Shown here: in pieces, positions 1 to 64,000 of the stretch | How the letters are laid out: the number at the start of each line of letters is the position of its first letter | Position numbering within the stretch: the first letter of the stretch is position 1 | Assembly (NCBI GenBank): GCA_963713975.1 | Contig: OY970218.1 | Location: forward strand, 3,328,001 to 3,392,000 | From: an uncultured Chloroflexia bacterium | Lineage (GTDB): Bacteria > Chloroflexota > Limnocylindria > Limnocylindrales > CSP1-4 | Direction of reading: 5' to 3' | DNA length: 64,000 nt | The notes under the pieces: model-generated | Seen by the model: only the letters and a program-made list of their open reading frames with translations | Databases searched by the model: none | What the model was told of the DNA's origin: nothing | Translations under genes and position numbers: made by a program

Positions 1-330
1 TCGGCTGATGTCCTCGCGGGTCACCTCGCGATGGTGGGCGGTGACCGCCACTTGGCCCTTGGAGTTGAGGCTCTCGACGTGCTGGCCGCCGACGCCCACG
101 AAGGCGCGATCGATCTTCCAGCCGGACAGCCGCTCCGCGTGCTCGACGGCGTCCGTGATGGACCGCACCGACTGGTCGATGTTGACGACCACGGCCTTCC
201 GCAGCCCGGTCGTGGGCACCGTGCCGTGGCCCATGACGGTCAGGCGGCCGTCGCGGCTCACCTCCCCGATGAGCGCACAGACCTTGGATGTGCCGACGTC
301 GATGCCGACGAGGACCGCTTCCCGTTCCAC
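1..330 (-). CDS. ftsA: Cell division protein FtsA, N-terminal part (runs off window)
   Basis: Hand translation from GTG 330: VEREAVLVGIDVGTSKVCALIGEV...GLRKAVVVNID, the FtsA phosphate-1 motif; last gene of the dcw cluster. Confidence 0.92.
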   Translation of the reverse strand, partial: MEREAVLVGIDVGTSKVCALIGEVSRDGRLTVMGHGTVPTTGLRKAVVVNIDQSVRSITDAVEHAERLSGWKIDRAFVGVGGQHVESLNSKGQVAVTAHHREVTREDISR

Positions 331-357
331 CTGCCTGTCGTCCCTCGCTGTCGCTGT

Positions 358-681
358 CTAGATGAAGTGGCGCCGGATCAGCGCGACGTTGTTGAAGATC
401 CGGAAGCCGAAGTTGATGAGGGCGACCAGGTAGAGGTCGATGTTCAACCTGTCGCCGATGAAGGTCAGCACCACTGCCACGATCGCGTTGGTGAGGAAGC
501 CGCTGATGAAGATCCGATTGTCGTAGACCCCGTCGAGCTCCGCCCGAACCGCCCCGAGGACCGAGTCGAGGGCCGCGAGGATCGCGACCGCCACGTAGCG
601 CGAGAGCTCGAAGCTGACGTTGACGTTGAGGGCAAGCCCCGCGATGACACCGAGGAAGAGACCCACGAGGGGCAGGAGCAC
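358..681 (-). CDS. sbp: Small basic protein (Sbp/DUF1290), membrane
   Basis: YVAVAILAALDSVLGAVRA...FISGFLTN...GDRLNIDLY...GFRIFNN signature; lies between ftsQ and ftsA. Confidence 0.85.
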   Translation of the reverse strand: MLLPLVGLFLGVIAGLALNVNVSFELSRYVAVAILAALDSVLGAVRAELDGVYDNRIFISGFLTNAIVAVVLTFIGDRLNIDLYLVALINFGFRIFNNVALIRRHFI

Positions 682-772
682 GGGCGGGCATCCTCCGTCC
701 GGTAGAACGTCGCATCTACGCTACCAGACCATTGGCGGGCGGGGCCCGTCGTCGGGGTGAGTGTCGGGGTCG

Positions 773-1768
773 TCACGGGACGGGGGTCCCAGTGGGCTTC
801 GGTACGGCGGTCGGCTTGGGGGTCTTCTCGGGCTTGGGGGTCTTCTCGGGCTTGGGCGTCCCGGTGGCCTTGGGGGTCTTCTCGGGCTTGGCCGTCTCCT
901 TGGGCACATACGTTCCGGAATGATCGTCCGCGAGGATCACGCGCTCCACATCGTCCTCGCGCCCCGCGAGGAGGCTCCGGAGCAGCCGGACCTGGCCGGG
1001 GACGAGGTCCGGTGTGCGCAACGTCGGGGTGTAGAACCCGAACACGGCCGTCCAGGACGCGGGGCGCGTCCGCATCGTGAAGCCGTTGGCGTCATCCACG
1101 CGCATGACGAGATCCCGCGCGCCGCTGCCGACGTCTGCCGGTGACAGCGAGCCCAGGCGGAGCGCGGCGTCGAGCGTCACGGGGTCCAGCGTGGATCCGA
1201 TGCCGAGCTCCGTGGACGACAGTCGTGCGTCGTCCACGAGGGGGAGGTCGGCGGCGACGGCCGCCGCATCGGGGCCGAGCTCGCCGAACAGGCGGCCGTC
1301 GCCGTCCACCAGGAAGGTGCGATCCCCGATCCGCCACGCGAGCAGGGCCGCCCGCTCCGTGACGGCTACGCGCACCTCATCCGGCAGGGCGATCGTCACC
1401 GTTGCCGAGGCGATCGACGGGATCGAGGCGACGCGCTGCGCCAGCTCGCCGGTCTGGATCGTGAACACGTTCTCGCCATCGGGTATCGCCATCGCGGCCA
1501 GCACGGCCGCCTCCGGCGTCCAGGTTGTCCCCATGACCACGGTCCGCCGGGCCGCGAAGGCATCAGACGAGGCAAGGCCGTACACGGCGGCCGCTCCGGC
1601 CAACAGTGCCAGCAGCGCTCCCGCCCGGACGGGCGTCAGGCCCGCCGAGGCGCGTCGGACCGGTCGCGTCCGCCGGCCCGCGCCGCCGGGCCGTGCCCCC
1701 GGCCGGAGCACCGCGGGGCGGATGGTGCGGGACGACGGTGACGAACGGCCCGAGGATCGGCGGATCAC
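773..1768 (-). CDS. ftsQ: FtsQ/DivIB-type POTRA domain cell division protein with Lys/Pro/Thr-repeat tail
   Basis: Basic N-terminus, one TM segment, POTRA-like region (IPSIASATVTIALPDEVRVAVTER), LVDGDG; position after ddl. Confidence 0.85.
   Translation of the reverse strand: MIRRSSGRSSPSSRTIRPAVLRPGARPGGAGRRTRPVRRASAGLTPVRAGALLALLAGAAAVYGLASSDAFAARRTVVMGTTWTPEAAVLAAMAIPDGENVFTIQTGELAQRVASIPSIASATVTIALPDEVRVAVTERAALLAWRIGDRTFLVDGDGRLFGELGPDAAAVAADLPLVDDARLSSTELGIGSTLDPVTLDAALRLGSLSPADVGSGARDLVMRVDDANGFTMRTRPASWTAVFGFYTPTLRTPDLVPGQVRLLRSLLAGREDDVERVILADDHSGTYVPKETAKPEKTPKATGTPKPEKTPKPEKTPKPTAVPKPTGTPVP
780..900 (-). repeat. 18-bp in-frame coding repeats (KPEKTP-type) at the ftsQ 3' end
   Basis: Plus strand ggcttgggggtcttctcg repeated; protein reads KPEKTPKATGTPKPEKTPKPEKTPKPT. 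Confidence 0.85.
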
Positions 1769-1786
1769 GAGTCGCTCACGGGTCGC

Positions 1787-2929
1787 TCACCGGGGCAGGT
1801 CGGCAGGAGCGAGCCGGTGGCGGATGCGGGACCGGTCGCGAGCGAGCGCCAGGTCCACGACCCGGCGGCACACCGCCGCGAAGTCGTAGCCACCCTCCGC
1901 GCACAACGCCGGGAACAAGCTGATCGGGGTGAAGCCTGGGATGGTGTTGATCTCGGATACGAGCAGCGTGTCGCCGGCGACCAGGAAGTCGACGCGCGCG
2001 AACCCCTCGGCGCCGATCGCCCGGTAGGCGTCGCGTGCGAGCTTGTGCATCGCGGCCCTCTGGGCGATCGTGACCTCGGCGGTCAGGTTGGAGCGGGAGA
2101 CACCCTGCGTGTACTTGGCCACGTAGTCGTAGAACTCGTGGCCGGACACGATCTCGCCCGGCCCGTAGAGCTCCAACTCGTGCGGCTCGTTGCCCAGGAC
2201 CGAGACCTCCATGTCACGGGCTCCGGCGAGGTAGCGCTCCACGAGCACCACGTCGTCGAAGCGGAACGCCTCGACCAACGCCGGAACCCGCTCCTCCGCG
2301 GTATGGGCGAGCGTCATGCCGACGGAGCTGCCGAGGCGCGCCGGCTTGACCATGAGGCGCGTGTCCCCGCCCGCTGCTGCGAAGGCATCGAGCTCCGACA
2401 GGACGCTCCTGGGGTCCGACGACCAGCGGCCGGCGCGGACCTCCACCCAGTCCGCGACCGGGAGGCCCAGGCCCCTGGCCAGCCGCTTGAACACCGCCTT
2501 GTCCATGCCCACGGCGCTCGCGGTGACGCCGGACCCCGTGTATGCCAGGCCGGCCGCCTCGCACAGCGCCTGCGCCGTTCCGTCCTCACCGAACGGGCCG
2601 TGGAGGGCGAGGAACACCACGGGCCGCGCCGGGCGCCCGGCCAGGCCGTGCAGGGCCCGGCCCACATCAATGGGACCGGCGGCTCCAAGGGCCGCGGGGT
2701 CGTCGTAGTCGGCCTGCGGACGACCGTCCCGGCGGAACCCGTCGGGCAGGCGCCACCAGGCTCCGTCGAGGTCGATCAGCCAGGTCTCGACCGGATAGCC
2801 GGACCCGGCCAGCGCATCGGCGATGGCGGACCCCGACACGATCGACACGTCGTGCTCGGCCGACGGGCCGCCCAGGACCACCGCGACCGGCGTCGCGACG
2901 GGATCGTGGGCCGGCGGCGGCATGGGCAT
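1787..2929 (-). CDS. ddl: D-alanine--D-alanine ligase
   Basis: GGPSAEHDVS, LHGPFGEDG, MDK, KPARLGSSVG, FYDYVAKY, EINTIPGFT; start overlaps the murB stop. Confidence 0.95.
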   Translation of the reverse strand: MPMPPPAHDPVATPVAVVLGGPSAEHDVSIVSGSAIADALAGSGYPVETWLIDLDGAWWRLPDGFRRDGRPQADYDDPAALGAAGPIDVGRALHGLAGRPARPVVFLALHGPFGEDGTAQALCEAAGLAYTGSGVTASAVGMDKAVFKRLARGLGLPVADWVEVRAGRWSSDPRSVLSELDAFAAAGGDTRLMVKPARLGSSVGMTLAHTAEERVPALVEAFRFDDVVLVERYLAGARDMEVSVLGNEPHELELYGPGEIVSGHEFYDYVAKYTQGVSRSNLTAEVTIAQRAAMHKLARDAYRAIGAEGFARVDFLVAGDTLLVSEINTIPGFTPISLFPALCAEGGYDFAAVCRRVVDLALARDRSRIRHRLAPADLPR

Positions 2930-3921
2930 CAGGCGGTCTCCTCCGGACTCCAGGCGGACCAGTCGCCGGCAAACTCGACCTCGTACGCGAGCTCGAGGCC
3001 GTGGTGGTCCCGCACCGCGGCGCGGACGTGCTCCGCCACGCTGCGGACATCGGCTGCCGTACCGTGCTCGTCGTTGACGATGAAGTTGGCGTGCTTCGGT
3101 GACACGACGGCGCCGCCCACACGGTAGCCCTTGAGGCCCAGCGCGTCGATCAGCCGGCCCGCGGAATCGCCGGGGGGGTTCCGGAACACGGAGCCCGCGG
3201 ACGGGATGCCCAGTGGCTGGTGCTCGCGGCGCCAGCGCCGGATGTCGTCGAGGCGTGCCTTGATCGCGACCGGCTCCGCGGGCTGCAGGTGGAAGACGCC
3301 GCCCAGCACGATCTCGGCAGGCCCAGGCGAGCCCGATGCGCCGTTCGCCCCCGCCGGCGAAGCGTCCTTGAACCGGCTGTGGCGGTACGCGAAGCCGAGC
3401 TCGGCCGCGGGGACCACCGCCTCCGTGCCGTCGGCCAGGAGCACCGTCGCCGACTCCAGCACCGATGCCGTCTCCGCCCCGTGCGCCCCCGCGTTGGCCC
3501 AGATCGCGCCGCCCACGGTGCCCGGGATCGCCAGCCCGTACTCGAGGCCGGTGAGCCCCGCCCTCTGCGTCTCGGTGGCGGCGCGGGCCATCGGCACCCC
3601 CGCATCGGCCCGGTACCGGTCCCCATCCACGCGCGATGCCTCCGCGCGAGCCTGGATCACGAGGCCCCGGAACCCGGCATCCGCGATCACGAGGTTGCTG
3701 CCGCGACCCAGGATGAGCAGCGGGATCGAGCGCGCCCGCGCGAACCGGACGAGGCCGCGCAGCTCGAAGCCGTTGTGGGCGACCGCGAAAAGGTCCGCAG
3801 GGCCGCCGACCCGCATCGTGGTGTAGCGCGCGAGTACCTCGTTGCGAACCGTCTTCACGCCGATCCGCCGCTGGATCTCGGACCCGGTCGCGAGCGCGTC
3901 GAACGCGGGCGCATCTCTCAT
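2929..3921 (-). CDS. murB: UDP-N-acetylenolpyruvoylglucosamine reductase
   Basis: TTMRVGGPA, GRGSNL, IPGTVGGAIWANAGAHG, SAGSVFRNP, KHANFIVN. Confidence 0.95.
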   Translation of the reverse strand: MRDAPAFDALATGSEIQRRIGVKTVRNEVLARYTTMRVGGPADLFAVAHNGFELRGLVRFARARSIPLLILGRGSNLVIADAGFRGLVIQARAEASRVDGDRYRADAGVPMARAATETQRAGLTGLEYGLAIPGTVGGAIWANAGAHGAETASVLESATVLLADGTEAVVPAAELGFAYRHSRFKDASPAGANGASGSPGPAEIVLGGVFHLQPAEPVAIKARLDDIRRWRREHQPLGIPSAGSVFRNPPGDSAGRLIDALGLKGYRVGGAVVSPKHANFIVNDEHGTAADVRSVAEHVRAAVRDHHGLELAYEVEFAGDWSAWSPEETA

Positions 3922-5066
3922 GGCCGGCCGCCGCGCGCGATGGCGTCGATCTCGGCCTGCGTGGGCAGCGGCTCGTGCGAGGCGACCGCGAGCACGAGAT
4001 CCGCAACCGCCCGAGCGGCGTCGGGTCGGGCGAGGTCCCGCGCCGCCGCGGACATGACGGCGTGCCGGGCCGGATCGGACAGCAGGCCCGCGATCTCGAC
4101 AAGCCGGTCGCCGTCCATCGCCTCGTCCTCGATCAGCACCGCCGCGCCGGCGTCCACGAACGCCTGCGCGTTCAGCCGCTGGTGACCGGCGGCGTGCGGG
4201 TACGGGACGATGGCCATGGGCAGGGCGAACGCGGCCCCCTCGGCCAGGGTGGATGCCCCCGCCCGCCCGACGCCGAGGTCCGCGGCCGCGAGCGCCGCCG
4301 TCATGTCCTCGTGCAGGAACGGGAACGGTCGGTAGCGGTCCCGCAGCCCGTCGGGCAGCGCGTCCCGGGCGGCCAGTGCAGCCGCGTAGCCGTCGTCGCC
4401 GGCGACGTGGACGACCCGCACCCGCTCCACCAGCCGGGGAAGCGCAGCGGTGACCGCGTCGTTGATCCGGCGCACGGCCTGCGACCCGCCGAACACGAGG
4501 AGGATGCGCTCGCCCGGTCGTCCGCCGAACCGCTCCCGGGCCTCGTCGACGTCCACCTCGTCGAACGACCGGATGGGCGTGCCGGTCACGAAGGTCCGAG
4601 GATGCCCAAGCTCGCGGGCGGTCGCCTGGTGGCTCACCGTGACGACGGTCGCCAGCCGCGCGACGAGTCGGACGCTGCGGCCCGGGACCACGTTCCCGTC
4701 CCACAGGACGGTCGGGATGCGCAGGATGGCGGCCGCGACCAGCGTGGGGATGGCGACATAGCCGCCGGTCGTGAAGATGGCCGCCGGGCGACGGGCGATC
4801 AGCAGCGCCAGGGCCTGCGGGACCGAGACGGCTAGCCGGATCGGGTCGAGGGCCAGGTGGACGTCACGGCCCGCCGAGCGGAGCGAGCGCAGGGCCAGAC
4901 GACGCAGCGGGATGCCGGCCGGCGGGACGATCTCCCGCTCGAGGCCACGGTGGCCGCCGAGCCAGCCGAGCTCAGGCGTTCCGGCCCGACCTCGGAGTGA
5001 CCGGGCGACGGCGAGGGCCGGGTAGATATGACCGCCCGTCCCCCCGCCCGCGATCAGCAGGCGCAT
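3918..5066 (-). CDS. murG: Lipid I GlcNAc transferase MurG
   Basis: GGGTGGHIYP, TGGYV, GGSQ, RAGAST, HQRLNA. Confidence 0.95.
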   Translation of the reverse strand: MRLLIAGGGTGGHIYPALAVARSLRGRAGTPELGWLGGHRGLEREIVPPAGIPLRRLALRSLRSAGRDVHLALDPIRLAVSVPQALALLIARRPAAIFTTGGYVAIPTLVAAAILRIPTVLWDGNVVPGRSVRLVARLATVVTVSHQATARELGHPRTFVTGTPIRSFDEVDVDEARERFGGRPGERILLVFGGSQAVRRINDAVTAALPRLVERVRVVHVAGDDGYAAALAARDALPDGLRDRYRPFPFLHEDMTAALAAADLGVGRAGASTLAEGAAFALPMAIVPYPHAAGHQRLNAQAFVDAGAAVLIEDEAMDGDRLVEIAGLLSDPARHAVMSAAARDLARPDAARAVADLVLAVASHEPLPTQAEIDAIARGGRP

Positions 5067-6249
5067 CGTTCCAGGTTCCTTTCTCGACCGTCTCGCGTGA
5101 GATCGACAGCAGGATGCCGACCGCCGCAAAGCTGATGATCAGGCTGGACCCGCCTGCCGAGACGAATGGCAGCGGGATCCCGGTGACGGGGATCAGCCCC
5201 ACCACCACGCCGATGTTGATGAACGCCTGGAGACAGATCCAGGACGTGATGCCGGCCGCCAGCATGGCGCCGAAGGTGTCCGGTGCACCGAGCGACGTGC
5301 GGATCCCGAGATAGCCGATCGCGAGGAACAGCACGATCACCAGGCCGGCCCCCAGAAGGCCGAACTCCTCGCCCACGATGGCGAAGATGAAGTCGTTGAA
5401 CGCGTTGGGGAGGAACAGGCCGCCGGCGAGGCGGCTCTCCCCGAGGCCGGCCCCCAGCACCCCGCCCAGGGCGAGGGCGAAGTAGCCCTGGATGCTGTGG
5501 AACCCGTCGCCGGCGGCCGCGCTCCACGGGTCGAGCCAGGTCGTGATCCGGGTCATCTGGTAGCCCTGCAGGAACACGAGCAGCACCGCCGGGACCGCGG
5601 CGGCGGCCATCGCCAGGAGATGGAGCACGTTGGCGCCCGCGAGGAAGAACACCGTGAACGCGGTGAACGCCAGGACCGAGGTCGTGCCCAGGTCCGGCTC
5701 GAGCAGGACGAGCACCATCACCGGCACGGTGATCACGAGGAACGGGAGCGTGCCGGTCAGCAGGCCGTGAACGGCGGTCCCACGCTTGGCGAACCAGTGG
5801 GCGAGGTACACCACCAGTGCCAGCTTCATGAACTCGGCCGGGTGCACGGCCGGCAACGGCCCGATCTTGAGCCAGCGGGCGGACCCGCCGACCTCGATGT
5901 TGATCGCCGGGATGAACACCAGCAGCAGGCCCACGATGCCGGCCAGGAACAGCGGGACGGACGCGACCCGCAGCCACCGGTAGTCGACGCGCATCATCAC
6001 CAGCATCGCGACCAGGCCCAGGGCCGCCCACTGGATCTGGGGACCCACGATCGCGAAAGTGTTGTTCTCCTTCGAGAGGAAAGCCTTGATCGCGGACGAC
6101 GAGTAGACCATCAGGATCCCGATGGCCGCCAGGGCCACGGTCGCCACGAGGATCCCATACTCCGGCTCGTGGCTCTCGCGCTGGAGCGTGTTGCTCCGCG
6201 ATCGATCGCGCGCGGGCGCTCGCACGGCGGTCAGCGGCGTGGTACTCAT
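4972..6249 (-). CDS. ftsW: SEDS peptidoglycan polymerase FtsW
   Basis: MVYSSS, ARW, HPAEFMK, EPDLGT, DFIFAIVGEEFG, TGIPLPFVSAGGSS. Confidence 0.95.
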   Translation of the reverse strand: MSTTPLTAVRAPARDRSRSNTLQRESHEPEYGILVATVALAAIGILMVYSSSAIKAFLSKENNTFAIVGPQIQWAALGLVAMLVMMRVDYRWLRVASVPLFLAGIVGLLLVFIPAINIEVGGSARWLKIGPLPAVHPAEFMKLALVVYLAHWFAKRGTAVHGLLTGTLPFLVITVPVMVLVLLEPDLGTTSVLAFTAFTVFFLAGANVLHLLAMAAAAVPAVLLVFLQGYQMTRITTWLDPWSAAAGDGFHSIQGYFALALGGVLGAGLGESRLAGGLFLPNAFNDFIFAIVGEEFGLLGAGLVIVLFLAIGYLGIRTSLGAPDTFGAMLAAGITSWICLQAFINIGVVVGLIPVTGIPLPFVSAGGSSLIISFAAVGILLSISRETVEKGTWNDAPADRGRGDGRSYLPGPRRRPVTPRSGRNA

Positions 6250-7814
6250 GCGGGCCTCCCGTCGCCGGCGGAGCCGGCACCGCGAGCCGCGGCGAGGCGG
6301 CCCACTGCTGCGATGAAGGCTCGACCCCGGGCCGCGTAGTCCTCGAACATGTCGAACGAGGCGGCGGCCGGGCTCAGGACCACCGTGGCCACGGCCCCCT
6401 CCGGGGCGTCGGCCAGCGCCACGTGGGCGAACGCGTCGGCGACGGTGACCGCCTCGTCCATTGTGGAGGCGCCCGCCGTCCGGCCCAGGCCGGCCGCCCG
6501 GAACAGGTGCTCCAGCGTGGGTCCGCTCTCCCCGATCAGCACCGCCGCCGCGAGCGTCTGGCCGGCGACGCTCGCCAGCCCGGACAGGTCCACGCCCTTG
6601 TCCCGCCCGCCGGCGATCAGCACCACTGGGCCCGGGAAGGCACGCAGGGCGGCGATCACGGCGTCCGGCTGGGTCCCCTGGGAGTCGTTGACGAACCGGA
6701 CGCCGTCGAGCAGGCCCACCGACTGGAGACGGTGCTCGACACCGGTGAACGACGCGGCGGCGCGGCGGATCGCATCCGGGGCCACCCCGAACAACAGGCC
6801 CACCGCGATGGCGGCCATGGCGTTGGACACGTTGTGGCGGCCCGGGATGCCCAGCTCGTCAACCGGCATGATCCCGCCACCGGGCCCGGTCTGGGCAGGT
6901 CCCCCACCCGCCAGTGGCAGGCGCTCCGTGGCCGCCGAGACGATCCAGCCGTCCACGACACCGAGGCCGCCCGGCACCGGACGGTCGTTCCGGTACAGCA
7001 CGGCAGGGGCGGTGCCGAGCCCCGCGTAGCCGCCGACCACGGGATCCTCGAGGTTGAGCACGAGGGCGCCGTCGGGATCGACGAGCTCCGCCAGACGCCG
7101 CTTGACCCGTCGGTAGGCCTCCACCGAGCCGTGCCGGTCAAGGTGGTCCGAGGTGATGTTGGTGTACGCCGCGACCGTCGTGCCCCGCGAGAGCGCGGGC
7201 AGCTGCAGCTCCGAGAGCTCCACCACGACCCGGTGGGCGGGCGTCAGCTCCGGCAGACGCTCCACCAGTGGCGTGCCGATGTTGCCGCCCAGCACGGCGG
7301 GGTGGACCGGGTCCGCCGCGAGGATCGCGTGCGCCAGCGAGGATGTTGTCGTCTTGCCCTTGGTCCCGGTCACGCCGATCGTGGGAGCCGGGCACAGGCG
7401 CAGGAACAGGCCCGATTCGCTGACCAGGGCCGGGGCCGCCGGATCGCCACCGGCGCGAGCGGCGACGAGCGCCTGCAGCGCGGCCCGGAGGCGGGACTCG
7501 GTCGTCGGGTAGTCCGGGGTGATCGACGGCGACGTGGTCACGAGCGCCGCGTCCACCCAGGTGGAAGGGGGGTCGATGTCCGGGCCCAGCCGGAGGACGA
7601 CGTCCCGGTCGCCCAGCTTCCCGATCGCGGGCTCGAGCTCCGCGGCGGATCGTCCGTCGTAGACCGTGACCCGCGCGCCGGCATCGTGGAGGAAGCGGGC
7701 CAGCGCGATGCCGCTGCGGGCAAGGCCCAGCACGGTGACCGGCCGGCCGTCGAGGGCACCCGCGCGGACGTCGTCGAGCGTGAGGCTGTCGATGTCGATC
7801 GGTCGCACGGCCAT
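6246..7814 (-). CDS. murD: UDP-MurNAc-L-Ala--D-Glu ligase
   Basis: GLARSG, GVTGTKGKTTT, GGNIG, DHLDRH, GVEHRL, LSPAAASFDMF. Confidence 0.93.
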   Translation of the reverse strand: MAVRPIDIDSLTLDDVRAGALDGRPVTVLGLARSGIALARFLHDAGARVTVYDGRSAAELEPAIGKLGDRDVVLRLGPDIDPPSTWVDAALVTTSPSITPDYPTTESRLRAALQALVAARAGGDPAAPALVSESGLFLRLCPAPTIGVTGTKGKTTTSSLAHAILAADPVHPAVLGGNIGTPLVERLPELTPAHRVVVELSELQLPALSRGTTVAAYTNITSDHLDRHGSVEAYRRVKRRLAELVDPDGALVLNLEDPVVGGYAGLGTAPAVLYRNDRPVPGGLGVVDGWIVSAATERLPLAGGGPAQTGPGGGIMPVDELGIPGRHNVSNAMAAIAVGLLFGVAPDAIRRAAASFTGVEHRLQSVGLLDGVRFVNDSQGTQPDAVIAALRAFPGPVVLIAGGRDKGVDLSGLASVAGQTLAAAVLIGESGPTLEHLFRAAGLGRTAGASTMDEAVTVADAFAHVALADAPEGAVATVVLSPAAASFDMFEDYAARGRAFIAAVGRLAAARGAGSAGDGRPA

Positions 7815-7815
7815 C

Positions 7816-8799
7816 TCAGCGGAGCGCATCGATCGACGCCATGAACAGGGTGACGCCCAGCAGCCCGGCCAGGATGCCCACGATCCAGAACCGGAGCGTG
7901 ATCTTCTCCTCGTCCCAGCCACCCAGCTCGAAGTGGTGGTGCAGGGGCGCCATCCGGAACACGCGCTTCCCGCCGGACATCTTGAAGTAGCCGATCTGGA
8001 TGATGTCCGACATCGTCTCGACCACGAAGATCAGCCCGATCAGGGGGAGCACGAGGATCTGGCCGGTGATCAGGGCGATGACCGCCAGGGTCGCCCCGAG
8101 CGAGAGTGATCCCGAGTCCCCCATGAACACCTGCGCCGGGTGGACGTTGAACCACAGGAAGCCGAGCAGGGCCCCGATGATCAGGGCGCACAGGAACGCG
8201 ATGTTGGTCTGCGCGACCGGCGCGTTGAGCAGGGCGATGATCAGGAACGACACGAACGCGAACGCGAGCGTGCCGCCTGCGAGGCCGTCGAGCCCGTCGG
8301 TGATGTTCACGCCGTTGGACGCGGCCACGATCGCGAACGCTGCGAAGAAGATGTAGACGACGGGATCGATGCCCACGTCCCCGACGAACGGGACCCGGAT
8401 CGCGGTGATCTGGTACGTGCTCTGGATCTGGTAGGCGACCACCAGGGCCACGACCGACTGCCACAGGAGCTTCTGGCGGGCACGGATCCCCTCGCCGGTC
8501 CGGGCGTTGAGGTAGTCGTCCGCGGCGCCCAGGAGACCCACCAGGGCCAGGGTCGCCAGCGGCGCGATGACGCCGCCCTGGACGGGCCAGCGCAGCAGCA
8601 GGAAGATCCCGAGCACCACGAGGATCACCAGGAGGCCGCCCATCGTGGGGGTCCCCCGCTTGACCATGTGGCTCTGCGGGCCCTCCTCCCGAATCTGCTT
8701 CGCGAAGCCGAAGTGCTGGAGCAGACGGATGTACGGCGGCATCAGGATCACCACCAGCGCGAACGCCAGCAGCAGGCCCTGGATGAGCTCCAGGGTCAT
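7816..8799 (-). CDS. mraY: Phospho-MurNAc-pentapeptide transferase
   Basis: KRGTPTMGG, NITDGLDGL, FMGDSGS, MAPLHHHFE. Confidence 0.97.
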   Translation of the reverse strand: MTLELIQGLLLAFALVVILMPPYIRLLQHFGFAKQIREEGPQSHMVKRGTPTMGGLLVILVVLGIFLLLRWPVQGGVIAPLATLALVGLLGAADDYLNARTGEGIRARQKLLWQSVVALVVAYQIQSTYQITAIRVPFVGDVGIDPVVYIFFAAFAIVAASNGVNITDGLDGLAGGTLAFAFVSFLIIALLNAPVAQTNIAFLCALIIGALLGFLWFNVHPAQVFMGDSGSLSLGATLAVIALITGQILVLPLIGLIFVVETMSDIIQIGYFKMSGGKRVFRMAPLHHHFELGGWDEEKITLRFWIVGILAGLLGVTLFMASIDALR

Positions 8800-10307
8800 G
8801 CGCCGTCCTCCACGCCCGGGCCCGTCGCCAGGCCGCCCAGGGCCGCCACCAGCCCGTCCACGACGCGCTCCAGCTCCACGCCCCGCGACGCCTTGACCAG
8901 GATGACGTCCCCCGGCACGGACAGGTCGCGCAGCAGCTCCACGGCCTCCGCCGGCCCATCGGCAACCAGCACGTTGCCTGGCGCCATGCCCGCGGCTCGA
9001 GCCCCGTCCGCGATGCCAGCCGCCTCGCCGCCCGGACCGCCGTCCAGAACGACCAGCAGGTCGAGGTCGGCCGCGGCCTCCCCGACCTCGATGTGGCCCA
9101 CGGCATGCGTGTCACCCAGCTCCCGCATCGCCCCGAGGACGGCCACGTGGCGCCCCGGGAGGCCGCGCAGCATGTCCAGGGCCGCGCGCATCGTGGCGGG
9201 TGAGGCGTTGTAGGCATCGTCCACGACCGTCCGGCCCGCCGCCCGGACCACCACGGACCGATGCGGGGCGGTGGACGGGACTGCCAGCCCGGCCACGATC
9301 TCGTCGAGCCCCAGGCCGGCGGCCAGGCCGGCGGCGGCGGCGGCGAGGGCGTTGTGGACCGCCATGGCGCCCAGCCCTGGGACGGCCGCCGGGCGATCCC
9401 CTGCGGGGGTCCTGAGGCGGAACCGCATCCCGGCGAAACCCGCCGATGCGACCTCATCGGCGCCGATCTCCGCACCGGCGGCGAGCCCGTAGGTCACGAT
9501 CCGGGCGCGCGTCCGGGCCGCCATGCGTGCCACCCGGTCGTCGTCGGCGTTGAGGATGGCGACCCCGCCGTCCGCGTCCGGCGGCAGGGCCTCGACCAGC
9601 TCCGCCTTGGCATCCTCGATGGCCTCCACGCTGCCGATCCGTGACAGGTGCACGGGCTGGACCGCGGTCACGATCCCGATCGACGGTCGTGCGATGGCTG
9701 CCAGGTCACGAATCTCCCCACCCGTGTACATGCCCATCTCGAGCACGGCCGCAGCGTGCTCCGGCCCGAGACCCAGGACGGTGAGCGGCAGGCCGATCTC
9801 GTTGTTCTGGTTGCCCTCGGAGCGAAGCGTCCGGAACCGCTGGGCCAGGACGCCTGCAACGGCCTCCTTGGTCGACGTCTTGGCAACGCTTCCCGTGATG
9901 CCGACGACCAGCGGACAGAACCGCTGCCTCCAGATCGTCGCCACCGCGTGCAGGGCACGGAGCGTGTCCGGGACGCGCAGGACGGTGACATCCCCGAGCG
10001 TCTCGAACGCGGGCTCCCCGCCCGACGGATCGGGGTCTCGCGAGACCAGGATCGCCGCCGCGCCCGCTGCCGCCGCCGCGCGAAGGAATCGGTGGCCGTC
10101 CGTCCGCTCGCCAGGAAGCGCGACGAACAGGCTGCCGGGCACGACCAGCCTCGAGTCGACGGCGCCGCCGCGGATTGGTCGGGTGCTCCGCTGGACGAGC
10201 TCCCCGCCGGTCGCTGCAAGCAGGTCCTCGGCGGTCAGGGCGGGGTCGGCGGCGGTCGGCCGATCGGGGTCCGTCACGGGATCGAGTGTCGCACGGGCAG
10301 CCGTCAC
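8796..10307 (-). CDS. murF: UDP-MurNAc-tripeptide--D-Ala-D-Ala ligase
   Basis: DSR, GITGSVAKTSTKE, NQNNEIGLP, EMG, DDAYNASP, LVKASRG. Confidence 0.95.
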   Translation of the reverse strand: MTAARATLDPVTDPDRPTAADPALTAEDLLAATGGELVQRSTRPIRGGAVDSRLVVPGSLFVALPGERTDGHRFLRAAAAAGAAAILVSRDPDPSGGEPAFETLGDVTVLRVPDTLRALHAVATIWRQRFCPLVVGITGSVAKTSTKEAVAGVLAQRFRTLRSEGNQNNEIGLPLTVLGLGPEHAAAVLEMGMYTGGEIRDLAAIARPSIGIVTAVQPVHLSRIGSVEAIEDAKAELVEALPPDADGGVAILNADDDRVARMAARTRARIVTYGLAAGAEIGADEVASAGFAGMRFRLRTPAGDRPAAVPGLGAMAVHNALAAAAAGLAAGLGLDEIVAGLAVPSTAPHRSVVVRAAGRTVVDDAYNASPATMRAALDMLRGLPGRHVAVLGAMRELGDTHAVGHIEVGEAAADLDLLVVLDGGPGGEAAGIADGARAAGMAPGNVLVADGPAEAVELLRDLSVPGDVILVKASRGVELERVVDGLVAALGGLATGPGVEDGA

Positions 10308-12130
10308 GGGTAGTCCGGCACGGCGGGAAGCAAATGCACGTCCGAGACGAGGTCGGGCGTGTTGATGGCGTTGTGGGCGATGCGGCGAAACAGCTCGAAG
10401 ACCATCACCGGCATCTCTAGATGGCCGAGGCGGACGACCGTCGGCGTGCCCTCCTCGATCCGGACCGCGATCGCGAGGTCCGGCCGGCCGGGCTGACGGG
10501 CGACATAGCCGACGAACGAGTAGTTGAACAGGTTGACCTTCCAGGCCTTCTTGGCACTGTCCCAGATCTGGGCGGTCCCGGTCTTGCCACCCACCTCGAA
10601 CCCCGGGATCAGCGTCCGAGTGCGGTAGAAGTCCACCTCCGTCACGACGTGGTTCATGAGCTTGGTGAGGGACGTCGCCAGCTTCTCCGACATGACCCGC
10701 TCATGCGCCACCGGCGCGGTCTCACGATCCCCGACCGCCTTGACGACGCGCGGCTGGACCAGGATCCCCCCGTTGAGCATGGCCGAGTAGGCTTGGGCCA
10801 GCTGGATCGGCGTGACGGCGACGCCCTGTCCGAAGGCACCGTTCGCAAGGTCGATCTCGCGCCACCGGGTCACGGCGGGGTCCCTGACGATCCCCGCCAC
10901 CTCGCCCGCCACGTCGATGCCCGTGCGGGCGCCAAAGCCCAGCTTCCGCCAGGTGTCGTACAGCCGCGTGCTCGCCTGGGTCGTGGTCTTGCCCAGCTTG
11001 AGGGCCACCTTGGCGGCGACGACGTTCCGCGAGTAGGCGATCGCGTCCTCGAACGTCATCGGGCCCATCGCCTTGTGGTCGGCATCGTCGACGCGGGAGC
11101 GGCCACCGTCCACCCGCAACGTCCCGGTGTCGCGGATCTTCGTCTTCATGGTCACCGTGCCCGTGCCCAGGGCGGCGGTCGCGGTCATCATCTTGAACAC
11201 CGAGCCCGGCTCGTAGACGGTGGACACGACGGGGTCCACGAACACGCCGGGGTCGTCGGCAGCGATCGCCTGGTACTCGTTGGCGTCGTAGGACGGGTAG
11301 CTCGCGTAGGCGTAGACCTCACCCGTGTATGGATCCATGACCACGGCGGAGACACGCTTCGCGCGGTCGGCGATCCAGGCCGACAGGAGCTCCTGTTCCA
11401 CGGCCACCTGGAGCGACGCGTCGATCGTGAGGGTCAGGTTCTGGCCGGGATACCCATCCTCGATCACGGTCGAGGTATCCGGCACGGCGTTGCCGGAGGA
11501 ATCCCTCTGCGCGGCGACGACCGTTTCGAGGCCCGCGAGATCGTCCTGGTAGAACTGCTCAACCCCGTATTGCCCGGCTCCCTCCCGGTTGACGAAGCCG
11601 AGCAGGTGCGCGGCGAGTGTCGAGCGCGGCCCGCCGCCAGGCTGGGGATAGAGCCGCAGCTGCTCGGGCTCCAGGATCAGGCCGGAAAGCTCGGGGTCCT
11701 TGCCGGCGGACATCGCACGGATGCGATCGGAGATCTCGGGTTCCAGGTCCCGGGCGAGGATCCTGTACGGCGAGTCGGACATCATCCGAGAGGTCAGGGT
11801 CGTCGCCGCGTCGCCCTCGAGACCGAGCAGCTTGACCAGGCTCGCCGCCACCTCGATCCGACGCAGGCGCGAGAGCGAACTCGGGTTCGCTGCGAGACGG
11901 TCGCGGGAGACGCTGGTCGCCAGGACCACCGTCCCGGTCCGGTCGTAGATCGAGCCGCGCTTGGCGGGGATCTCATAGCGCATCGACGACTGCTGGAGCG
12001 CCTTGGCGGCGAGCTCATCGCGGCGCACGACCTGCCAGTACGCGAGACGCGCGCCGAGACTGCCCGCGATCACAACGAAGGCAACCAGGAGCAGCAGTGC
12101 CCGGGTACGGGAGTCGGTCCGGCCAAGCAT
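10304..12130 (-). CDS. ftsI: Class B penicillin-binding protein (FtsI/PBP2-3)
   Basis: RGSIYDR; SxxK (EPGSVFK), SxN (SRN) and KTG (GKTGTAQ) motifs. Confidence 0.93.
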   Translation of the reverse strand: MLGRTDSRTRALLLLVAFVVIAGSLGARLAYWQVVRRDELAAKALQQSSMRYEIPAKRGSIYDRTGTVVLATSVSRDRLAANPSSLSRLRRIEVAASLVKLLGLEGDAATTLTSRMMSDSPYRILARDLEPEISDRIRAMSAGKDPELSGLILEPEQLRLYPQPGGGPRSTLAAHLLGFVNREGAGQYGVEQFYQDDLAGLETVVAAQRDSSGNAVPDTSTVIEDGYPGQNLTLTIDASLQVAVEQELLSAWIADRAKRVSAVVMDPYTGEVYAYASYPSYDANEYQAIAADDPGVFVDPVVSTVYEPGSVFKMMTATAALGTGTVTMKTKIRDTGTLRVDGGRSRVDDADHKAMGPMTFEDAIAYSRNVVAAKVALKLGKTTTQASTRLYDTWRKLGFGARTGIDVAGEVAGIVRDPAVTRWREIDLANGAFGQGVAVTPIQLAQAYSAMLNGGILVQPRVVKAVGDRETAPVAHERVMSEKLATSLTKLMNHVVTEVDFYRTRTLIPGFEVGGKTGTAQIWDSAKKAWKVNLFNYSFVGYVARQPGRPDLAIAVRIEEGTPTVVRLGHLEMPVMVFELFRRIAHNAINTPDLVSDVHLLPAVPDYP

Positions 12131-12143
12131 CGATGGGGTCGCC

Positions 12144-12527
12144 CTAGCGGGCCGCGACGATCTCGGGCTCCGGCAGCGGGCCAAGCCCGGCGTCGATCGC
12201 CTGCTTGCGGATGGCCGGTGCCTTGCCGAGACGGTTCAGCGAGTTGCGGAGATCCTCGGCGCGTGCGTCGAGGCGGCGGTTCTGGGTCGTCAGGCGGTCC
12301 AACTCGTATCCCGTGGCCGACACGCGGATGTCCTGCGACAGGGAGAAGAACGCGCCCGAGAATGCCACGACGATCGCGGCCAGGAGGATCGCGATGCGGG
12401 ACGGGCCGCGCCGGGCGCGGACGGCTGCCCGAGCCCTGCGGCGCGGAAGCGCCGGAGCCTGCACCTCGATCCGCGGCCGACGCGGCAGGACGATGGTGCG
12501 CGGTCGCGCACCCTGGTAGACGGCCAC
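12144..12527 (-). CDS. ftsL: FtsL-like small bitopic coiled-coil protein
   Basis: Basic N-terminus, single TM, GYEL...coiled coil, A..GL ending; canonical position before ftsI. Confidence 0.7.
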   Translation of the reverse strand: MAVYQGARPRTIVLPRRPRIEVQAPALPRRRARAAVRARRGPSRIAILLAAIVVAFSGAFFSLSQDIRVSATGYELDRLTTQNRRLDARAEDLRNSLNRLGKAPAIRKQAIDAGLGPLPEPEIVAAR

Positions 12528-12530
12528 CGG

Positions 12531-12725
12531 TCAGTCGCCCAAGGCGTAGCGCACGCGCGGGGCACGGAGATCCAGGAACGCGAACCGGTCGGCGATCACG
12601 GCGGGGTCAAGATCCTCGAGATCGGCATCGACATCGGGCACGGCGTCACGCTGACGGCGCTCGGCCAGCTCGTGCTGGCGGCGACCGTAGGACTTGCGAC
12701 GATTGGACTGGTGGCGCTGGCTCAC
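12531..12725 (-). CDS. Hypothetical 64-aa protein between rsmH and ftsL
   Basis: GTG at 12725 with strong SD GGAGGAGGAG; ends 3 nt before the ftsL start. Confidence 0.7.
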   Translation of the reverse strand: MSQRHQSNRRKSYGRRQHELAERRQRDAVPDVDADLEDLDPAVIADRFAFLDLRAPRVRYALGD

Positions 12726-12833
12726 GGGACTCCTCCTCCGTGGGCGGACCGGCGGGATCACCGGTTCGATGCGTGACGCGGGTCGGCTCGTTGGGCTGCC
12801 GCTCTGTTCGTCCGGTCCGCTACCTCCCGCGCT

Positions 12834-13778
12834 TCATGCGGCGAGCCGTTCGGCCGCGCGAAGGCGCGCGCTGCGGGCCCGCGGGTTCGCGCTGACCTCC
12901 TCGTCGGTGGGGGTCAGCGAAGGACGAGTCACGAGACGGAGCCGCGGCGTCTTGCCGCACACGCACACGGGCGCCTCGGGCGCGCAGGTGCAGCCGCGGC
13001 GCTCCGCTGCCAGGAACCGCTTGACGATCCGGTCCTCGAGCGAGTGATAGGAAAGGACGACGATGCGCCCGCCCGGCCGAAGCAGGTCCACGGCCGCGGT
13101 GAGGCCTTCCTCGAGTGCGTCGAGCTCCTCGTTGACCGCGATGCGCAGTGCCTGGAAGACGCGGGTGGCCGGGTGGATCCGGCGGCGGATGCGCGGATTT
13201 CCGGGCAGCGTGTGCTCCACGAGCGCCGCGAGCTCCTCCGCTGTACGGATGGGATGCATGGTCCGCTCGGCGACCACCGCCTGGGCGATCCTCCACGCGG
13301 AGGGCTCCTCGCCGTAGCGGCGGAACAGGGCCGCCAGCTCGTCGGCGGAGAGGGTCTCGAGCAGGTCGGCTGCGGGGACGCCGCGGCCCGTGTCGAAGCG
13401 CATGTCCAGGGGACCGCCGGCTCGAAAGCCGAAGCCGCGCTCGCGGTCGGCCAGTTGGAACGAGGACAGCCCGAGGTCGAACAGGGCCCCGTCCACGACC
13501 CCGAAACCCGCGTCGGGCGCGACCTCCGCCAGCTCGCGGAAGTTGGCGCGGCGCAGGACCAGGCGATCCCCGAAGCGCGCCAGGCGGACTCTCGTGCGCT
13601 CGACCGCGGCATCGTCCGCATCCAGTCCCAGCACCCGGCCCTCGGGGCTGGCGGCCTCCAGGATCCGCTCGGTGTGCCCACCGCCGCCGACCGTCGCGTC
13701 GATCTGCAGGCTGCCGGATGCCGGGGCCAAGGTCGCGAGGACCTCGGCCGGCATGACCGGCTTGTGCCCTTCCTGCAT
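12834..13778 (-). CDS. rsmH: 16S rRNA m4C1402 methyltransferase
   Basis: HKPVM, DATVGGGGH, DLGLSSFQL, PLDMR, HPATRVFQALRIAVN, SYHSLEDR, NPRARSA. Confidence 0.97.
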   Translation of the reverse strand: MQEGHKPVMPAEVLATLAPASGSLQIDATVGGGGHTERILEAASPEGRVLGLDADDAAVERTRVRLARFGDRLVLRRANFRELAEVAPDAGFGVVDGALFDLGLSSFQLADRERGFGFRAGGPLDMRFDTGRGVPAADLLETLSADELAALFRRYGEEPSAWRIAQAVVAERTMHPIRTAEELAALVEHTLPGNPRIRRRIHPATRVFQALRIAVNEELDALEEGLTAAVDLLRPGGRIVVLSYHSLEDRIVKRFLAAERRGCTCAPEAPVCVCGKTPRLRLVTRPSLTPTDEEVSANPRARSARLRAAERLAA

Positions 13779-13839
13779 CACTCCTCCACAGATCGGTTGC
13801 GGATCCCGAGCGGACCCTGGAAGCGCATATGGTTCGACG

Positions 13840-14268
13840 TCAGATCCCCAGGCCCGCGATGGCCGCGGCGAAGGCGGACGAGTCCTCGAGGCCCTGGCTG
13901 TACTCGGCCCAGCGCGCCGGTGCCCAGATCTCCGCGTGGTCCCGGGATCCCAGGACCATGGCCTCGCCCTCGAGCCCGGCGAACGTGCGAAGCCCCTGCG
14001 GGAGAAGGACCCGGCCCTGGCGGTCGAGCTCCGTCTCGAAGGCTCCGGAGAACAGCTGCCGCTGGAGCAGGCGGGCGTTGGGATCAGTCATCGGCAGGCT
14101 CCCGACCTTCGTCGCGAGCTCGTCCCAGGCCGCCATCGGCAGGATCGCGAGGCAGGTGTCGAGCCACCTCGCAACCACGCATCCACCGTCGAGCTGCGTG
14201 CGGAAGCGCGACGGGACGGCGATGCGCCCCTTCTCGTCAACCGCGTGCCGGTACTCGCCGGTGAACAC
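13840..14268 (-). CDS. mraZ: Division/cell wall cluster regulator MraZ
   Basis: FTGEY, two DxxGR motifs (DEKGR, DRQGR), EIW. Confidence 0.95.
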   Translation of the reverse strand: MFTGEYRHAVDEKGRIAVPSRFRTQLDGGCVVARWLDTCLAILPMAAWDELATKVGSLPMTDPNARLLQRQLFSGAFETELDRQGRVLLPQGLRTFAGLEGEAMVLGSRDHAEIWAPARWAEYSQGLEDSSAFAAAIAGLGI

Positions 14269-14349
14269 CGCGTCCATCACTCCCTGACGTCGAGCGCGCT
14301 GGGTGGACCGTCAACCTGGGTCCCCTTGGCCGGTCGCCCGGTTGGTTCC

Positions 14350-14409
14350 CCACTTTCCACCACTTCGCGCCACTCGGAGGCATTCTAGCCCCCGCGGGGG
14401 GGTCGTCAA
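14350..14409 (-). promoter_or_regulatory. dcw promoter with three MraZ-type AGTGG boxes
   Basis: Minus strand TTGACG (14404-14409), 16 nt spacer, TAGAAT (14382-14387); AGTGG repeats at 14350, 14360 and 14370 (10-bp period). Confidence 0.8.
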
Positions 14410-14636
14410 TGGGCGAAATGGCACATCGGTGCCGGAAATGACAGCGGCCATGGGAATCTGGACGCAGGCGGACAGGAAGCTGGACGCCGGCGGCCACGAG
14501 ATCTGAACGCCGCCGGCCACGCGATCTGGACAGCCCGCCCCACGGTCCCCTCACGGACACCGTGAACATCAAGCGTCCCTCCCCACGCACGCTGGGGGTT
14601 GCTGAGACAACCCAGGGTGAGCAGAGGAGGGACGTG

Positions 14637-16130
14637 GTGAAGCATGCCGGAGACGTGGTGGAGATCCTCGAGGCGTTCGACCTGACGGGCAGCCTGCGCG
14701 AGGCGGCACGCCTCACCGGCTGCTCGCCGATGACGGTTGCCCGCTATGTCCGACTGCGCGAGCGAGGCCAGGTCGCCCCTGACCCGGTGCGTCGTGACCA
14801 GATCGTCGATCCGTACCTCGCCAAGCTCGAGGAGTGGGTCGAGCGCAGCCATGGCCGGGTCCGCGCCGACATCGCCCACGAGAAGCTGCTCGCGCTCGGC
14901 TTCGACGGCTCCGAGCGGACCACCCGACGGGCAGTCGCCGACATCAAGCACGCGTATGCGGCGGGCCACCGGCGCGTCTTCCGACCCTGGATCCCCGAGC
15001 CCGGCATGTGGTTCCAGTTCGACTGGGGCAAGGGTCCCGTGATCGCCGGCCGCGACACGCTGCTGTGGTGCGCCTGGCTCGCCTGGAGCCGGTACCGGGT
15101 GATCATCCCGACCTGGGACCGGACGCTGCCGACCGTGATCGCCTGTCTCGACGAGACCCTCCGCCGGTTCGGCGGTGCCCCCACGTACGCCCTCACCGAC
15201 AACGAGCGGACGGTCACGGTCGACCGGGTGGCCGGGATCGCGGTGAAGCACCCGATCCTCGTCGCCGCCGCCCGCCACTACGGGCTCGTCATCCACGCCT
15301 GCGTGCCGGCCGACCCGGCGTCCAAGGGCGGCTCGGAGAGCACGGTCAAGATCGCCAAGGCCGATCTGGTCCCGACCGACGCGAACCTGCTCGAGGCCTA
15401 CCCCTCGTTCACGGCCCTCCGGGTCGCCTGCGCCGCGTTCTGCACGCAAGTCAACGAGCGCCCCCATCGCGAGACCCGGCGGCCACCCCTCGAGCTGCTC
15501 GCCGACGAGCGCCGGCGGCTCCACCCCGTCCCCGTCGAGCCGTACACGGTCGCCTTCGGGCTGACCCGGGTCGTCGACGACGAGTCGACGGTCCGCCACG
15601 GCTCCGCCCGCTACTCGGTGCCGCACAAGCTCGTCGGCGAGCGGGTCTGGGTGCGGGTCGACGGCGACGAGCTCGTCGTCGTCCACCAGGGACCGCCGGG
15701 AGCCCGCGAGGTCGCCCGCCACCCGCTCACGACGCCCGGCAACCCCCGGATCGATCCGGCCCACTATCCCGAGCGCACGACCGATCCGCTCAACCCGCGG
15801 CCGCGGGCCGTGAGCCCCGAGGAGACCGCGTTCCTCGGGCTCGGCGAGGGTGCCGAGCGCTGGCTGATCCTCGCCGCCGCCTCGGGCACCGAGCGGATCC
15901 GGACCAAGATGCGCCGGGCGACCGAGCTTGCCGCCCTCGTCGGTGCCGTCCCGGTCGACGAGGCCCTGGCCCTCGCGGCCGAGGCGGGCCGCTTCGCCGA
16001 GGGCGACCTCGAGTCGATCCTCGACCACCGCCGGCTCATGGGCGACCGGGCGGGCGAGCGCCTCGGATCGGGTGACGCCGATGACACGCTCCAACCGGGC
16101 ACGGGCGCTTGGGAGGACCTGGGCCGGTGA
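14637..16130 (+). CDS. istA: IS21 transposase IstA
   Basis: N-terminal HTH; QFDWG, LTDNER and SKGGSE (DDE); RYSVP; SD AGGAGG. Confidence 0.95.
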   Translation: MKHAGDVVEILEAFDLTGSLREAARLTGCSPMTVARYVRLRERGQVAPDPVRRDQIVDPYLAKLEEWVERSHGRVRADIAHEKLLALGFDGSERTTRRAVADIKHAYAAGHRRVFRPWIPEPGMWFQFDWGKGPVIAGRDTLLWCAWLAWSRYRVIIPTWDRTLPTVIACLDETLRRFGGAPTYALTDNERTVTVDRVAGIAVKHPILVAAARHYGLVIHACVPADPASKGGSESTVKIAKADLVPTDANLLEAYPSFTALRVACAAFCTQVNERPHRETRRPPLELLADERRRLHPVPVEPYTVAFGLTRVVDDESTVRHGSARYSVPHKLVGERVWVRVDGDELVVVHQGPPGAREVARHPLTTPGNPRIDPAHYPERTTDPLNPRPRAVSPEETAFLGLGEGAERWLILAAASGTERIRTKMRRATELAALVGAVPVDEALALAAEAGRFAEGDLESILDHRRLMGDRAGERLGSGDADDTLQPGTGAWEDLGR

Positions 16131-17017
16131 CCGGCGGCCCGTCGCACGATGCCTACGAGACCCGCAGCCGGCTCCAGGGCGCCGAGGCCGCCGACGAGTT
16201 CGCCCAATGGCGCGAGCTGCCACCCCGCCTGCAGCCGGTCGCGCCACCGCCGCTGCCGCCCGATATCGCACGGCTGCTCCACAGGCTCCGCCTGCGCTAC
16301 GTCCGGCTGGCGGGACCCGCGGTCCTGGCCCGGGCGCGCGACGAGGGCTGGGACCATGCCCGGGTGCTCAAGGTCCTGCTCGCGGAGGAGGCGGCCGGCC
16401 GCGACCGGTCGACCCGGGAGCTCCACCGCAAGGCAGCGAGGCTGCCCTCGGGCAAGACGTTCGATGCCTGGGATCCTGCGGCCTCGGCGATCCCGGGCGA
16501 CGCCCAATGGGCGCTCCGGAGCCTCGACTGGATCGGGCGCGCCGAAAACCTCGTCCTGGTCGGACCGTCAGGGACCGGCAAGAGCCACTTCGCCGAGGCG
16601 ATCGCCCATGCCGCGATCGACCGCGACCTGCGGGTCAGCTGGTTCAGCCTCGAGACCCTGACCGCCACCATCGCCCGGTCGCGGATCGACGCCACCACCG
16701 GCAAGGTCGTCGAGCGGATCGTGCGCTCGGAGCTGGTCGTGATCGATGACATCGGCCTCCTGCCCGCCGGGGCGGACGAGGCCGAGGCCCTCTACCGTCT
16801 CGTCGACGCGGCGTACGAGAAGCGCTCGCTGATCCTGACCTCGAACCTCCACCCGGCCCGCTTCGACACCATCTTCCCCAAGGGCCTGGCCACCGCAGCG
16901 GTCGACCGGCTGCTCCACCACGCCCACGTCATCGTCACCGAGGGCCGGTCACATCGCCTCGCCGAGGCGCTCGACGGGCGCGGGGTCCAGGCCCTGTCCG
17001 CGGGCGAGGGCGGCTGA
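16127..17017 (+). CDS. istB: IS21 helper ATPase IstB
   Basis: GPSGTGKS, VIDDIG, TSN, DRLLHH, GRSHR; GTGA overlap with istA. Confidence 0.95.
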   Translation: MTGGPSHDAYETRSRLQGAEAADEFAQWRELPPRLQPVAPPPLPPDIARLLHRLRLRYVRLAGPAVLARARDEGWDHARVLKVLLAEEAAGRDRSTRELHRKAARLPSGKTFDAWDPAASAIPGDAQWALRSLDWIGRAENLVLVGPSGTGKSHFAEAIAHAAIDRDLRVSWFSLETLTATIARSRIDATTGKVVERIVRSELVVIDDIGLLPAGADEAEALYRLVDAAYEKRSLILTSNLHPARFDTIFPKGLATAAVDRLLHHAHVIVTEGRSHRLAEALDGRGVQALSAGEGG

Positions 17018-17216
17018 CGCCCGCTGGACGCAGCGCGACTCCACTCAGCGTCACCGAGGGAGAGAGAACGGACGGTGTCCAGTTCTCATGGCCGCCAGCG
17101 TCCAGCTCCGGCGTCCGCCAGCGTCCAGATCTCGTGACCGTCTCCGTCCAGATTCACCTGTCCCTTGACAGGAAACGGAGGAATTGCCTCCGCGCATCCC
17201 GGGCGAGGGCCGCGCC

Positions 17217-17290
17217 GGGCCCCAGGGCGCGGCGAAAGCGGGCCCCAGGGCGATGGCAAAAGCGGGCCTAGGGCGATGGCGGAGGCGGGT
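17217..17290. repeat. Three degenerate 23-24 bp tandem repeats
   Basis: GGGCCCCAGGGCGCGGCGAAAGC / GGGCCCCAGGGCGATGGCAAAAGC / GGGCCTAGGGCGATGGCGGAGGC. Confidence 0.75.
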
Positions 17291-17317
17291 GCAGGCTCCT
17301 GCGAGGAGGCGCGGGCA

Positions 17318-18394
17318 CTACCTCGTCGGCGGCGGCATGCGGATCTGGTCGCCTGCGCGGAGTCGCCCGCCGTTGGCGTACTTCGGGTTCCAGGCGTAGA
17401 TCGTCGCGATCGGATGTCCGAACCAGTTGGCGATGCTGAACAGGTTGTCGCCTGACCGGACGGTGTAGACGTAGCACTTCTTGCGGTCCGGGCACGCCGT
17501 CAGCACCGCGTACCGATCGCTCTTGGGGGTGGCGGACGGCTCGGTGGTCGGGGTCGGCGTCGGTGCGATGGTGGGCGTGGGGCTGGGGATCGGGGTCGGA
17601 GATGGCGCCGGGGTTGACGTCGGAGCTGGCGTCGGCGTCGGGGCAGGCGGCAGGGAAGCCGCGCTCGCCGGCACCGTGGCCGTTGGAACGGGGGCGGGTG
17701 TCCCTACGACGGCCTGCCCGGTGGGTTCCGGGCGGACCGAGGCAGCCGCGACGCCTGGCGAGGACGCACCGATCACGGGCATCTCGATGCCGCCCCGCTG
17801 AACCACGAAGCCGAACGACAGCGCGGCGCTCAGGACCAGGATGAGAAGTGCGGCGACTGTCGCGGTCGGCACCTGGGGCAGCGACCGGGATCGGGCCGGC
17901 GTCGCGGACATCGCACCGTGGAGGTAGCGCGGGCAATCGGCGTGGGCGGCGCGAAGGCAGACGAGCTCCTGCTGCCGGAGCGACTGGAGCCGCGGGGCGC
18001 CGATGGCAACGCACGTCTGCTCCGCGCCGGGAGCGATCGCCGGCGCCACCAGCGCCCCATCGACGTCCCGACGCAGGAACGGACAGACCGATGGATCGGG
18101 GGACCGTCCCGCCGTGTCGAGCGCCGGCGGCTCGGCACGCAGGCCGACCGGGGGAATGTCGACCGGTGACACGCCGCCCGGGGGCACGTCTACGGGCGCA
18201 ACGGGCGGCACGTCTGCGCCCCCGGGACCGGATGGCGCGTCGTCCGCGACCGGCGATGCGGATACCTCCGGGTCGGGCGTGGGCTCAGCCGGGACAGGTT
18301 CCACGCCATCCGGAACCGGGTCCTCCCGGTCCGGTGCGGCCCCGTCGTCCGCGGGCTTCTTCCTCAGCTCGAGTCCCTCCCGGTGGGTGCTCAT
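17318..18394 (-). CDS. Membrane-anchored LysM protein with Cys/His-rich cytoplasmic domain
   Basis: C-terminal LysM (YTVRSGDNLFSIA...N...LRAGDQIRMP); PT linker; TM; CPFL..C..C..H..C motif. Confidence 0.85.
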   Translation of the reverse strand: MSTHREGLELRKKPADDGAAPDREDPVPDGVEPVPAEPTPDPEVSASPVADDAPSGPGGADVPPVAPVDVPPGGVSPVDIPPVGLRAEPPALDTAGRSPDPSVCPFLRRDVDGALVAPAIAPGAEQTCVAIGAPRLQSLRQQELVCLRAAHADCPRYLHGAMSATPARSRSLPQVPTATVAALLILVLSAALSFGFVVQRGGIEMPVIGASSPGVAAASVRPEPTGQAVVGTPAPVPTATVPASAASLPPAPTPTPAPTSTPAPSPTPIPSPTPTIAPTPTPTTEPSATPKSDRYAVLTACPDRKKCYVYTVRSGDNLFSIANWFGHPIATIYAWNPKYANGGRLRAGDQIRMPPPTR

Positions 18395-18547
18395 CAGCGT
18401 CCGTGGGCCCGAGTCTAGTACCTCCGGTACCTTGTCGCGGTCGAATCGCGGGTGCTAGGCTGCGGCTCCGGCGCACCGGGATCGGCTGCGACCGCCACTA
18501 TCGTTGCTACGGCCAATACCGGCCGGGAGAGATCGAGCCCCAGGTTC

Positions 18548-18802
18548 ATGGCCCTTCCGCCCGCCACCGCGACGCCGCCGCATCAGCGCGAATCGGACGT
18601 GTCGCACCTCGCCCCTCACCGCATCAAGCGCTGCACGTATCGCCGCCTGATCTCCATCGACCGGCCTGACGAGCGCCTGTACGAGGTGGAGTGCCTCTAC
18701 CCGGACCGCAAGGTGCCGATCCCCCTGGGTGACCTCGACACCAGCATGCCGATCTGCAACGCCTGCACGGCCGCGCACATCTTCCGCGCCGACGAGGATT
18801 GA
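18548..18802 (+). CDS. Small hypothetical four-Cys (putative Zn-binding) protein
   Basis: High GC3 ORF; KRC...ECLY...CNAC; alternative start GTG 18599. Confidence 0.7.
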   Translation: MALPPATATPPHQRESDVSHLAPHRIKRCTYRRLISIDRPDERLYEVECLYPDRKVPIPLGDLDTSMPICNACTAAHIFRADED

Positions 18803-18879
18803 ACGACCCACGGCACTGCCGGGACTGACCGGCCGGGGTCTTGCGCGCATCTCAGGGGCCGAGGAGTTGCTGCGCTCAC

Positions 18880-19051
18880 GAGCGCCCGTGAGCCGCTGGG
18901 CGGCTGAACCGTCGGGTGGCGTGCATTCCGGGCCGCCTGGCGGCACACCTGTCGGTCTGACGGGTGTAACTCAGCCCGCCCAAGCGACAGACGTGCCGCC
19001 AGGCGACGCAAATCACGATGCGCCCGACCGTTGATCCGGTGGGCGGCGCTC
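18880..19051 (-). ncRNA. Candidate 6S (SsrS)-like RNA
   Basis: 172-nt rod: 18880-18886 pairs 19045-19051; 18911-18916 pairs 19023-19028; 18934-18954 pairs 18985-19005 (continuous via G-U only on the minus strand); central bubble. Confidence 0.5.
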
Positions 19052-19061
19052 CTGTCATGGC

Positions 19062-19727
19062 TCAGAGGCAGGTCACCTCGAAGCTGCCGGTCAAGGTTCC
19101 CGATGCCCGACCGAACAGGATCGCGGCCTGATCGCTGAAGGTCGCGGTGCCGGTTGCCTGCACCGGGCGCCCATCCGGCACTGAGTAGCTGTCGATCTGG
19201 CTCTTGCCCGCTGGGTGCGAGTCGTTGAACCAGCCATCGTCGCCGGCCACCCAGTGGACACCGTCGGTGGCCTCATCGCCAATCTTGACGGCCACCAGAG
19301 GCGAGCCGTACGTGTCGCCCTCACTCTCCCAACCCTCGGGCGGGAGCAAGATGATCACCTCAGGGTCGCCACCGTAGTTGCCGGCCTGGATGTAGCGAGG
19401 CGCGAAGATATCGCATCGGACCTCGGTGAATTCGTAGCGGTCCGGTCCGATCGTCACAACGGCGGACTTCAGGGCGGCGCCCCCAAGGTCGCCACCTGGA
19501 ACAGCTGGATCCGCCGGGGGCGATGTCGATTCCGGACTCGGCGCGGTCGAGTCCGCCGGGCGCGAGGTTGACGCCGGAGATTCGCCGGGTGCGGCGGACG
19601 GGTCGGACTGGTTTCCAGCCGGGCTACCGGCTTCGCCGGCAGCGCATCCGAGCACGCTCGGCGACACGGCAACGACACCTGTGATCCGCCGCAACGACAC
19701 GAACGGAATGGTCTGACTTCCCTGCAT
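19062..19727 (-). CDS. Hypothetical secreted/lipoprotein
   Basis: LGC lipobox-like motif, Ser/Pro linker, beta-rich domain with C..C; start uncertain. Confidence 0.6.
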   Translation of the reverse strand: MQGSQTIPFVSLRRITGVVAVSPSVLGCAAGEAGSPAGNQSDPSAAPGESPASTSRPADSTAPSPESTSPPADPAVPGGDLGGAALKSAVVTIGPDRYEFTEVRCDIFAPRYIQAGNYGGDPEVIILLPPEGWESEGDTYGSPLVAVKIGDEATDGVHWVAGDDGWFNDSHPAGKSQIDSYSVPDGRPVQATGTATFSDQAAILFGRASGTLTGSFEVTCL

Positions 19728-19875
19728 GAGTGCCTCCGGCTCTCGGGGGGACGCGCCGATCGGTCGGCACGATCGCCTGGCGACGAGCAGTTGGTCACTT
19801 GAGGACACGCAGGGCAGCAAGCGATCGGGCTCAGATTGCCACCTGGCTCAGATCCGCCGCGGTCGGGAGATGGCG

Positions 19876-20220
19876 CCAGCGAGGCGGCCTGTAAGCCGAG
19901 TTCTGTGCCGCGGCTGGCGCCACGGCGACGGTCATCCATCTAGGCCGCCGGTTGCCCGACGGCTCATGCAGCCGACCCGAGGGCTGGGCAGCGCGCCTCT
20001 CCCCCCGGCGGACCGGGGTTGCGCCCTCCTATTTGGCCTTGCTCCGGGTGGAGTTTGCCGCGTTTCACTCCGGTCCCAAGGGACCGGCATCGTCACTGTG
20101 GCACTAGTCCTCGCCTCACGGCGGACGGGCGTTACCCGCCACCCTGCGCTGGGGAGCTCGGACTTTCCTCACGCCGCCCGGTTGCCCGGCCGACGCGCGA
20201 CCGTCCGGCCGCCTCGCTGG
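19876..20220 (-). ncRNA. rnpB: RNase P RNA (class A)
   Basis: Minus strand GAGGAAAGTCC near the 5' end and ACAGAACTCGGCTTA near the 3' end; P1 CCAGCGAGGCGGCC/GGCCGCCTCGCTGG; -10 TACAAT at 20228-20233. Confidence 0.95.
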
Positions 20221-20245
20221 CCCGCGGATTGTAGGCGCGATCGCG

Positions 20246-20656
20246 TCAGGGGGCGACGAACAGGAGGACGTCGCCTGACTCGGTCGTGAGCCGCAGGCGC
20301 CCTGTGCCTGTGTCGAACTCGAACCGCGGCCGGCCCTCGACGACCCGGAGCAGGATCGCATCCTGGGCGGCCATGGCCTCGTCACAGGGGCTGGGCTGCA
20401 GGATCTCCGAGTCAAGGAGGATGCGGTTGCCCTCGAGGTGGTACGAGCCCCCGCCGCTCCGGCAGCCGGTGTTGACCGTGAAGCGGCCGTCCGCTCCGAA
20501 GCCCACTCCGACGATCCCGTCGGGGTCGACGGGCGCGGTGCCCGCGATCTCATCCAGCTTCCAGGTCTGATCCACCAGGACGTCCGACGTCGTCACGCAC
20601 GCGGCCACCTGCAGCAGCAGTACGACGAGCCAGGCGAGCCTGAGAAGGGAGATCAC
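20246..20656 (-). CDS. META/HslJ-domain lipoprotein
   Basis: VAAC lipobox; WKLDEI, TGC..GGSY, C...MAQD pattern; GTGA overlap with the upstream gene. Confidence 0.75.
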   Translation of the reverse strand: MISLLRLAWLVVLLLQVAACVTTSDVLVDQTWKLDEIAGTAPVDPDGIVGVGFGADGRFTVNTGCRSGGGSYHLEGNRILLDSEILQPSPCDEAMAAQDAILLRVVEGRPRFEFDTGTGRLRLTTESGDVLLFVAP

Positions 20657-21285
20657 GACAGCAACTCCCGCACGGCCCCCGCGATGACCCGACCCAGGGA
20701 CGCGTGGCCGGCCGGCGTGAGATGGACGCCGTCCACGGGGTCCACGTCCGCAACGGTGGACGCGTCCAGGAGCGCGACCCCATTCATCTCGGCCACTGCC
20801 CGGTACAGGGCCGGCATCCGTTCGCACTTGGCCCTGGCCTCCCCGAACCCCCAGACCTCGGAGCGGTCCGTCACCGCGCCCGGTCGCGGCGGGGCGACGA
20901 GAAGCACCCGGGGAGCCGCACCGTCCGGGCCCGTCCCCGAGCCAAGTGCCACACTCACGAGGGCCCCGACCCCGGCCGCGATCTCCGCCGCGCTCCGCCC
21001 GAAGATCGACTTCAGGTCGTTCGTCCCGAGCATGAGCACCAGGACGTCCACGGGGGCGTGCGAGCGGAGGCAGGGCAGCACGTACGTCCGCCCGTTGCGG
21101 CCGTCGAGGTACGGGTCGTCCCAGATCGTGGTCCGGCCGTTGAGGCCCTCCTCGATCACGTCGGCGGCATCCCCCAGCTCCGCCGCCAGCACACCGGGCC
21201 AGCGCACGCCCTTCGGGTACCGCCCGCCCGTCGCCGCGTCGTAGCCGTAGGTGTTGGAATCGCCGTAGCAGACGATGGTGGGCAT
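20653..21285 (-). CDS. SGNH/GDSL hydrolase
   Basis: GDSNTYG, EEGLNGRTT, LGTND, DGVH. Confidence 0.92.
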   Translation of the reverse strand: MPTIVCYGDSNTYGYDAATGGRYPKGVRWPGVLAAELGDAADVIEEGLNGRTTIWDDPYLDGRNGRTYVLPCLRSHAPVDVLVLMLGTNDLKSIFGRSAAEIAAGVGALVSVALGSGTGPDGAAPRVLLVAPPRPGAVTDRSEVWGFGEARAKCERMPALYRAVAEMNGVALLDASTVADVDPVDGVHLTPAGHASLGRVIAGAVRELLS

Positions 21286-21312
21286 CGCGCTCCCTTCGCT
21301 CGGGCTACCGGT

Positions 21313-21795
21313 TCAGGTTCCGGGCTGGACCCGGCGGGCCCGGGCCACCCTCGCGGGCCCCCCGGCGGCCACCCGGTCCAGGGCCTCGTTGGCGAGACGG
21401 TCCGCGGTCGAGTTCTGGGCCCGCGGCACATGTGCCGCCGACCAGCGGCGGAAGCCTCCAAGCATTGCCTTCGCATCGGCGTGGAGCGGGATCAGCTTGG
21501 CGTCCTTGACCCGCCACCGGCCGTGGAGCTGCTCCACGATCAGCTTGGAGTCGAGGAACAGGTCAACCCGCTCGGCGCCCAGCCGCTGCGCCAGCCTGAG
21601 CGCCTCCACGACGCCCCTCCACTCGGCCACGTTGTTGGTCTGGATGCCGAGCGCCTCGGAGATGGTCGCATCGGGCGGTGCGGCGGGCTCGAGGGCATCC
21701 GCGCGGGCGCCGTCGATGAGGGCCGCCCCCAGTGAGGCCGGCCCGGGATTGCCCCGCGCCGCACCGTCGGTGCGGATCACGAGGTGCGCGATCAC
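21313..21795 (-). CDS. rnhA: Ribonuclease HI
   Basis: TDGAARGNPGPA, TNNVAE, DSKL, HVPRAQN..ADRLAN. Confidence 0.92.
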   Translation of the reverse strand: MIAHLVIRTDGAARGNPGPASLGAALIDGARADALEPAAPPDATISEALGIQTNNVAEWRGVVEALRLAQRLGAERVDLFLDSKLIVEQLHGRWRVKDAKLIPLHADAKAMLGGFRRWSAAHVPRAQNSTADRLANEALDRVAAGGPARVARARRVQPGT

Positions 21796-21839
21796 CGGGA
21801 GCTGGGCGGTCCCGGCACCGGAGTCCGGACGCGGTCCGC

Positions 21840-22541
21840 TCAGGCGCGACGCCCCACGATCGCCGAGGACACCTCGAGGATCGCCTGGGTGATGTGGATG
21901 CCGCGCGGGCAGGCGTCCGTGCAGTTGAAGATCGTGCGGCAGCGCCAGACGCCGTCGCGGTCGGCCAGGATCTCCAGGCGCTCCTCGGCCGCATCGTCGC
22001 GGGTGTCGAAGATGAACCGGTGGGCGTTGACGATCGCCGCCGGCCCGACGTAGTCCGGCTGGGCCCAGAAGGACGGGCACGAGGTCGTGCACGCCGCGCA
22101 CAGGATGCACTTCGTGGTGTCGTCGAACTTCGCCCGGTCCTCGGCGGATTGCCGGCGCTCCCGGTCCGGTGGCGGAGCATCGGCCTGGAGGAACGGCTGC
22201 ACGCTCCGGAACTTGGCGAAGAAGGTGTCCATGTCGACGACGAGGTCCTTCATCACCGGCAGGCCCGGCAGCGGTGCCACCGTGATCCTCCTGCCACCCA
22301 GCTGGTCCACCCGGATCTTGCACGCAAGCCGGTTTCGACCGTTGATCAGCATGGCGTCCGACCCGCAGACGCCGTGGGCGCAGGACCTGCGGAACGTCAG
22401 CGTCCCGTCCTGCTCGTACTTGACCTTGTGCAGGAGGTCCAGGACGCGGTCCATCGGACCGGCCTCGACCGTGTAGCGCTCCTCGTGCGGCTTCTCGTCC
22501 CGCTCCGGGTCGTAGCGGAGGATCCGCAGCTCGATCTGCAT
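21840..22541 (-). CDS. sdhB: Succinate dehydrogenase Fe-S subunit
   Basis: RRSCAHGVCGSD, CILCAACTTSCP, CRTIFNCTDACP. Confidence 0.96.
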   Translation of the reverse strand: MQIELRILRYDPERDEKPHEERYTVEAGPMDRVLDLLHKVKYEQDGTLTFRRSCAHGVCGSDAMLINGRNRLACKIRVDQLGGRRITVAPLPGLPVMKDLVVDMDTFFAKFRSVQPFLQADAPPPDRERRQSAEDRAKFDDTTKCILCAACTTSCPSFWAQPDYVGPAAIVNAHRFIFDTRDDAAEERLEILADRDGVWRCRTIFNCTDACPRGIHITQAILEVSSAIVGRRA

Positions 22542-22557
22542 CGGTCGCTCCCCCGCC

Positions 22558-24306
22558 CTAGTAGACACGCGGCTTGGGCTGGAACCTGGTGATCGTGACC
22601 GGCTTGTAGGCCAGCTCGATCGCCCCGTCCGCGCCCTTCGTCGCGAGGGAATGGGTCAGGAAGTTCACGTCGTCCCGGTCCGGGTAATCCTCCCGGCTAT
22701 GGGCCCCGCGACTTTCCTTCCGGTTGATGCATGCGGCGACCATCGTCTCGGCGCAGTCGAGCAGGTAGCCGACCTCACGTGCCTCGAGGAGGTCCGTGTT
22801 GAAGGTCATGCCCTTGTCGTCGATGCTGACGCCCTCGTAGCGCTGCCGAAGCTCGGCGACCTTGGACCGGGCGCGCTCGAGGCCGGCCGCGTCGCGGTAG
22901 ACCCCGGCATCGTCCATCATCACGTCGGCCAGCTCCGTGCGGATGACCTCCTTCCGCTCGCCCCGGGGGCGTTCGCGGATGGCTTCGAGCTCCGCTCGGA
23001 CGGGCTCGGTGACCTCCTCCGAGACCTCGGCGAGGTCCACGCCCCGGATGTCGGCCGCCATCTGGCGTCCGGCCCGCCGCCCGAAGACCAGCAGGTCCAC
23101 CAGCGAGTTCGTCCCCAGGCGGTTGGCCCCGTGGACGGACACGCAGGCTGCCTCGCCGGCCGCGTAGAGACCCGGCACCACCGTGTTGGCGGCGTCGCGC
23201 GTCACCTGCGTCAGCATGTTGGTGGGGACGCCGCCCATCGCGTAGTGCGCGGTCGGCTGGATCGGGATCGGGTCCGTGTAGGGCTCGATGCCCTGGTAGA
23301 CCCGGACGAAGTCGGTGATGTCGGGCAGCTTCTCGTCGATCTTCTTGCGCCCGAGGTGGCGGACGTCGAGGTAGACGTAGTCCTTGCCATCGATGCCGCG
23401 CCCGGCCCGGATCTCCTGCACGATGGCCCGGCTGACCATGTCCCGTGGCGCCAGCTCCATGAGCTTGGGGGCGTAGCGCTCCATGAACCGGAAGCCGTCG
23501 TTGTCAAGCAGGTAGGCGCCCTCGCCGCGAGCCGCCTCCGAGAGCAGGATCCCGATCCCGACGATGCCCGTGGGATGGAACTGGTAGAACTCCATGTCCT
23601 GCATCGGGACGCCATGGCGGTAGGCCAGGGAGACTCCGTCGCCGGTGAGGCTCCAGGCGTTGGAGGTAACCCGGAACATGCGCCCGAAGCCACCCGTCGC
23701 GATCAGCACGGCCTTGGAGCGCAGCGTTACCAGCTCGCCGTCGGCGATCCGGTAGGCCACCACGCCGGCAGCGCGTCCGCCCGAGCCCAGGGCACCACCG
23801 TCGGTGACAAGGTCCACCACGTGGTACTCGTCGTAGAACTTGACGCCAGCCTTGAGGCACTGCTGGTAGAGGGTCTGGAGGATCATGTGGCCGGTGCGGT
23901 CGGCGGCGAAGCACGCCCGCATGACCGGGCCCTCGCCGTAGTTGCGCGTGTGACCGCCGAACCGGCGCTGGTCGATCTTGCCGTCGGGTGTCCGGTTGAA
24001 CGGCAGGCCCATATGCTCGAGCTCGATCACCGTCTCGATGGCCTCGCGGGCGAGCACCTCGGCCGCGTCCTGGTCCACCAGGTAGTCGCCACCCTTGATG
24101 GTGTCGAACATGTGCCACTCCCAGTGGTCCTCCTCCTGGTTCCCCAGGGCGGCACACACGCCGCCCTGGGCGGCGCCGGTGTGGGAGCGGGTCGGGTACA
24201 GCTTGGTCAGGACGGCCGAATCCACCCCGGCCTTGGCGAGCTCGAGGGCTGCCCACAGGCCGGCGCCGCCGGCCCCTACGATCAGCGCATCGTGGTCCCG
24301 GATCAT
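22558..24306 (-). CDS. sdhA: Succinate dehydrogenase flavoprotein
   Basis: GAGGAG, RSHTGAAQGG, QFHPT, HYAMGG, HGANRLGTNSL, ESRGAH. Confidence 0.97.
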   Translation of the reverse strand: MIRDHDALIVGAGGAGLWAALELAKAGVDSAVLTKLYPTRSHTGAAQGGVCAALGNQEEDHWEWHMFDTIKGGDYLVDQDAAEVLAREAIETVIELEHMGLPFNRTPDGKIDQRRFGGHTRNYGEGPVMRACFAADRTGHMILQTLYQQCLKAGVKFYDEYHVVDLVTDGGALGSGGRAAGVVAYRIADGELVTLRSKAVLIATGGFGRMFRVTSNAWSLTGDGVSLAYRHGVPMQDMEFYQFHPTGIVGIGILLSEAARGEGAYLLDNDGFRFMERYAPKLMELAPRDMVSRAIVQEIRAGRGIDGKDYVYLDVRHLGRKKIDEKLPDITDFVRVYQGIEPYTDPIPIQPTAHYAMGGVPTNMLTQVTRDAANTVVPGLYAAGEAACVSVHGANRLGTNSLVDLLVFGRRAGRQMAADIRGVDLAEVSEEVTEPVRAELEAIRERPRGERKEVIRTELADVMMDDAGVYRDAAGLERARSKVAELRQRYEGVSIDDKGMTFNTDLLEAREVGYLLDCAETMVAACINRKESRGAHSREDYPDRDDVNFLTHSLATKGADGAIELAYKPVTITRFQPKPRVY

Positions 24307-24698
24307 GGCCGCACCGGGAAGCTCATGGTGGCGACCGCGATCGTGCCCATCGCGAAGATCACGAGGGCGCCCATGTAGAGCAGCAGCGTCAGCGCCATCC
24401 GCAGGCCACCGGACGTGTAGTCCTGGACGACAGTGCGCATGCCCATGAACGCATGGAAGACGACGAACGAGAGCATCAGCCAGTCGGCCGTCCGCCACGC
24501 CAGGCTCCCCCACCGCTCATCGAGGATCCACTGCGCCGTCTGGTCCTTGGGGTCGTACAGGAAGTGGACGATGATGTAGTGGGCGAGGGCGGTCACGAAC
24601 AGGCCCAGGCCCGTCAGCCGCATGAGGTACCAGATCGCGAGCTCCCAGCCGCTGCCCGACGGGCGGACACGACCGGAGCGGGAGTACTTGGTGGTCAT
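24303..24698 (-). CDS. sdhD: Succinate dehydrogenase membrane anchor
   Basis: WYLMRLTG, H..., FHAFMGMRTVVQDY; three TM segments. Confidence 0.88.
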   Translation of the reverse strand: MTTKYSRSGRVRPSGSGWELAIWYLMRLTGLGLFVTALAHYIIVHFLYDPKDQTAQWILDERWGSLAWRTADWLMLSFVVFHAFMGMRTVVQDYTSGGLRMALTLLLYMGALVIFAMGTIAVATMSFPVRP

Positions 24699-25081
24699 GA
24701 CTGGAACCTGAAGGGGGGCTCGAACCCGAAGGCGGGTGCCATGATCTGGACGAGGATCGGCAGCCCGATGATGACGAACAGGACCCAGCTCGCGTACCAC
24801 AGCTGCTTGTGGTAGCGGGTCATCGACGGCCAGAAGTCCATGATGATGATCCGCACGCCGTTGAGCGCGTGGTACAGGAGCGCCGCGCCGAGCAGCGACT
24901 CCACGACGCGCCCGCCGGGGCTGGCGTAGATCACCAGGAGCTCGTCGTACAGCGGCGGATTGGCGCCCGCGAGCCAGATGTCGAAGACATGGAGCAGGAT
25001 GAACGCCCAGATGGCGATCCCCGCGATGCGATGGAATGCCCACGCATACATCCCCTCGCTGCCCCGGTACCGCAGGAGCAT
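24695..25081 (-). CDS. sdhC: Succinate dehydrogenase cytochrome b556 subunit
   Basis: YRGSEGMYAWAFHRIAG, YHALNGVRIIIMDFW. Confidence 0.92.
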   Translation of the reverse strand: MLLRYRGSEGMYAWAFHRIAGIAIWAFILLHVFDIWLAGANPPLYDELLVIYASPGGRVVESLLGAALLYHALNGVRIIIMDFWPSMTRYHKQLWYASWVLFVIIGLPILVQIMAPAFGFEPPFRFQS

Positions 25082-25140
25082 GGAGCCTCCGTTGTCTCCC
25101 GACCCGCGGCCGCGGGTCGCAGCTTGGCTTGGGCCGGCCG

Positions 25141-26145
<1,005 letters not shown>

Positions 26146-26354
26146 GGATCCATTCTAGCCGCGCCATTGGACCCGCGGAGGCTCGGGCGGCCCCCCTTTC
26201 CCGGGTGCCGGAGGTCGCCTAGGCATGGGCCATCCGGCCGTAGCCGAGCGGGCACGCACCGTTCGAAGCCGGAATGGCCCGCCCCGCCCAGCGGTCGCGC
26301 GGCTATCATCGGGATCAGCCCAGGTCCCGCTCGCCCGGAGGTCTCGCCCGTCGC

Positions 26355-27535
<1,181 letters not shown>

Positions 27536-27539
<4 letters not shown>

Positions 27540-28420
27540 GCATCCTGATCGGGCGCGACACGCGGCTCGTGGTCCAGGGCATCACCGGGCGCGAGGGCGA
27601 GTTCCACAGCCGGGCCATGCTCGAGTACGGCACCCCGATCGTCGCCGGCATGACGCCGGGCAAGGGCGGCCAGACGGCCCTGGACGGTCGGGTCCCGGTG
27701 TTCAACACCGTGATCGACGCCGTCCGCGAGACCGGCGCCAACACGTCCTGCATCTTCGTCCCGGCCGGCGGTGCCCCGGACGCGGTGCTCGAGGCCGTGG
27801 ACGCCGGGATCTCCACCATCTTCTGCATCACCGAGGGCATCCCTGCCCTGGACATGGTCCCGGTCGTCGAGGTCGTACGGCGCGCCGGCGCCCGCCTGAT
27901 CGGCCCCAACTGCCCGGGGGCCACGTCTCCGGGACGGGCGAAGGTGGGCATCATCCCGGGCTCGATCCATCGCGAGGGCCACGTCGGCGTCGTCTCCCGC
28001 TCCGGCACGCTGACTTACGAGGCCGTCCAGGCCATGACCGACGCCGGCCTCGGCCAGTCCACCTGCGTCGGGATCGGCGGCGACCCAGTCATCGGGACCC
28101 AGTTCCTGGACGTCCTGGAGCTGTTCGCGGCGGATCCCGAGACGGAGGCCCTGGTGCTCATCGGCGAGATCGGCGGGGCCGCCGAGGAGGAGGCCGCGGC
28201 ATGGGCCGCCGAGCACATGGCGCACGTCCCGAAGGTGGCGTTCATCGCCGGTCGCACGGCCCCCGAGGGCAAGCGCATGGGCCACGCCGGAGCGATCATC
28301 TCGGGCGGACGCGGCACGGCGGCCTCCAAGGTGACGGCGCTGGAGACCGCGGGCTTCCGGGTCGCCGGCTCGCCCACGGAGCTGCCCGCGCTGCTGCGCG
28401 AGGCCGGATACCGGGGCTGA
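27536..28420 (+). CDS. sucD: Succinyl-CoA ligase alpha subunit
   Basis: [33 protein letters not shown]. Confidence 0.96.
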
Positions 28421-28499
28421 CGGACGCCGTAGACTGTCGCCTTGCGATCCCGCGCGGGTCGTGGTGCGAGATGGAAGGAGGAGCGGCGCCCCGGCGCCT

Positions 28500-28967
28500 A
28501 TGAGCAGTCTGATGGACCTCGTCGCGGGCGACGCCCGGGACATCGTCCTCGCGCTCTCGATCGACGACGTCGCGGCGTTCGACGACACGGACCGGTTCGT
28601 CGCCCACCTGCCCCTCGGCGGCGGGCTGGACCCGACCTGGCTGGACCTGTTCAGCGAGGCGGTCCGCGCGGTGACCGGCAGGGATGAGCCCTCCGACTTC
28701 CTGGATGCACGCTCCGATCTCGACGGGTCCACGAACACCGAGCTGATCCTGGACCGCGTCGATCCGGATTGGGTCGAGGTGGTCGCGAGTCTCCCGGATG
28801 ACCAGGTCGGTGCGCTGGCCGGACACTGGATCGAGCTCCTGGAGGAGGAGCTGGGGCTGCTGCCCCGGGAAGAGAAGCCGTGGATCCGGGACCTCGCCGG
28901 CCGGATCGTGACCTTCTCGCGCGCCGCCGTGGGCGCCCGCGACATCGTCTTCGCCTGGGCCTTCTAG
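28500..28967 (+). CDS. Acidic hypothetical protein
   Basis: Intact ORF with high GC3; no recognised motif. Confidence 0.7.
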   Translation: MSSLMDLVAGDARDIVLALSIDDVAAFDDTDRFVAHLPLGGGLDPTWLDLFSEAVRAVTGRDEPSDFLDARSDLDGSTNTELILDRVDPDWVEVVASLPDDQVGALAGHWIELLEEELGLLPREEKPWIRDLAGRIVTFSRAAVGARDIVFAWAF

Positions 28968-29076
28968 GCGCCGCTCGCCCCGGGCCACGACCAGGCCACC
29001 GCCCCGGGCCGAACCGCCCGCTGCCGGGACGCCTCTGGCCCTGCCGCATCGGTGGACGGGCGTCCATGCTGCCCGG

Positions 29077-29733
29077 GTGACCGCTTCACCCGCTCCAGCC
29101 GGAGCCTTTCCACCGCTCGCCGAGCCTCCGCTGGCCGATGGCGGATGGGCCATGGCCGAACCCTGGCTCCGCCGCGGCTTCAAGTGCCTGAACCGCGGAT
29201 TCATGGTGCCGCTCCACCGGGCCGGCCTCGGGGCATGGCTGGGCACCCCGATCGGCGGCTACATGCTGCTGCTCCGGGTCCGCGGGCGGAAGAGCGGGCT
29301 GGTGCGGGAGACGCCGCTCAGCTACCTGGTCGCGGAAGGAGCGGCCTGGGTGCTGGCCGGCTTCGGTCCCCGCACCGAGTGGTACCGGAACCTGCTGGTC
29401 GACCCGCGAGTGGAGGTCTGGATGCCCGGTGGCCGCCACGCCGGCATCGCCGCCGAGGAGCTCGATCCGGTCGTGCGCGCCCGGATCCTCCCGGACCTCA
29501 CGAGGGCAACGGGCGCTCCCGCCCTGATGATCGGCCTCAACCCATGGTCGGCGACGGACGAGGCCATCATCGGAGCGCTCGCATGGGTACCCCTCGTGTG
29601 CATCCGACCGGACAACGGCCCGCTGGAAGCCGGTCCGGACGACCCGGGCGGGCGCGCCTGGATCTGGCGACAGGCGGCGGTCGTGGCCGGCAGCCTGCTG
29701 GCCTGCGGGGTCGTGCGCCGGCTCGTCCGCTGA
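29077..29733 (+). CDS. Deazaflavin (F420)-dependent nitroreductase family protein with C-terminal hydrophobic tail
   Basis: LLLRVRGRKSG..RETPL, WYRNL..DPRVEV. Confidence 0.82.
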   Translation: MTASPAPAGAFPPLAEPPLADGGWAMAEPWLRRGFKCLNRGFMVPLHRAGLGAWLGTPIGGYMLLLRVRGRKSGLVRETPLSYLVAEGAAWVLAGFGPRTEWYRNLLVDPRVEVWMPGGRHAGIAAEELDPVVRARILPDLTRATGAPALMIGLNPWSATDEAIIGALAWVPLVCIRPDNGPLEAGPDDPGGRAWIWRQAAVVAGSLLACGVVRRLVR

Positions 29734-29776
29734 TCCGGCGGCCGGGCGGATCGGCGTCACAGGGCACAATGGCGGC

Positions 29777-30379
29777 ATGACCAGCTTCGATGATCGAGCC
29801 CCCGAGTGGGACACCCCAGAGCGCACGGAGCGCGCCATCGCGATCGCGGCGGTGATCCTGGCCGCCACGCAGCCCGCCCCGGACGCCCGCGTCCTGGAGC
29901 TTGGTGCCGGGACCGGCCTCCTCGGTCTTGCCCTGGCGCCGCACGTCGGGTCCGTGGTCCTGGCCGACGCCTCAGGCGGGATGCTGGACGTGGCGGATGC
30001 CAAGATCAGGAGCGGCGGCTATGCCGGCGTGCGGACCCTGCGTCACGCGCTCACCGTGGACCCGCTGCCCGCGGAGCGGTTCGACCTCGCCGTGAGCCTG
30101 ATGGCCCTCCACCACGTCCTTGACACGGCCACCGCCATGGAGCAACTCGCCGCGATGCTCGACCCCGGCGGACGGATCGCGATGGTCGACCTCGAGGCCG
30201 AGGACGGCTCGTTCCACACGGACCCGGACGATGCCGTCCTGCACGGCTTCGAGCGTGACGATCTGCGGCGACGCGCCGAGGCGGCCGGGTTCCGGGACGT
30301 CACCTTCCAGCCCGCCTGGGACGTGGCCAAGAACGGTCGCGCCTACCCGCTGTTCCTCGTGACGGCGGTCCGGCCCTAG
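29777..30379 (+). CDS. Class I SAM-dependent methyltransferase
   Basis: FDDRA..WD, LELGAGTG, MALHH, DL..EDGSFH. Confidence 0.9.
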   Translation: MTSFDDRAPEWDTPERTERAIAIAAVILAATQPAPDARVLELGAGTGLLGLALAPHVGSVVLADASGGMLDVADAKIRSGGYAGVRTLRHALTVDPLPAERFDLAVSLMALHHVLDTATAMEQLAAMLDPGGRIAMVDLEAEDGSFHTDPDDAVLHGFERDDLRRRAEAAGFRDVTFQPAWDVAKNGRAYPLFLVTAVRP

Positions 30380-30861
30380 CCTGCCGGGTACCCGAGAGCG
30401 GCCCACGCAGGGCCGCCGGCCTTCTCGATCAGCTCCACCAGGACGCCGTGGCAGGAACGCGGGTGGATGAAGGCCACCGGGCCCTCGGCGCCCTTGCGGG
30501 CCACGGTGTCGATCAGCTCCATCCCGTCCATCTCGAGGCGCATCAGGGTCTCGGAGACGTTGTCCACCTCGAAGCACACGTGGTGGAAGCCCTCCCCCTT
30601 GGTCGCCAGGAACCGTGCGACGCCGGTCGTGTCGTCCGTGGGCTGGACGAGCTCCACCTTGGACTCCCCGACCGCCAGGAACGCGATCGTGACGCGGTCC
30701 TGCTCGATCGGGAGGACCAGCTCGACAGGCAGGCCAAGGGTGTCGCGCCAGAACACGAGCGACTCGTCCAGGTCCCGCACGACGAGCGCGACATGGTGGA
30801 TCCTGCCCAGCTGTCGGATGTGCCCCGGCACCCTGCGGGCCTCACTCATGGGATCACTCAT
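30376..30861 (-). CDS. mce: Methylmalonyl-CoA epimerase
   Basis: IHHVALVV, GESKVELVQP, GEGFHHVCFEV, FIHP...GVLVELIE. Confidence 0.93.
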   Translation of the reverse strand: MSDPMSEARRVPGHIRQLGRIHHVALVVRDLDESLVFWRDTLGLPVELVLPIEQDRVTIAFLAVGESKVELVQPTDDTTGVARFLATKGEGFHHVCFEVDNVSETLMRLEMDGMELIDTVARKGAEGPVAFIHPRSCHGVLVELIEKAGGPAWAALGYPAG

Positions 30862-30873
30862 GGCCGGCTCCTC

Positions 30874-32637
30874 TCAGACGGTGATCAGCTCGCGATGGAC
30901 ACCCCACGCGGACCGCAGGCGGTCGGCGATCTCTCCGACGGTGGCGTAGGCAGCGACCGCCTCGATCATCGCGGGCAGCAGGTTTCCGGTGCCCTGCGCC
31001 TCCTCATCGAGCCGTCGCATGGCGGATGCCCAGGCGGCCGCGTCCCGCTCCGCCCGGACGCGGCGCAGGCTCGCCACCTGTCGCCGCTCCCCCTCCGGGT
31101 CGATGCGCAGCAGCGCGGGACGGCCACCAGGCTCGTCGTCGCGGAACCTGTTGACGCCCACGACGATCCGGTCCGCCCGCTCGATCTCGCGCTGGACGCG
31201 ATAGGCCGACTCCTGGATCTGGCGCTGCTGGAAGCCGCCCTCAATGGCGGCCAGCGTGCCACCCATGGCATCGATCTCGGCCAGGTAGGCGGTGGCCGCG
31301 GCCTCGAGCTGGTCCGTCAGCGACTCGACGAACCAGGATCCGGCCAGGGGATCCGGGGTCTCGGTCACGCCAGCCTCGTGGGCGATGATCTGCTGGGTTC
31401 GCAGCGCCAGCCGGGCGGACTCGACGGTGGGCAGCGCCAGCGCCTCGTCGCGGGAGTTGGTGTGCAGGCTCTGGGTGCCCCCGAGCACGGCGGCGAGCGC
31501 CTGGAGGGTCGTCCGGACCACGTTGTTGTCGATCGACTGGGCGGTCAGCGAGGAACCCGCGGTCTGGGTATGGAACCGGCACATCATCGACTTGGGGTTC
31601 CGGGCCCCAAAGCGCTCCTTCATGATCCTGGCCCACATCCGCCGGGCCGCCCGGAACTTGGCGACCTCCTCGAACAGCTCGGACCAGGCCGCGAAGAAGA
31701 ACGAGAGGCGCGGGGCGATGTCGTCCACCGCGAGCCCTCGGCCCAGGGCAGCCTCGACGTAGGCGATCCCGTCGGCCAGCGTGAACGCCAGCTCCTGGGC
31801 CGCCGTGGCCCCTGCCTCACGCATGTGGTAGCCGGAGATGCTGATGGTGTTCCACCGCGGGAGCTCGCGCGACGCGAACTCGAAGACGTCGGTGACCAGG
31901 CGCATGGACGCCCTCGGCGGATAGATCCATGTCCCCCGGGCGATGTACTCCTTGAGGATGTCGTTCTGGGTCGTGCCCGAGACCAGGCTGCGGGTGACGC
32001 CCTGCTTCTCGGCGGCCGCAACGTACAGCGCGAGCAGGATGGGAGCCGTGGCGTTGATCGTCATCGAGGTGCTGACCGTGCCCAGCGGGATGCCGGCGAA
32101 CAGGACCTCCATGTCGGCCAGCGATGAGACCGGTACCCCCACCCGTCCCACCTCGCCCTCGGCCTCGGGCGCGTCCGAGTCGAACCCCATCTGGGTGGGC
32201 AGGTCGAAGGCGACGGAGAGACCGGTCTGACCCTGCTCCAGCAGGTAGCGGAAGCGCTCGTTGGTCTCGGCGGCCGTCGCGAAGCCCGCGTACTGGCGCA
32301 TCGTCCAGAACCGGGAGCGGTACATCGTCGGTTGCACGCCACGAGTGAACGGGTACTCGCCCGGCAGCCCGAGGTCCACCGCGGGGTCCATGGCCGCGAC
32401 ATCATCGGGCGTGTAGACATCCGAGATGGCGATCTCCGAGGTGGTCGCGAACACGTCCCTGCGCTCCGCCGAGGCGGCAACGGCCCTGGACCGCGTGGTG
32501 GCACGCCAGCGCTCCACGTCAGCGACGTGACCGGACGCCGCCGGATCGCCGCCGCGACCTCCGTCCGGCGGCTGGTTCGCCTCCCCACCACCGGCCTGGC
32601 TCGCGCCGCCCCGTGCTGCCTGCGCCTCCTCGTCCAC
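30874..32637 (-). CDS. mutA: Methylmalonyl-CoA mutase, substrate-binding (large) subunit without B12 domain
   Basis: [49 protein letters not shown]. Confidence 0.93.
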
Positions 32638-32648
32638 CCAGACCTCCG

Positions 32649-33335
32649 CTAGCTGATGACCACGAGCAGGTCGCCGATCTCGATGTTGACGCCCACGGTG
32701 ACCCCGACGCGGTCGATCGTCCCGTCCCGCGGCGCACGGAGCTCGTTCTGCATCTTCATCGCCTCGACCACCAGGAGCTGCTGGCCCGCCGTGACCGCGT
32801 CGCCGGCCGCGACGGACACCGACACCACCTTACCCGGGATGATGGCCTTGACCTGCAATGGTCCGCTCTGCGCGTTCGACGCACGCCCACGGCCGGCCCG
32901 CTCACGAAGCGCCGCGATCCGCTCGGACTCTACGTCCACGAGGAAGCGGAAACCGTCGACCAGCACCTCGCGAACGCGGACCCCGACAGGCCCCGGCGAT
33001 GAGGGCTCGAGGATCACCCTGGTGGCGTCGCCATCCTCGACCAGCGCGAAGCGGCCCTCGCCCGTGCACCAGACAGCCGCGTCCATGGGCGTGTCGTCCA
33101 CGAGCACCCGTCTTTGCGCAAGGACACTCCCCCGCTCCGCGCCATCCGATTCGATGGCAACGCCACCGAGCGGGCCCGTGCCCACGGTCGGGTTCGTCAT
33201 GCGCAGCGGCTCGGGCGAGGGCCCGATGCGCATCGCCGGCTCGTCCCCGATCCGATTGATCGCGGACAACTGCACGCGCACCGCTCGCGGGTCCACCTGG
33301 GCATGCACGACCTGGTCCGTCGTCAGCTCGGCCAT
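32649..33335 (-). CDS. Biotin carboxyl carrier subunit
   Basis: VEAMKMQNE biotinylation motif. Confidence 0.9.
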
Positions 33336-34912
33336 CGGTCCGCTCCCCGTATGCGTGCACCCTGTCGCCATCCACTGCCGCCGATCGCTTGACGAGACGC
33401 GGTGCCCGCCGTCGTCCCTGCCGACGTGCCCGCCAAGGTACCCGCCGCCGCCGGTTCCCGGCTGATGGCTTCCAAACCCGTTGCGAGCAATGCGCGGCGA
33501 CGCGCCGCGGACCGGGCCGCGTCCCCTTTCCAGTGCTGCTCAACCCATCCGGTCGACAGGTCGCCGTCGCGGAAGGCCGCGCTCCGCGCGACCTCGCGGT
33601 GGAACGGGACGGTCGTCTGGACACCGCCGATCTCCGTCTCGTCCAGGGCACGGCGCAACCTGTCGATGGCCGCATCGCGGTCATGGGCGTGGACCATCAG
33701 CTTCGCGATCAGGTTGTCGTACTCCGCGGGCACACGATCGCCGGCCTCGATATGCGTATCGACGCGCACGCCCGGACCGGCCGGCATGACCCAGCGTCCG
33801 ACCCGGCCCGGCGTCGGGGCGAAGGCCTGTGCGGGATCCTCGGCCGCGATGCGTACCTCGATCGCGTGGCTCGACGGCGTCGCCGCCCGCTCCCCCGCGG
33901 CGACGACCTCCGCGCTCAACGGCTCCCCGGCCGCGATCCGGAACTGCTCACGGACGATGTCCACCCCGGACACAAGCTCCGTCACGCCGTGCTCCACCTG
34001 GAGTCGTGTGTTGACCTCCAGGAACCAGAAGTTGCCTTCCGGGTCATGCAGGAACTCGCAGGTCGCCGCATTGCGGAGTCCCGCCGCCTCGCCCAGCCGG
34101 ATGGCCAGGCCGTGCAGATGACGACGCTGGCCCTCGCTCAACCCGGGCGCCGGGGCCTCCTCCACGAGCTTCTGGTGGCGACGCTGGAGCGAGCAGTCGC
34201 GCTCCCCGAGCGCGACGACACGACCCTGCGCGTCGGCGAGCAGCTGGACCTCGATGTGGCGCGCGGGCAGGATCTCGCGCTCCAGGTAGACGGAACCATC
34301 GCCAAATGCGGACGCCGCCTCGCTGGATCCGGAGACGAGCGCCGCAGCCAGGTCCTGCTCGCGGGTGACGCGTCGCATTCCCCGGCCACCACCCCCCGCG
34401 GCTGCCTTGACGAGCAACGGGAATCCGATCTCGCGTGCCGTGGCAAGGATCTGCGCCACTTGATCCGGGTGGTCCACCGGCGCGGGCTCCAGGGTCCCCG
34501 GCACCGACGGCACACCGACCTGCGCGGCGAGCCGGCGCGCATTGAGCTTGTCGCCCAATGCCTCGATCGCATCCGATGCCGGTCCCACGAACACGATGCC
34601 GGCATCCTCCGCGGCCCGCGCAAACGCGGCCCGCTCGGCGAGGAACCCGTAGCCCGGGTGGATCGCCTCTGCTCCGGTCGAGCGCGCCGCGTCGATCACG
34701 GCGTCGATCCGGAGGTAGCTCTCGGACGGGGCGGACGGCCCGATGTGGACGGCCTGGTCGGCAAGTCGGACGTGGGCGGCACCGACGTCGGCGTCGCTGT
34801 AGACGGCGACGGCCTCCATCCCCATCTCGTGGCAGGCCCTGATGATCCGGACCGCGATCTCGCCGCGATTTGCGATCAGTACGCGCCGGAACGGCGCCGC
34901 CTGGGTCGTCAT
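33323..34912 (-). CDS. accC: Biotin carboxylase subunit (acetyl/propionyl-CoA carboxylase)
   Basis: ANRGEIA, HPGYGFL, GGGGRG, ERDCSLQRRHQK, EVNTRLQVEH. Confidence 0.94.
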   Translation of the reverse strand: MTTQAAPFRRVLIANRGEIAVRIIRACHEMGMEAVAVYSDADVGAAHVRLADQAVHIGPSAPSESYLRIDAVIDAARSTGAEAIHPGYGFLAERAAFARAAEDAGIVFVGPASDAIEALGDKLNARRLAAQVGVPSVPGTLEPAPVDHPDQVAQILATAREIGFPLLVKAAAGGGGRGMRRVTREQDLAAALVSGSSEAASAFGDGSVYLEREILPARHIEVQLLADAQGRVVALGERDCSLQRRHQKLVEEAPAPGLSEGQRRHLHGLAIRLGEAAGLRNAATCEFLHDPEGNFWFLEVNTRLQVEHGVTELVSGVDIVREQFRIAAGEPLSAEVVAAGERAATPSSHAIEVRIAAEDPAQAFAPTPGRVGRWVMPAGPGVRVDTHIEAGDRVPAEYDNLIAKLMVHAHDRDAAIDRLRRALDETEIGGVQTTVPFHREVARSAAFRDGDLSTGWVEQHWKGDAARSAARRRALLATGLEAISREPAAAGTLAGTSAGTTAGTASRQAIGGSGWRQGARIRGADRWPS

Positions 34913-34960
34913 CGGGTGCTCCCCGGTCGGTTGTCTGTGCGCAAAGACACTGGCGGAGGG

Positions 34961-36565
34961 TCAGAGCGGAATGTTGCCATGCTTCTTCCGCGGGTTGGTG
35001 TCGCGCTTGTCCGCAAGAACCTCCAGCGAGCGGATCAGCCTCGGCCGTGTCTCGCGCGGGAGGATGACTTCGTCGATGTAGCCCCGGGCTGCAGCGATGT
35101 ACGGATTGGAGAACTCCTTCTCGTACTGGCTCACGAGCCGGCGATGTTCGGCGGCGCCATCCTCGGCATGCGCGATCGCGTCCTTGAAGATGATGTTCAC
35201 CGCCCCCGCGGCCCCCATCACCGCGATCTCCGCGGTTGGCCAGGCGAAGTTCATGTCACCCCGGATGTGCTTGCTGCTCATCACGTCGTAGGCACCCCCG
35301 TAGGCCTTGCGTGTGATCACGGTGACCTTGGGGACGGTCGCCTCGCAATAGGCGTATAGGAGCTTCGCGCCATGCTTGATGATCCCGCCATGCTCCTGGG
35401 CGACGCCGGGCAGGAAGCCCGGGACGTCGACGAAGGTCACCAGTGGCACGTTGAACGCATCGCAGGTTCGCACGAACCGCGCCGCCTTCACCGACGCGTC
35501 GATGTCGAGCGCGCCCGCAAGCACCGCGGGCTGCTGGGCGACGATCCCCACAGGCCGGCCCCCGAGTCGCGCGAACCCGATGAGAATGTTTCCCGCCCAC
35601 GCAGGCTGGAGCTCGAAGAACTCGCCGTCGTCGACGATCCGGTTCAGGACGTCGTGCATGTCGTAGGGGGTGTGTGGCTCGTCCGGGACGATGCCGTCCA
35701 GCTCCGGTGCCATGCGGTCCGACGGATCCGTTGTGGAGGTGACCGGCGGATCGGCAAGGTTGTTCTGCGGCAGGTGGGCCAGCAGGCGCTTGACGTGGTC
35801 CATCGCCTCGGCCTCGTCGCGGGCCGCGAGGTGCGCCACGCCGCTCCGGCCGGTGTGGACGCCCGCACCGCCGAGGGCCTCGGCGTCGACCTCCTCGTGG
35901 GTCACGGCCTTCACCACGTTGGGACCGGTGACGAACATGTAGCTCGTCCCCTCCACCATCACGGTGAAGTCGGTCATCGCCGGCGAGTACACGGCACCGC
36001 CCGCGCATGGACCAAGGATCACCGAGATCTGGGGGACGACGCCGGAGGCAAGCACGTTGCGGAGGAAGATCTCCGCGTAGCCGCCGAGCGAGGCAACGCC
36101 CTCCTGGATGCGGGCCCCACCCAAATCGTTGAGCCCGACCACCGGCGCACCGACCTTCATCGCCAGGTCCATGATCTTGCAGATCTTCTCCGCGTACGCC
36201 TCGGACAGGGATCCGCCGAAGACGGTGAAGTCCTGCGAGAACACAAACACCAGGCGGCCATCGATCGTGCCGTGCCCGGTCACGACACCATCGCCGAGGA
36301 AGTGCTGACGGTCGAGGCCGAACTCGGTCGCACGGTGGGTGACGAAGGCGTCCATCTCCACGAACGAGCCCGGGTCCAGCAAGAGGTCGAGGCGCTCCCG
36401 TGCGGTCAGCTTGCCCCACGCATGCTGGCGCTCGATCCGCACCGGACCACCGCCCAGGAGGGCTTCCGCGCGCATCTGCTCCAGACGGGCGATCCGTTCC
36501 GCATTCTTGGACACGTCCAGTGCTCCCTCCGGGATCCCGGGCTGGCTGTCGTTGCGCAAAGACAT
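34961..36565 (-). CDS. pccB: Propionyl/acyl-CoA carboxylase carboxyltransferase beta subunit
   Basis: [53 protein letters not shown]. Confidence 0.93.
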
Positions 36566-36735
36566 CGGGTTGTCCCCATCATAGGCGGGACGACCACCGC
36601 CCTTGTGGGCCGGTCGGCAGGGCCAGTCCTCGGGATCCGGACGCGCGGTGGCTGCAGCGCTCCCGGTTTCCGGTTTGTGATCGCCGGGTTGCGGGTTCGA
36701 TATGGGTGTTGCGGTAGCACGCCGGCCCCGGCTGG

Positions 36736-36777
36736 ATATCCACAATACGGTGCACAACTCGGCCCTGGTGTGGACAA
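36736..36777. promoter_or_regulatory. Two DnaA-box-like 9-mers in the pccB/parA intergenic region
   Basis: ATATCCACA (36736-36744) and revcomp TTGTCCACA (36769-36777). Confidence 0.55.
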
Positions 36778-36869
36778 CACGCTCCGCCATCCGGCGCGGC
36801 GCTGTAGCATTCGCCGAGTCTCGTCGTCACATCCGGCCCCGCGGGCCGTTCGCTTCCGAGGTGGTGCCC

Positions 36870-37640
36870 TTGACCCACGTGATCGCGATTGCCAACCAGA
36901 AGGGTGGCGTCGGCAAGACCACGACTGCGATCAATCTCGCCGGCGCGCTCACCGAGCACGGCCTCCGCGTGCTGCTCATTGACATGGATCCACAGGCAAA
37001 CCTGACGGCCGGCGTGGGCATCAACCTCAATACCGTGGAGCGGTCCATGGCTGACGTCCTGGCCGACGGCCGGTGCACGCTCGCCGAGGCCGTGCTCCCT
37101 ACGGAGACCGCCGGCATCGACGTCGCCCCCGCGCACATCGACCTCGCCAGCACGGAAGGCGAGTTGTTCACGGCGCTGGGTCGTGAGGGGATCCTGCGCG
37201 ATGCGATGAGCGAGGCGATCGGGGATTACGACTACGTGCTCATCGACTGCCCGCCGAACCTCGGGCTGCTGACGGTGAACGGCCTCGTCGCCGCGAACAG
37301 CGTGATCATCCCGGTGCAGACGCAGTTCTACGCGATGAAGGGCCTCAACAACCTGGTCAAGGTCATCAATGCGATCCGGCTCAAGCTCAACCGGGACCTC
37401 CGTATCCTCGGGCTGCTGCCCACGTTCTACGACGGCCGCACCAACCTCGCGAAGGACATGCTCGACGAGCTGCGCGTCGTCGGCGATCACCACGTCTTCC
37501 GCACCATCATCCGGAACACCGTGAAGCTAGGCGAGGCGCCCCTCGTCGGACGGCCGATCACGTCGTACGCGAGTTCGTCCGACGCCGCCGCCCGGTACCG
37601 CGAGCTCGCCCGGGAGGTGATCGAACTTGGCCAGGACTGA
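36870..37640 (+). CDS. parA: ParA/Soj ATPase
   Basis: [26 protein letters not shown]. Confidence 0.94.
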
Positions 37641-38637
37641 CTTCCGAGCGGCAGCCGCCCGCCGCCTCTCCGAGGAGCGCGAGCTCCCGCCCGCGATCGT
37701 CAGCCTCCTCTCACCGGAGACGACGCATCGCTCGACCGGCGTCAAGGTCGTGCCCCTCGATCGTGTCGAATCGAACCCCGAGCAGCCGCGGCTGGCCTTC
37801 GACGAGGAGACGCTCAAGGAGCTGGCCGCCAGCATTCGCGAGCACGGGGTGCTCCAGCCGATCCTCGTGCGGCCCATTGGCGAGAACCATTTCCAGCTGA
37901 TCGCGGGCGAGCGTCGCTGGCGAGCGTCCAAGCTGGCCGGCATGATCACGATCCCCGCCCTCGTTGAGGACATCGACGACGAGACTGCCCTCGAGATCTC
38001 GATCATCGAGAACCTCCAGCGCGAGGACATCTCGCCGCTCGACGAGGCGGCGATGTACGACCGGATGATCCGGGACCACGGGTACAGCATCCGCAAGCTC
38101 GCCGAGAAGCTGGGCAAGGACAAGGGGTACCTGGAGAACCGCCTCCGGCTGGCCGACGCCCCGCCCGAGGTCCGGGAGCTCGTGTCTTTGCGCAAGGACA
38201 CCCTCTCGCACGCTTATGAGCTCATGAAAGTGACCGACCCCCGGAAGCGCAAGAAGCTTGCCGACCAGGTCGCCCGCAACGAGCTGTCGCTGGTCAAGCT
38301 CCGCGAGCGGATCGAGGGACGACCGGCCCGCCAGGCCCCCGATCCCGAAGGCGAGGAGCTGGAAGCGCCGGTGGCGGAACCCGAGCCCGAGGTGGCCGCC
38401 GAGGGCTGGACCGATCACACCGGCGGCCCCGAGCCCATCCGCGACGACACCCTGGTGACCGCCAAGCAGCAGCTCAACACCGCGGTCGAGGACCTGCTGG
38501 ACGTCCTCCGCAACCCGGAGGTCCTCGCGGCGATCGGCTCGACCGACCGGACCAACCTCGCCAAGTACCTGACGATCGCCAAGCTCAGGCTGGAGAACGC
38601 GATCGCGGTCGTGCGCACCGGAGACTCCGACCGCTAG
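37627..38637 (+). CDS. parB: ParB/Spo0J partition protein
   Basis: [34 protein letters not shown]. Confidence 0.93.
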
Positions 38638-38662
38638 GCCTCCCCTCCCCGACCCACAAATA

Positions 38663-38692
38663 GAAGCCGGCGCCATGATTGGCGCCGGCTTC
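38663..38692. terminator. Strong hairpin (13-bp stem), likely terminator
   Basis: GAAGCCGGCGCCA-TGAT-TGGCGCCGGCTTC; followed by TATTT on the minus strand. Confidence 0.7.
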
Positions 38693-38890
38693 ATAAGTCC
38701 TGCCGCCCAACTGGGCAAGGGCGGTGGCGATGGGATCAACTGGTGGTCGCCGGTGCGGGTCCCCTGGGTCACATCGGGGGCCCCGTCGGCCTCGACGAAG
38801 GAGGCAATCGTACCGGCGGTTTGGGTGGACCGCGAGAGGTACTTCCGTTCCGGAGCGGCCGGGACCTTGGGTGGTTCGCCGGCGCACCGG

Positions 38891-39820
38891 TCAGCTCGCG
38901 GGCGACCCGACCGTGGCGCTCAGGGCACCCAGCCAAGCCACGGCCAGCAGGCCCGTCCCGACTGCCTGGACGTCCCACGAGAGCTCCCGGAGGCCCGTGA
39001 TCCCGCGCCTCGCGGCCAGGAGTCCCATCACCGCCCCTCCGATTGGCGCCATGGTCGCGAGCAGCACGGCACCAACCCATCCTGTCGGAGCCCCGAGTGC
39101 AACCGACGTGCCCACGGCGAGCACGGCGACGACCACCTGAAGGGCGAGCACGAGGCGCGAGGCCCGGGCCCAGCCCAGGGCCAGCGCGATCGACCGCTGC
39201 CCGGCGGCGCGATCGCGCTCCATGTCCACCAGGGAGTTGGCAAGGGCAAGTGCGGTTCCCGCGTTGGCCGCTGCTGGGATCAGGACCAGGAACAGGCCCG
39301 GCAGCTCACCGGTTGCCCCGTACCAGCCATAGACGGGAAGGAGCGGGATCCCGGTCGCGAGCGGCAGCCAGGAGAGCGTGGTGCCCTTCGCCCAGAGGTC
39401 GTAGGCGATGCCGATGGCGAGGCCGACGACGGCCAGCAGCAGGGCACCCGGGCCGCCCACGAGCGAGAGCAGGAGCCCTGCCGACCCGGCCACGACGGCC
39501 GCGAGCCTCGCCTGGGTGACCGACACCAGGCCGTCCGGGATGGGTTTGCCAGCCTTGAGGCCCGCGTCGGTCGAGGCGTCCACGAGATCGTTGACGATGC
39601 CGATCGTGAACTGGAGCAGGGTCATCGAGAGGCCGAGCGCCGCCGCGATCGGCAGACCGCCACCGGCCACGAGGGCCACCAGGGCGACGACGGCGCCATC
39701 GAGCAGCGACGGGAACGGGTGAACGAGGCGGGCGACCGTCAGGAGCCGGGCAGCGGATGAGACGAGTGCCGCGGGTCGGTACGCCACCGGTCCGGGTACC
39801 TCCGGCTCGGAGGTCGCCAC
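38891..39820 (-). CDS. UbiA-family prenyltransferase
   Basis: NDLVDASTD...KPIPDG and NSLVDMERD Asp motifs; multiple TM segments. Confidence 0.85.
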   Translation of the reverse strand: MATSEPEVPGPVAYRPAALVSSAARLLTVARLVHPFPSLLDGAVVALVALVAGGGLPIAAALGLSMTLLQFTIGIVNDLVDASTDAGLKAGKPIPDGLVSVTQARLAAVVAGSAGLLLSLVGGPGALLLAVVGLAIGIAYDLWAKGTTLSWLPLATGIPLLPVYGWYGATGELPGLFLVLIPAAANAGTALALANSLVDMERDRAAGQRSIALALGWARASRLVLALQVVVAVLAVGTSVALGAPTGWVGAVLLATMAPIGGAVMGLLAARRGITGLRELSWDVQAVGTGLLAVAWLGALSATVGSPAS

Positions 39821-39872
39821 GGCGAGCGGCGCCGCTGCGGGGCCTGTGGCGGGGCCCGGCGTGGCCGGATCG

Positions 39873-40238
39873 TCAGACGTAGACGATCTCGTCGAAACAG
39901 GCCACGAGATACTCGATCAGCCGCTCCCGACCGTCTGGCGTCTGCGACCGGACACCGGGCACCAGCGCCCAGAGTGCGACAGCGGGGACCATCAGCCGCC
40001 CCTCGGCGTCGCGTCCCACCGTGGCAGGCGGGCCGCCACCAAAAGCGAACACGCGTTCGAATTCCTGTTCCGTGAGCCCTGTGGCGCGGCGGAAGTCCTC
40101 CACGACGCGCACGACACCGCGACGGATCGCGACGTCCCGCATCATCTCGGCGGCCCAGGAATCGATCTGGCCGTCGGGCTGCTCCGCGAGGCGCGCGCGG
40201 TACTCGGTGGTGTCGACTGAGAGGCCTGTCGCTCCCAC
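39873..40238 (-). CDS. Hypothetical protein
   Basis: Intact ORF with GGAG SD inside the HAD-PlsC-UbiA operon. Confidence 0.7.
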   Translation of the reverse strand: MGATGLSVDTTEYRARLAEQPDGQIDSWAAEMMRDVAIRRGVVRVVEDFRRATGLTEQEFERVFAFGGGPPATVGRDAEGRLMVPAVALWALVPGVRSQTPDGRERLIEYLVACFDEIVYV

Positions 40239-40288
40239 GGGTTCTCCATGCGTTCGATGGTCACCCAGCAGGATGCCACAAGCCGGGG

Positions 40289-41065
40289 TCAGCCGGGACC
40301 CGCGCCAGCCTCGTCGCGGTTGCGTGCCAGGTCGGCGGCGTCACCCTGGCCGTGTGCCGGGCGGCTCCCCTCGGGCCAGTCGTTGAACAGCTCGGTGAGC
40401 CAGCGCCCGAAGCGGCCGGGCTCCTCGCGATCCGGGAAGTCGGCCACCATCGCCAGCAGCGCGTCACTTGTCCGCTTCGTGAGGACGTCGACGGCGCCCC
40501 GCGTCGGGCGTCCCTCGGCCGGCAGCGGCTCACCCACGCGCACCCGGATGCGACGCCCGAAGCCGAGCCAGCTGGTGCCGTTGACGGCGATCGGGATGAT
40601 CGGGACGCCGGCGCGCAGGGCGAAGTACGCGGTCCCGTCCATGAGCGGCATCAGCTCCCGCTCGCCGCGGTGGATCCTCCCCTCCCCCGCGATCACGATG
40701 ACCCATCCGTCGTCCAGCACGCGCTGGACCCGCCGCGTCGTGTCGATCAGGTCCGTCTTCGCGGGCCTGTACGGGATCCCGAACCCGGCCCAGGAGATGA
40801 GCCGGTTGCGGGCACCCGACGTCATGTCGGCCTCCTTCGGTCCGAACATCGCGAGCATCGGGGCGGCCGGGAGGACGGCCAGCAGGATCAGGGGGTCGGT
40901 CCAGTTGAGGTGGTTGAAGCAGTAGATCGCCGGACCCTGTGCACAGTGATCACGCCCCTCGACGCGGAGGCGGAACAGGGCTCGCACGATAACGACGCAG
41001 AACCACCTGACCAGGCGGACTCGGGCGGGCCGGTGGACGGGGCCGACCAGGCTGGGCGTCGTCAC
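40289..41065 (-). CDS. Lysophospholipid acyltransferase (PlsC-like)
   Basis: NHLNWTD (HX4D), AGEGR, VPIIPIAV. Confidence 0.88.
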   Translation of the reverse strand: MTTPSLVGPVHRPARVRLVRWFCVVIVRALFRLRVEGRDHCAQGPAIYCFNHLNWTDPLILLAVLPAAPMLAMFGPKEADMTSGARNRLISWAGFGIPYRPAKTDLIDTTRRVQRVLDDGWVIVIAGEGRIHRGERELMPLMDGTAYFALRAGVPIIPIAVNGTSWLGFGRRIRVRVGEPLPAEGRPTRGAVDVLTKRTSDALLAMVADFPDREEPGRFGRWLTELFNDWPEGSRPAHGQGDAADLARNRDEAGAGPG

Positions 41066-41162
41066 CCGCCGAGTATGCGCCGCGATGAGCGGGACCGAAG
41101 CGGCGAACCGGCGCCCAACGGAGAGGCGAGGAGCCTTCGTACGCCGGCGCGAAGCGCCGCGG

Positions 41163-41873
41163 TCAGTCAGGCAGCGCGTCCGGATCCAGGTCGGCGAGGC
41201 TCGGGACGACTGCGTCGGCAAGCTCGCGCGCATTCCCGGCCGGCGGGACGCTGGGATTCGGCACCAGGACGACCGTCATTCCGGCGGCCTTGCCTGCCCG
41301 GACCCCGTTCACCGAATCCTCCACGACCAGGCAGCGACGCGGATCCACGCCCAGCCGCGACGCCGCGAGGAGGTACACATCGGGTGCCGGCTTGCCACGG
41401 GCCACCTCGTCCGAGGAGACGATGGCACCCATGGTGTCGTGGAGGCCGAGCGCATCGACGGCGGCGGCGATCACGTCCCGGTGCGACGACGAGGCGATCG
41501 CCACCGGCCAGCCCAGCGCGATCCGTCGGACCTGCGCCGGGGCGTCGTCGATCACGGGGGCTGGCCGCGCGGCATAGCAGCCGACCACGCCCGCCACGAT
41601 CGCGTGCTGGATCTCGTCCTCGGCCAGCTCGTCGAGGCCCAGGCGCTGCCGCATGGTCCGCGCCCATTCGCGCGAGTTGCCGCCCATCACGGAGGCCTGG
41701 TCGTCGTCCGTCCACGGTCGCCGGTGCTCCCTGGCGAAGGTGATGCGCACCTCGTTCCACCACGGCTCGCTGTCGACCAGCACGCCGTCCATGTCGAACA
41801 GCACGGCATCGAAGCGACGATGGCCCATGTGACCTCCGGGGAACCGGCCAGCTTCCGTGACCGGGTGGGACAC
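41163..41873 (-). CDS. HAD-family phosphatase
   Basis: FDMDGVLVDSE, ASSS, GKPAPD, VEDS..G. Confidence 0.92.
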   Translation of the reverse strand: MSHPVTEAGRFPGGHMGHRRFDAVLFDMDGVLVDSEPWWNEVRITFAREHRRPWTDDDQASVMGGNSREWARTMRQRLGLDELAEDEIQHAIVAGVVGCYAARPAPVIDDAPAQVRRIALGWPVAIASSSHRDVIAAAVDALGLHDTMGAIVSSDEVARGKPAPDVYLLAASRLGVDPRRCLVVEDSVNGVRAGKAAGMTVVLVPNPSVPPAGNARELADAVVPSLADLDPDALPD

Positions 41874-42023
41874 AGGCTAGCGAATCCGGACTGCCCGGGC
41901 CGCACGGGCCGCCTGGTGTGACTTCAGGGCGCCAGACGTGACACGAACGTTGAAGTCTCGCGTCAGTAGGGGTTTACCGAACGCACCACTCGGGACCTCT
42001 GTGCCATCCGACCTGACACTCGG

Positions 42024-43484
42024 ATGGCCGACAACCCCAGTGAGATGCCGAAGCCGAGGATTCAGACAGCCCGACGACCGGAGTGCCCGAAGCACCAGGG
42101 CGACGTGTGGCTCGACGGCTTCTACGGGCGCACCCAGCACCACGAGCGGCCGCGATTTCGTTGTGTGCCCCGGATAGATCCGAGAACGGGCAAGCGGCCG
42201 CCGCTCCACGCGAACGGCGAGAAGCCGCACCCATTCATCGAGCGGCTCGCCCGCCGGCATCGCACGTCGGGCGCGGGCACGCCGCACTTCTGCGAGGAGT
42301 GCGAGCACACGCTCGACCGGCACGAGGGGCCGCAGACGACACGGCGCCAGTCCTTCACCGTTCGGGAAGCCGCGCACGCCGTCGTCCAGGTCGCGCAGGG
42401 GATCAGCATGCGCCGCGCCAGCCGTGATGCGCGCGAGAGCGCCGACCGCCTCACGCCGACCTCGTGGGGGATGCTTCGCGCGAGTCCGCACGGGCAGCTT
42501 GCCTCGGACCAGCTCGCGATGTTCGGGACGATCGTCCGCGACGCCCTGATCCCGCCGACCTGGCCCGACAGTGTCGCGCTCGACGAGACCACCTTCGATG
42601 TGGTGGTAACGGACGTGGCCGACGACGGCGAGAAGACCTCGTTTCGTGGCGCGGTCAGCGTCCTCGGCGTGTATGGGTATCCGAACGGGCGCGGCTCGGG
42701 CCGCGCTGCGGCGCTCTCTCCGCGCGGCGGCGGGGACGCGGTGGAGTGGCTCGCGGTGCTCAAGTCACGGCCGAACGCGCCATCGTGGGTGGTGTGCGAC
42801 CAGGGCAAGGCGGTCGTGTCAGCCATCAAGACGGCGTGGCCGAAGGCGACGGTCTACGTCTGCGAGGCCCACCTGCGGATGCTCGCCGAGAATCGGCTCG
42901 CGGCCGACGGCTTCGACCGCAGGAGCGCGCTCTGGCGGGCGATGCCGGGAGCGATCGGCGACCGGGCGCGGTGGGAGCAGCTCGAGGCCGACATGCACGC
43001 CGCCGGTGCGAGGCAGACGCTCGCCTGGATGAGCTCGAACCGCCGGCTCATGGAACGCCAGTGGCGGGTCCGGGATCCGAACCGGCCGCTCTCGATCGGC
43101 GGGCTCGAGACCGTTCTCCGCGAGGTCGTCCATCGGCTTGGGGACCGCAGGCTCGTGTTCCGCAACCGAGCCCGGCTCGAGCTCGTGTTCGACCTCATGG
43201 GCCTCGAGATGGCCGGGCTTGCGACCGAGCGGAGCGTCCGCGACATCATCCGCCGCGACCTTCTACGCAACAAGGGCCGGCCTCGACTTCCGCGGCGCTC
43301 GCTCGACGATCACGGTTCCTCGTCGCTCTACGACGCCATCCGAGCCGTCAACGTCAGGCGGGGGCCGATACGAGCGGCGGCCCTTGTCAGACAGCACAAG
43401 CGCCGAGCTCGGGAGCGCGCCACTGGGCAGAAGGCACTTCAGCGACCCCCGCGACGACCGCCCATCGGGTCAACGCGCCCGTAG
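42024..43484 (+). CDS. Divergent DDE transposase (Mutator/IS256-like core, N-terminal Zn ribbon)
   Basis: CPKH..G.YG..RFRC, CEEC; VALDET, VVCDQGK..AIK.AWP.A....CEAH (CxxH), GGLE; lies within the TIRs. Confidence 0.8.
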   Translation: MADNPSEMPKPRIQTARRPECPKHQGDVWLDGFYGRTQHHERPRFRCVPRIDPRTGKRPPLHANGEKPHPFIERLARRHRTSGAGTPHFCEECEHTLDRHEGPQTTRRQSFTVREAAHAVVQVAQGISMRRASRDARESADRLTPTSWGMLRASPHGQLASDQLAMFGTIVRDALIPPTWPDSVALDETTFDVVVTDVADDGEKTSFRGAVSVLGVYGYPNGRGSGRAAALSPRGGGDAVEWLAVLKSRPNAPSWVVCDQGKAVVSAIKTAWPKATVYVCEAHLRMLAENRLAADGFDRRSALWRAMPGAIGDRARWEQLEADMHAAGARQTLAWMSSNRRLMERQWRVRDPNRPLSIGGLETVLREVVHRLGDRRLVFRNRARLELVFDLMGLEMAGLATERSVRDIIRRDLLRNKGRPRLPRRSLDDHGSSSLYDAIRAVNVRRGPIRAAALVRQHKRRARERATGQKALQRPPRRPPIGSTRP

Positions 43485-43539
43485 CGCCTTGCTGACCGCG
43501 CACACGAGAGGGACGGTGAAGCTCCGGGCGAGCCTCGCA

Positions 43540-44154
43540 CTACTTCGCGAGTAGGCGCCGACGCCAGGCAAGGCTTCCGGCGAGCAATCCTGCCAGGGCG
43601 ACGATCAGGCCGACGGGAAGCTCCTGCGCTGGTGGCTCCGGGAGCGTCGCCGTGTCGGGCGGCGTCAGCCGGAGCAGCCGGAAGACCTCGGCGACGGTGA
43701 TCCTCTCAACGCCGACGGAGTCCCACGGCGTGCCTCGGATCCAGGCGACCGTGTTGACCTGGATCGCCGGGCTGAAGTCGGTGGCGTCAAACGCGAGCGC
43801 GATCCGATCGCCTTCGCGAGCCTGGATGACGCCTGCGCAGGGCTGCGTCGGCAGATCGTTGATCTCCATCGTTCGCCCGGCGTCGCCGACGGGGGTGTAA
43901 CGGACTCGGAGCGTGAAGCGGCTCGACCATCCATTGTTAGTCGCAGCCCGGGCGAGGCCGCCGTCGCGCACGGCGATCACATCTCCGATGACCACGCGCT
44001 TGGCGGTGGCGAGGGCGTCTCGGAACGATGGGACGGGGCCATCACACTCGGCCGCAACAGGAAGCGGGCTGACCGCGATCGCGCCAAAGGCGACGGCACT
44101 TGCGAGGACGCCGGTGATGAAGCGGCGCCAAGGATCGGAGCGGTTCGTGTCCAA
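43540..44154 (-). CDS. Passenger: secreted protein with signal peptide, Cys pair and C-terminal membrane anchor
   Basis: Signal ..PVAA-EC, CDGPVPSFRDALATAKRVVIGDV, QPC; PDTATLP + TM + RRR tail; own -10 TAGCAT and SD. Confidence 0.75.
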   Translation of the reverse strand: MDTNRSDPWRRFITGVLASAVAFGAIAVSPLPVAAECDGPVPSFRDALATAKRVVIGDVIAVRDGGLARAATNNGWSSRFTLRVRYTPVGDAGRTMEINDLPTQPCAGVIQAREGDRIALAFDATDFSPAIQVNTVAWIRGTPWDSVGVERITVAEVFRLLRLTPPDTATLPEPPAQELPVGLIVALAGLLAGSLAWRRRLLAK

Positions 44155-44394
44155 GTGCGCCCCCTTCGTGTGGCTCGCCAGTGTCGTGGTGGACGCGTCA
44201 GCGGCTCGTCATGCTACGCGGCCGCTCGAAGCTGTCCCCACAGGGGACACCTGGAGGCACGAAGGTCCCGAGTGGTGCGTTCGGTAAACCCCTACTGACG
44301 CGAGACTTCAACGAACGTGTCACAGGACCTTTCCTCCGGCAGCGGGACGCGCGATGATGGCCGTCGGCCGCTGGGGCCGTGGAGGTCTGGTCAC

Positions 44395-45387
44395 GTGCAC
44401 GTCAATCGCGGGCTCATGGGATGGGGCGTCTTCTTCATCGTGCTGGGGGCCGTGCCCCTCGCGGTGCGATCCGGCACGATCGACGAGTCGGTCGTGCGAC
44501 GGGCGTGGGAGCTGTGGCCGCTGATCCTGATCGGGATCGGCCTGGGGCTTGTGCTGGCACGGACCCGGCTGGCCATCGTGGGCACCCTGGTCGTGGCGGT
44601 CACGTTTGGCCTGATGGGCGGCGCCCTGCTGGCCGGAGGTGTGGGGGTGGTGAGCGGGGTCGGGCCATGCGGCCTCGGGGGTGGCAGCGGCTCCGGCCAG
44701 TCGTTCGAGACGCGGACCGGCTCGTTCGCGGGCGACGCGACAGTCCGCCTCGAGATGGACTGCGGCGAGGTGGCCCTGAGCCCGGTCGATGGCGCGGACT
44801 GGACCGTGGCGGGAACGGCGGACGGGGGGCGCGCGCAGGACATGACCGCGACGGATCGCCGGCTCGTGGTGCGCACGCCGGATCACAACGGCGCCATCCT
44901 CGGCACCGCCCCAACCCGCTGGCAGGTGGCGCTGCCACGGGCGACGGCGGTCTCGGTGGAACTGACCCTCAACGCCGGCTCCGCGGACCTCGATCTCGCG
45001 GGCATGACCGTCCCGGCCGCGACCGTGGACGTGAACGCGGGCGACGCCAGGATCGACCTGCATGACGCCGCGGGGACCCAACGCCTCCAGGCATCGGCCA
45101 ACGCCGGCTCGCTGGTGATCCTCCTGCCGGTGCCAGTCGGAACCCTTGCTGGTTCGATCACCGTGAACGCCGGGTCCGCGAAGCTCTGCATTCCGGACGG
45201 CGTCGCGGTCCGGGTACGGAGCGAGGACAAGGCGCTCGGCTCGGTCGACGTCGGCGGCGGCGGCCTGATCCGCAACGGAGACACTTGGTCCACGTCGGGC
45301 TTCGCAGACGCGTCGTCGCGCATCGACGTCACGGTCAACGTGAACCTGGGCAGCATCTCCATCGACCCGGAGGATGGTTGTGACTGA
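44395..45387 (+). CDS. LiaF/DUF5668 TM domain plus DUF4097 (toastrack)-like beta-repeat protein
   Basis: WELWPLILIGIG; repeated (L/V)NAGS/D beta strands; SD GGAGG before GTG 44395. Confidence 0.75.
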   Translation: MHVNRGLMGWGVFFIVLGAVPLAVRSGTIDESVVRRAWELWPLILIGIGLGLVLARTRLAIVGTLVVAVTFGLMGGALLAGGVGVVSGVGPCGLGGGSGSGQSFETRTGSFAGDATVRLEMDCGEVALSPVDGADWTVAGTADGGRAQDMTATDRRLVVRTPDHNGAILGTAPTRWQVALPRATAVSVELTLNAGSADLDLAGMTVPAATVDVNAGDARIDLHDAAGTQRLQASANAGSLVILLPVPVGTLAGSITVNAGSAKLCIPDGVAVRVRSEDKALGSVDVGGGGLIRNGDTWSTSGFADASSRIDVTVNVNLGSISIDPEDGCD

Positions 45388-45919
45388 ACGGCTCTACCGG
45401 AACCCGACGGACCGGGTCATCGCAGGGGTCGCCGGTGGCCTGGCCACCTGGCTCAACATCGACCCGTCGCTGGTCCGGATCGCGTGGGTCCTGCTGGGCA
45501 TCTTCTCGGGCGGGATTTTCGTGCTCGTCTACATCGTGATGATGATCGTGGTGCCGCTGCCACCGCCTGGCTGGGTGCCGCGGCCCCGTGACGCCGCCGG
45601 ACCGGGTCCGTCAAGCGGTGCCGCGTGGCCGCCCGAGCCTGGGACCTGGACATCGACCCCGGGCGATCCCGGGACCTCGGGCTCCCCCACCCCGACCTGG
45701 GGCACACCCCCGCCGGGCGGATCGGCGGAGCCGGCACCGGGCCGCGTCAGCTCCGGCAACGCGGGCATCGTCGGGGGCGTGATCCTCATCGGGCTTGGCG
45801 TCTGGTTCCTCGTAGACCAGTACGTCGATATCAACTGGCAGCTCCTGTGGCCGGTCGCGGTGATCGTGGTCGGCGTGGTGCTCATCGCCGGGGCGCTGAT
45901 GCGCCGACCGTCGGCCTAG
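45374..45919 (+). CDS. pspC: PspC-domain membrane protein
   Basis: RLYR...DRVIAGVAGGLA....IDPSLVR; C-terminal WPV TM pair. Confidence 0.85.
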   Translation: MVVTERLYRNPTDRVIAGVAGGLATWLNIDPSLVRIAWVLLGIFSGGIFVLVYIVMMIVVPLPPPGWVPRPRDAAGPGPSSGAAWPPEPGTWTSTPGDPGTSGSPTPTWGTPPPGGSAEPAPGRVSSGNAGIVGGVILIGLGVWFLVDQYVDINWQLLWPVAVIVVGVVLIAGALMRRPSA

Positions 45920-45943
45920 CATCGACACCGCGTCCCTGTCCTG

Positions 45944-47017
45944 ATGGATTCCGCCGCCGCCCTGCTATCGCTCTGCATATTCGGGGTCGCGGGCGGCCTG
46001 CTCCTGCTCTGGCGCGGGCTCGCCGGCTATCGGTCGGCCGTCATGCTCGGCGACACGTCGACCTCACAGATCGACAGCCTGGCGGCTGGAGAGGTGCGCG
46101 TGTCCGGCGTCATCGTGCCCGGCGAGGTGACCCTCGTGTCGCCGCTCCAGAGCGCTCCGTGCGTCTGGTACCGCGCATCCGTGCGCGCCGGGGGGCGTGA
46201 CGACGATGTGGTCTTCCAGGAGGAGAAGGCCGTCGGGTTTCGCGTCCGCGACGGTGATGGCGCCATCCGCGTGTTCCCGGCTGGTGCCCGGATCACGGCC
46301 ACGCCGCGGTTCAAGGGGAGCGCCAGCCTGATGGGCGACGCCCCGGCCGGGCTCAACCCGAGGGTTGGTTCGGCCTACGGGCCCGGCGCACGGGCGGACG
46401 ACGGCGAGCCCGAGGACCGCGCAGCCGCGATCGCCGCGCTCCTGACGGTGCGCCAGCCGGCCGCACGGGACCTCGAGCTCGACGGCGAGGGTCGCGGCCG
46501 CAACTACGAGGAGGCACGGCTCGAACCCGGCGATGTCGTGACCGTCGTGGGCACCGCCCTCCCGTTTGGACACCTGCGCGACCCGTTCGGAGCCGACCGC
46601 ATGGACCGGGCCGCCGACCCATTGACGGGTCTCGACGATCCGCTCGTGGCGGCGGAGATCGCGCAGGCCCGCGCCGCCGGCACGTTGCTCACGCCCGAGG
46701 AGGCATGGGGTAACGCCGCGATCCCGGGCTTCGGCATCGGGAAGCCGGTGCGCGAGCCCGAGCTTGACCCCACCGCGGACCGGCCGGTCCTCGCCCCACA
46801 CACCGAGGCTGCGGAGGCCGCGGCCCGCTTCGACATTGCCCCCGACACGCTGGTCCTGGCCGCAGGAGAGGGATCGCCGCTGGCCATCGTCGAGGGAGCG
46901 CCCGGAGCGGCCGTCGCACGCGAGCAGGACAAGTTCCTCCTCGGGCTCCTGGGGGCCGCGATCGCCATCGGGTCCGCTATCGTGGCCGCCATCATCCTAG
47001 GAGACCCGCCCGCGTGA
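45944..47017 (+). CDS. GIDE-domain-like membrane protein
   Basis: N-terminal TM, DT.TS.I.SLAAG.V.VSG, SPL...CVWY, EE..L.PGD.V.VVG, C-terminal TM; next to lemA. Confidence 0.7.
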   Translation: MDSAAALLSLCIFGVAGGLLLLWRGLAGYRSAVMLGDTSTSQIDSLAAGEVRVSGVIVPGEVTLVSPLQSAPCVWYRASVRAGGRDDDVVFQEEKAVGFRVRDGDGAIRVFPAGARITATPRFKGSASLMGDAPAGLNPRVGSAYGPGARADDGEPEDRAAAIAALLTVRQPAARDLELDGEGRGRNYEEARLEPGDVVTVVGTALPFGHLRDPFGADRMDRAADPLTGLDDPLVAAEIAQARAAGTLLTPEEAWGNAAIPGFGIGKPVREPELDPTADRPVLAPHTEAAEAAARFDIAPDTLVLAAGEGSPLAIVEGAPGAAVAREQDKFLLGLLGAAIAIGSAIVAAIILGDPPA

Positions 47018-47589
47018 CCCCCGCCAACGGTGCCGCCCTGTTCGCCCTCCTGGTGCTGGGCGTCATCGTCGTGTTCCTCGCGATCACCACCTACAACGCG
47101 GTGGTCGCCTTGCGCAACCGGATCGCAAAGGCGTGGGCCAACATCGACGTGGCCCTCAAGCAGCGCCACGACCAGCTGCCGAACCTTGTGGAGGCCGTCC
47201 GGGGGCTGATGGCCTTCGAGCGAGACGTGCTCGAGGAGGTCACCATCGCGCGGGCCGCGTACTCCGACCGGGACCCGATCCCGGCCCAGGCCGCCACCTC
47301 CGAGGCGACGTCGGCCGCGGTGCGGCACCTGTTCGCCGTCGTCGAGAACTACCCGGAGATCAAGTCCGCCGGCAACGTGATGGCGCTCCAGGCAGAGATC
47401 GCCAGGCTCGAGGACGTCATCGCCGACCGGCGCGAGCTCTACAACGACCAGGTCTTCCGCTACAACACCCGTATCGCGCAGGTGCCGGCGAACATCCTCG
47501 CCTCGCTGATCGGCTGGCGCCCCGAGCCGTTCTTCGCGGCCACCGAGGAGGAGCGGGCGAAACCTGCGGTGGAGCTGGGCGGAGCCTGA
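47014..47589 (+). CDS. lemA: LemA family protein
   Basis: YN..V.LRN....AWANIDVALKQRHD..PNLV, ENYPEIKS, RRELYND. Confidence 0.93.
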   Translation: MTPANGAALFALLVLGVIVVFLAITTYNAVVALRNRIAKAWANIDVALKQRHDQLPNLVEAVRGLMAFERDVLEEVTIARAAYSDRDPIPAQAATSEATSAAVRHLFAVVENYPEIKSAGNVMALQAEIARLEDVIADRRELYNDQVFRYNTRIAQVPANILASLIGWRPEPFFAATEEERAKPAVELGGA

Positions 47590-47624
47590 CGGGCAGAGGC
47601 CCGGGCCCCGACTTGGCGACCTGA

Positions 47625-47666
47625 GTCACGGTCAGTCACGGGTCCGTCACCGATCGCGCCTAGACT
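47625..47666 (+). promoter_or_regulatory. GTCAC direct-repeat array plus -10 box upstream of msrA
   Basis: GTCAC at 47625, 47635 and 47646; TAGACT at 47661-47666. Confidence 0.6.
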
Positions 47667-47691
47667 TCGGGCACACCACGGAGGTCGTCCC

Positions 47692-48345
47692 TTGCAGTTC
47701 CTGTTCCGCCAACCGTCGATGCCTGACCCGTCCGATCTCCTGCCCGGCCGGGCCGAGCCAATCGTGGATCCCGCGCCGCACTTCGTCTCGCGGCGCTCAC
47801 TGGTGCCCCCCTATCCCGACGGCTTCGAGGTCATGGACGTCGGCATGGGCTGCTTCTGGGGCGCCGAGAAGAAGTTCTGGTCGATCCCGGGCGTCTGGGT
47901 GACGGCCGTCGGCTACCAGGGCGGCGGCACGCCGAACCCGACCTACCAGGAGGCCTGCTCCGGCCATACCGGGCACGCGGAGGTGGTCCGGATCGTGTTC
48001 GACCCCTCGGTGGTCACGTACGAGCGTCTGCTCAAGGTGTTCTGGGAGTCCCACGACCCGACACAGGGCTTCCGCCAGGGCAACGACCGGGGCACCCAGT
48101 ACCGCTCCGCGATCTTCAGCCACGGCGAGGCGCAGCTCGCTGCGGCGACCGCGTCCCGGGAGATGTACCAGGGCGAGCTGGCCAAGGCCGGCTACGGGGC
48201 GATCACCACCGAGATCCGCGAAGCGCCGACGTTCTACTTCGCGGAGGACTACCACCAGCAGTACCTGGCCAAGAACCCTGGGGGCTACGACTGCCACACC
48301 GCGACGGGGGTTGCGTGCCCGATTGGAGTCGGGGTGAAGGCGTAG
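47692..48345 (+). CDS. msrA: Peptide-methionine (S)-S-oxide reductase
   Basis: GCFWG, TGHAE, HDPTQ..RQGND.GTQYRS, AEDYHQQY. Confidence 0.97.
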   Translation: MQFLFRQPSMPDPSDLLPGRAEPIVDPAPHFVSRRSLVPPYPDGFEVMDVGMGCFWGAEKKFWSIPGVWVTAVGYQGGGTPNPTYQEACSGHTGHAEVVRIVFDPSVVTYERLLKVFWESHDPTQGFRQGNDRGTQYRSAIFSHGEAQLAAATASREMYQGELAKAGYGAITTEIREAPTFYFAEDYHQQYLAKNPGGYDCHTATGVACPIGVGVKA

Positions 48346-48430
48346 GCCAATGCGCACGGGCCAATAGCCCCTTGCGGAACGCGCTTGGGATTGGGGCATG
48401 CGACCCAGGACATCGCCCGCCTACTGGCCC

Positions 48431-48658
48431 ATGCGCATCCTGCTCTCGATCGGGATCGCGTCGGTCGCGGTCATCGCGCTTTGGGCGCTCCTGCCACCGA
48501 TCGAGCTCACCATTGGCGGCGCGTATGGGGAGTTCGACGCGCCAATCGGCGTGGGCGTTCTGGCAGTAGCCTTCGCGGCCATCGGACTCCTCGGAATGAT
48601 CCGCGTGTTCCGAACGGCTGACGGCGAGCCGCCGCGCTGGCGCTACCGCGACCGCTGA
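48431..48658 (+). CDS. Small two-TM hypothetical protein
   Basis: Two hydrophobic segments, PPRWRYRDR end. Confidence 0.55.
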   Translation: MRILLSIGIASVAVIALWALLPPIELTIGGAYGEFDAPIGVGVLAVAFAAIGLLGMIRVFRTADGEPPRWRYRDR

Positions 48659-48793
48659 CGCGGAATCGGGCCCGCGGCTCCGGCGAGTCGCACTGCATCA
48701 GCGAGTCATCCCGCCGCCTTGAACAGCGACGGTTCCATGGCGAGCCGCGGGGCCTCGTCGGACGCAGCGGTCGCTCAACCAGGAGGACCTCCG

Positions 48794-49090
48794 TTGTCGT
48801 TTCAGGCGTACCTGGACAACATCGAAGCGAAGACCGGCAAGACGCCGCGCGAGTTCATCGCGCTCGCCGAGGCTCGCGGGTACGACGATCCAGGCGTCAA
48901 GGCCGGTGTCATCGTGGAATGGCTCAAGACCGACTTCGGTCTCGGGCGCGGTCACGCGATGGCGCTCGTCTACGTCATCAAGAACGGCCCGAAGATCGAT
49001 CCCAAGCATGTCGGCACCGAGGGTTCGCACAGCGATCCGTCCGACACGCTCTGGCTGGATGGGCGGGCCACCAACCCGGTCCCTGGTTGA
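48794..49090 (+). CDS. DUF4287-like protein
   Basis: SFQAYLDNIE.KTGK, WLK.DFGLGRGHAMAL; SD AGGAGG. Confidence 0.85.
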   Translation: MSFQAYLDNIEAKTGKTPREFIALAEARGYDDPGVKAGVIVEWLKTDFGLGRGHAMALVYVIKNGPKIDPKHVGTEGSHSDPSDTLWLDGRATNPVPG

Positions 49091-49106
49091 CCTGGGCTTC
49101 GCCCCG

Positions 49107-49460
49107 TCAGCCTGCGGCCACCACGCAGAAGCGATTGCCCTCCGGGTCGGCCAGGATCACGTAGTCGGCGTCGGCAGGCCGCTTCGCCCAGCGGACCTCG
49201 GTGGCGCCGAGGCCGATGAGGCGCCGGACCTCCGCGGCCTGGTCCTCCGCGTACAGGTCGAGGTGGATCCTCGGCGGCACCCGATCGGCCGCCGCATAGG
49301 CGTCGAGCGAGATGTTCGGCCCCACATGGTCCCGAGGATGAAGCAGCACGAAGTCGTCGCTGTCGTCAACGCGCCGGACGTAGTCCAGCGCCGCGGCCCA
49401 GAACCGGGCCTCGAGCTCCAGGTCGTCCACGCGGAGCACGATCGAGCCGACGCGGATCAC
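49107..49460 (-). CDS. VOC/glyoxalase family protein
   Basis: FWAAAL, RIHLDL, LADPEGNRFCV. Confidence 0.9.
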   Translation of the reverse strand: MIRVGSIVLRVDDLELEARFWAAALDYVRRVDDSDDFVLLHPRDHVGPNISLDAYAAADRVPPRIHLDLYAEDQAAEVRRLIGLGATEVRWAKRPADADYVILADPEGNRFCVVAAG

Positions 49461-49470
49461 GCGCCCACCA

Positions 49471-49959
49471 TCACTGAACGGTAGTGCTGCCCCGCGACCG
49501 GGTCGCCCAGTTAAGGACGGCCACGGCCATGATGACCGCGGCGACCGCGAGACCGAGGCCCAGGATCTCGAGATCCCCGGTCCATTCGACGGCCTGGCCG
49601 AGGAATGCGACCAGCAGGGCGACGATGATCACCTCGGTCAGGTTGTCCTTGAGGTCGTCGAGCGAGTCGATCTTGAGCCACCCGGGAAGCGGCAGGTCTG
49701 CGCTGACGAACAGCTGGTACAGCCCGGCCGAGATGACGAACAGGACGGTCCCGATCAGGAAGATGTCGATCAGGGCCACCGTGTCGGCGATGAGGCTCTT
49801 GCTCGCCGTGGCGGAGACGTCACCGACCCGGATCAGTTCGACGATTACGGCCATCACGCGGATCAGGCCGAACACCTGGAGCGTCGCCGAAGCAAGGAAC
49901 GACCCCAGGACCGCGAGGAGGATGAGGAACCGGCTGGTCCCGAGGATGTTGCGAATCAT
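49471..49959 (-). CDS. YqhA/UPF0114 family membrane protein
   Basis: IDIFLIGTVL..ISAGLYQLF, LPGWL.IDSLDDLK. Confidence 0.85.
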   Translation of the reverse strand: MIRNILGTSRFLILLAVLGSFLASATLQVFGLIRVMAVIVELIRVGDVSATASKSLIADTVALIDIFLIGTVLFVISAGLYQLFVSADLPLPGWLKIDSLDDLKDNLTEVIIVALLVAFLGQAVEWTGDLEILGLGLAVAAVIMAVAVLNWATRSRGSTTVQ

Positions 49960-50046
49960 GGCGGCGATCGTACCCGACGAGCCCGCGGGAGATCACGCCC
50001 CCGGACCGGGACGCCGCGACCCGCGGTCCGCTGCAACAATGGCGCG

Positions 50047-50676
50047 ATGCACGCCGTCGGCAAGACTACGACGCCCGCCTGGCGTCAGGCAGCGGTGGTC
50101 GCGGTCGCCGGCCTCGCCACCGGGGTGCTGACCCAGGTCGGCCAGGGCGCCCTGCCCGATGACTGGTCCCAGGCCGCGAACGCGATCTCGCCGTGGCTGC
50201 TGGTCGCCTTCCTCGTGGGCTCGACGATGCCGGATCCGCGGCGGGCCGCGCTGGCCGGGATCGGGACGCTGGTGCTCGCCCTCGTGGGCTACGACGCGAT
50301 GATCCTGCTCCGGTATGGCTATGGACCGGGGGCATCATCGACGGTGTTCTGGGGGATCGGCGCCCTCGTCGGGGGTCCGGTCTTCGGGATCGCCGGCACC
50401 TGGTGGCACACCGGCCCGCCACGGCGGCGCGCGATCGCCATCGGGTTCCTGGTTGCCGTCTTCGTGGCCGAAGGGCTGCGCAATGCGCTGATGCTCGCGT
50501 ACCCGGCCGCAGGCTCCGCGTTCATCATCGTCGGGTTGCTGCTGCCGCTGATCCTGGGACGTTCTCGGGGCGACCGGGTGGGTGCCTACGTGGCGACCGT
50601 CCCCCTGCTCGGCCTGGGCGTCCTCGGCTACCTGGTGTTCATGTTGCTCAACGACGTGACTGCCGGTCTGAGGTAG
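50047..50676 (+). CDS. Multi-pass membrane protein (DUF6518-like)
   Basis: AN..SPWLLVAF..G, GGPVFG..G.W pattern. Confidence 0.65.
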   Translation: MHAVGKTTTPAWRQAAVVAVAGLATGVLTQVGQGALPDDWSQAANAISPWLLVAFLVGSTMPDPRRAALAGIGTLVLALVGYDAMILLRYGYGPGASSTVFWGIGALVGGPVFGIAGTWWHTGPPRRRAIAIGFLVAVFVAEGLRNALMLAYPAAGSAFIIVGLLLPLILGRSRGDRVGAYVATVPLLGLGVLGYLVFMLLNDVTAGLR

Positions 50677-50707
50677 CGGGCTTGCGGGCCGCACTAGGAT
50701 GACCGGC

Positions 50708-51568
50708 ATGCCAGTCCTCGACGACCTCTGGGACTTCGACGATCCCGCGACATCGGAGGCGCGCTTCCGGGCGGCGATCGAGGCGGCCGGTGCCTCCGGT
50801 GATCCCGCGGCAGCCGATGAGGCCCGTACGCAGCTGGCGCGGTCGATGGGTCTCCAGGGCCGGTTCGACGAGGGCCATGCAACCCTGGACCGGGTGGATG
50901 CCGATCACCCGGCCGAGGACCGGATCCGCGTGCGGTCACGCCTGGAGCGCGGCAGGCTCCTGCGGTCGGGCGATGACGTGCCCGCCTCCATCGCCCCGTT
51001 CGAAGCAGCGTGGGAGCTGGCGCGGGCGCTCGGCCAGGACGGACTGGCCGTCGACGCCGCCCACATGCTGGCCATCGTCGATGCTCCGCCCGGCGAGCCG
51101 GTCTGGCACCCGCGGGCGCTCGAGCTGGCCGACGCATCGCCCGACCCGGCCGCCCGCAAGTGGCGCGGCAGCCTGTGGAACAACATCGGCTGGGCACGCT
51201 TCGAGACTGGCGATCTCGCCGGTGCGATGGCCGCCTTCGAGACGGCCCTCGCCGCGCGCCGCGAGCAGGGCCAGCCCAGGGAGACCCGGGTCGCGCAGTG
51301 GTGCGTCGCCCGCTGCCTGCGCGCGCAGGGCCGTCCGGCCGAGGCGCTGGCGATCCTGCAACGACTGGTCGCCGAGACGGCGGCTGCCGGCGATCCGGAG
51401 GACGGGTACGGGACCGAGGAGATCGGCGAGTGCCTGCTGGCGATGGGTCGCGAGGAGGACGCACGGCCGTACTTCGCGCGGGCCGCGGAGATGCTCGGCG
51501 CCGATGCCTCGCTTGCGGAGCACGAACCGGACAGGATCACCCGCCTCCGGGACCTGGGCCGGGGCTGA
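50708..51568 (+). CDS. Tetratricopeptide repeat protein
   Basis: LWDFDDPA.SE.RF, TQLAR..GLQ.RF, DAAHMLAI, NNIGW, EEIGECL. Confidence 0.85.
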   Translation: MPVLDDLWDFDDPATSEARFRAAIEAAGASGDPAAADEARTQLARSMGLQGRFDEGHATLDRVDADHPAEDRIRVRSRLERGRLLRSGDDVPASIAPFEAAWELARALGQDGLAVDAAHMLAIVDAPPGEPVWHPRALELADASPDPAARKWRGSLWNNIGWARFETGDLAGAMAAFETALAARREQGQPRETRVAQWCVARCLRAQGRPAEALAILQRLVAETAAAGDPEDGYGTEEIGECLLAMGREEDARPYFARAAEMLGADASLAEHEPDRITRLRDLGRG

Positions 51569-51623
51569 GCCGGCGCCACCTGCGCGCGTAGGATCCCGCG
51601 CGCAGGATCCCGCGCGCCGGATC

Positions 51624-52190
51624 TCAGCCGTGCCCGCTCCCCCGTGCCCCTTCCAGGATCCCCCGGATGATGGCCGCCTGCTCGCGTGCGTCGTCCAGCG
51701 CCCCGTGCGTGTGCGGCAGCGACACCGGATACCGCTCGATCATGTCCATCCGTGAGGTTCGAGCCCAGCTGTCCACCTCCGCCAGGTGCCGGCCGAGATA
51801 GAGCGCCTTGATATCGATCGCGCTGTGCCCCAGCGGGTTCCGACCCAGGTGCCGCCAGAACGCGTCGGCGATGAACATCCAGTCGAACGGGGCGTTGAGC
51901 GCCACCATCACCGGGCGCGAACCGGGCGGGACCACCTGGGCCAGCCACGCATCGAGCGCAAACATGGCCGCTGCCGGGTCCAGCCCCTCACGCTCCAGGG
52001 TGGTGCGATCCAGCCCATGGATCCGCTCGGCCTCCGCCTGCCAGGGGAGCCCGGGCTCGGGGCGCAGGCGCAGCTCGATCCCCCGCTCCGAATCGTCAAT
52101 CGGGCAGGCGCCGATGGACAGGAGGCTTCCAGTGTGCGGCGTGGGCCCCGACGTCTCGACGTCGATGCTGATCCAGGTCTCCACGGCCAT
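51624..52190 (-). CDS. DEDDh 3'-5' exonuclease (DnaQ-like)
   Basis: IDVETSG (ExoI), NAPFD (ExoII), HGALDDA (ExoIII). Confidence 0.9.
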   Translation of the reverse strand: MAVETWISIDVETSGPTPHTGSLLSIGACPIDDSERGIELRLRPEPGLPWQAEAERIHGLDRTTLEREGLDPAAAMFALDAWLAQVVPPGSRPVMVALNAPFDWMFIADAFWRHLGRNPLGHSAIDIKALYLGRHLAEVDSWARTSRMDMIERYPVSLPHTHGALDDAREQAAIIRGILEGARGSGHG

Positions 52191-52296
52191 CGGCCTCCCT
52201 CGCGGCTTCCCCCGTGGCCGATACTAGCGAGGACCGGGACCTCGGGGGGTGCCGGCGGCGTCGTTGCCGGCCGATCGGTGGCGAGAGGTGCGACTG

Positions 52297-53649
52297 ATGG
52301 CGACGGGCAAACCGGACACGGAAGGCGGCCACGAGGACCGTGCGGCGGCCCTGGGGGACATCATGGCGTCTGCGGCGCGCCTGGGCGTGGAGCTCGACGA
52401 GGCCGAGGCCGCCGAGTGGATCGCGGCTCTCGAGGTGGAGTCCACCGGTGGAGACGTGGTCGTCGACGTGGACAGCGGCATCTTCGGCCACCGGGTCTCC
52501 ATGCTGGACTTCACGCCGCAGGATCTCGCCCGGTTCCGTGCCGTTGGTGAGATCGTGGGCTTCGCGGACCGTCCGCCGGAAGTGCGGACGGCCCTCGCGC
52601 TGTCCGGCTCCGCCGCCCAGGGCAAGGTCCAGGCCTTCCCGGGCGACTGCGACTACTTCGAGCGCATCCACATCACGGCACCCACTCGGGCCGAGGCCTG
52701 CACGATCCTCGCCCGGGAGATGCGGGCAAAGGCGATGGACACCCGCGTGGGACCCTCGTATCGGCTGTGGGAGGTCAAGTTCGGCGGCTACCCCTTCGAC
52801 GGCCAGCGAGACGACAAGCCTGCCCGCAAGGGTGCTCCTATCTCCTGGTCGGCCGACGAGGTCGCGGCCGGTGCCGTCATGGTGGTCCGCGACGGCGAAC
52901 CGGTGACGGTGACCTGGGACGAGGTGGCCGGCGAGCCGGGCTGGTGCAAGCTTGACTGGATCGTGGCGGACCCGGAGCGCCGCGCCCTGGCCAACGCGAG
53001 CAACATGCTCGACGTGACGTGGGAGGCGCCCGATGGCGAGATCACGCCGCTCGACGGATTCGTGGACCCCTACTTCCAGGAGGTCTACCTCGAGCCCGAG
53101 TCCCTGCCCCTGTTCCAGAAGCTGATCGGCGAGCTGGCCACGGACTCCGTGGAGGTGTACGTCTCGCAGCTGGAGCACGAGGTCGTCAAGTACGCGACCA
53201 AGGATGTCAGCTGGGGCAAGGTCGCCCGCCGGCTGTACAACATCTTCCGACTCACGGGCCGCTATCCCGAGGCCGCCTACCTGCGTGAGCTGTTCGATGA
53301 GCCGACCACGGTCCTGTACCAGGTTGCCGCCCTCGTGCGCACCCTCGACGAGGCCGATCGCCCCGGCGCCGAGTTCGAGACCGAGATGATGCTCCGCCAG
53401 ACGGACGAGCTCATCATGTCGGCGGTCCAGGCGCTGGAAGGCCGCAGCGAGGCCGAGATGGTCCGCCATCTCCTCGCGCTTCGCGACAACATCCAGGCCC
53501 GCCACGGGACCGCCGGACGGATCGACGATGTGAGCGGGGTGAAGGAGCGGGCGATGGAGGCCGTCAACGAGTACTTCGAGCACCGGTTGTTCGAGGTCCC
53601 ATCGATCAAGGCCTACGTGGTCGGGCTGGTGGCCGCCTCCGCCCCCTGA
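52297..53649 (+). CDS. Putative Pol-beta superfamily nucleotidyltransferase with helical C-terminal domain
   Basis: LSGS-x10-DCD motif (GSAAQGKVQAFPGDCDYFE); third Asp candidate in CKLDWI. Confidence 0.65.
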   Translation: MATGKPDTEGGHEDRAAALGDIMASAARLGVELDEAEAAEWIAALEVESTGGDVVVDVDSGIFGHRVSMLDFTPQDLARFRAVGEIVGFADRPPEVRTALALSGSAAQGKVQAFPGDCDYFERIHITAPTRAEACTILAREMRAKAMDTRVGPSYRLWEVKFGGYPFDGQRDDKPARKGAPISWSADEVAAGAVMVVRDGEPVTVTWDEVAGEPGWCKLDWIVADPERRALANASNMLDVTWEAPDGEITPLDGFVDPYFQEVYLEPESLPLFQKLIGELATDSVEVYVSQLEHEVVKYATKDVSWGKVARRLYNIFRLTGRYPEAAYLRELFDEPTTVLYQVAALVRTLDEADRPGAEFETEMMLRQTDELIMSAVQALEGRSEAEMVRHLLALRDNIQARHGTAGRIDDVSGVKERAMEAVNEYFEHRLFEVPSIKAYVVGLVAASAP

Positions 53650-53673
53650 TCCACGCGTGCGCTCCGTCGCCTC

Positions 53674-54945
53674 TCAGCTCAGGTAGCGCAGCCAGAGGTA
53701 GCCGGTCGAGATCACCAGCGACACGAGCACCACCACCGAGCCGTACTTCAGGAACTCGACGAAGCGGATCGGATGGCCGGACCGAGCCGCGAGGTTGGCG
53801 ACGACCACGTTCGCCGATGCGCCCACGATGGTCAGGTTGCCGCCCAGGCACGCGCCCAGCGCCAGCGACCACCACAGGGGCTCGATGTCCATGCCTGTCT
53901 GCCCCAGCCGCTCGACCACCGGGATCGCCGTGGCGGTGTACGGGATGTTGTCGACGATGGCGGAGGCGATGGCGGAGAACCAGAGCAGGCCGATGGTGGC
54001 GGCCTCCGGCTGGCCTGCCGAGGCCTGGGCGAGCTGGTCGGCGAAGCCGCCGACGATCCCGGTCTGGACGATCCCCTCGACGAGGATGAACAGCCCGACG
54101 AAGAAGAACAGCGTCGACCACTCGATCTCCCGCAGGGTCCGGTGCGGGTCGAGCTTGGCCACCAGCATCAGCACCGTCGCTCCCAGCAGGGCGATGGTCG
54201 CGGGCTCCACCCCGATGGCCGAATGGATCAGGAACCCGAAGATCGTGGCGCCGGCGACGATCAGCGAGCGGATCAGGAGCCCGCGATCCTGGATCACGTT
54301 CTCCTCCTGCCGCTCGAGGGCCGCCTCCCGGCGTTCGTCGGGTACCTGGAGCGCGCCCTTGAACGCGATGCGGACGATGACGACGAAGGCGAGGAAGACG
54401 AGGACGGTGACCGGCCCGAGGTTGAGCAGGAACTCGCCGAACCCCAGGCCGGCCGCCGAGCCGATCAGGATGTTGGGCGGGTCGCCGATGAGGGTCGCGG
54501 TGCCGCCGATGTTCGAGGCGAGGATGCCGGAGATCAGGTAGGGCATCGGAGACACGTCGAGCCGCCGCGCGATCGAGAGCGTGATCGGCGTCATGAGCAC
54601 CACCGTCGTCACGTTGTCGAGGAACGCGGACAGGACGGCGGTCACGGTCGCCAGGATCAGGAGCAGCCGGATGGGATGGCCGCGGGACAGCGCCACGGAT
54701 CGGATCGCCAGCAGCTCGAAGAAGCCCGTCTTGGCGAGGACCGACGCGATCACCATCATCCCCGCCAGCAGGAAGATGACGTTGAGGTCGATCGCCGCGA
54801 ACGCCTCGTGCTGGTCGAGGATCCCGAAGGCGACCATGAGCAGGCCGCCGAGCAGCGCGATGAGGGTGCGATCCCACCGCTCGAGCGCGATCAGCACATA
54901 GGCGACGACGAAGATCGCCGCTGCGACCCAGGCATCCATGCTCAC
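53674..54945 (-). CDS. ArsB/NhaD/SLC13-family anion permease
   Basis: SAFLDNVTTV, SNIGGTATLIGDPPN, DNIPY, GACLGGN.T..GASAN. Confidence 0.9.
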   Translation of the reverse strand: MSMDAWVAAAIFVVAYVLIALERWDRTLIALLGGLLMVAFGILDQHEAFAAIDLNVIFLLAGMMVIASVLAKTGFFELLAIRSVALSRGHPIRLLLILATVTAVLSAFLDNVTTVVLMTPITLSIARRLDVSPMPYLISGILASNIGGTATLIGDPPNILIGSAAGLGFGEFLLNLGPVTVLVFLAFVVIVRIAFKGALQVPDERREAALERQEENVIQDRGLLIRSLIVAGATIFGFLIHSAIGVEPATIALLGATVLMLVAKLDPHRTLREIEWSTLFFFVGLFILVEGIVQTGIVGGFADQLAQASAGQPEAATIGLLWFSAIASAIVDNIPYTATAIPVVERLGQTGMDIEPLWWSLALGACLGGNLTIVGASANVVVANLAARSGHPIRFVEFLKYGSVVVLVSLVISTGYLWLRYLS

Positions 54946-55033
54946 GGGAGCCACCCCTCGGTGGGCGTGGGGCGGGATCTCGTGGCACGGGCCGCGAAAG
55001 ACCGGCGCCGGGCATCAGGGAGACGGGGGCGCG

Positions 55034-55117
55034 TCAGCAATCCGGTCCGTCGCCGGCCGCCACCACCAGCGGCGCGCGCCCGCAGGGCACCGCGTTCATC
55101 GTCTCCAGGATCTTCAC
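55034..55117 (-). CDS. Candidate leaderless 27-aa leader peptide MKILETMNAVPCGRAPLVVAAGDGPDC
   Basis: TATTCT (55125-55130) 7 nt before GTG; nearly all codons end in G or C; upstream of the permease. Confidence 0.5.
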   Translation of the reverse strand: MKILETMNAVPCGRAPLVVAAGDGPDC

Positions 55118-55183
55118 GGGCCCAAGAATACCCGGAGCGGCGACCACGACCGCCGGTCGCCTACGGGCTGAACTCAGGGGAAG

Positions 55184-55258
55184 TGGCTCCGGCGGTAGGA
55201 TTCGAACCTACGACCAAGTGATTAACAGTCACCCGCTCTACCACTGAGCTACGCCGGA
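55184..55258 (-). tRNA. trnN: tRNA-Asn (GTT)
   Basis: TCCGGCGTAGCTCAGTGGTAGAGCGGGTGACT-GTT-AATCAC...GGTTCGAATCC...CCGGAGCCA. Confidence 0.97.
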
Positions 55259-55399
55259 GCGAGGAAGCCGGCCGGGGCCGTCTTCGGGAGCGCCGTCGCG
55301 GCGCCGCGGGTGAGAATAGCAGGACCCCGGGCCGCCATGCCGCAATGCTAGGGCTCGCCGCCGCTGCGGGACCTCCCCGGCGACCCTAGACTCAAGGCC

Positions 55400-56245
55400 A
55401 TGAGCCTGATCTCCCCGGACGAGCTGCTCGCGCGGCTCGGTGACCCCACGCTCCGGATCTGCGACGTGCGCTGGTGGCTCACCGATCCGGGCAAGGGGCG
55501 CCGCGATTACGCCGCCGCCCACCTCGCGGGCGCGGTCTTCGTGGACGCCGACCGGGACCTTGTGGCTCCAGTGGGTCCAGGCCGCCATCCCCTCCCCTCC
55601 CCGGCCGAGTTCGCACGGCGGATGGAGCAGCTGGGCATCGGCGACAACAGCGACGTGGTCGCCTATGACGACGCGGGTGGAACGATCGCGGCCCGCCTGT
55701 GGTGGATGCTGGACGACCTTGGCCACGCAAGGGTGCGGGTGCTCGATGGCGGGATCGAGGCGTGGGTGGCGGCCGGCGGCGCGTTGACGGACGAGGTCCC
55801 GGCCACCCGGCCCGGCCGGCTGACCCTGCGAACGGCGTGGACCCGGACCATCGACCGCGAGGCGCTGGTGCCCCGCCTGATCGCCGCGGACATCGCGCTG
55901 ACCGACGCGCGGGCCCCCGAGCGCTACCGCGGCGAAGTGGAGCCCGTGGATCCCGTGCCCGGCCACATCCCGGGCGCCGTCAGCCGGCCCACCGCCGGCA
56001 ACCTGGGGCCAGACGGGCGGTTCCTGCCGCCAGATGCCCTCCGCGGCCGGTTCGCCGACCTGGGGCTGCAGGTCGCGGTTGCCTGTGGGTCGGGCATCAA
56101 CGCCTGCCACAACGCGCTCGCTATGCGGATCGCGGGCCTGCCGGATCCCCTGCTCTACCCCGGGTCATACAGCGATTGGGCGACGGCCGGGATGCCGATT
56201 GCGACCGGCGATGCGCCCGGAAGGCTGTACCGGGAGCCCGGATAG
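55400..56245 (+). CDS. sseA: Tandem-rhodanese sulfurtransferase
   Basis: GRHPLP, AARLWW, LDGG, DAR..ERY.GE, GHIPGA, CGSG, YPGSYSDW. Confidence 0.92.
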   Translation: MSLISPDELLARLGDPTLRICDVRWWLTDPGKGRRDYAAAHLAGAVFVDADRDLVAPVGPGRHPLPSPAEFARRMEQLGIGDNSDVVAYDDAGGTIAARLWWMLDDLGHARVRVLDGGIEAWVAAGGALTDEVPATRPGRLTLRTAWTRTIDREALVPRLIAADIALTDARAPERYRGEVEPVDPVPGHIPGAVSRPTAGNLGPDGRFLPPDALRGRFADLGLQVAVACGSGINACHNALAMRIAGLPDPLLYPGSYSDWATAGMPIATGDAPGRLYREPG

Positions 56246-56248
56246 GCG

Positions 56249-56575
56249 CTACGCCGCTCGAGGATCCTGGCCGCGGGCCCACACCCGCAGGACCAGCAGC
56301 TGCACGACGGCCACGAGCAGCGCCGCCGCGAAGCCGATCGCGATGTCTCCCAGGAGCGCCACCTGGAACCCGAACAGCCCGATCTCCGGGCCAACGACGA
56401 GTCCCAGCTTGTGCCCGATCACGTAGAACGCCCCGAAGCTCGCGAGGATCGGCAGCGGGTACGCAGCGAGGCCCCGGGGGCCGCCCCAGCGCGCGACCAG
56501 GCGCACCGCCAGGATGCCGACCAACGCGGAGCACAGCAGGAACAGCGAGACCAGAGCGTAGGCTTGCGGCGGCAT
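56249..56575 (-). CDS. Small three-TM hypothetical protein
   Basis: Hydrophobic ORF, leaderless after TAGGAT. Confidence 0.65.
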   Translation of the reverse strand: MPPQAYALVSLFLLCSALVGILAVRLVARWGGPRGLAAYPLPILASFGAFYVIGHKLGLVVGPEIGLFGFQVALLGDIAIGFAAALLVAVVQLLVLRVWARGQDPRAA

Positions 56576-56609
56576 GGCCCGATCCTAGCCCGGATCCGCG
56601 CGCCGGGCG

Positions 56610-58985
56610 TCAGCGGCGGCCGCGCACCTTCGCCGAGACGTAGCTGCGATTGCCGGCCGCGTCCACAGCGCGCACGTAGTAGCGGGCGCCCCTGACGGTG
56701 TAGATGCGGATCTTCGAGACCTTGGTGACCGCCACCGGCCTCGAGCGGCCCGCCCGGTAGACGTAGTACTTGGCGACCTTGACGTTGTCCACCGACGACG
56801 ACCAGTCGAACTTCACGTAGGCGCCGGACCTCGACACCCTGTGGAAGGACTTCGGCGTGCTGGGTCGGGCGGTGTCGGCGAGCGTCTTGACGGTGATCAC
56901 CGCGGTGGGACCGACGTGGCCGCCCGCGTCGAGCGCTGCGACGGTGTACGCGTAGCTCGTCCGCGGTGCCCGTGCGGTGTCCTTCCAGGTGAGCGTCGAC
57001 GGGGTGGCCACCACGGTCCCGTTTCGGGTCACGCGATAGCCCACCACCCCGACGTCATCGGTCGCCGCCGTCCAGGCCAGCGACACGGTGGTCGTCGTGA
57101 CGGTTCCGCTGACCTCGTCGGGGGCCGTCGGGGCCTGGCTGTCGCTCGGCGGCGGGCTGGTGGGGCCGGGCGTCGGGGTTGCCGTTGGCGCAGGCGTCGC
57201 GGTCGGCGCAGCCGTCGGGCTTGCGGTCGGAGTCGGACTGGCCGTCGCGGTGGCGGTCGGTGCAGGCGTAGGCGTCGGGCTTGCCGTCGGGGTCGGACTG
57301 GCCGTCGCACCCGGTGTCGGCGTCGGGTTCGCAACGACGGGAACGGTCACCGGCACCGACACCGCAGGCCCGAGGTTGGTCGAGGTGTCGACGGCCGCGA
57401 CGGTGTAGGCGTACGAGGCGCCAGCGGCAACCGAGACGTCCGTCCAGGACGTCGCGCCCGCCGCGGTCGTGGCGAGCGTCGTGCCGTCACGGCTGATCCG
57501 GTACCCCGCGATCGCGACGTTGTCGCTGGCCGACGTCCAGCCGAGCGTCACCGATGCCGGTGTGCCCGTCCACGTGACGTTCCCGGGGGCCGTCGGCGCG
57601 ATCCCCTCACGGACGCGGACCAGGATCCCGTCCGCGTCGATGGACATCGGGGTGATCGAGATCGTCGACACCGGGTCGGTCATCGTGCTGCCGACCTGGA
57701 GCGGTGCGTCCTTGAGGTCTGCCGTGGCGGGCGTGCTGTCGAGGAGGAGCGTGGCCAAGGGCGACCCCGTCGGACTGGCCGTGCCCCTGCCGATGCGGAC
57801 GGTCACGCCAACGACCGCGGGCGAGCCCACGGCATAGGTGTCGAACGAGCCATACGGCGTCCTGATGTCAAGGTCGAAGTACGTGCCGTCGCCGCGCGGG
57901 ATCTGCACCAGCCGCAGGCCGCTGGAGCCGAAGTACGGGGCGATCGTGTAGGTGTTGCCGGGCACGCCGATCACCTTCTCGGCCGCATCCAGCCAGCCCA
58001 GCTCGCCGAGGTGGGAGGCGTGGTTGTGGCGCAGCGCGTTGTTGCCCATCGTGGAGAAGGGATCCGCGTAGCCCACCTCGGTGCACTCTGTGGTGGCCGC
58101 GATCATCACGCGCGTCCCACCACTGACGCAGTAGTCGGCGTTCGAGTGGGCCAGGCCGAAGTTGTGGCCAACCTCGTGGGTCATGACCTGGACGCTGAGC
58201 GTCCCGTTGAGATAGCTGTACCGGCCGGGCACGTACCCCAGGCCGGCCCAGACGCACTGGCTGGTGTAGGGAAAGACGAACATCACGTTGGTGTAGGCGG
58301 CCAGGTTGGCACCCGCGGCGTTGGCGGCGTTCCAGGCCAGCGTGTGCCACGACTGCCAACCGCAGCCGGTGGTAACCGCGTCGATCGTGTACCAGCCGAA
58401 CACCGCCCCGGTCGTCGTCAGGCGGCCCTTCGACTCCTCCTCGTAGTAGCGCTTGAAGCTCGTGGAGCTGTTGAGCAGCGCGTCCTCGACGGAGGCCTTC
58501 GTGAATGGCTGGGTGGTGAGGTTCGAGAAGTTGAACATCACGACCGCGAAGCTCTTCGCGACAGGGTTGGTGAGGGCCTCCACCGTGCCCTCGGAGGTCG
58601 TCCCGCCCGCGAGGGGCACGCTGCCGGTCTCCGTCTCCCATGCGCCCAGCACCGGGGTCTTCGCCCGCTGGCGGATCCTGAGGCCGTGGCCCGGCGCGGC
58701 CGACGCGACCCTGAGGGCGCCGCGAACCCGGGTGCCGGTGACCGACACGCGGGAACCCGCTAGTTCGCGCGGGCTCCCGGACGCGAACTCCAAGGGCGTG
58801 ATGACCGGTCCGGAGCGCAGCGTGTGCACGAAGTGGTCCCGACCGTCGCCCATCTCCACCTGGGCCGTCTCGATGGTCCCCGTGAGGGTCTCCTCAGCGG
58901 CCCCACCGGCGGTGACGGCGGAGACCGGGGCCGCGAATATCGCGGCGAGGACGAGGGCAGGCAGGACCTGCAAGGACGGGCGCAT
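56610..58985 (-). CDS. Secreted M11/gametolysin-like metalloprotease with PT linker and three Fn3 domains
   Basis: Signal peptide; HEVGHNFGLAH (HExxHxxGxxH), YADPFSTMG; DNV/DDV..Y.V.R and Y.V.A.D..GN Fn3 motifs. Confidence 0.85.
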   Translation of the reverse strand: MRPSLQVLPALVLAAIFAAPVSAVTAGGAAEETLTGTIETAQVEMGDGRDHFVHTLRSGPVITPLEFASGSPRELAGSRVSVTGTRVRGALRVASAAPGHGLRIRQRAKTPVLGAWETETGSVPLAGGTTSEGTVEALTNPVAKSFAVVMFNFSNLTTQPFTKASVEDALLNSSTSFKRYYEEESKGRLTTTGAVFGWYTIDAVTTGCGWQSWHTLAWNAANAAGANLAAYTNVMFVFPYTSQCVWAGLGYVPGRYSYLNGTLSVQVMTHEVGHNFGLAHSNADYCVSGGTRVMIAATTECTEVGYADPFSTMGNNALRHNHASHLGELGWLDAAEKVIGVPGNTYTIAPYFGSSGLRLVQIPRGDGTYFDLDIRTPYGSFDTYAVGSPAVVGVTVRIGRGTASPTGSPLATLLLDSTPATADLKDAPLQVGSTMTDPVSTISITPMSIDADGILVRVREGIAPTAPGNVTWTGTPASVTLGWTSASDNVAIAGYRISRDGTTLATTAAGATSWTDVSVAAGASYAYTVAAVDTSTNLGPAVSVPVTVPVVANPTPTPGATASPTPTASPTPTPAPTATATASPTPTASPTAAPTATPAPTATPTPGPTSPPPSDSQAPTAPDEVSGTVTTTTVSLAWTAATDDVGVVGYRVTRNGTVVATPSTLTWKDTARAPRTSYAYTVAALDAGGHVGPTAVITVKTLADTARPSTPKSFHRVSRSGAYVKFDWSSSVDNVKVAKYYVYRAGRSRPVAVTKVSKIRIYTVRGARYYVRAVDAAGNRSYVSAKVRGRR

Positions 58986-59204
58986 GTGGCTCCTTGGCTC
59001 CTGGACGGCACACGCGTGGCGTGCATCCGAAGCGTCGGTCCCCGTGGCGCGCGATGGCATCGCCCGGGTTGTTCATCTGCGCTCGGTCAATGGTCCCGGT
59101 GCGGTGCGGGCACGCGCCAGCGCCGGATCCTGTGCGGTCGGGTCGAGGGTGGTTGGGGCCGGATGTGGCCGATCCGGCCCAGGTTCAGCAGGCGGCCCGA
59201 GGCG

Positions 59205-59561
59205 TCAGGCGCCCGCGGGCTCCTCGGGCTGGACGGCACCCACGGCGTCGTCCGCGGCGTCGGCAACGGTCCCCGCGGCGTCGTCCGCGGCGGCGGCCAG
59301 GTCCCCCGCCACGTCCCCGGCATCACCGGAGACGGATGCGGTGAGATCGCGCACCTGGGCGATCCGGGTGTCGAGCTGCACCTGCATCTCGGCAACCGCC
59401 GATTCGACCCTCGCGCCAAGCGCGTCGAGGTCGCCCTTGCTGATCTCCGAGCGGACCTCCTCGAACACCTCGCGAAGATCACGGCCGGTCTGGACCGAGT
59501 ACGCGACGGCACCCACGGCGCCGATCACCAGCCCGCTGAGGAACCCTACGACGACCTTCAT
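59205..59561 (-). CDS. YtxH-like small membrane protein
   Basis: GFLSGLVIGAVGA...TGRDLRE; Ala/Asp-rich tail; SD GGAGG. Confidence 0.7.
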   Translation of the reverse strand: MKVVVGFLSGLVIGAVGAVAYSVQTGRDLREVFEEVRSEISKGDLDALGARVESAVAEMQVQLDTRIAQVRDLTASVSGDAGDVAGDLAAAADDAAGTVADAADDAVGAVQPEEPAGA

Positions 59562-59677
59562 GCTGCTTCCTCCTTGGTGGCACCCAGCTCGACGGGCCCC
59601 CGCGTATGGCTCAAGGATACGCCCGAACGCCGCAGGCCCCGGCCGGGCCGGGTCGTTCCGGCTTGTGCGCCTGCGGT

Positions 59678-61417
<1,740 letters not shown>

Positions 61418-61501
61418 GTCAGCGGGTCCTCCGAGTGGTGGGGCGCGGTGCGATGGGACGCATCCGTGGATGGATTGGGTGGGTGATCGAGGATCGGCCG
61501 G

Positions 61502-63436
61502 TCATGAGGCGGTGACCGCCGGCCGGGCGAGGAGCCGGGTCTGGTCCCGGCGCTTGTCCAGCGACCGGCGCTGCTCGTTGAGGAGTCGTCGTTCGAGCAT
61601 CAGCCGCTCGACGCCGACCGTGTCGCTCTCACGCTCGGCCTCCGCGGTGGCGTCGCGGTTGAAGCTGCTGCGCTCCTGCCACTCCACGTCGTCGAGCTCC
61701 AGCATCAGGCGCTCGATGTCGTAGGCGAGCGCACGATCGCCCAGGTCCCGCGGGTTCGGCCCGGGACGCGAGATGAGCGCCTGGCCCAGGGCCCGGCTCT
61801 CCTCGTCCAGCCCGTCGAGGATCGCGGCCAGCGAGAAGGGCGGGCGGACCCCGTGGTCGTCGCGGGTGCGGGCCACGACGATCGCGCGATACAGCTCCCG
61901 AGCGACCTGGCTCGGCATCCGGTCCGGTCCCAGGCCGTCGAGCAGGGCGTCATGCGCCTCGGGCACCAGGAGGGCCAGCCGCAGCAGCTCCTGCTCCGTG
62001 CGCGAGACCCCGCGCAGGATCTCCGTCACGGGCAGCGCGTCCGGGGCGTGGGTCACGGCGGCCGCGGTGAAGCGGTCACCGCCGGAGCGGGCGTCGTGCT
62101 CGCGGTCGCGGCGGCGGTGCATCGCCTCGAGCAGCGTCCGCTCCTCCACTCCCGACACCTGGCGCACCCGCCCCAGGTAGGCGTCGCGGAGCACCGGGTT
62201 CGGCAGGTTGCGGATGATCGGCAGCACGGCATCGACGAACCGCGCCTGGCCGCCGGGCGTGCGGAGGTCGTGGGCGCGGGCATGAACGTCGATCAGGTAG
62301 TCCACGATCGGGCGGGCCGTGCGCACCTCCTCGCGCCACCGGTCCGGCTCGTCGCGCATCACCTCGTCGGGGTCCAGGCCCTCGGGGAGGCGGACCACCC
62401 GGACGTCGTCCAGCTCCACCCCGGATTCGTCACCCGCCAGCTGCCGGATCACCTCTTCCAGGGCGGTCGCGCCGAACGTGCCCGCCTTCTGGCCCGCGGC
62501 GTCGACGTCATAGGCGAGGGCGATCCGCTTCGCATAGCGCGTGATCAGCGCCACCTGCTGCGGCGTGAGCGCCGTGCCGAGGCTGGCGACCACGTTCTCG
62601 AAGCCGGCCTGGTGGGCCATCAGGGCGTCGGTGTAGCCCTCGACGATCACCGCCTGGCCCGTCTTGCGGATCGCCGTCTTGGCCCGGTCCACGAGGTACA
62701 GCGTCCGGCTCTTGTCGAACAGCGGCGTGGCCGGCGAGTTGAGGTACTTGGGTCCCCGATCAACGCCGTCCTCGCCCTCCTTGCCCAGGATCCGCCCACC
62801 CAGGCCCACGGGGTGCCCGTTCGTGTCCCGGATCGGGAAGATCACGCGCTCCCGGAAGCGGTCGTACACGCCGCCACCGCGCTGGCGCGGGCTCGCCAGG
62901 CCCACCTCGAGCAGCTCGGCCGGGTTGACCTGGCGCTTGGCCGCGAGCTGGCGGACGAGGGTGTCCCAGCCACCCGGGGCCCAGCCCAGCTGGTGCCTCG
63001 CGATCGTGTCGTCGGTGAACCCGCGTCCGCGGAGGTAGTCGAGGGCCGGCTCGCCCGTCTTCGATCCGGTCAGCACCGCGTGGTAGAAGGCGATCGCGCC
63101 CTCCAGGACCGTGCGCAGGCGGGCGTTGTGGGCGTCCTCGCGCTTCGTGCGCTCGTCCACCTCCACGCCGGCACGGCCGGCGAGCACCTTGAGCGCCTCC
63201 GGGAACGAGAGCGACTCCCGCTCCATGACGAAGGTGAAGATGTCGCCGTGCTTGCCACAGCCGAAGCAGTGCCACGTGTCGCGGGCGGGCGTCACCACGA
63301 AGGAGGGCGTCTTCTCGCCGTGGAACGGGCACAGCCCCTTGAGGGTGGTCCCCGCCTTCTTCAGCTGGACCGTCTCACCCACCACGTCCGCGACAGGCAG
63401 GCGGCCCTTGATCTCGGCGACGACGCCGACGGCCAA
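61502..63436 (-). CDS. dnaG: DNA primase
   Basis: CPFH.EKTPSF..CFGC, KYLNSP, VEGYTD, YDVD.AG, DPDE. Confidence 0.96.
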   Translation of the reverse strand: MAVGVVAEIKGRLPVADVVGETVQLKKAGTTLKGLCPFHGEKTPSFVVTPARDTWHCFGCGKHGDIFTFVMERESLSFPEALKVLAGRAGVEVDERTKREDAHNARLRTVLEGAIAFYHAVLTGSKTGEPALDYLRGRGFTDDTIARHQLGWAPGGWDTLVRQLAAKRQVNPAELLEVGLASPRQRGGGVYDRFRERVIFPIRDTNGHPVGLGGRILGKEGEDGVDRGPKYLNSPATPLFDKSRTLYLVDRAKTAIRKTGQAVIVEGYTDALMAHQAGFENVVASLGTALTPQQVALITRYAKRIALAYDVDAAGQKAGTFGATALEEVIRQLAGDESGVELDDVRVVRLPEGLDPDEVMRDEPDRWREEVRTARPIVDYLIDVHARAHDLRTPGGQARFVDAVLPIIRNLPNPVLRDAYLGRVRQVSGVEERTLLEAMHRRRDREHDARSGGDRFTAAAVTHAPDALPVTEILRGVSRTEQELLRLALLVPEAHDALLDGLGPDRMPSQVARELYRAIVVARTRDDHGVRPPFSLAAILDGLDEESRALGQALISRPGPNPRDLGDRALAYDIERLMLELDDVEWQERSSFNRDATAEAERESDTVGVERLMLERRLLNEQRRSLDKRRDQTRLLARPAVTAS

Positions 63437-63485
63437 TCGCAGGCCCTCCCCGGCTCCCGAAGGTGCTCCCGGCGGAAATGACTAC

Positions 63486-63551
63486 GGACCTGTCAAGTCT
63501 TGACAGGTCCCGATTGGGCCCGAGGTTACCCCCGGTCAGGGGGCTTGACAA
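63486..63551 (-). promoter_or_regulatory. dnaG-rpoD promoter with downstream 25-bp perfect palindrome
   Basis: Minus strand TTGTCA-17 nt-TAACCT (63551-63523); GGACCTGTCAAG-T-CTTGACAGGTCC at 63486-63510. Confidence 0.7.
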
Positions 63552-63592
63552 GAAATCCCGTCAAGTGCCGGGGGCGGGCAGACGACCTTCCC

Positions 63593-64000
63593 TCAGCGAA
63601 TGACAACGAACCCGTCGACGTCCACGCGGGCATGCTTCGGCGTGCCAACCACCTCGACGCGGACCGCGTGGCTGCCGGCGCTGGCCCACGACCGCGTGAA
63701 CACGACGCGGCGTGTCCCGGGGGCCGTGGCGTGCAGGTTGACGGTCGTGGCGAGCCGGCCGTCCACGTAGATTCGCGCCTTGCCGCGCCCCGGCCCGACG
63801 GCGGCGACCCAGGCCACCCGACGGCCGGTGAACCGGAACGTGGCGCGTGCGCCGGCCGCGGTCGACCAGTGGGTGGAGCGGCCGACATACCGGCTGCTCC
63901 TCGAGATGTGCCAGCTGCCGCGGTACGTCACGGCGGAGGCGCCGTCGGCGTACGCCTTGACGCGGAATGTCCGGCCGTAGGCCCACGCCGACCGATGCCC
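63593..64000 (-). CDS. C-terminal part of a secreted Fn3/beta-sandwich protein (partial)
   Basis: Frame open to the window edge; SAWAYG...TYRGSW...FTGRRVAW..GKARIYVDG...VDVDGFVVIR. Confidence 0.75.
   Translation of the reverse strand, partial: GHRSAWAYGRTFRVKAYADGASAVTYRGSWHISRSSRYVGRSTHWSTAAGARATFRFTGRRVAWVAAVGPGRGKARIYVDGRLATTVNLHATAPGTRRVVFTRSWASAGSHAVRVEVVGTPKHARVDVDGFVVIR

Follow-up and report, generated by a model that had tools for sequence, protein, structure and literature searches.

Elements of the IS256 family are compact, with a length of about 1.2–1.5 kb and a single transposase ORF. Two-fold symmetric targets centred on the staggered cut are known from the DDE elements IS30, which uses a 24-bp palindromic hot spot, and IS10/Tn10, which uses NGCTNAGCN; these belong to different transposase families and make duplications of 2–3 bp and 9 bp. 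ISCth4, an IS256-family element of 1,503 bp with reported structures, makes 8-bp target-site duplications (TSDs) and moves by copy-out/paste-in; the paper that describes it (PMC7780238) also reports a subterminal TGTAAA for IS256 members, and an A/T-rich preference only for the targets of IS256 and ISCth4. Among the eukaryotic Mutator-like elements (MULEs), Muta1 is described as having no target sequence preference (PMC5225508). The eukaryotic Dada transposons, according to Kojima and Jurka 2013 (PMC3706591), encode C/DxxH DDE transposases with zinc fingers, insert at family-specific sequences (tRNA and snRNA genes), and often retain the target on one side only.

The element described here lies in a window of 64,000 nucleotides, the whole stretch of DNA that was analysed. 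It is probably an insertion sequence with cargo from a deep IS256/Mutator branch, with a symmetric 18-bp target used clade-wide. IS256-type elements are the textbook case of low specificity, whereas this related branch picks a defined 18-bp symmetric site. The element shares with IS256 and ISCth4 the RNase-H-type DDE core, the CxxH motif after the second D, 8-bp duplications, and terminal inverted repeats (TIRs), and copy-out/paste-in is presumed to be common to both. In contrast, the core is only about 17% identical to that of IS256, and the N-terminal 120 residues of the transposase, which are rich in Cys and His, cannot be aligned with it. The TIRs are 48–55 bp long, against about 30 in IS256, and 2.36 kb with a cargo gene exceeds the length and content of that family. 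The target of the element is G+C-rich, sequence-specific, and symmetric, while the preference of IS256 is loose and A/T-rich. Duplications of 8–9 bp and a weak Pfam match recall the MULEs; however, this element is bacterial and does not reach the MULE cut-off. The element's relatives resemble Dada in that targets differ from clade to clade, and their flanks are one-sided or mismatched, but Dada elements are eukaryotic, with 6–7 bp duplications, no TIRs, and much larger proteins. The comparison with Dada is a behavioural analogy, not membership.

Boundaries, host locus, and age of the element

The insertion element occupies positions 41951–44310 (2360 bp), with TGAAG as its first bases and CTTCA as its last (Table 1). 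With a single cargo gene in its 2.36 kb, this insertion sequence qualifies as a "transporter IS". The tip of the left terminal inverted repeat (IRL) reads T-GAAGTCTCGCG, and alignment of IRL with 16 TIRs from relatives gave the invariant columns G5, T6, C9, G10, C11, G20–22, and T25. The conserved subterminal GGGGTTTACC inside IRL holds GTAAA on the other strand, a 5/6 match to TGTAAA, although this is a short motif. An Rfam scan of 41500–44800 at E 0.1 returned no match, and folding of the spacer between the convergent genes was no better than that of shuffles (z 0.39).

Table 1. Features of the element and its host locus, with positions in the window
Feature	Position	Strand	Remarks
HAD-family phosphatase gene, divergent from insertion	41163..41873	-	PF00702, 9e-32
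GTGAC, target half-site on the left, in host DNA beyond the duplication	41938..41942	.	fits STGAS at -5 to -1
8-bp TSD ACGAACGT, left copy	41943..41950	.	single copy at relatives' empty site
IRL (left terminal inverted repeat)	41951..42005	+	48 nt perfect, 53/55 overall
Transposase ORF, 486 aa	42024..43484	+	likely start ATG 42045 = M8, nearly invariant in clade
Cargo gene, 204 aa, convergent with transposase	43540..44154	-	ORF; conserved among homologues
IRR (right terminal inverted repeat)	44256..44310	-	pairs with IRL
8-bp TSD ACGAACGT, right copy	44311..44318	.	direct repeat
Right target half-site GTCAC, host DNA	44319..44323	.	target consensus
LiaF-like membrane protein gene	44395..45387	+	PF18917, 4.7e-7; ORF open from 44317

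The element ends were fixed in two independent ways, by a second copy in the genome and by the empty orthologous region of relatives. Copy 2 (G000:C1:2224413-2226772) shares the tips but lies between different flanks, and an 8-bp duplication of another sequence, ACCGGCGC, surrounds it. In genus relatives, in which the earlier note had proposed looking for the empty allele, the synteny of the HAD and LiaF-like genes is kept and the element is absent. Their intergenic region holds one ACGAAC(C)T stretch, with GTGAC..ACGAAC..CAC present as host DNA. Some 77 nt upstream of the LiaF-like gene, whose GTG start at 44395 is inferred by alignment with the relatives' ATG, the insertion splits a genus-conserved motif.

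When the element was deleted in silico, the empty site read GTGACACGAACGTGTCAC, with 8 of 9 palindromic pairs, because the outer flanks are GTGAC and GTCAC. A repeat search accordingly reported one inverted repeat of 68 nt (94%), since the near-palindromic target prolongs the TIR. Taken alone, this continuous repeat would fit an element spanning 41938–44323 with 68-bp TIRs, in which the outer 13 bp are element DNA and there is neither an 8-bp duplication nor a palindromic target. This reading is refuted by the unrelated flanks of copy 2 beside identical TGAAG...CTTCA tips and by the host origin of the outer sequence at the relatives' empty sites; ACGAACGT, moreover, is repeated 8/8 in direct orientation and matches at only 6/8 when inverted. 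We give it practically no probability.

The two copies differ by 0 substitutions and two 1-nt indels (+T at 42060, -G at 43720), in line with the recent activity that the earlier note had proposed. These indels leave frameshifts in both ORFs of copy 2, which are either real or assembly errors. The element is young and probably still mobile. Neither a transposition intermediate nor a polymorphic empty allele was observed; the evidence for mobility and for the copy-out/paste-in route is homology. Six sequencing runs each contained 5–9% of the sampled words, and four of them were compared with the locus at 85% likeness. The contigs from these four metagenome runs were all short (135–366 nt on the element), some were 99–100% alike, and no joints were reported that would bear on a circle junction or an empty allele.

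Transposase and cargo gene

Judged by its sequence, the transposase belongs to the IS256/Mutator superfamily, though only distantly, and has an N-terminal part of its own that is rich in Cys and His (C21, H24, C47, H69, C90, C93). The DDE core consists of D187, D259, and E362, accompanied by C280-x2-H283 (C280-E-A-H283). This C/DxxH motif, a named signature in PMC3706591 and PMC5225508, lies some 20 residues beyond the second D, as in the IS256/Mutator superfamily. Among 57 relatives, D187, D259, C47, H69, C90, and C93 are invariant, and E362 and H283 nearly so. An hhalign comparison with five bona fide IS256 transposases gave a probability of 98.3% (E 1.2e-14), in which D187/D259/E362 pair with the invariant D178/D246/E353 of IS256, and C280-x2-H283 pairs with C267-x2-H270. 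The family profile also matched PDB 6xg8, a "Mutator family transposase" (E 5.3e-7). The Mutator/IS256-type assignment with an 8-bp TSD, which had been suggested before any search, is borne out by the aligned D/D/CxxH/E residues and by the 8-bp duplications in both copies.

Curated models hardly recognize the protein. It scored 12.3 bits against a cut-off of 150 with NF033543, 11.6 against 21 with PF00872, and 21.5 against 300 with NF033544 (IS1249). NF033543 was above its cut-off in 10 of 41 related genomes, where it marks genuine IS256 transposases, and in none of the proteins of the host genome. The Pfam MULE model PF10551 gave 17 bits (E 0.008), below its gathering score of 27.6, and was matched at E 0.01 or better by 27 of the 57 relatives, with a best value of 1.2e-6. 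Each of the 51 close homologues lacks a name or is labelled "hypothetical", and no Pfam domain is present in any of them. The transposase was unmatched in a protein search of a plasmid collection of 72,556 records and in PHROGs, and its N-terminal 125 aa were unmatched among PDB sequences at E 10. Our literature search, which covered main texts, named no described element of the same kind.

Judged from Pfam/NCBIfam, plasmids, and the literature, these proteins appear to form a deep, unannotated branch from Chloroflexota (Limnocylindria-type) genomes and metagenomes. The branch is unannotated and far under the curated cut-offs; at the superfamily level the term "new family", which the earlier note had offered as a possibility, is too strong, because the catalytic core is IS256/Mutator-like. 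Current annotation misses this family, and the IS content of Chloroflexota genomes is therefore probably under-counted.

The cargo gene is predicted to encode a conserved secreted protein. In the product, a signal peptide precedes a conserved domain, in which C37 and C106 are invariant, and a membrane anchor of the form PPDT...TM...RRR lies at the C-terminus, a topology assigned by eye. It has 105 homologues with identities of 40–83%, and was unmatched in Pfam, NCBIfam, and PHROGs. The cargo of a paralogous element in the same genome is 30% identical to it.

Target site and its recognition

The target set comprises nine two-ended insertions of related elements, seven of them from other genomes. 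Eight show a perfect 8/8 duplication and one a 7/8 duplication. Together they gave the symmetric consensus STGAS/RCNNNNGY/STCAS, in which the slashes mark the 8-bp staggered cut. In the 18 half-sites, the counts are S17 T13 G14 A15 S16 / R17 C16. The seven foreign sites by themselves yielded the identical consensus string (S13 T10 G10 A12 S12 / R13 C12 of 14). An exact TGA occurs in 11 of the 18 half-sites, and on at least one side in eight of the nine sites. The nine sites score 11–14 of 14 against the consensus, compared with a background mean of 5.7, and scores of at least 12 occur in 7e-5 of background 18-mers.

In a wider set, TGA was in register at 24 of 46 distinct TIR ends against 2.05% of the background, although these ends are not all independent. 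The remaining 22 lack it, including eight of the CTTAT/CTTCT type. Some further ends share one repeated target and are likewise not independent; the consensus is based on the nine two-ended sites. The register of the element tip shifts by one base among relatives, and the 8-mers at the two ends are mismatched in several of them. For L009 and L035, alignment with relatives placed the tip at N-GGGGTAACG with the TSD ACTTCGGT, and ruled out tips of TGAGAC without a clear TSD. L075 (G358) showed no TIR pair in the DNA examined, and Rfam gave no match on eight related loci. The DNA around the foreign sites is 70% G+C, and open frames spanning them are uninformative as to genic or intergenic position.

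In the rebuilt pre-insertion genome (3.62 million positions), a 14/14 match occurs at one position, the copy-1 site, while 543 positions score at least 12 and the copy-2 site scores 12. The element thus occupies the sole perfect site of a 3.6-Mb genome. No free full-consensus site occurs in the present genome, against 0–2 in three order-3 Markov simulations. The palindrome at copy 1 is not chance, but a perfect two-half-site target and the genome's only one. The palindrome-target elements form one clade of ten rows with an SH-aLRT of 99 in a quick tree, and the element lies within a palindrome because this whole clade prefers one symmetric 18-base target.

A coincidental palindromic flank, with nearly random insertion favouring only A/T-rich 8-mers as in IS256, would be in keeping with the copy-2 site, a poor palindrome of 4/9 pairs, and with the preferences reported for IS256 and ISCth4 (PMC7780238) and for Muta1 (PMC5225508). 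However, the half-site recurs at a fixed distance in other genomes beside transposases that are 46–76% identical, and the only 14/14 match among all positions is the window site. In addition, 18-mers with at least 8/9 palindromic pairs make up 0.04% of 28,376 background 18-mers taken from sequence flanking these loci, and the duplicated 8-mers are G+C-rich rather than A/T-rich. We therefore regard coincidence as extremely unlikely and favor selection of the site by sequence. The claim that the element is site-selective for a palindromic sequence agrees with the consensus common to the relatives and with the unique best match at copy 1, and the logo proposed from the flanks of other copies showed shared symmetric half-sites, not random targets.

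The earlier note had further suggested that palindromic operators may be the target. A host DNA-binding protein or promoter architecture could steer the element to such regulatory palindromes, since both copies are intergenic, shortly upstream of genes, and the motif around the copy-1 site is conserved genus-wide upstream of LiaF-like genes. In contrast, the relatives carry at the orthologous position a direct TGACAC repeat, which is non-palindromic and unoccupied, and other copies use the half-site amid unrelated sequence, in some cases within the ends of another mobile element. Scans of 41800–44460 found 0 sigma-70 promoters and 0 intrinsic terminators, and a plain sequence consensus accounts for all sites without a host factor. 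Most target sites have only 2–6 of 9 palindromic pairs; these poor palindromes and the unrelated contexts indicate that the element prefers the sequence of the half-sites rather than palindromy as such or the site of a host protein. The operator part of the claim is thus not supported, and we consider steering by the host unlikely.

The target might also be read as a structure. STGASRC-N4-GYSTCAS is a 7+4+7 inverted repeat that could form a hairpin or cruciform with a 7-bp stem and a 4-nt loop, as for REP/hairpin-targeting elements, and the L035 site (TGAGAC-TTCG-GTCTCA) and the copy-1 site would pair well. However, complementary pairs number only 2–4 of 9 at six of the nine sites and five at two others, and deviations in one half-site are uncompensated in the other (CTGAA against CTGAC in L031, CTGAG against GTGAG in L035). 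One-sided sites are also used, and DDE copy-out/paste-in enzymes integrate into duplex DNA (PMC7780238). Recognition of a folded target is therefore very unlikely, and we favor reading of the double-stranded sequence.

By analogy with IS256/ISCth4, the element would move by copy-out/paste-in. Single-strand transfer would lead to a figure-eight and then to a circle with abutted TIRs, which a symmetric transposase dimer would insert into the target. We infer that each subunit reads one half-site of the double-stranded target, namely TGA at -4 to -2 together with RC, the first two duplicated bases. A single good half-site may suffice, and two would make the best site.

Sister clades and the wider superfamily

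Among 1.84 billion cluster representatives, 617 relatives were found at E 0.001 or better. One sister clade targets tRNA 3' ends, the last 8 nt of tRNA genes, and another targets TTGACA exactly 6 nt from the duplication. The sister clades have apparently exchanged the palindrome target for tRNA 3' ends or a TTGACA-anchored site. The transposases of both carry tandem C-terminal treble-clef zinc fingers (DUF4379). Of five loci with this TTGACA, only one (L082) offers a plausible -10 at a spacing that would suit a -35 box, and TTGACA is therefore treated as a sequence motif, not a promoter. L077, L088, L057, L076, and L063 showed no common target motif.

It is quite possible, though short of probable, that these clades belong to a large unnamed bacterial IS256/MULE-like superfamily in which each clade has its own protein-encoded sequence-specific site, with the DUF4379 fingers as target readers. 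If so, the superfamily would be the bacterial counterpart of the eukaryotic Dada transposons, and would provide naturally modular, RNA-free, site-specific DDE integration, usually carrying one secreted or membrane protein gene. Natural variants with differing targets and zinc-finger modules make target choice by a copy-out/paste-in DDE transposase directly testable. A cargo slot for the gene of a secreted protein, a lipoprotein, or a membrane protein is near-universal in the family; the related elements are 1.99–2.40 kb long, with a cargo ORF in most.

Boundaries, genes and copies of the element

Re-reading of the sequence confirmed the anatomy proposed in the earlier note, namely a transposon with 48-nt perfect terminal inverted repeats (TIRs), an 8-bp target-site duplication (TSD) and a palindromic flank. 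The element extends from the 5' tip TGAAGTCTCGCG to the 3' tip CGCGAGACTTCA; the first 48 nt of its TIRs are identical, and 53 of 55 match overall. Since the copies of the TSD, ACGAACGT, are bordered on their outer sides by GTGAC (left) and GTCAC (right), the pre-insertion site was GTGACACGAACGTGTCAC. This observation is real and far beyond chance. A repeat search returned a single 68-nt inverted repeat (94%) that merges TIR, TSD and flanks; the outer 13 nt are ruled out as part of the element and are host DNA, as indicated by the flanks of the second copy, the empty sites in relatives and the repeat orientation, ACGAACGT matching at 8/8 positions as a direct repeat versus 6/8 as an inverted repeat. 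Of 11 genus relatives examined, nine have the HAD-phosphatase and LiaF-like genes side by side without an element, and a single GTGAC..GAAC.. stretch lies between the two genes there. The G+C content of the element is 0.697, versus 0.708 for the genome.

Coordinates of the elements, their genes and associated sites (window positions unless a locus or G000:C1, the window's own genome, is named)
Feature	Position	Strand	Remark
Window element (copy 1)	41951-44310		2360 bp
TSD copies	41943-41950; 44311-44318
Transposase ORF	42024-43484	+	486 aa
Likely transposase start	42045		methionine, nearly invariant in clade
Cargo ORF	43540-44154	-	204 aa, convergent with transposase
Conserved motif split by insertion	41938-41950 + 44311-44360
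Copy 2	G000:C1:2224413-2226772
Paralogous TTGACA-clade element	~G000:C1:2212145-2214909 (L093 1383-4147)		2765 bp
IS1595-like transposase ORF	L032 23-979
Long-branch relative	L089 (G089:C21) 989-2850

A second copy in the window's own genome shares these tips; its flanks are unrelated, and its 8-bp TSD is a different one, ACCGGCGC. The two copies show no substitutions and differ only by +T at 42060 and -G at 43720; therefore, the duplication is very recent, in agreement with the recent activity that had been suspected from the perfect TIRs. The indels frameshift both the transposase of copy 2, just 3' of the likely start, and its cargo gene, and are either real or assembly errors.

The cargo protein has 105 homologues (40–83% identity) in which C37 and C106 are invariant, and no match to it was found in Pfam, NCBIfam or PHROGs. 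Inspection by eye suggests that a signal peptide and a C-terminal membrane anchor accompany the conserved domain. Besides the transposase gene, 17 of 22 elements inspected have one more ORF, in most cases convergent with that gene, and the cargo slot lies downstream of the transposase (L031, L032, L035, L038, L042, L047, L051, L078 and other loci). Judged by eye, most products are putative lipoproteins, secreted or membrane proteins, recognizable by a signal peptide of lipoprotein type or by membrane segments; their sequences are unrelated between elements, except that the cargos of the window element and of its paralogue in the same genome share 30% identity.

Relationship of the transposase to IS256

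All curated models scored far below cut-off on the transposase (Pfam MULE, E 0.008; Transposase_mut, E 0.13; NCBIfam IS1249, 1e-4; IS256, 0.06). In a set of 5.8 billion clustered proteins it has 51 close homologues, none with a Pfam domain and each either unnamed or "hypothetical"; among 1.84 billion cluster representatives, 617 relatives reached an E-value of 0.001 or lower. An alignment of 57 relatives revealed invariant D187 and D259, nearly invariant H283 and E362, and invariant C47, H69, C90 and C93; in single-protein scans, the IS256 model touched 33 of the 57 (best 1.3e-10) and MULE 27. For comparison, the NCBIfam model was run on 41 related genomes; genuine IS256-family transposases above its cut-off were collected from 10 of them, and none was found in the window's own genome. 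Profile-profile comparison of the window family with these proteins gave a probability of 98.3% (E 1.2e-14), with D187, D259, C280xxH283 and E362 aligned to the IS256 D, D, CxxH and E, and the family profile also matched PDB 6xg8, a "Mutator family transposase" (E 5.3e-7). The kinship with IS256 and Mutator-like elements raised in the earlier note is thereby upheld. Since the catalytic residues align with IS256 while the model scores stay below cut-off, we place the transposase, on sequence grounds, within the IS256/Mutator superfamily and outside the IS256 family in the sense of the curated models. The N-terminal ~120 residues are Cys/His-rich and unalignable to IS256, recalling the N-terminal zinc finger that PMC5225508 reports for MULE transposases.

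For ISCth4, an IS256-family element whose transposase structures it reports, PMC7780238 describes target duplications of 8 bp, a preference for A/T-rich targets, TGTAAA as the subterminal motif and transposition by copy-out/paste-in through a circle. Beyond the observed ends, duplications, copy number, empty ancestral site and target consensus, homology to IS256 and ISCth4 suggests that the window element would move by copy-out/paste-in via a circle with abutted ends. Integration would then be the work of a symmetric transposase dimer making cuts spaced by 8 bp, in which each subunit would touch TGA (-4 to -2) and the RC immediately within the cut. Short contigs from four metagenome runs showed no joints indicative of a circle or of an empty allele.

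A symmetric target sequence

The window element belongs to a branch of the IS256/Mutator superfamily that has no annotation, bears cargo genes and has a defined symmetric target. Related elements were fetched from genomes and metagenomes and their ends read; their TIRs are homologous to those of the window element (consensus N-GAAGT(A/C)(A/T)CGCG...GGGGTTTACC). The set of sites is small and partly non-independent; nine insertions have two ends and a duplication (a perfect 8-mer in eight and 7/8 in one). Reading both flanks of each inward to the duplication gave 18 half-sites, with S at -5 (17/18), T at -4 (13/18), G at -3 (14/18), A at -2 (15/18), S at -1 (16/18), and R (17/18) and C (16/18) as the first and second duplicated bases. 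The resulting consensus is STGAS|RCNNNNGY|STCAS, and the seven foreign-genome sites alone give the same string (13, 10, 10, 12, 12, 13 and 12 of 14). The nine sites score 11–14 of 14 versus a background mean of 5.7, and 12 or more is reached by 7e-5 of 28,376 background 18-mers. Exact TGA occurs in 11 of 18 half-sites (at least one in 8/9 sites, both in 3/9). Among all loci fetched, TGA is in register at 24 of 46 distinct TIR-profile ends versus 2.05% of background positions, for which the binomial P of 1e-28 is an overstatement because some ends share a repeated target.

When both copies were computationally removed and the 3.62 million positions of the pre-insertion genome were scored, the window site was the sole 14/14 position; 13 was reached at 18 positions and 12, the score of the copy-2 site, at 543. 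A scan of the present genome found no free full-consensus site. The window palindrome is thus a perfect double half-site, and the site selectivity proposed in the earlier note is borne out, the target logo it had called for being symmetric in the relatives' flanks. Such symmetry could also reflect recognition of a hairpin. This was rejected, since six of the nine sites form only 2–4 of 9 complementary pairs (another two form 5/9), and a deviation in one half-site is not compensated in the other; therefore, the preference is for sequence and not structure.

The earlier note had further suggested palindromic operators as targets. In relatives (L095–L105), the orthologous site is a non-coding motif, GAACCTGACAC..GG.CCTGTTCG, followed by GCGATGATGG; the motif is conserved genus-wide ~40–80 nt upstream of the LiaF-like gene and is split by the insertion in the window genome. 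In relatives the site carries no insertion and is a direct TGACAC repeat, and the palindromic form is peculiar to the window genome among the genus relatives compared. The other palindrome-clade copies lie in unrelated DNA, and the operator claim is wrong or at least unsupported. Both copies in the window's genome are directly upstream of genes; therefore, an effect on neighboring expression is possible.

Many relatives are inserted in a recurrent target, ..CTGCTGAG-N8-ATAAGCATCAGCCGGC, also written ..TTGTGGCCTGCTGAG-N8-ATAAGCATCAGCCGGC (L032, L033, L039, L040, L042, L049, L052, L055, L073 and L119). It lies downstream of an IS1595-like transposase ORF and a lipoprotein ORF in L032, and on both sides of the element in inverted orientation in L033. 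This target resembles the terminus of a different mobile element, one that has received repeated insertions.

Six loci (L049, L040, L042, L044, L120 and L121) have good TIRs and a half-site on each flank with mismatched 8-mers at the two ends, and this set includes short derivatives of 969 bp (G398) and 623 bp (G009). The mismatches could arise from inter-copy recombination or one-ended events. The long-branch relative L089 has the target ATGTGA-CTATTGAG-TCACAT, that is, GTGAC-N6-GTCAC, the window half-sites at a spacing two bases shorter.

Sister clades with their own integration sites

A quick maximum-likelihood tree of 26 transposases grouped the palindrome-target elements, without exception, as a single clade (10 rows, SH-aLRT 99) and resolved two further clades, each with support of 100. 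In the first (L093, L082, L015, L012 and L078), all five loci have TTGACA 6 nt beyond the 8–9 bp duplication (L015 can also be read as 5 nt); the motif is found on a single side, which can be either one relative to the transposase gene. A plausible -10 box accompanies it in only one of the five loci; TTGACA therefore resembles a sequence anchor more than a promoter. In the second (L061, L062, L071, L085 and L086, the last equal to L087; TIR (A/C)CCCCTGTTGTATCTG), each of the five distinct loci lies against the 3' end of tRNA-like DNA or of a tRNA gene (Ala, Gly, Arg and others), and the last 7–9 nt of the tRNA are duplicated in 4/5, leaving the gene whole. Such insertion is, to our knowledge, unusual among bacterial DDE elements.

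The transposases of these two clades have 600–750 aa, and 7 of 8 tested (L093, L082, L078, L012, L061, L062 and L085) carry tandem DUF4379 treble-clef zinc fingers above the Pfam cut-off (E 1e-20 to 1e-30) in the C-terminal 100–150 residues, after the DDE core. The palindrome clade is without these domains, which are candidate target-reading modules. Eukaryotic Dada elements are described in PMC3706591 as C/DxxH DDE transposons with zinc fingers and a tRNA or snRNA target particular to each family, often with the target on one side only; the bacterial clades resemble them in having their own targets, zinc fingers and a one-sided motif. The boldest reading that the data allow, a whole bacterial DDE-transposase superfamily with clade-specific integration sites, is one we hold tentatively, with slightly more doubt than belief.

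The TTGACA clade is also represented in the window's own genome by a paralogous element ~10 kb from copy 2, with 30/30 matching TIRs (CTTGTGCGTCAAGG...), the TSD CCGCTGGC and a 664-aa transposase 31% identical to that of the window element.

Follow-up and report, generated by a model that had tools for sequence, protein, structure and literature searches.

What is the gene that occupies positions 42024 to 43484 of the 64,000-nt stretch of uncultured Chloroflexia DNA analysed here (hereafter the window), and does it still belong to a mobile element? Annotation of insertion sequences usually relies on curated family models, and the window protein scores below every curated family cut-off. A preliminary description, made from the letters alone, had read it as a chimeric-looking transposase, with an IS1/InsA-like zinc ribbon fused to a Mutator-like DDE core, from a divergent clade likely to be annotated as hypothetical protein.

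The open frame (42024..43484, plus strand, 486 aa) contains all the motifs listed there, namely ECPKH...DGFYG...RPRFRC, FCEECEH, GISMRRAS, VALDET, VVCDQG...AIKTAWPKATVYVCEAH and SIGGLE, followed by a basic tail. Only its start needed correction: 17 of 20 database homologues begin at a Met aligned with M8, so the likely start is 42045 and not 42024 (residue numbers here follow the 486-aa frame). Across 22 aligned relatives, nine residues never vary (C47, H69, C90, C93, D187, D259, C280, H283 and E362) and C21/H24 hardly do; judged by sequence comparison, the motifs are not a product of chance. The expectation that the clade goes unannotated was also borne out, with all 51 close homologues either unnamed or called 'hypothetical protein' and carrying 0 precomputed Pfam domains.

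A 68-nt inverted repeat pair, 94% complementary, brackets the gene (41938-42005 and 44256-44323). Comparison of both genomic copies fixed the element edges: 55 nt of each 68-nt arm belong to the element, and the remainder is made up of a target duplication and a palindromic target (Table 1). Window positions 41951-44310 (2360 bp) are a complete, intact insertion sequence around the transposase gene. It has the terminal inverted repeats and 8-9-bp direct repeats by which the Mutator/IS256 superfamily is recognised, and a duplication of 8 bp is usual there, according to the accessible text of PMC3942029. The same text gives terminal repeats of 18-39 nt for prokaryotic Mutator-like elements, a range that the 55-nt repeats of the window exceed; across elements of the clade they measure 28-66 nt. 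A search within 41850-44420 found no consensus sigma-70 promoters or intrinsic terminators. The preliminary description had overlooked the bounded element that encloses the gene.

Table 1. Features of the element and its insertion site, in window coordinates.
Feature	Positions	Strand	Basis
Left half of palindromic target, GTGAC, outside element	41938-41942	+	Flank comparison
Left 8-bp target-site duplication, ACGAACGT	41943-41950	+	8/8 identical to 44311-44318
Left terminal inverted repeat (IRL), 55 nt, first letters TGAAGTCTCGCG	41951-42005	+	68-nt pair; boundary from two-copy comparison
Transposase gene, 479 aa from M8 (open frame from 42024, 486 aa)	42045-43484	+	ORF, alignment, model
Cys/His module C21-x2-H24, C47, H69, C90-x2-C93, probable modified zinc ribbon	42084-42302	+	Invariance; IS1249 ribbon alignment
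Predicted helix-turn-helix region, aa 113-175	42360-42548	+	Model helices; VIA alignment to ISCth4
Predicted DDE catalytic core with helical insertion	42582-43109	+	Invariant columns; aligned to IS256 D/D/C..H/E
D187	42582-42584	+	Invariant column
D259	42798-42800	+	Invariant column
C280/H283	42861-42872	+	Invariant columns
E362	43107-43109	+	Invariant column
Convergent passenger gene, 204 aa	43540-44154	-	ORF, codon GC, homologues
Right terminal inverted repeat (IRR), 55 nt	44256-44310	-	Inverted-repeat pair; two-copy comparison
Right 8-bp target-site duplication, ACGAACGT	44311-44318	+	Identical to left copy
Right half of palindromic target, GTCAC, outside element	44319-44323	+	Flank comparison

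The second genomic copy is 99.9% identical over 2360 bp, the differences being 2 single-base indels, and it lies between different flanks within its own perfect 8-bp duplication (GCGCCGGT vs ACGAACGT). Since these indels break the reading frames of both genes in the second copy, the copy pair may be decaying. A third, diverged element in the same genome has a transposase that is 31% identical and 30-nt perfect repeats. The preliminary description had proposed looking for similar terminal repeats around homologues, and inverted repeats do bracket relatives at 8 further loci, with perfect 8-bp duplications at five of them and no target duplication seen at the other three (L009, L021, L023). From its copies, flanks and duplications, the window element is a real jumping gene, and it may still be active. 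A domesticated, immobile regulator derived from a transposase would also be compatible with the long basic tail and the DNA-binding domains, although none of these is specific to one; the intact catalytic triad, the terminal repeats and duplications, the two near-identical copies at unrelated sites and a patchy distribution (7 of 301 genomes of the phylum) all argue against domestication, which we regard as extremely improbable.

The wider lineage comprises 1646 cluster representatives at 50% identity (E<=1e-3), mostly unnamed; its taxonomy is based on 8 named MAG records, 1 named protein and Atlas summaries. A tblastn search of a plasmid collection with the window protein and the short-form relative P0083 returned no match. 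Seven sequencing runs, all contig-level and none of them RNA, contain 0.05-0.09 of the sampled words.

The flanks of the insertions point to a preferred target. Seven insertions give 14 half-sites, and 9 of these have TGA at positions -4 to -2 from the duplication, compared with a background of 0.0097 per position; insertion occurs preferentially at STGAS-N8-STCAS sites, with an 8-bp stagger. A palindromic target preference is unusual for the Mutator/IS256 superfamily and, if confirmed, would inform our understanding of target choice by simple insertion sequences.

The enzyme was also examined by structure prediction, as the preliminary description had suggested. The AlphaFold model of the whole protein (pLDDT 78.7) has the RNase H-type ISCth4 transposase as its top match: Foldseek ranks ISCth4 chains first (E 8.6e-9 to 1.6e-5), and VIA aligns 268 residues (Z 16.0, rmsd 4.8; model 101..399 to ISCth4 101..384), with Hermes next at Z 12. 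A PDB sequence search with the family profile returned ISCth4 only, at E 0.26. Profile comparison with 13 IS256 proteins also covers the core (hhalign 95.6%, E 1.2e-8, 270 columns), in an alignment that starts only at residue 122. The model places helices between D259 and E362, and together with the Foldseek and VIA matches this corresponds to the RNase-H-fold DDE domain split by an all-helical insertion that marks the superfamily. C280-x2-H283 follows D259 by 21 residues, the same spacing as from D241 to C262/H265 in ISCth4, whose other catalytic-site residues are D175 and E348 in the accessible text of PMC7780238. This C/DxxH motif about 20 residues past the second Asp, another superfamily mark, is aligned in both the profile search and hhalign, and had rightly been taken as an IS256/MULE sign. 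Ahead of the core, model helices at 113-124, 129-139 and 158-175 form the putative helix-turn-helix region, which in ISCth4 spans residues 108-165 (PMC7780238, accessible text). The proposed Mutator-like core is thereby supported as an IS256/Mutator-type DDE enzyme, and catalysis is predicted.

In the N-terminal module, C21, H24, C47 and H69 do not vary among 80 diverse relatives, down to ~30% identity, and conservation of C90/C93 is 90% or more. The module's own fold model is of moderate confidence (pLDDT 74.9); Foldseek found nothing at E<=0.001, and VIA gave a best Z of 2.5, with 8 chains at Z>=2 among 48,161 and none convincing, the weak ribbon-like matches being the TFIIS ribbon 1tfi (Z 2.1) and the NrdR ribbon (Z 2.0). 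The Pfam ribbons of InsA (PF03811) and IS1595 (PF12760) have no match at E<=10 in the N-terminal 105 aa of the window protein and 3 relatives, and match 0 of 80 relatives at E<=1e-3. By hhalign, the N-terminal region of the relatives aligns with the CxC...RWRCxxC ribbon of IS1249-group transposases, the second IS1249 knuckle corresponding to C47 and then, past an insert with the invariant H69, to the C90-x2-C93 pair. IS1249-like ribbons are themselves sub-threshold matches to Pfam Zn_ribbon_InsA in 4 of 5 cases (best E 0.0057) and to PF12760 in 3 of 5. The IS1/InsA-like label is thus supported at one remove, through the IS1249 ribbon, and does not extend to a Pfam match of the protein's own. 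From conservation we infer both zinc binding and the ligand set.

Two other origins for this module can be weighed against the same data. One is a recent fusion, within this lineage, of an IS1-type InsA ribbon with an IS256-type core, for which a superficial likeness to CPxC...RYRC ribbons speaks. The invariance of the Cys/His pattern across the 80 relatives, its presence in the short, middle and long forms, which together make up one clade in our trees, the position of the ribbon region inside the alignment with IS1249 proteins and the failure of the Pfam ribbon models leave a recent chimera with next to no probability. What survives of the chimeric appearance is the ribbon-plus-Mutator architecture, which is old, clade-wide and already found in the IS1249 group. 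The other is that the module is a zinc finger of the WRKY/GCM1 type, as in eukaryotic Mutator-like elements, which would tie bacterial MULEs to eukaryotic ones; it is suggested by the strand pattern 'W.DG.YG ... R.R..C' with its resemblance to WRKYGQK...YYRC. Beta strands predicted at 27-33, 43-48 and 70-72 in the whole-protein model fit such a finger, and a bacterial case would be notable because the WRKY-GCM1 superfamily is described as eukaryote-specific by Babu et al. (PMC1702500, accessible text). No WRKY, GCM or BED domain is among the 8 VIA chains or the Foldseek results for the moderately confident model, which by itself would not disprove such a finger. The ligand order, however, is C-x2-H...C...H and not the C-x4-5-C...H-x-H of that four-stranded fold, and the IS1249 ribbon alignment accounts better for the motif, making this origin very improbable.

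Does the protein then simply belong to a named group? It scores 21.5 bits against NCBIfam IS1249 (NF033544, cut-off 300), 12.3 against NCBIfam IS256 (NF033543, cut-off 150) and 11.6 against Pfam PF00872 (cut-off 21). Among 16 relatives the best NCBIfam score is 36.5 bits, with at most 26.4 against NF033544, while genuine IS256 genes from this phylum reach 150-430 bits; four of the 16 pass the PF00872 cut-off and none that of NF033543. At E<=1e-3, 33 of 80 relatives match NCBIfam IS256 and 33 match IS1249, while Pfam finds MULE in 22 and Transposase_mut in 18. Five IS1249-like proteins align with the short-form relatives from the ribbon to the CxxH (hhalign 97.5%, E 5e-12, 196 columns) and with the window's own clade (91%, E 1.1e-6), a comparison limited by an IS1249 alignment of 5 sequences; these came from 4 plasmid records and 1 genome locus because only 1 of 251 Actinomycetes genomes gave an IS1249 match at E<=1e-20. 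In trees a branch with 100% SH-aLRT support separates the clade from the other sequences, and its stem measures 2.16 changes per column, the three-group trees being unrooted between groups, which places sisterhood to IS1249 or to IS256 outside their reach.

A commonplace member of the IS1249 group or of IS256 proper that had been catalogued before, with nothing distinctive about it, would share the domain order of IS1249, align with it as these profiles do and make the 8-bp duplication usual in the superfamily (PMC3942029, accessible text). The scores far below both cut-offs and below those of true IS256 genes, the long and fully supported stem and the different ribbon ligands (CxxH, split second knuckle) nevertheless make this reading unlikely. 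The window protein has the N-terminal ribbon, HTH and Mutator-type DDE core of the IS1249 group in the same order, with different ligand chemistry; that group is its nearest named relative in architecture, and the profile scores and trees indicate that the transposase is a distant relative of the IS256/IS1249 (Mutator) transposases, far from both groups.

Downstream of the transposase lies a passenger gene in convergent orientation (GC at the three codon positions 0.70/0.55/0.81; 105 homologues). Its product has a signal-like N-terminus, an invariant Cys pair, a PPDT motif and a C-terminal membrane anchor, and is predicted to be a secreted, membrane-anchored protein. A convergent ORF occupies the same position in all 10 bounded elements examined, with varying content; nine of these passengers resemble envelope proteins, by prediction, and none of the 10 has a Pfam family. 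Homology to the passengers of other elements is not detectable, since tblastn with the passengers of the window element and its paralogue against related elements found nothing at E<0.1. Between the two convergent stop codons lie 55 nt that fold no more stably than shuffled sequences (z 0.39). A TIMP (netrin-module) identity for the passenger had a single lead, a language-model similarity of 0.95 to clusters with the automatic name 'TIMP family protein', and sequence searches do not support it: 0 of 33 family members match PF00965 at E<=1, and there is no PDB sequence match. A constant slot holding differing envelope-protein genes is unusual for the superfamily and, if confirmed, would bear on how simple insertion sequences capture genes.

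Taken together, 41951-44310 is very probably an intact insertion sequence whose IS256/Mutator lineage branches deeply and is for the most part unannotated, with a three-part transposase, an 8-bp stagger, a STGAS/STCAS preference and a passenger. Its transposase would join a zinc ribbon in modified form to a helix-turn-helix and to a DDE core of the RNase H fold, in which a helical insertion bears the CxxH. Ribbon and HTH may read the long (~55 bp) terminal repeats, after which a dimer would, by analogy with IS256 and ISCth4, move the element via copy-out/paste-in and a circular intermediate. As the flanks show, the element inserts with an 8-bp stagger, by preference between STGAS and STCAS half-sites, and it carries its convergent passenger along.

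A bolder reading, which we rate at somewhat below even chances, is that the lineage is an undescribed IS family, a third beside IS256 proper and the IS1249 group, defined by a remodelled ribbon, STGAS-N8-STCAS-directed insertion and a fixed cargo slot; distinctness is judged here by NCBIfam/Pfam scores, profiles and trees, and an earlier ISfinder entry may exist. In such a family the first knuckle would be CxxH, and the second would be split by an insert with an invariant His, plus a CxxC; in the window's clade the slot downstream of the transposase would be filled by one convergent gene, open to exchange, whose product is a lipoprotein or a membrane or secreted protein. If this third lineage is real, the element would spread cell-envelope genes among Chloroflexota. 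Most lineage members escape curated models and are filed as hypothetical proteins, so that counts of mobile DNA in Chloroflexota and Actinomycetota from soil and freshwater come out too low. In addition, the clade connects a Cys/His variant with the canonical CxxC ribbon found in IS1249, and thus provides a natural test case for the evolution of end-binding domains in copy-out/paste-in transposases.

Among known systems, IS1249 (Corynebacterium plasmid pTP10, NC_004939) is similar in its zinc ribbon, HTH and DDE core with CxxH 21 residues past the second Asp, and the block around D2, 'D.G.....AIK..WP.......C..H', is common to both. It differs in its canonical CxC...RWRCxxC ribbon, where the window's clade has a CxxH first knuckle and a split second one, and in size: 392 aa against 479 aa, and a gene of 1.18 kb against clade elements of 2.0-2.8 kb with a passenger. 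IS256 proper, represented by ISCth4 (PDB 6xg8/6xgw/6xgx), likewise has an RNase H fold interrupted by a four-helix insertion, the DDE residues and CxxH, an HTH ahead of the core and, in the accessible text of PMC3942029, the 8-bp duplication. Its hhalign match to the window's clade, however, excludes residues before 122, and the 28-66 nt repeats of the clade contrast with the 18-39 nt given there for prokaryotic Mutator-like elements. The IS1 InsA and IS1595 ribbons also carry CP-x-(C/H)...G...R-x-R-C at the extreme N-terminus of the transposase, yet their Pfam models miss the window protein and its 80 relatives, and the catalytic cores belong to different families. Finally, transporter IS (some ISKra4, ISAzba1) have extra ORFs inside their terminal repeats, as is on record for Mutator-superfamily IS in the accessible text of PMC3942029; unlike these, the window's clade has one convergent ORF at the same position in 10 of 10 elements, mostly for predicted envelope proteins.

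The transposase gene belongs to a complete insertion sequence. A second copy of the element is present in the same genome (3.62 Mb, one contig), and the two copies are 99.9% identical across exactly 2360 bp, from TGAAGTCTCGCG to CGCGAGACTTCA, and diverge beyond, which sets the limits of the element and of its 55-nt terminal repeats. Each copy is flanked on both sides by a duplication, ACGAACGT at the window copy and GCGCCGGT at the second copy. The inverted repeat pair exceeds 55 nt because the 8-bp duplication and a palindromic target add bases to it. An additional T in the second copy, at the equivalent of window position 42063, gives a 127-aa out-of-frame product from M8, and one G is absent at 43720 within its passenger gene, which leaves the window copy as the intact one of the two. 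The neighbouring host genes are divergently oriented, placing the insertion in a probable promoter region.

Features of the insertion sequence and its surroundings (window positions)
Feature	Position	Strand	Remarks
Host genes, left	40289-41233 and 41163-41873	-	presumably acyltransferase-like and HAD-like hydrolase (motifs by eye)
Inverted repeat pair	41938-42005 / 44256-44323		68 nt, 94% complementary
Palindromic target and duplication	41938-41950 and 44311-44323		GTGAC-ACGAACGT-GTCAC
Insertion sequence	41951-44310		
Transposase ORF	42024-43484	+	486 aa
Likely transposase start	42045	+	M8
Passenger ORF	43540-44154	-	convergent, 204 aa, between transposase stop (43484) and right terminal inverted repeat
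Host genes, right	44317-45387, then 45374-45919	+	presumably membrane-protein gene, then PspC-domain-like gene (motifs by eye)

The translated transposase ORF carries all the motifs listed in the preliminary description, which had read it as an IS1/InsA-like zinc ribbon fused to a Mutator-like DDE core. Its start is likely at M8, since 17 of 20 database homologues begin at a Met aligned with this residue. Alignment of 22 sequences (the window protein, 20 database homologues and the genomic paralogue) shows C47, H69, C90, C93, D187, D259, C280, H283 and E362 to be invariant, and C21 and H24 nearly so. The window protein itself scores below threshold against Pfam (MULE, E 0.0084; Transposase_mut, E 0.13) and NCBIfam (IS1249, 21.5 bits with a cut-off of 300; IS256, 12.3 bits with a cut-off of 150). 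An AlphaFold model of the whole protein, built from the 22-sequence alignment (mean pLDDT 78.7; residues 110-470 mostly >80, the first 110 poor), placed chains of the IS256-family ISCth4 transposase at the top rank in Foldseek (E 8.6e-9 to 1.6e-5), followed by P element and Hermes. VIA-align matched 268 residues to ISCth4 (Z 16.0, rmsd 4.8, model 101-399 on chain 101-384), with Hermes (Z ~12) and retroviral integrase cores (Z ~11) as lower matches. The catalytic and CxxH residues of ISCth4, as given in PMC7780238, are D175, D241, E348 and C262/H265, corresponding to D187 (D1), D259 (D2), E362 (E) and C280/H283 in the window protein, with a D2-to-Cys spacing of 21 in both. D1, D2, CxxH and E are also paired when the family alignment is compared by hhalign with 13 IS256 transposases from Chloroflexota genomes (95.6%, E 1.2e-8, 270 columns, residues 122-415). 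Together, this pairing and the modelled fold match establish the predicted core as Mutator-type, bearing out the proposed DDE core with its RNase H fold and D/D/E residues.

In the N-terminal Cys/His module, C21, H24, G32, C47, H69 and G102 are invariant across 80 diverse relatives, and conservation is 90% or higher at R42, F71, C90 and C93. We infer that this module binds zinc, and likewise its ligand residues and ion number. Pfam searches at E<=10 with the module of the window protein and three relatives returned nothing beyond Zn_ribbon_recom (E 0.13). A separate model of residues 8-112, from an 80-sequence alignment (pLDDT 74.9), gave no Foldseek match and no convincing VIA match (best Z 2.5; TFIIS and NrdR zinc ribbons at 2.1 and 2.0). 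Profile comparison was more informative: the IS1249 transposase of plasmid pTP10, annotated 'IS256-like element IS1249 family transposase', has a CxC...RWRCxxC N-terminus, as do four further IS1249-like proteins, and short-form relatives of the clade align with these five by hhalign (97.5%, E 5e-12) over 196 columns that span the ribbon, the helix-turn-helix (HTH), D1, D2 and CxxH. The window's own clade aligns with the same five over the core only (91%, E 1.1e-6). In the short-form alignment, the clade's CP-x-x-H pairs with CP-x-C and its R-Q-R-x-x-C with R-W-R-C; the C-x-E-C pair lies opposite the second Cys of the IS1249 knuckle, past an H69-bearing insert. Sub-threshold matches to Zn_ribbon_InsA occur in four of the five IS1249-like proteins (best E 0.0057), and to Zn_ribbon_IS1595 in three. 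Because the IS1249-like ribbons both align with the clade and give these InsA matches, 'InsA-like' is a fair description of the ribbon.

Situated 12 kb away from the second copy is a third, diverged element (G000:C1:2212144-2214908; 2765 bp, 30-nt perfect repeats), which encodes a 647-aa transposase sharing 31% identity with that of the window. The C-terminal end of this longer protein carries zinc-ribbon-like CxxC repeats. Eight relatives in genome records come from Chloroflexota MAGs (Ca. Limnocylindria and others) or are partial matches in Actinomycetota MAGs. Inverted repeats of 28-66 nt bracket the gene in all six with enough flank to judge boundaries (loci L008-L013; elements of 1994-2395 bp), and whole-genome searches yielded two further bounded elements (L021 and L023), so that homologues do have terminal repeats, a check proposed in the preliminary description. 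Scanning ±8 nt at each end revealed perfect 8-bp direct repeats at L008, L010, L011, L012 and L013, and none at L009, L021 and L023. The repeat around the L009 element runs 27 nt outward (3900-3926 and 6053-6079) into gccggc.gatgcttatcccgttg, which also flanks a second element of the same MAG (right flank of L010); this sequence, found at two loci, may occur repeatedly in that genome and be favoured for insertion. Across the phylum, 7 of 301 sampled genomes match at E<=1e-10, a patchy distribution as expected for mobile DNA.

Empty sites were rebuilt for the seven insertions with perfect duplications (the window, the second copy, L008 and L010-L013). Of these 14 half-sites, a small sample whose positions are set by the duplication and not by the motif, 9 have TGA at -4 to -2 relative to the 8-bp duplication, and in a tenth it is displaced by a single base; within the window, TGA has a background frequency of 0.0097 for each position and strand. 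The two same-genome copies are not mutually independent as elements, but their targets are. The consensus of the flanks, STGAS-N8-STCAS, whose central 8 bp are duplicated, points to a probable palindromic insertion target.

The passenger gene has GC contents by codon position (0.70/0.55/0.81) as is usual for coding sequence here (transposase gene, 0.72/0.55/0.87). Its 105 homologues (42-83% identity), all unnamed or 'hypothetical', share an AAEC-ended signal-like N-terminus, an invariant Cys pair, a PPDT motif and a C-terminal hydrophobic anchor followed by WRR. In the C-terminal third, an invariant Pro in PPDT(A/S)T is followed by ~12 residues, a hydrophobic helix and WRR, an arrangement suggestive of a signal, of unassigned type, for sorting or anchoring. 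By language-model similarity (0.95), the protein neighbours clusters that bear the automatic name 'TIMP family protein'; neither Pfam (0/33) nor PDB sequence searches back this name. A homologue occupies the equivalent convergent slot of the diverged paralogous element (L003 3389-4147, minus strand; 30% identity, E 2e-7). Since other homologues have no transposase nearby (L032, L033), the passenger is a captured host-type gene. One convergent ORF of 124-252 aa with a coding GC pattern fills the slot in all ten bounded elements examined (window, paralogue, L008-L013, L021, L023); none of the ten has a Pfam family, and the passengers of L008-L013, L021 and L023 have no detectable homology to those of the window or paralogue. 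Most of the ten share no relationship with each other. Nine of the ten, all except L011, have an N-terminal hydrophobic segment, several membrane segments or a lipobox, and are predicted to be lipoproteins, membrane or secreted proteins. The slot seems specific to longer elements, since contigs of short-form relatives, at ~1.33-1.6 kb, leave no room for a passenger.

Searching 1.84 billion cluster representatives with a profile returned 1646 matches at E<=1e-3, of which 916 reached E<=1e-10 and 380 reached E<=1e-30, with lengths of ~200 to 918 aa among the 150 matches listed and full-length forms of ~400-830 aa. When a short-form profile was used in a word-indexed search, no fewer than 1142 proteins matched at E<=1e-10, mostly unnamed or 'hypothetical protein' with few named 'Transposase, Mutator family', as had been anticipated for a divergent clade. 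The best NCBIfam scores among 16 representatives were 36.5 bits for IS256, at most 26.4 for IS1249 and 14.9 for ISH6, whereas 58 of 201 genomes of the same phylum, in a tally that includes two unpublished ones, have canonical IS256 genes scoring 150-430 bits. Four of the 16 pass the Pfam Transposase_mut cut-off, and six long forms carry two C-terminal DUF4379 treble-clef fingers. Among 80 members at E<=1e-3, matches were to IS256 (33), IS1249 (33), MULE (22), Transposase_mut (18), DUF4379 (13) and ISH6 (6), with one stray match each to IS66 and ISL3. Maximum-likelihood trees from a quick search, with support from SH-aLRT only, place the clade on one side of a 100%-support branch with a long stem, next to IS256 (99%) and IS1249-like (75%) groups; three groups without an outgroup give no sister relation. 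With IS256 as root, the DUF4379 long forms diverge earliest, and both the short forms and the window's clade are recovered as groups with support. Searches of article texts on prokaryotic Mutator/IS256 and other DDE transposases, IS1249, Limnocylindria insertion sequences, WRKY-GCM1 zinc domains of MULE transposases, and DUF4379 transposases gave no description of the clade. Five prokaryotic Mutator-like families are recognised in the available text of PMC3942029, which mentions a zinc module for none ('zinc', 0 occurrences).

By analogy with IS256 and ISCth4, a transposase dimer may move the element by copy-out/paste-in via a circle; ribbon and HTH would recognise the long element ends, and the palindromic target would be recognised at insertion. 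The window element belongs to a deep lineage within the IS256/Mutator superfamily, most of which lineage is unannotated; the element has a remodelled ribbon, a slot for a passenger gene and, probably, a palindromic target. The preliminary interpretation was essentially right about a ribbon on a Mutator core; what it called chimeric-looking, however, is not a recent fusion but an old architecture already present in the known IS1249 subgroup.
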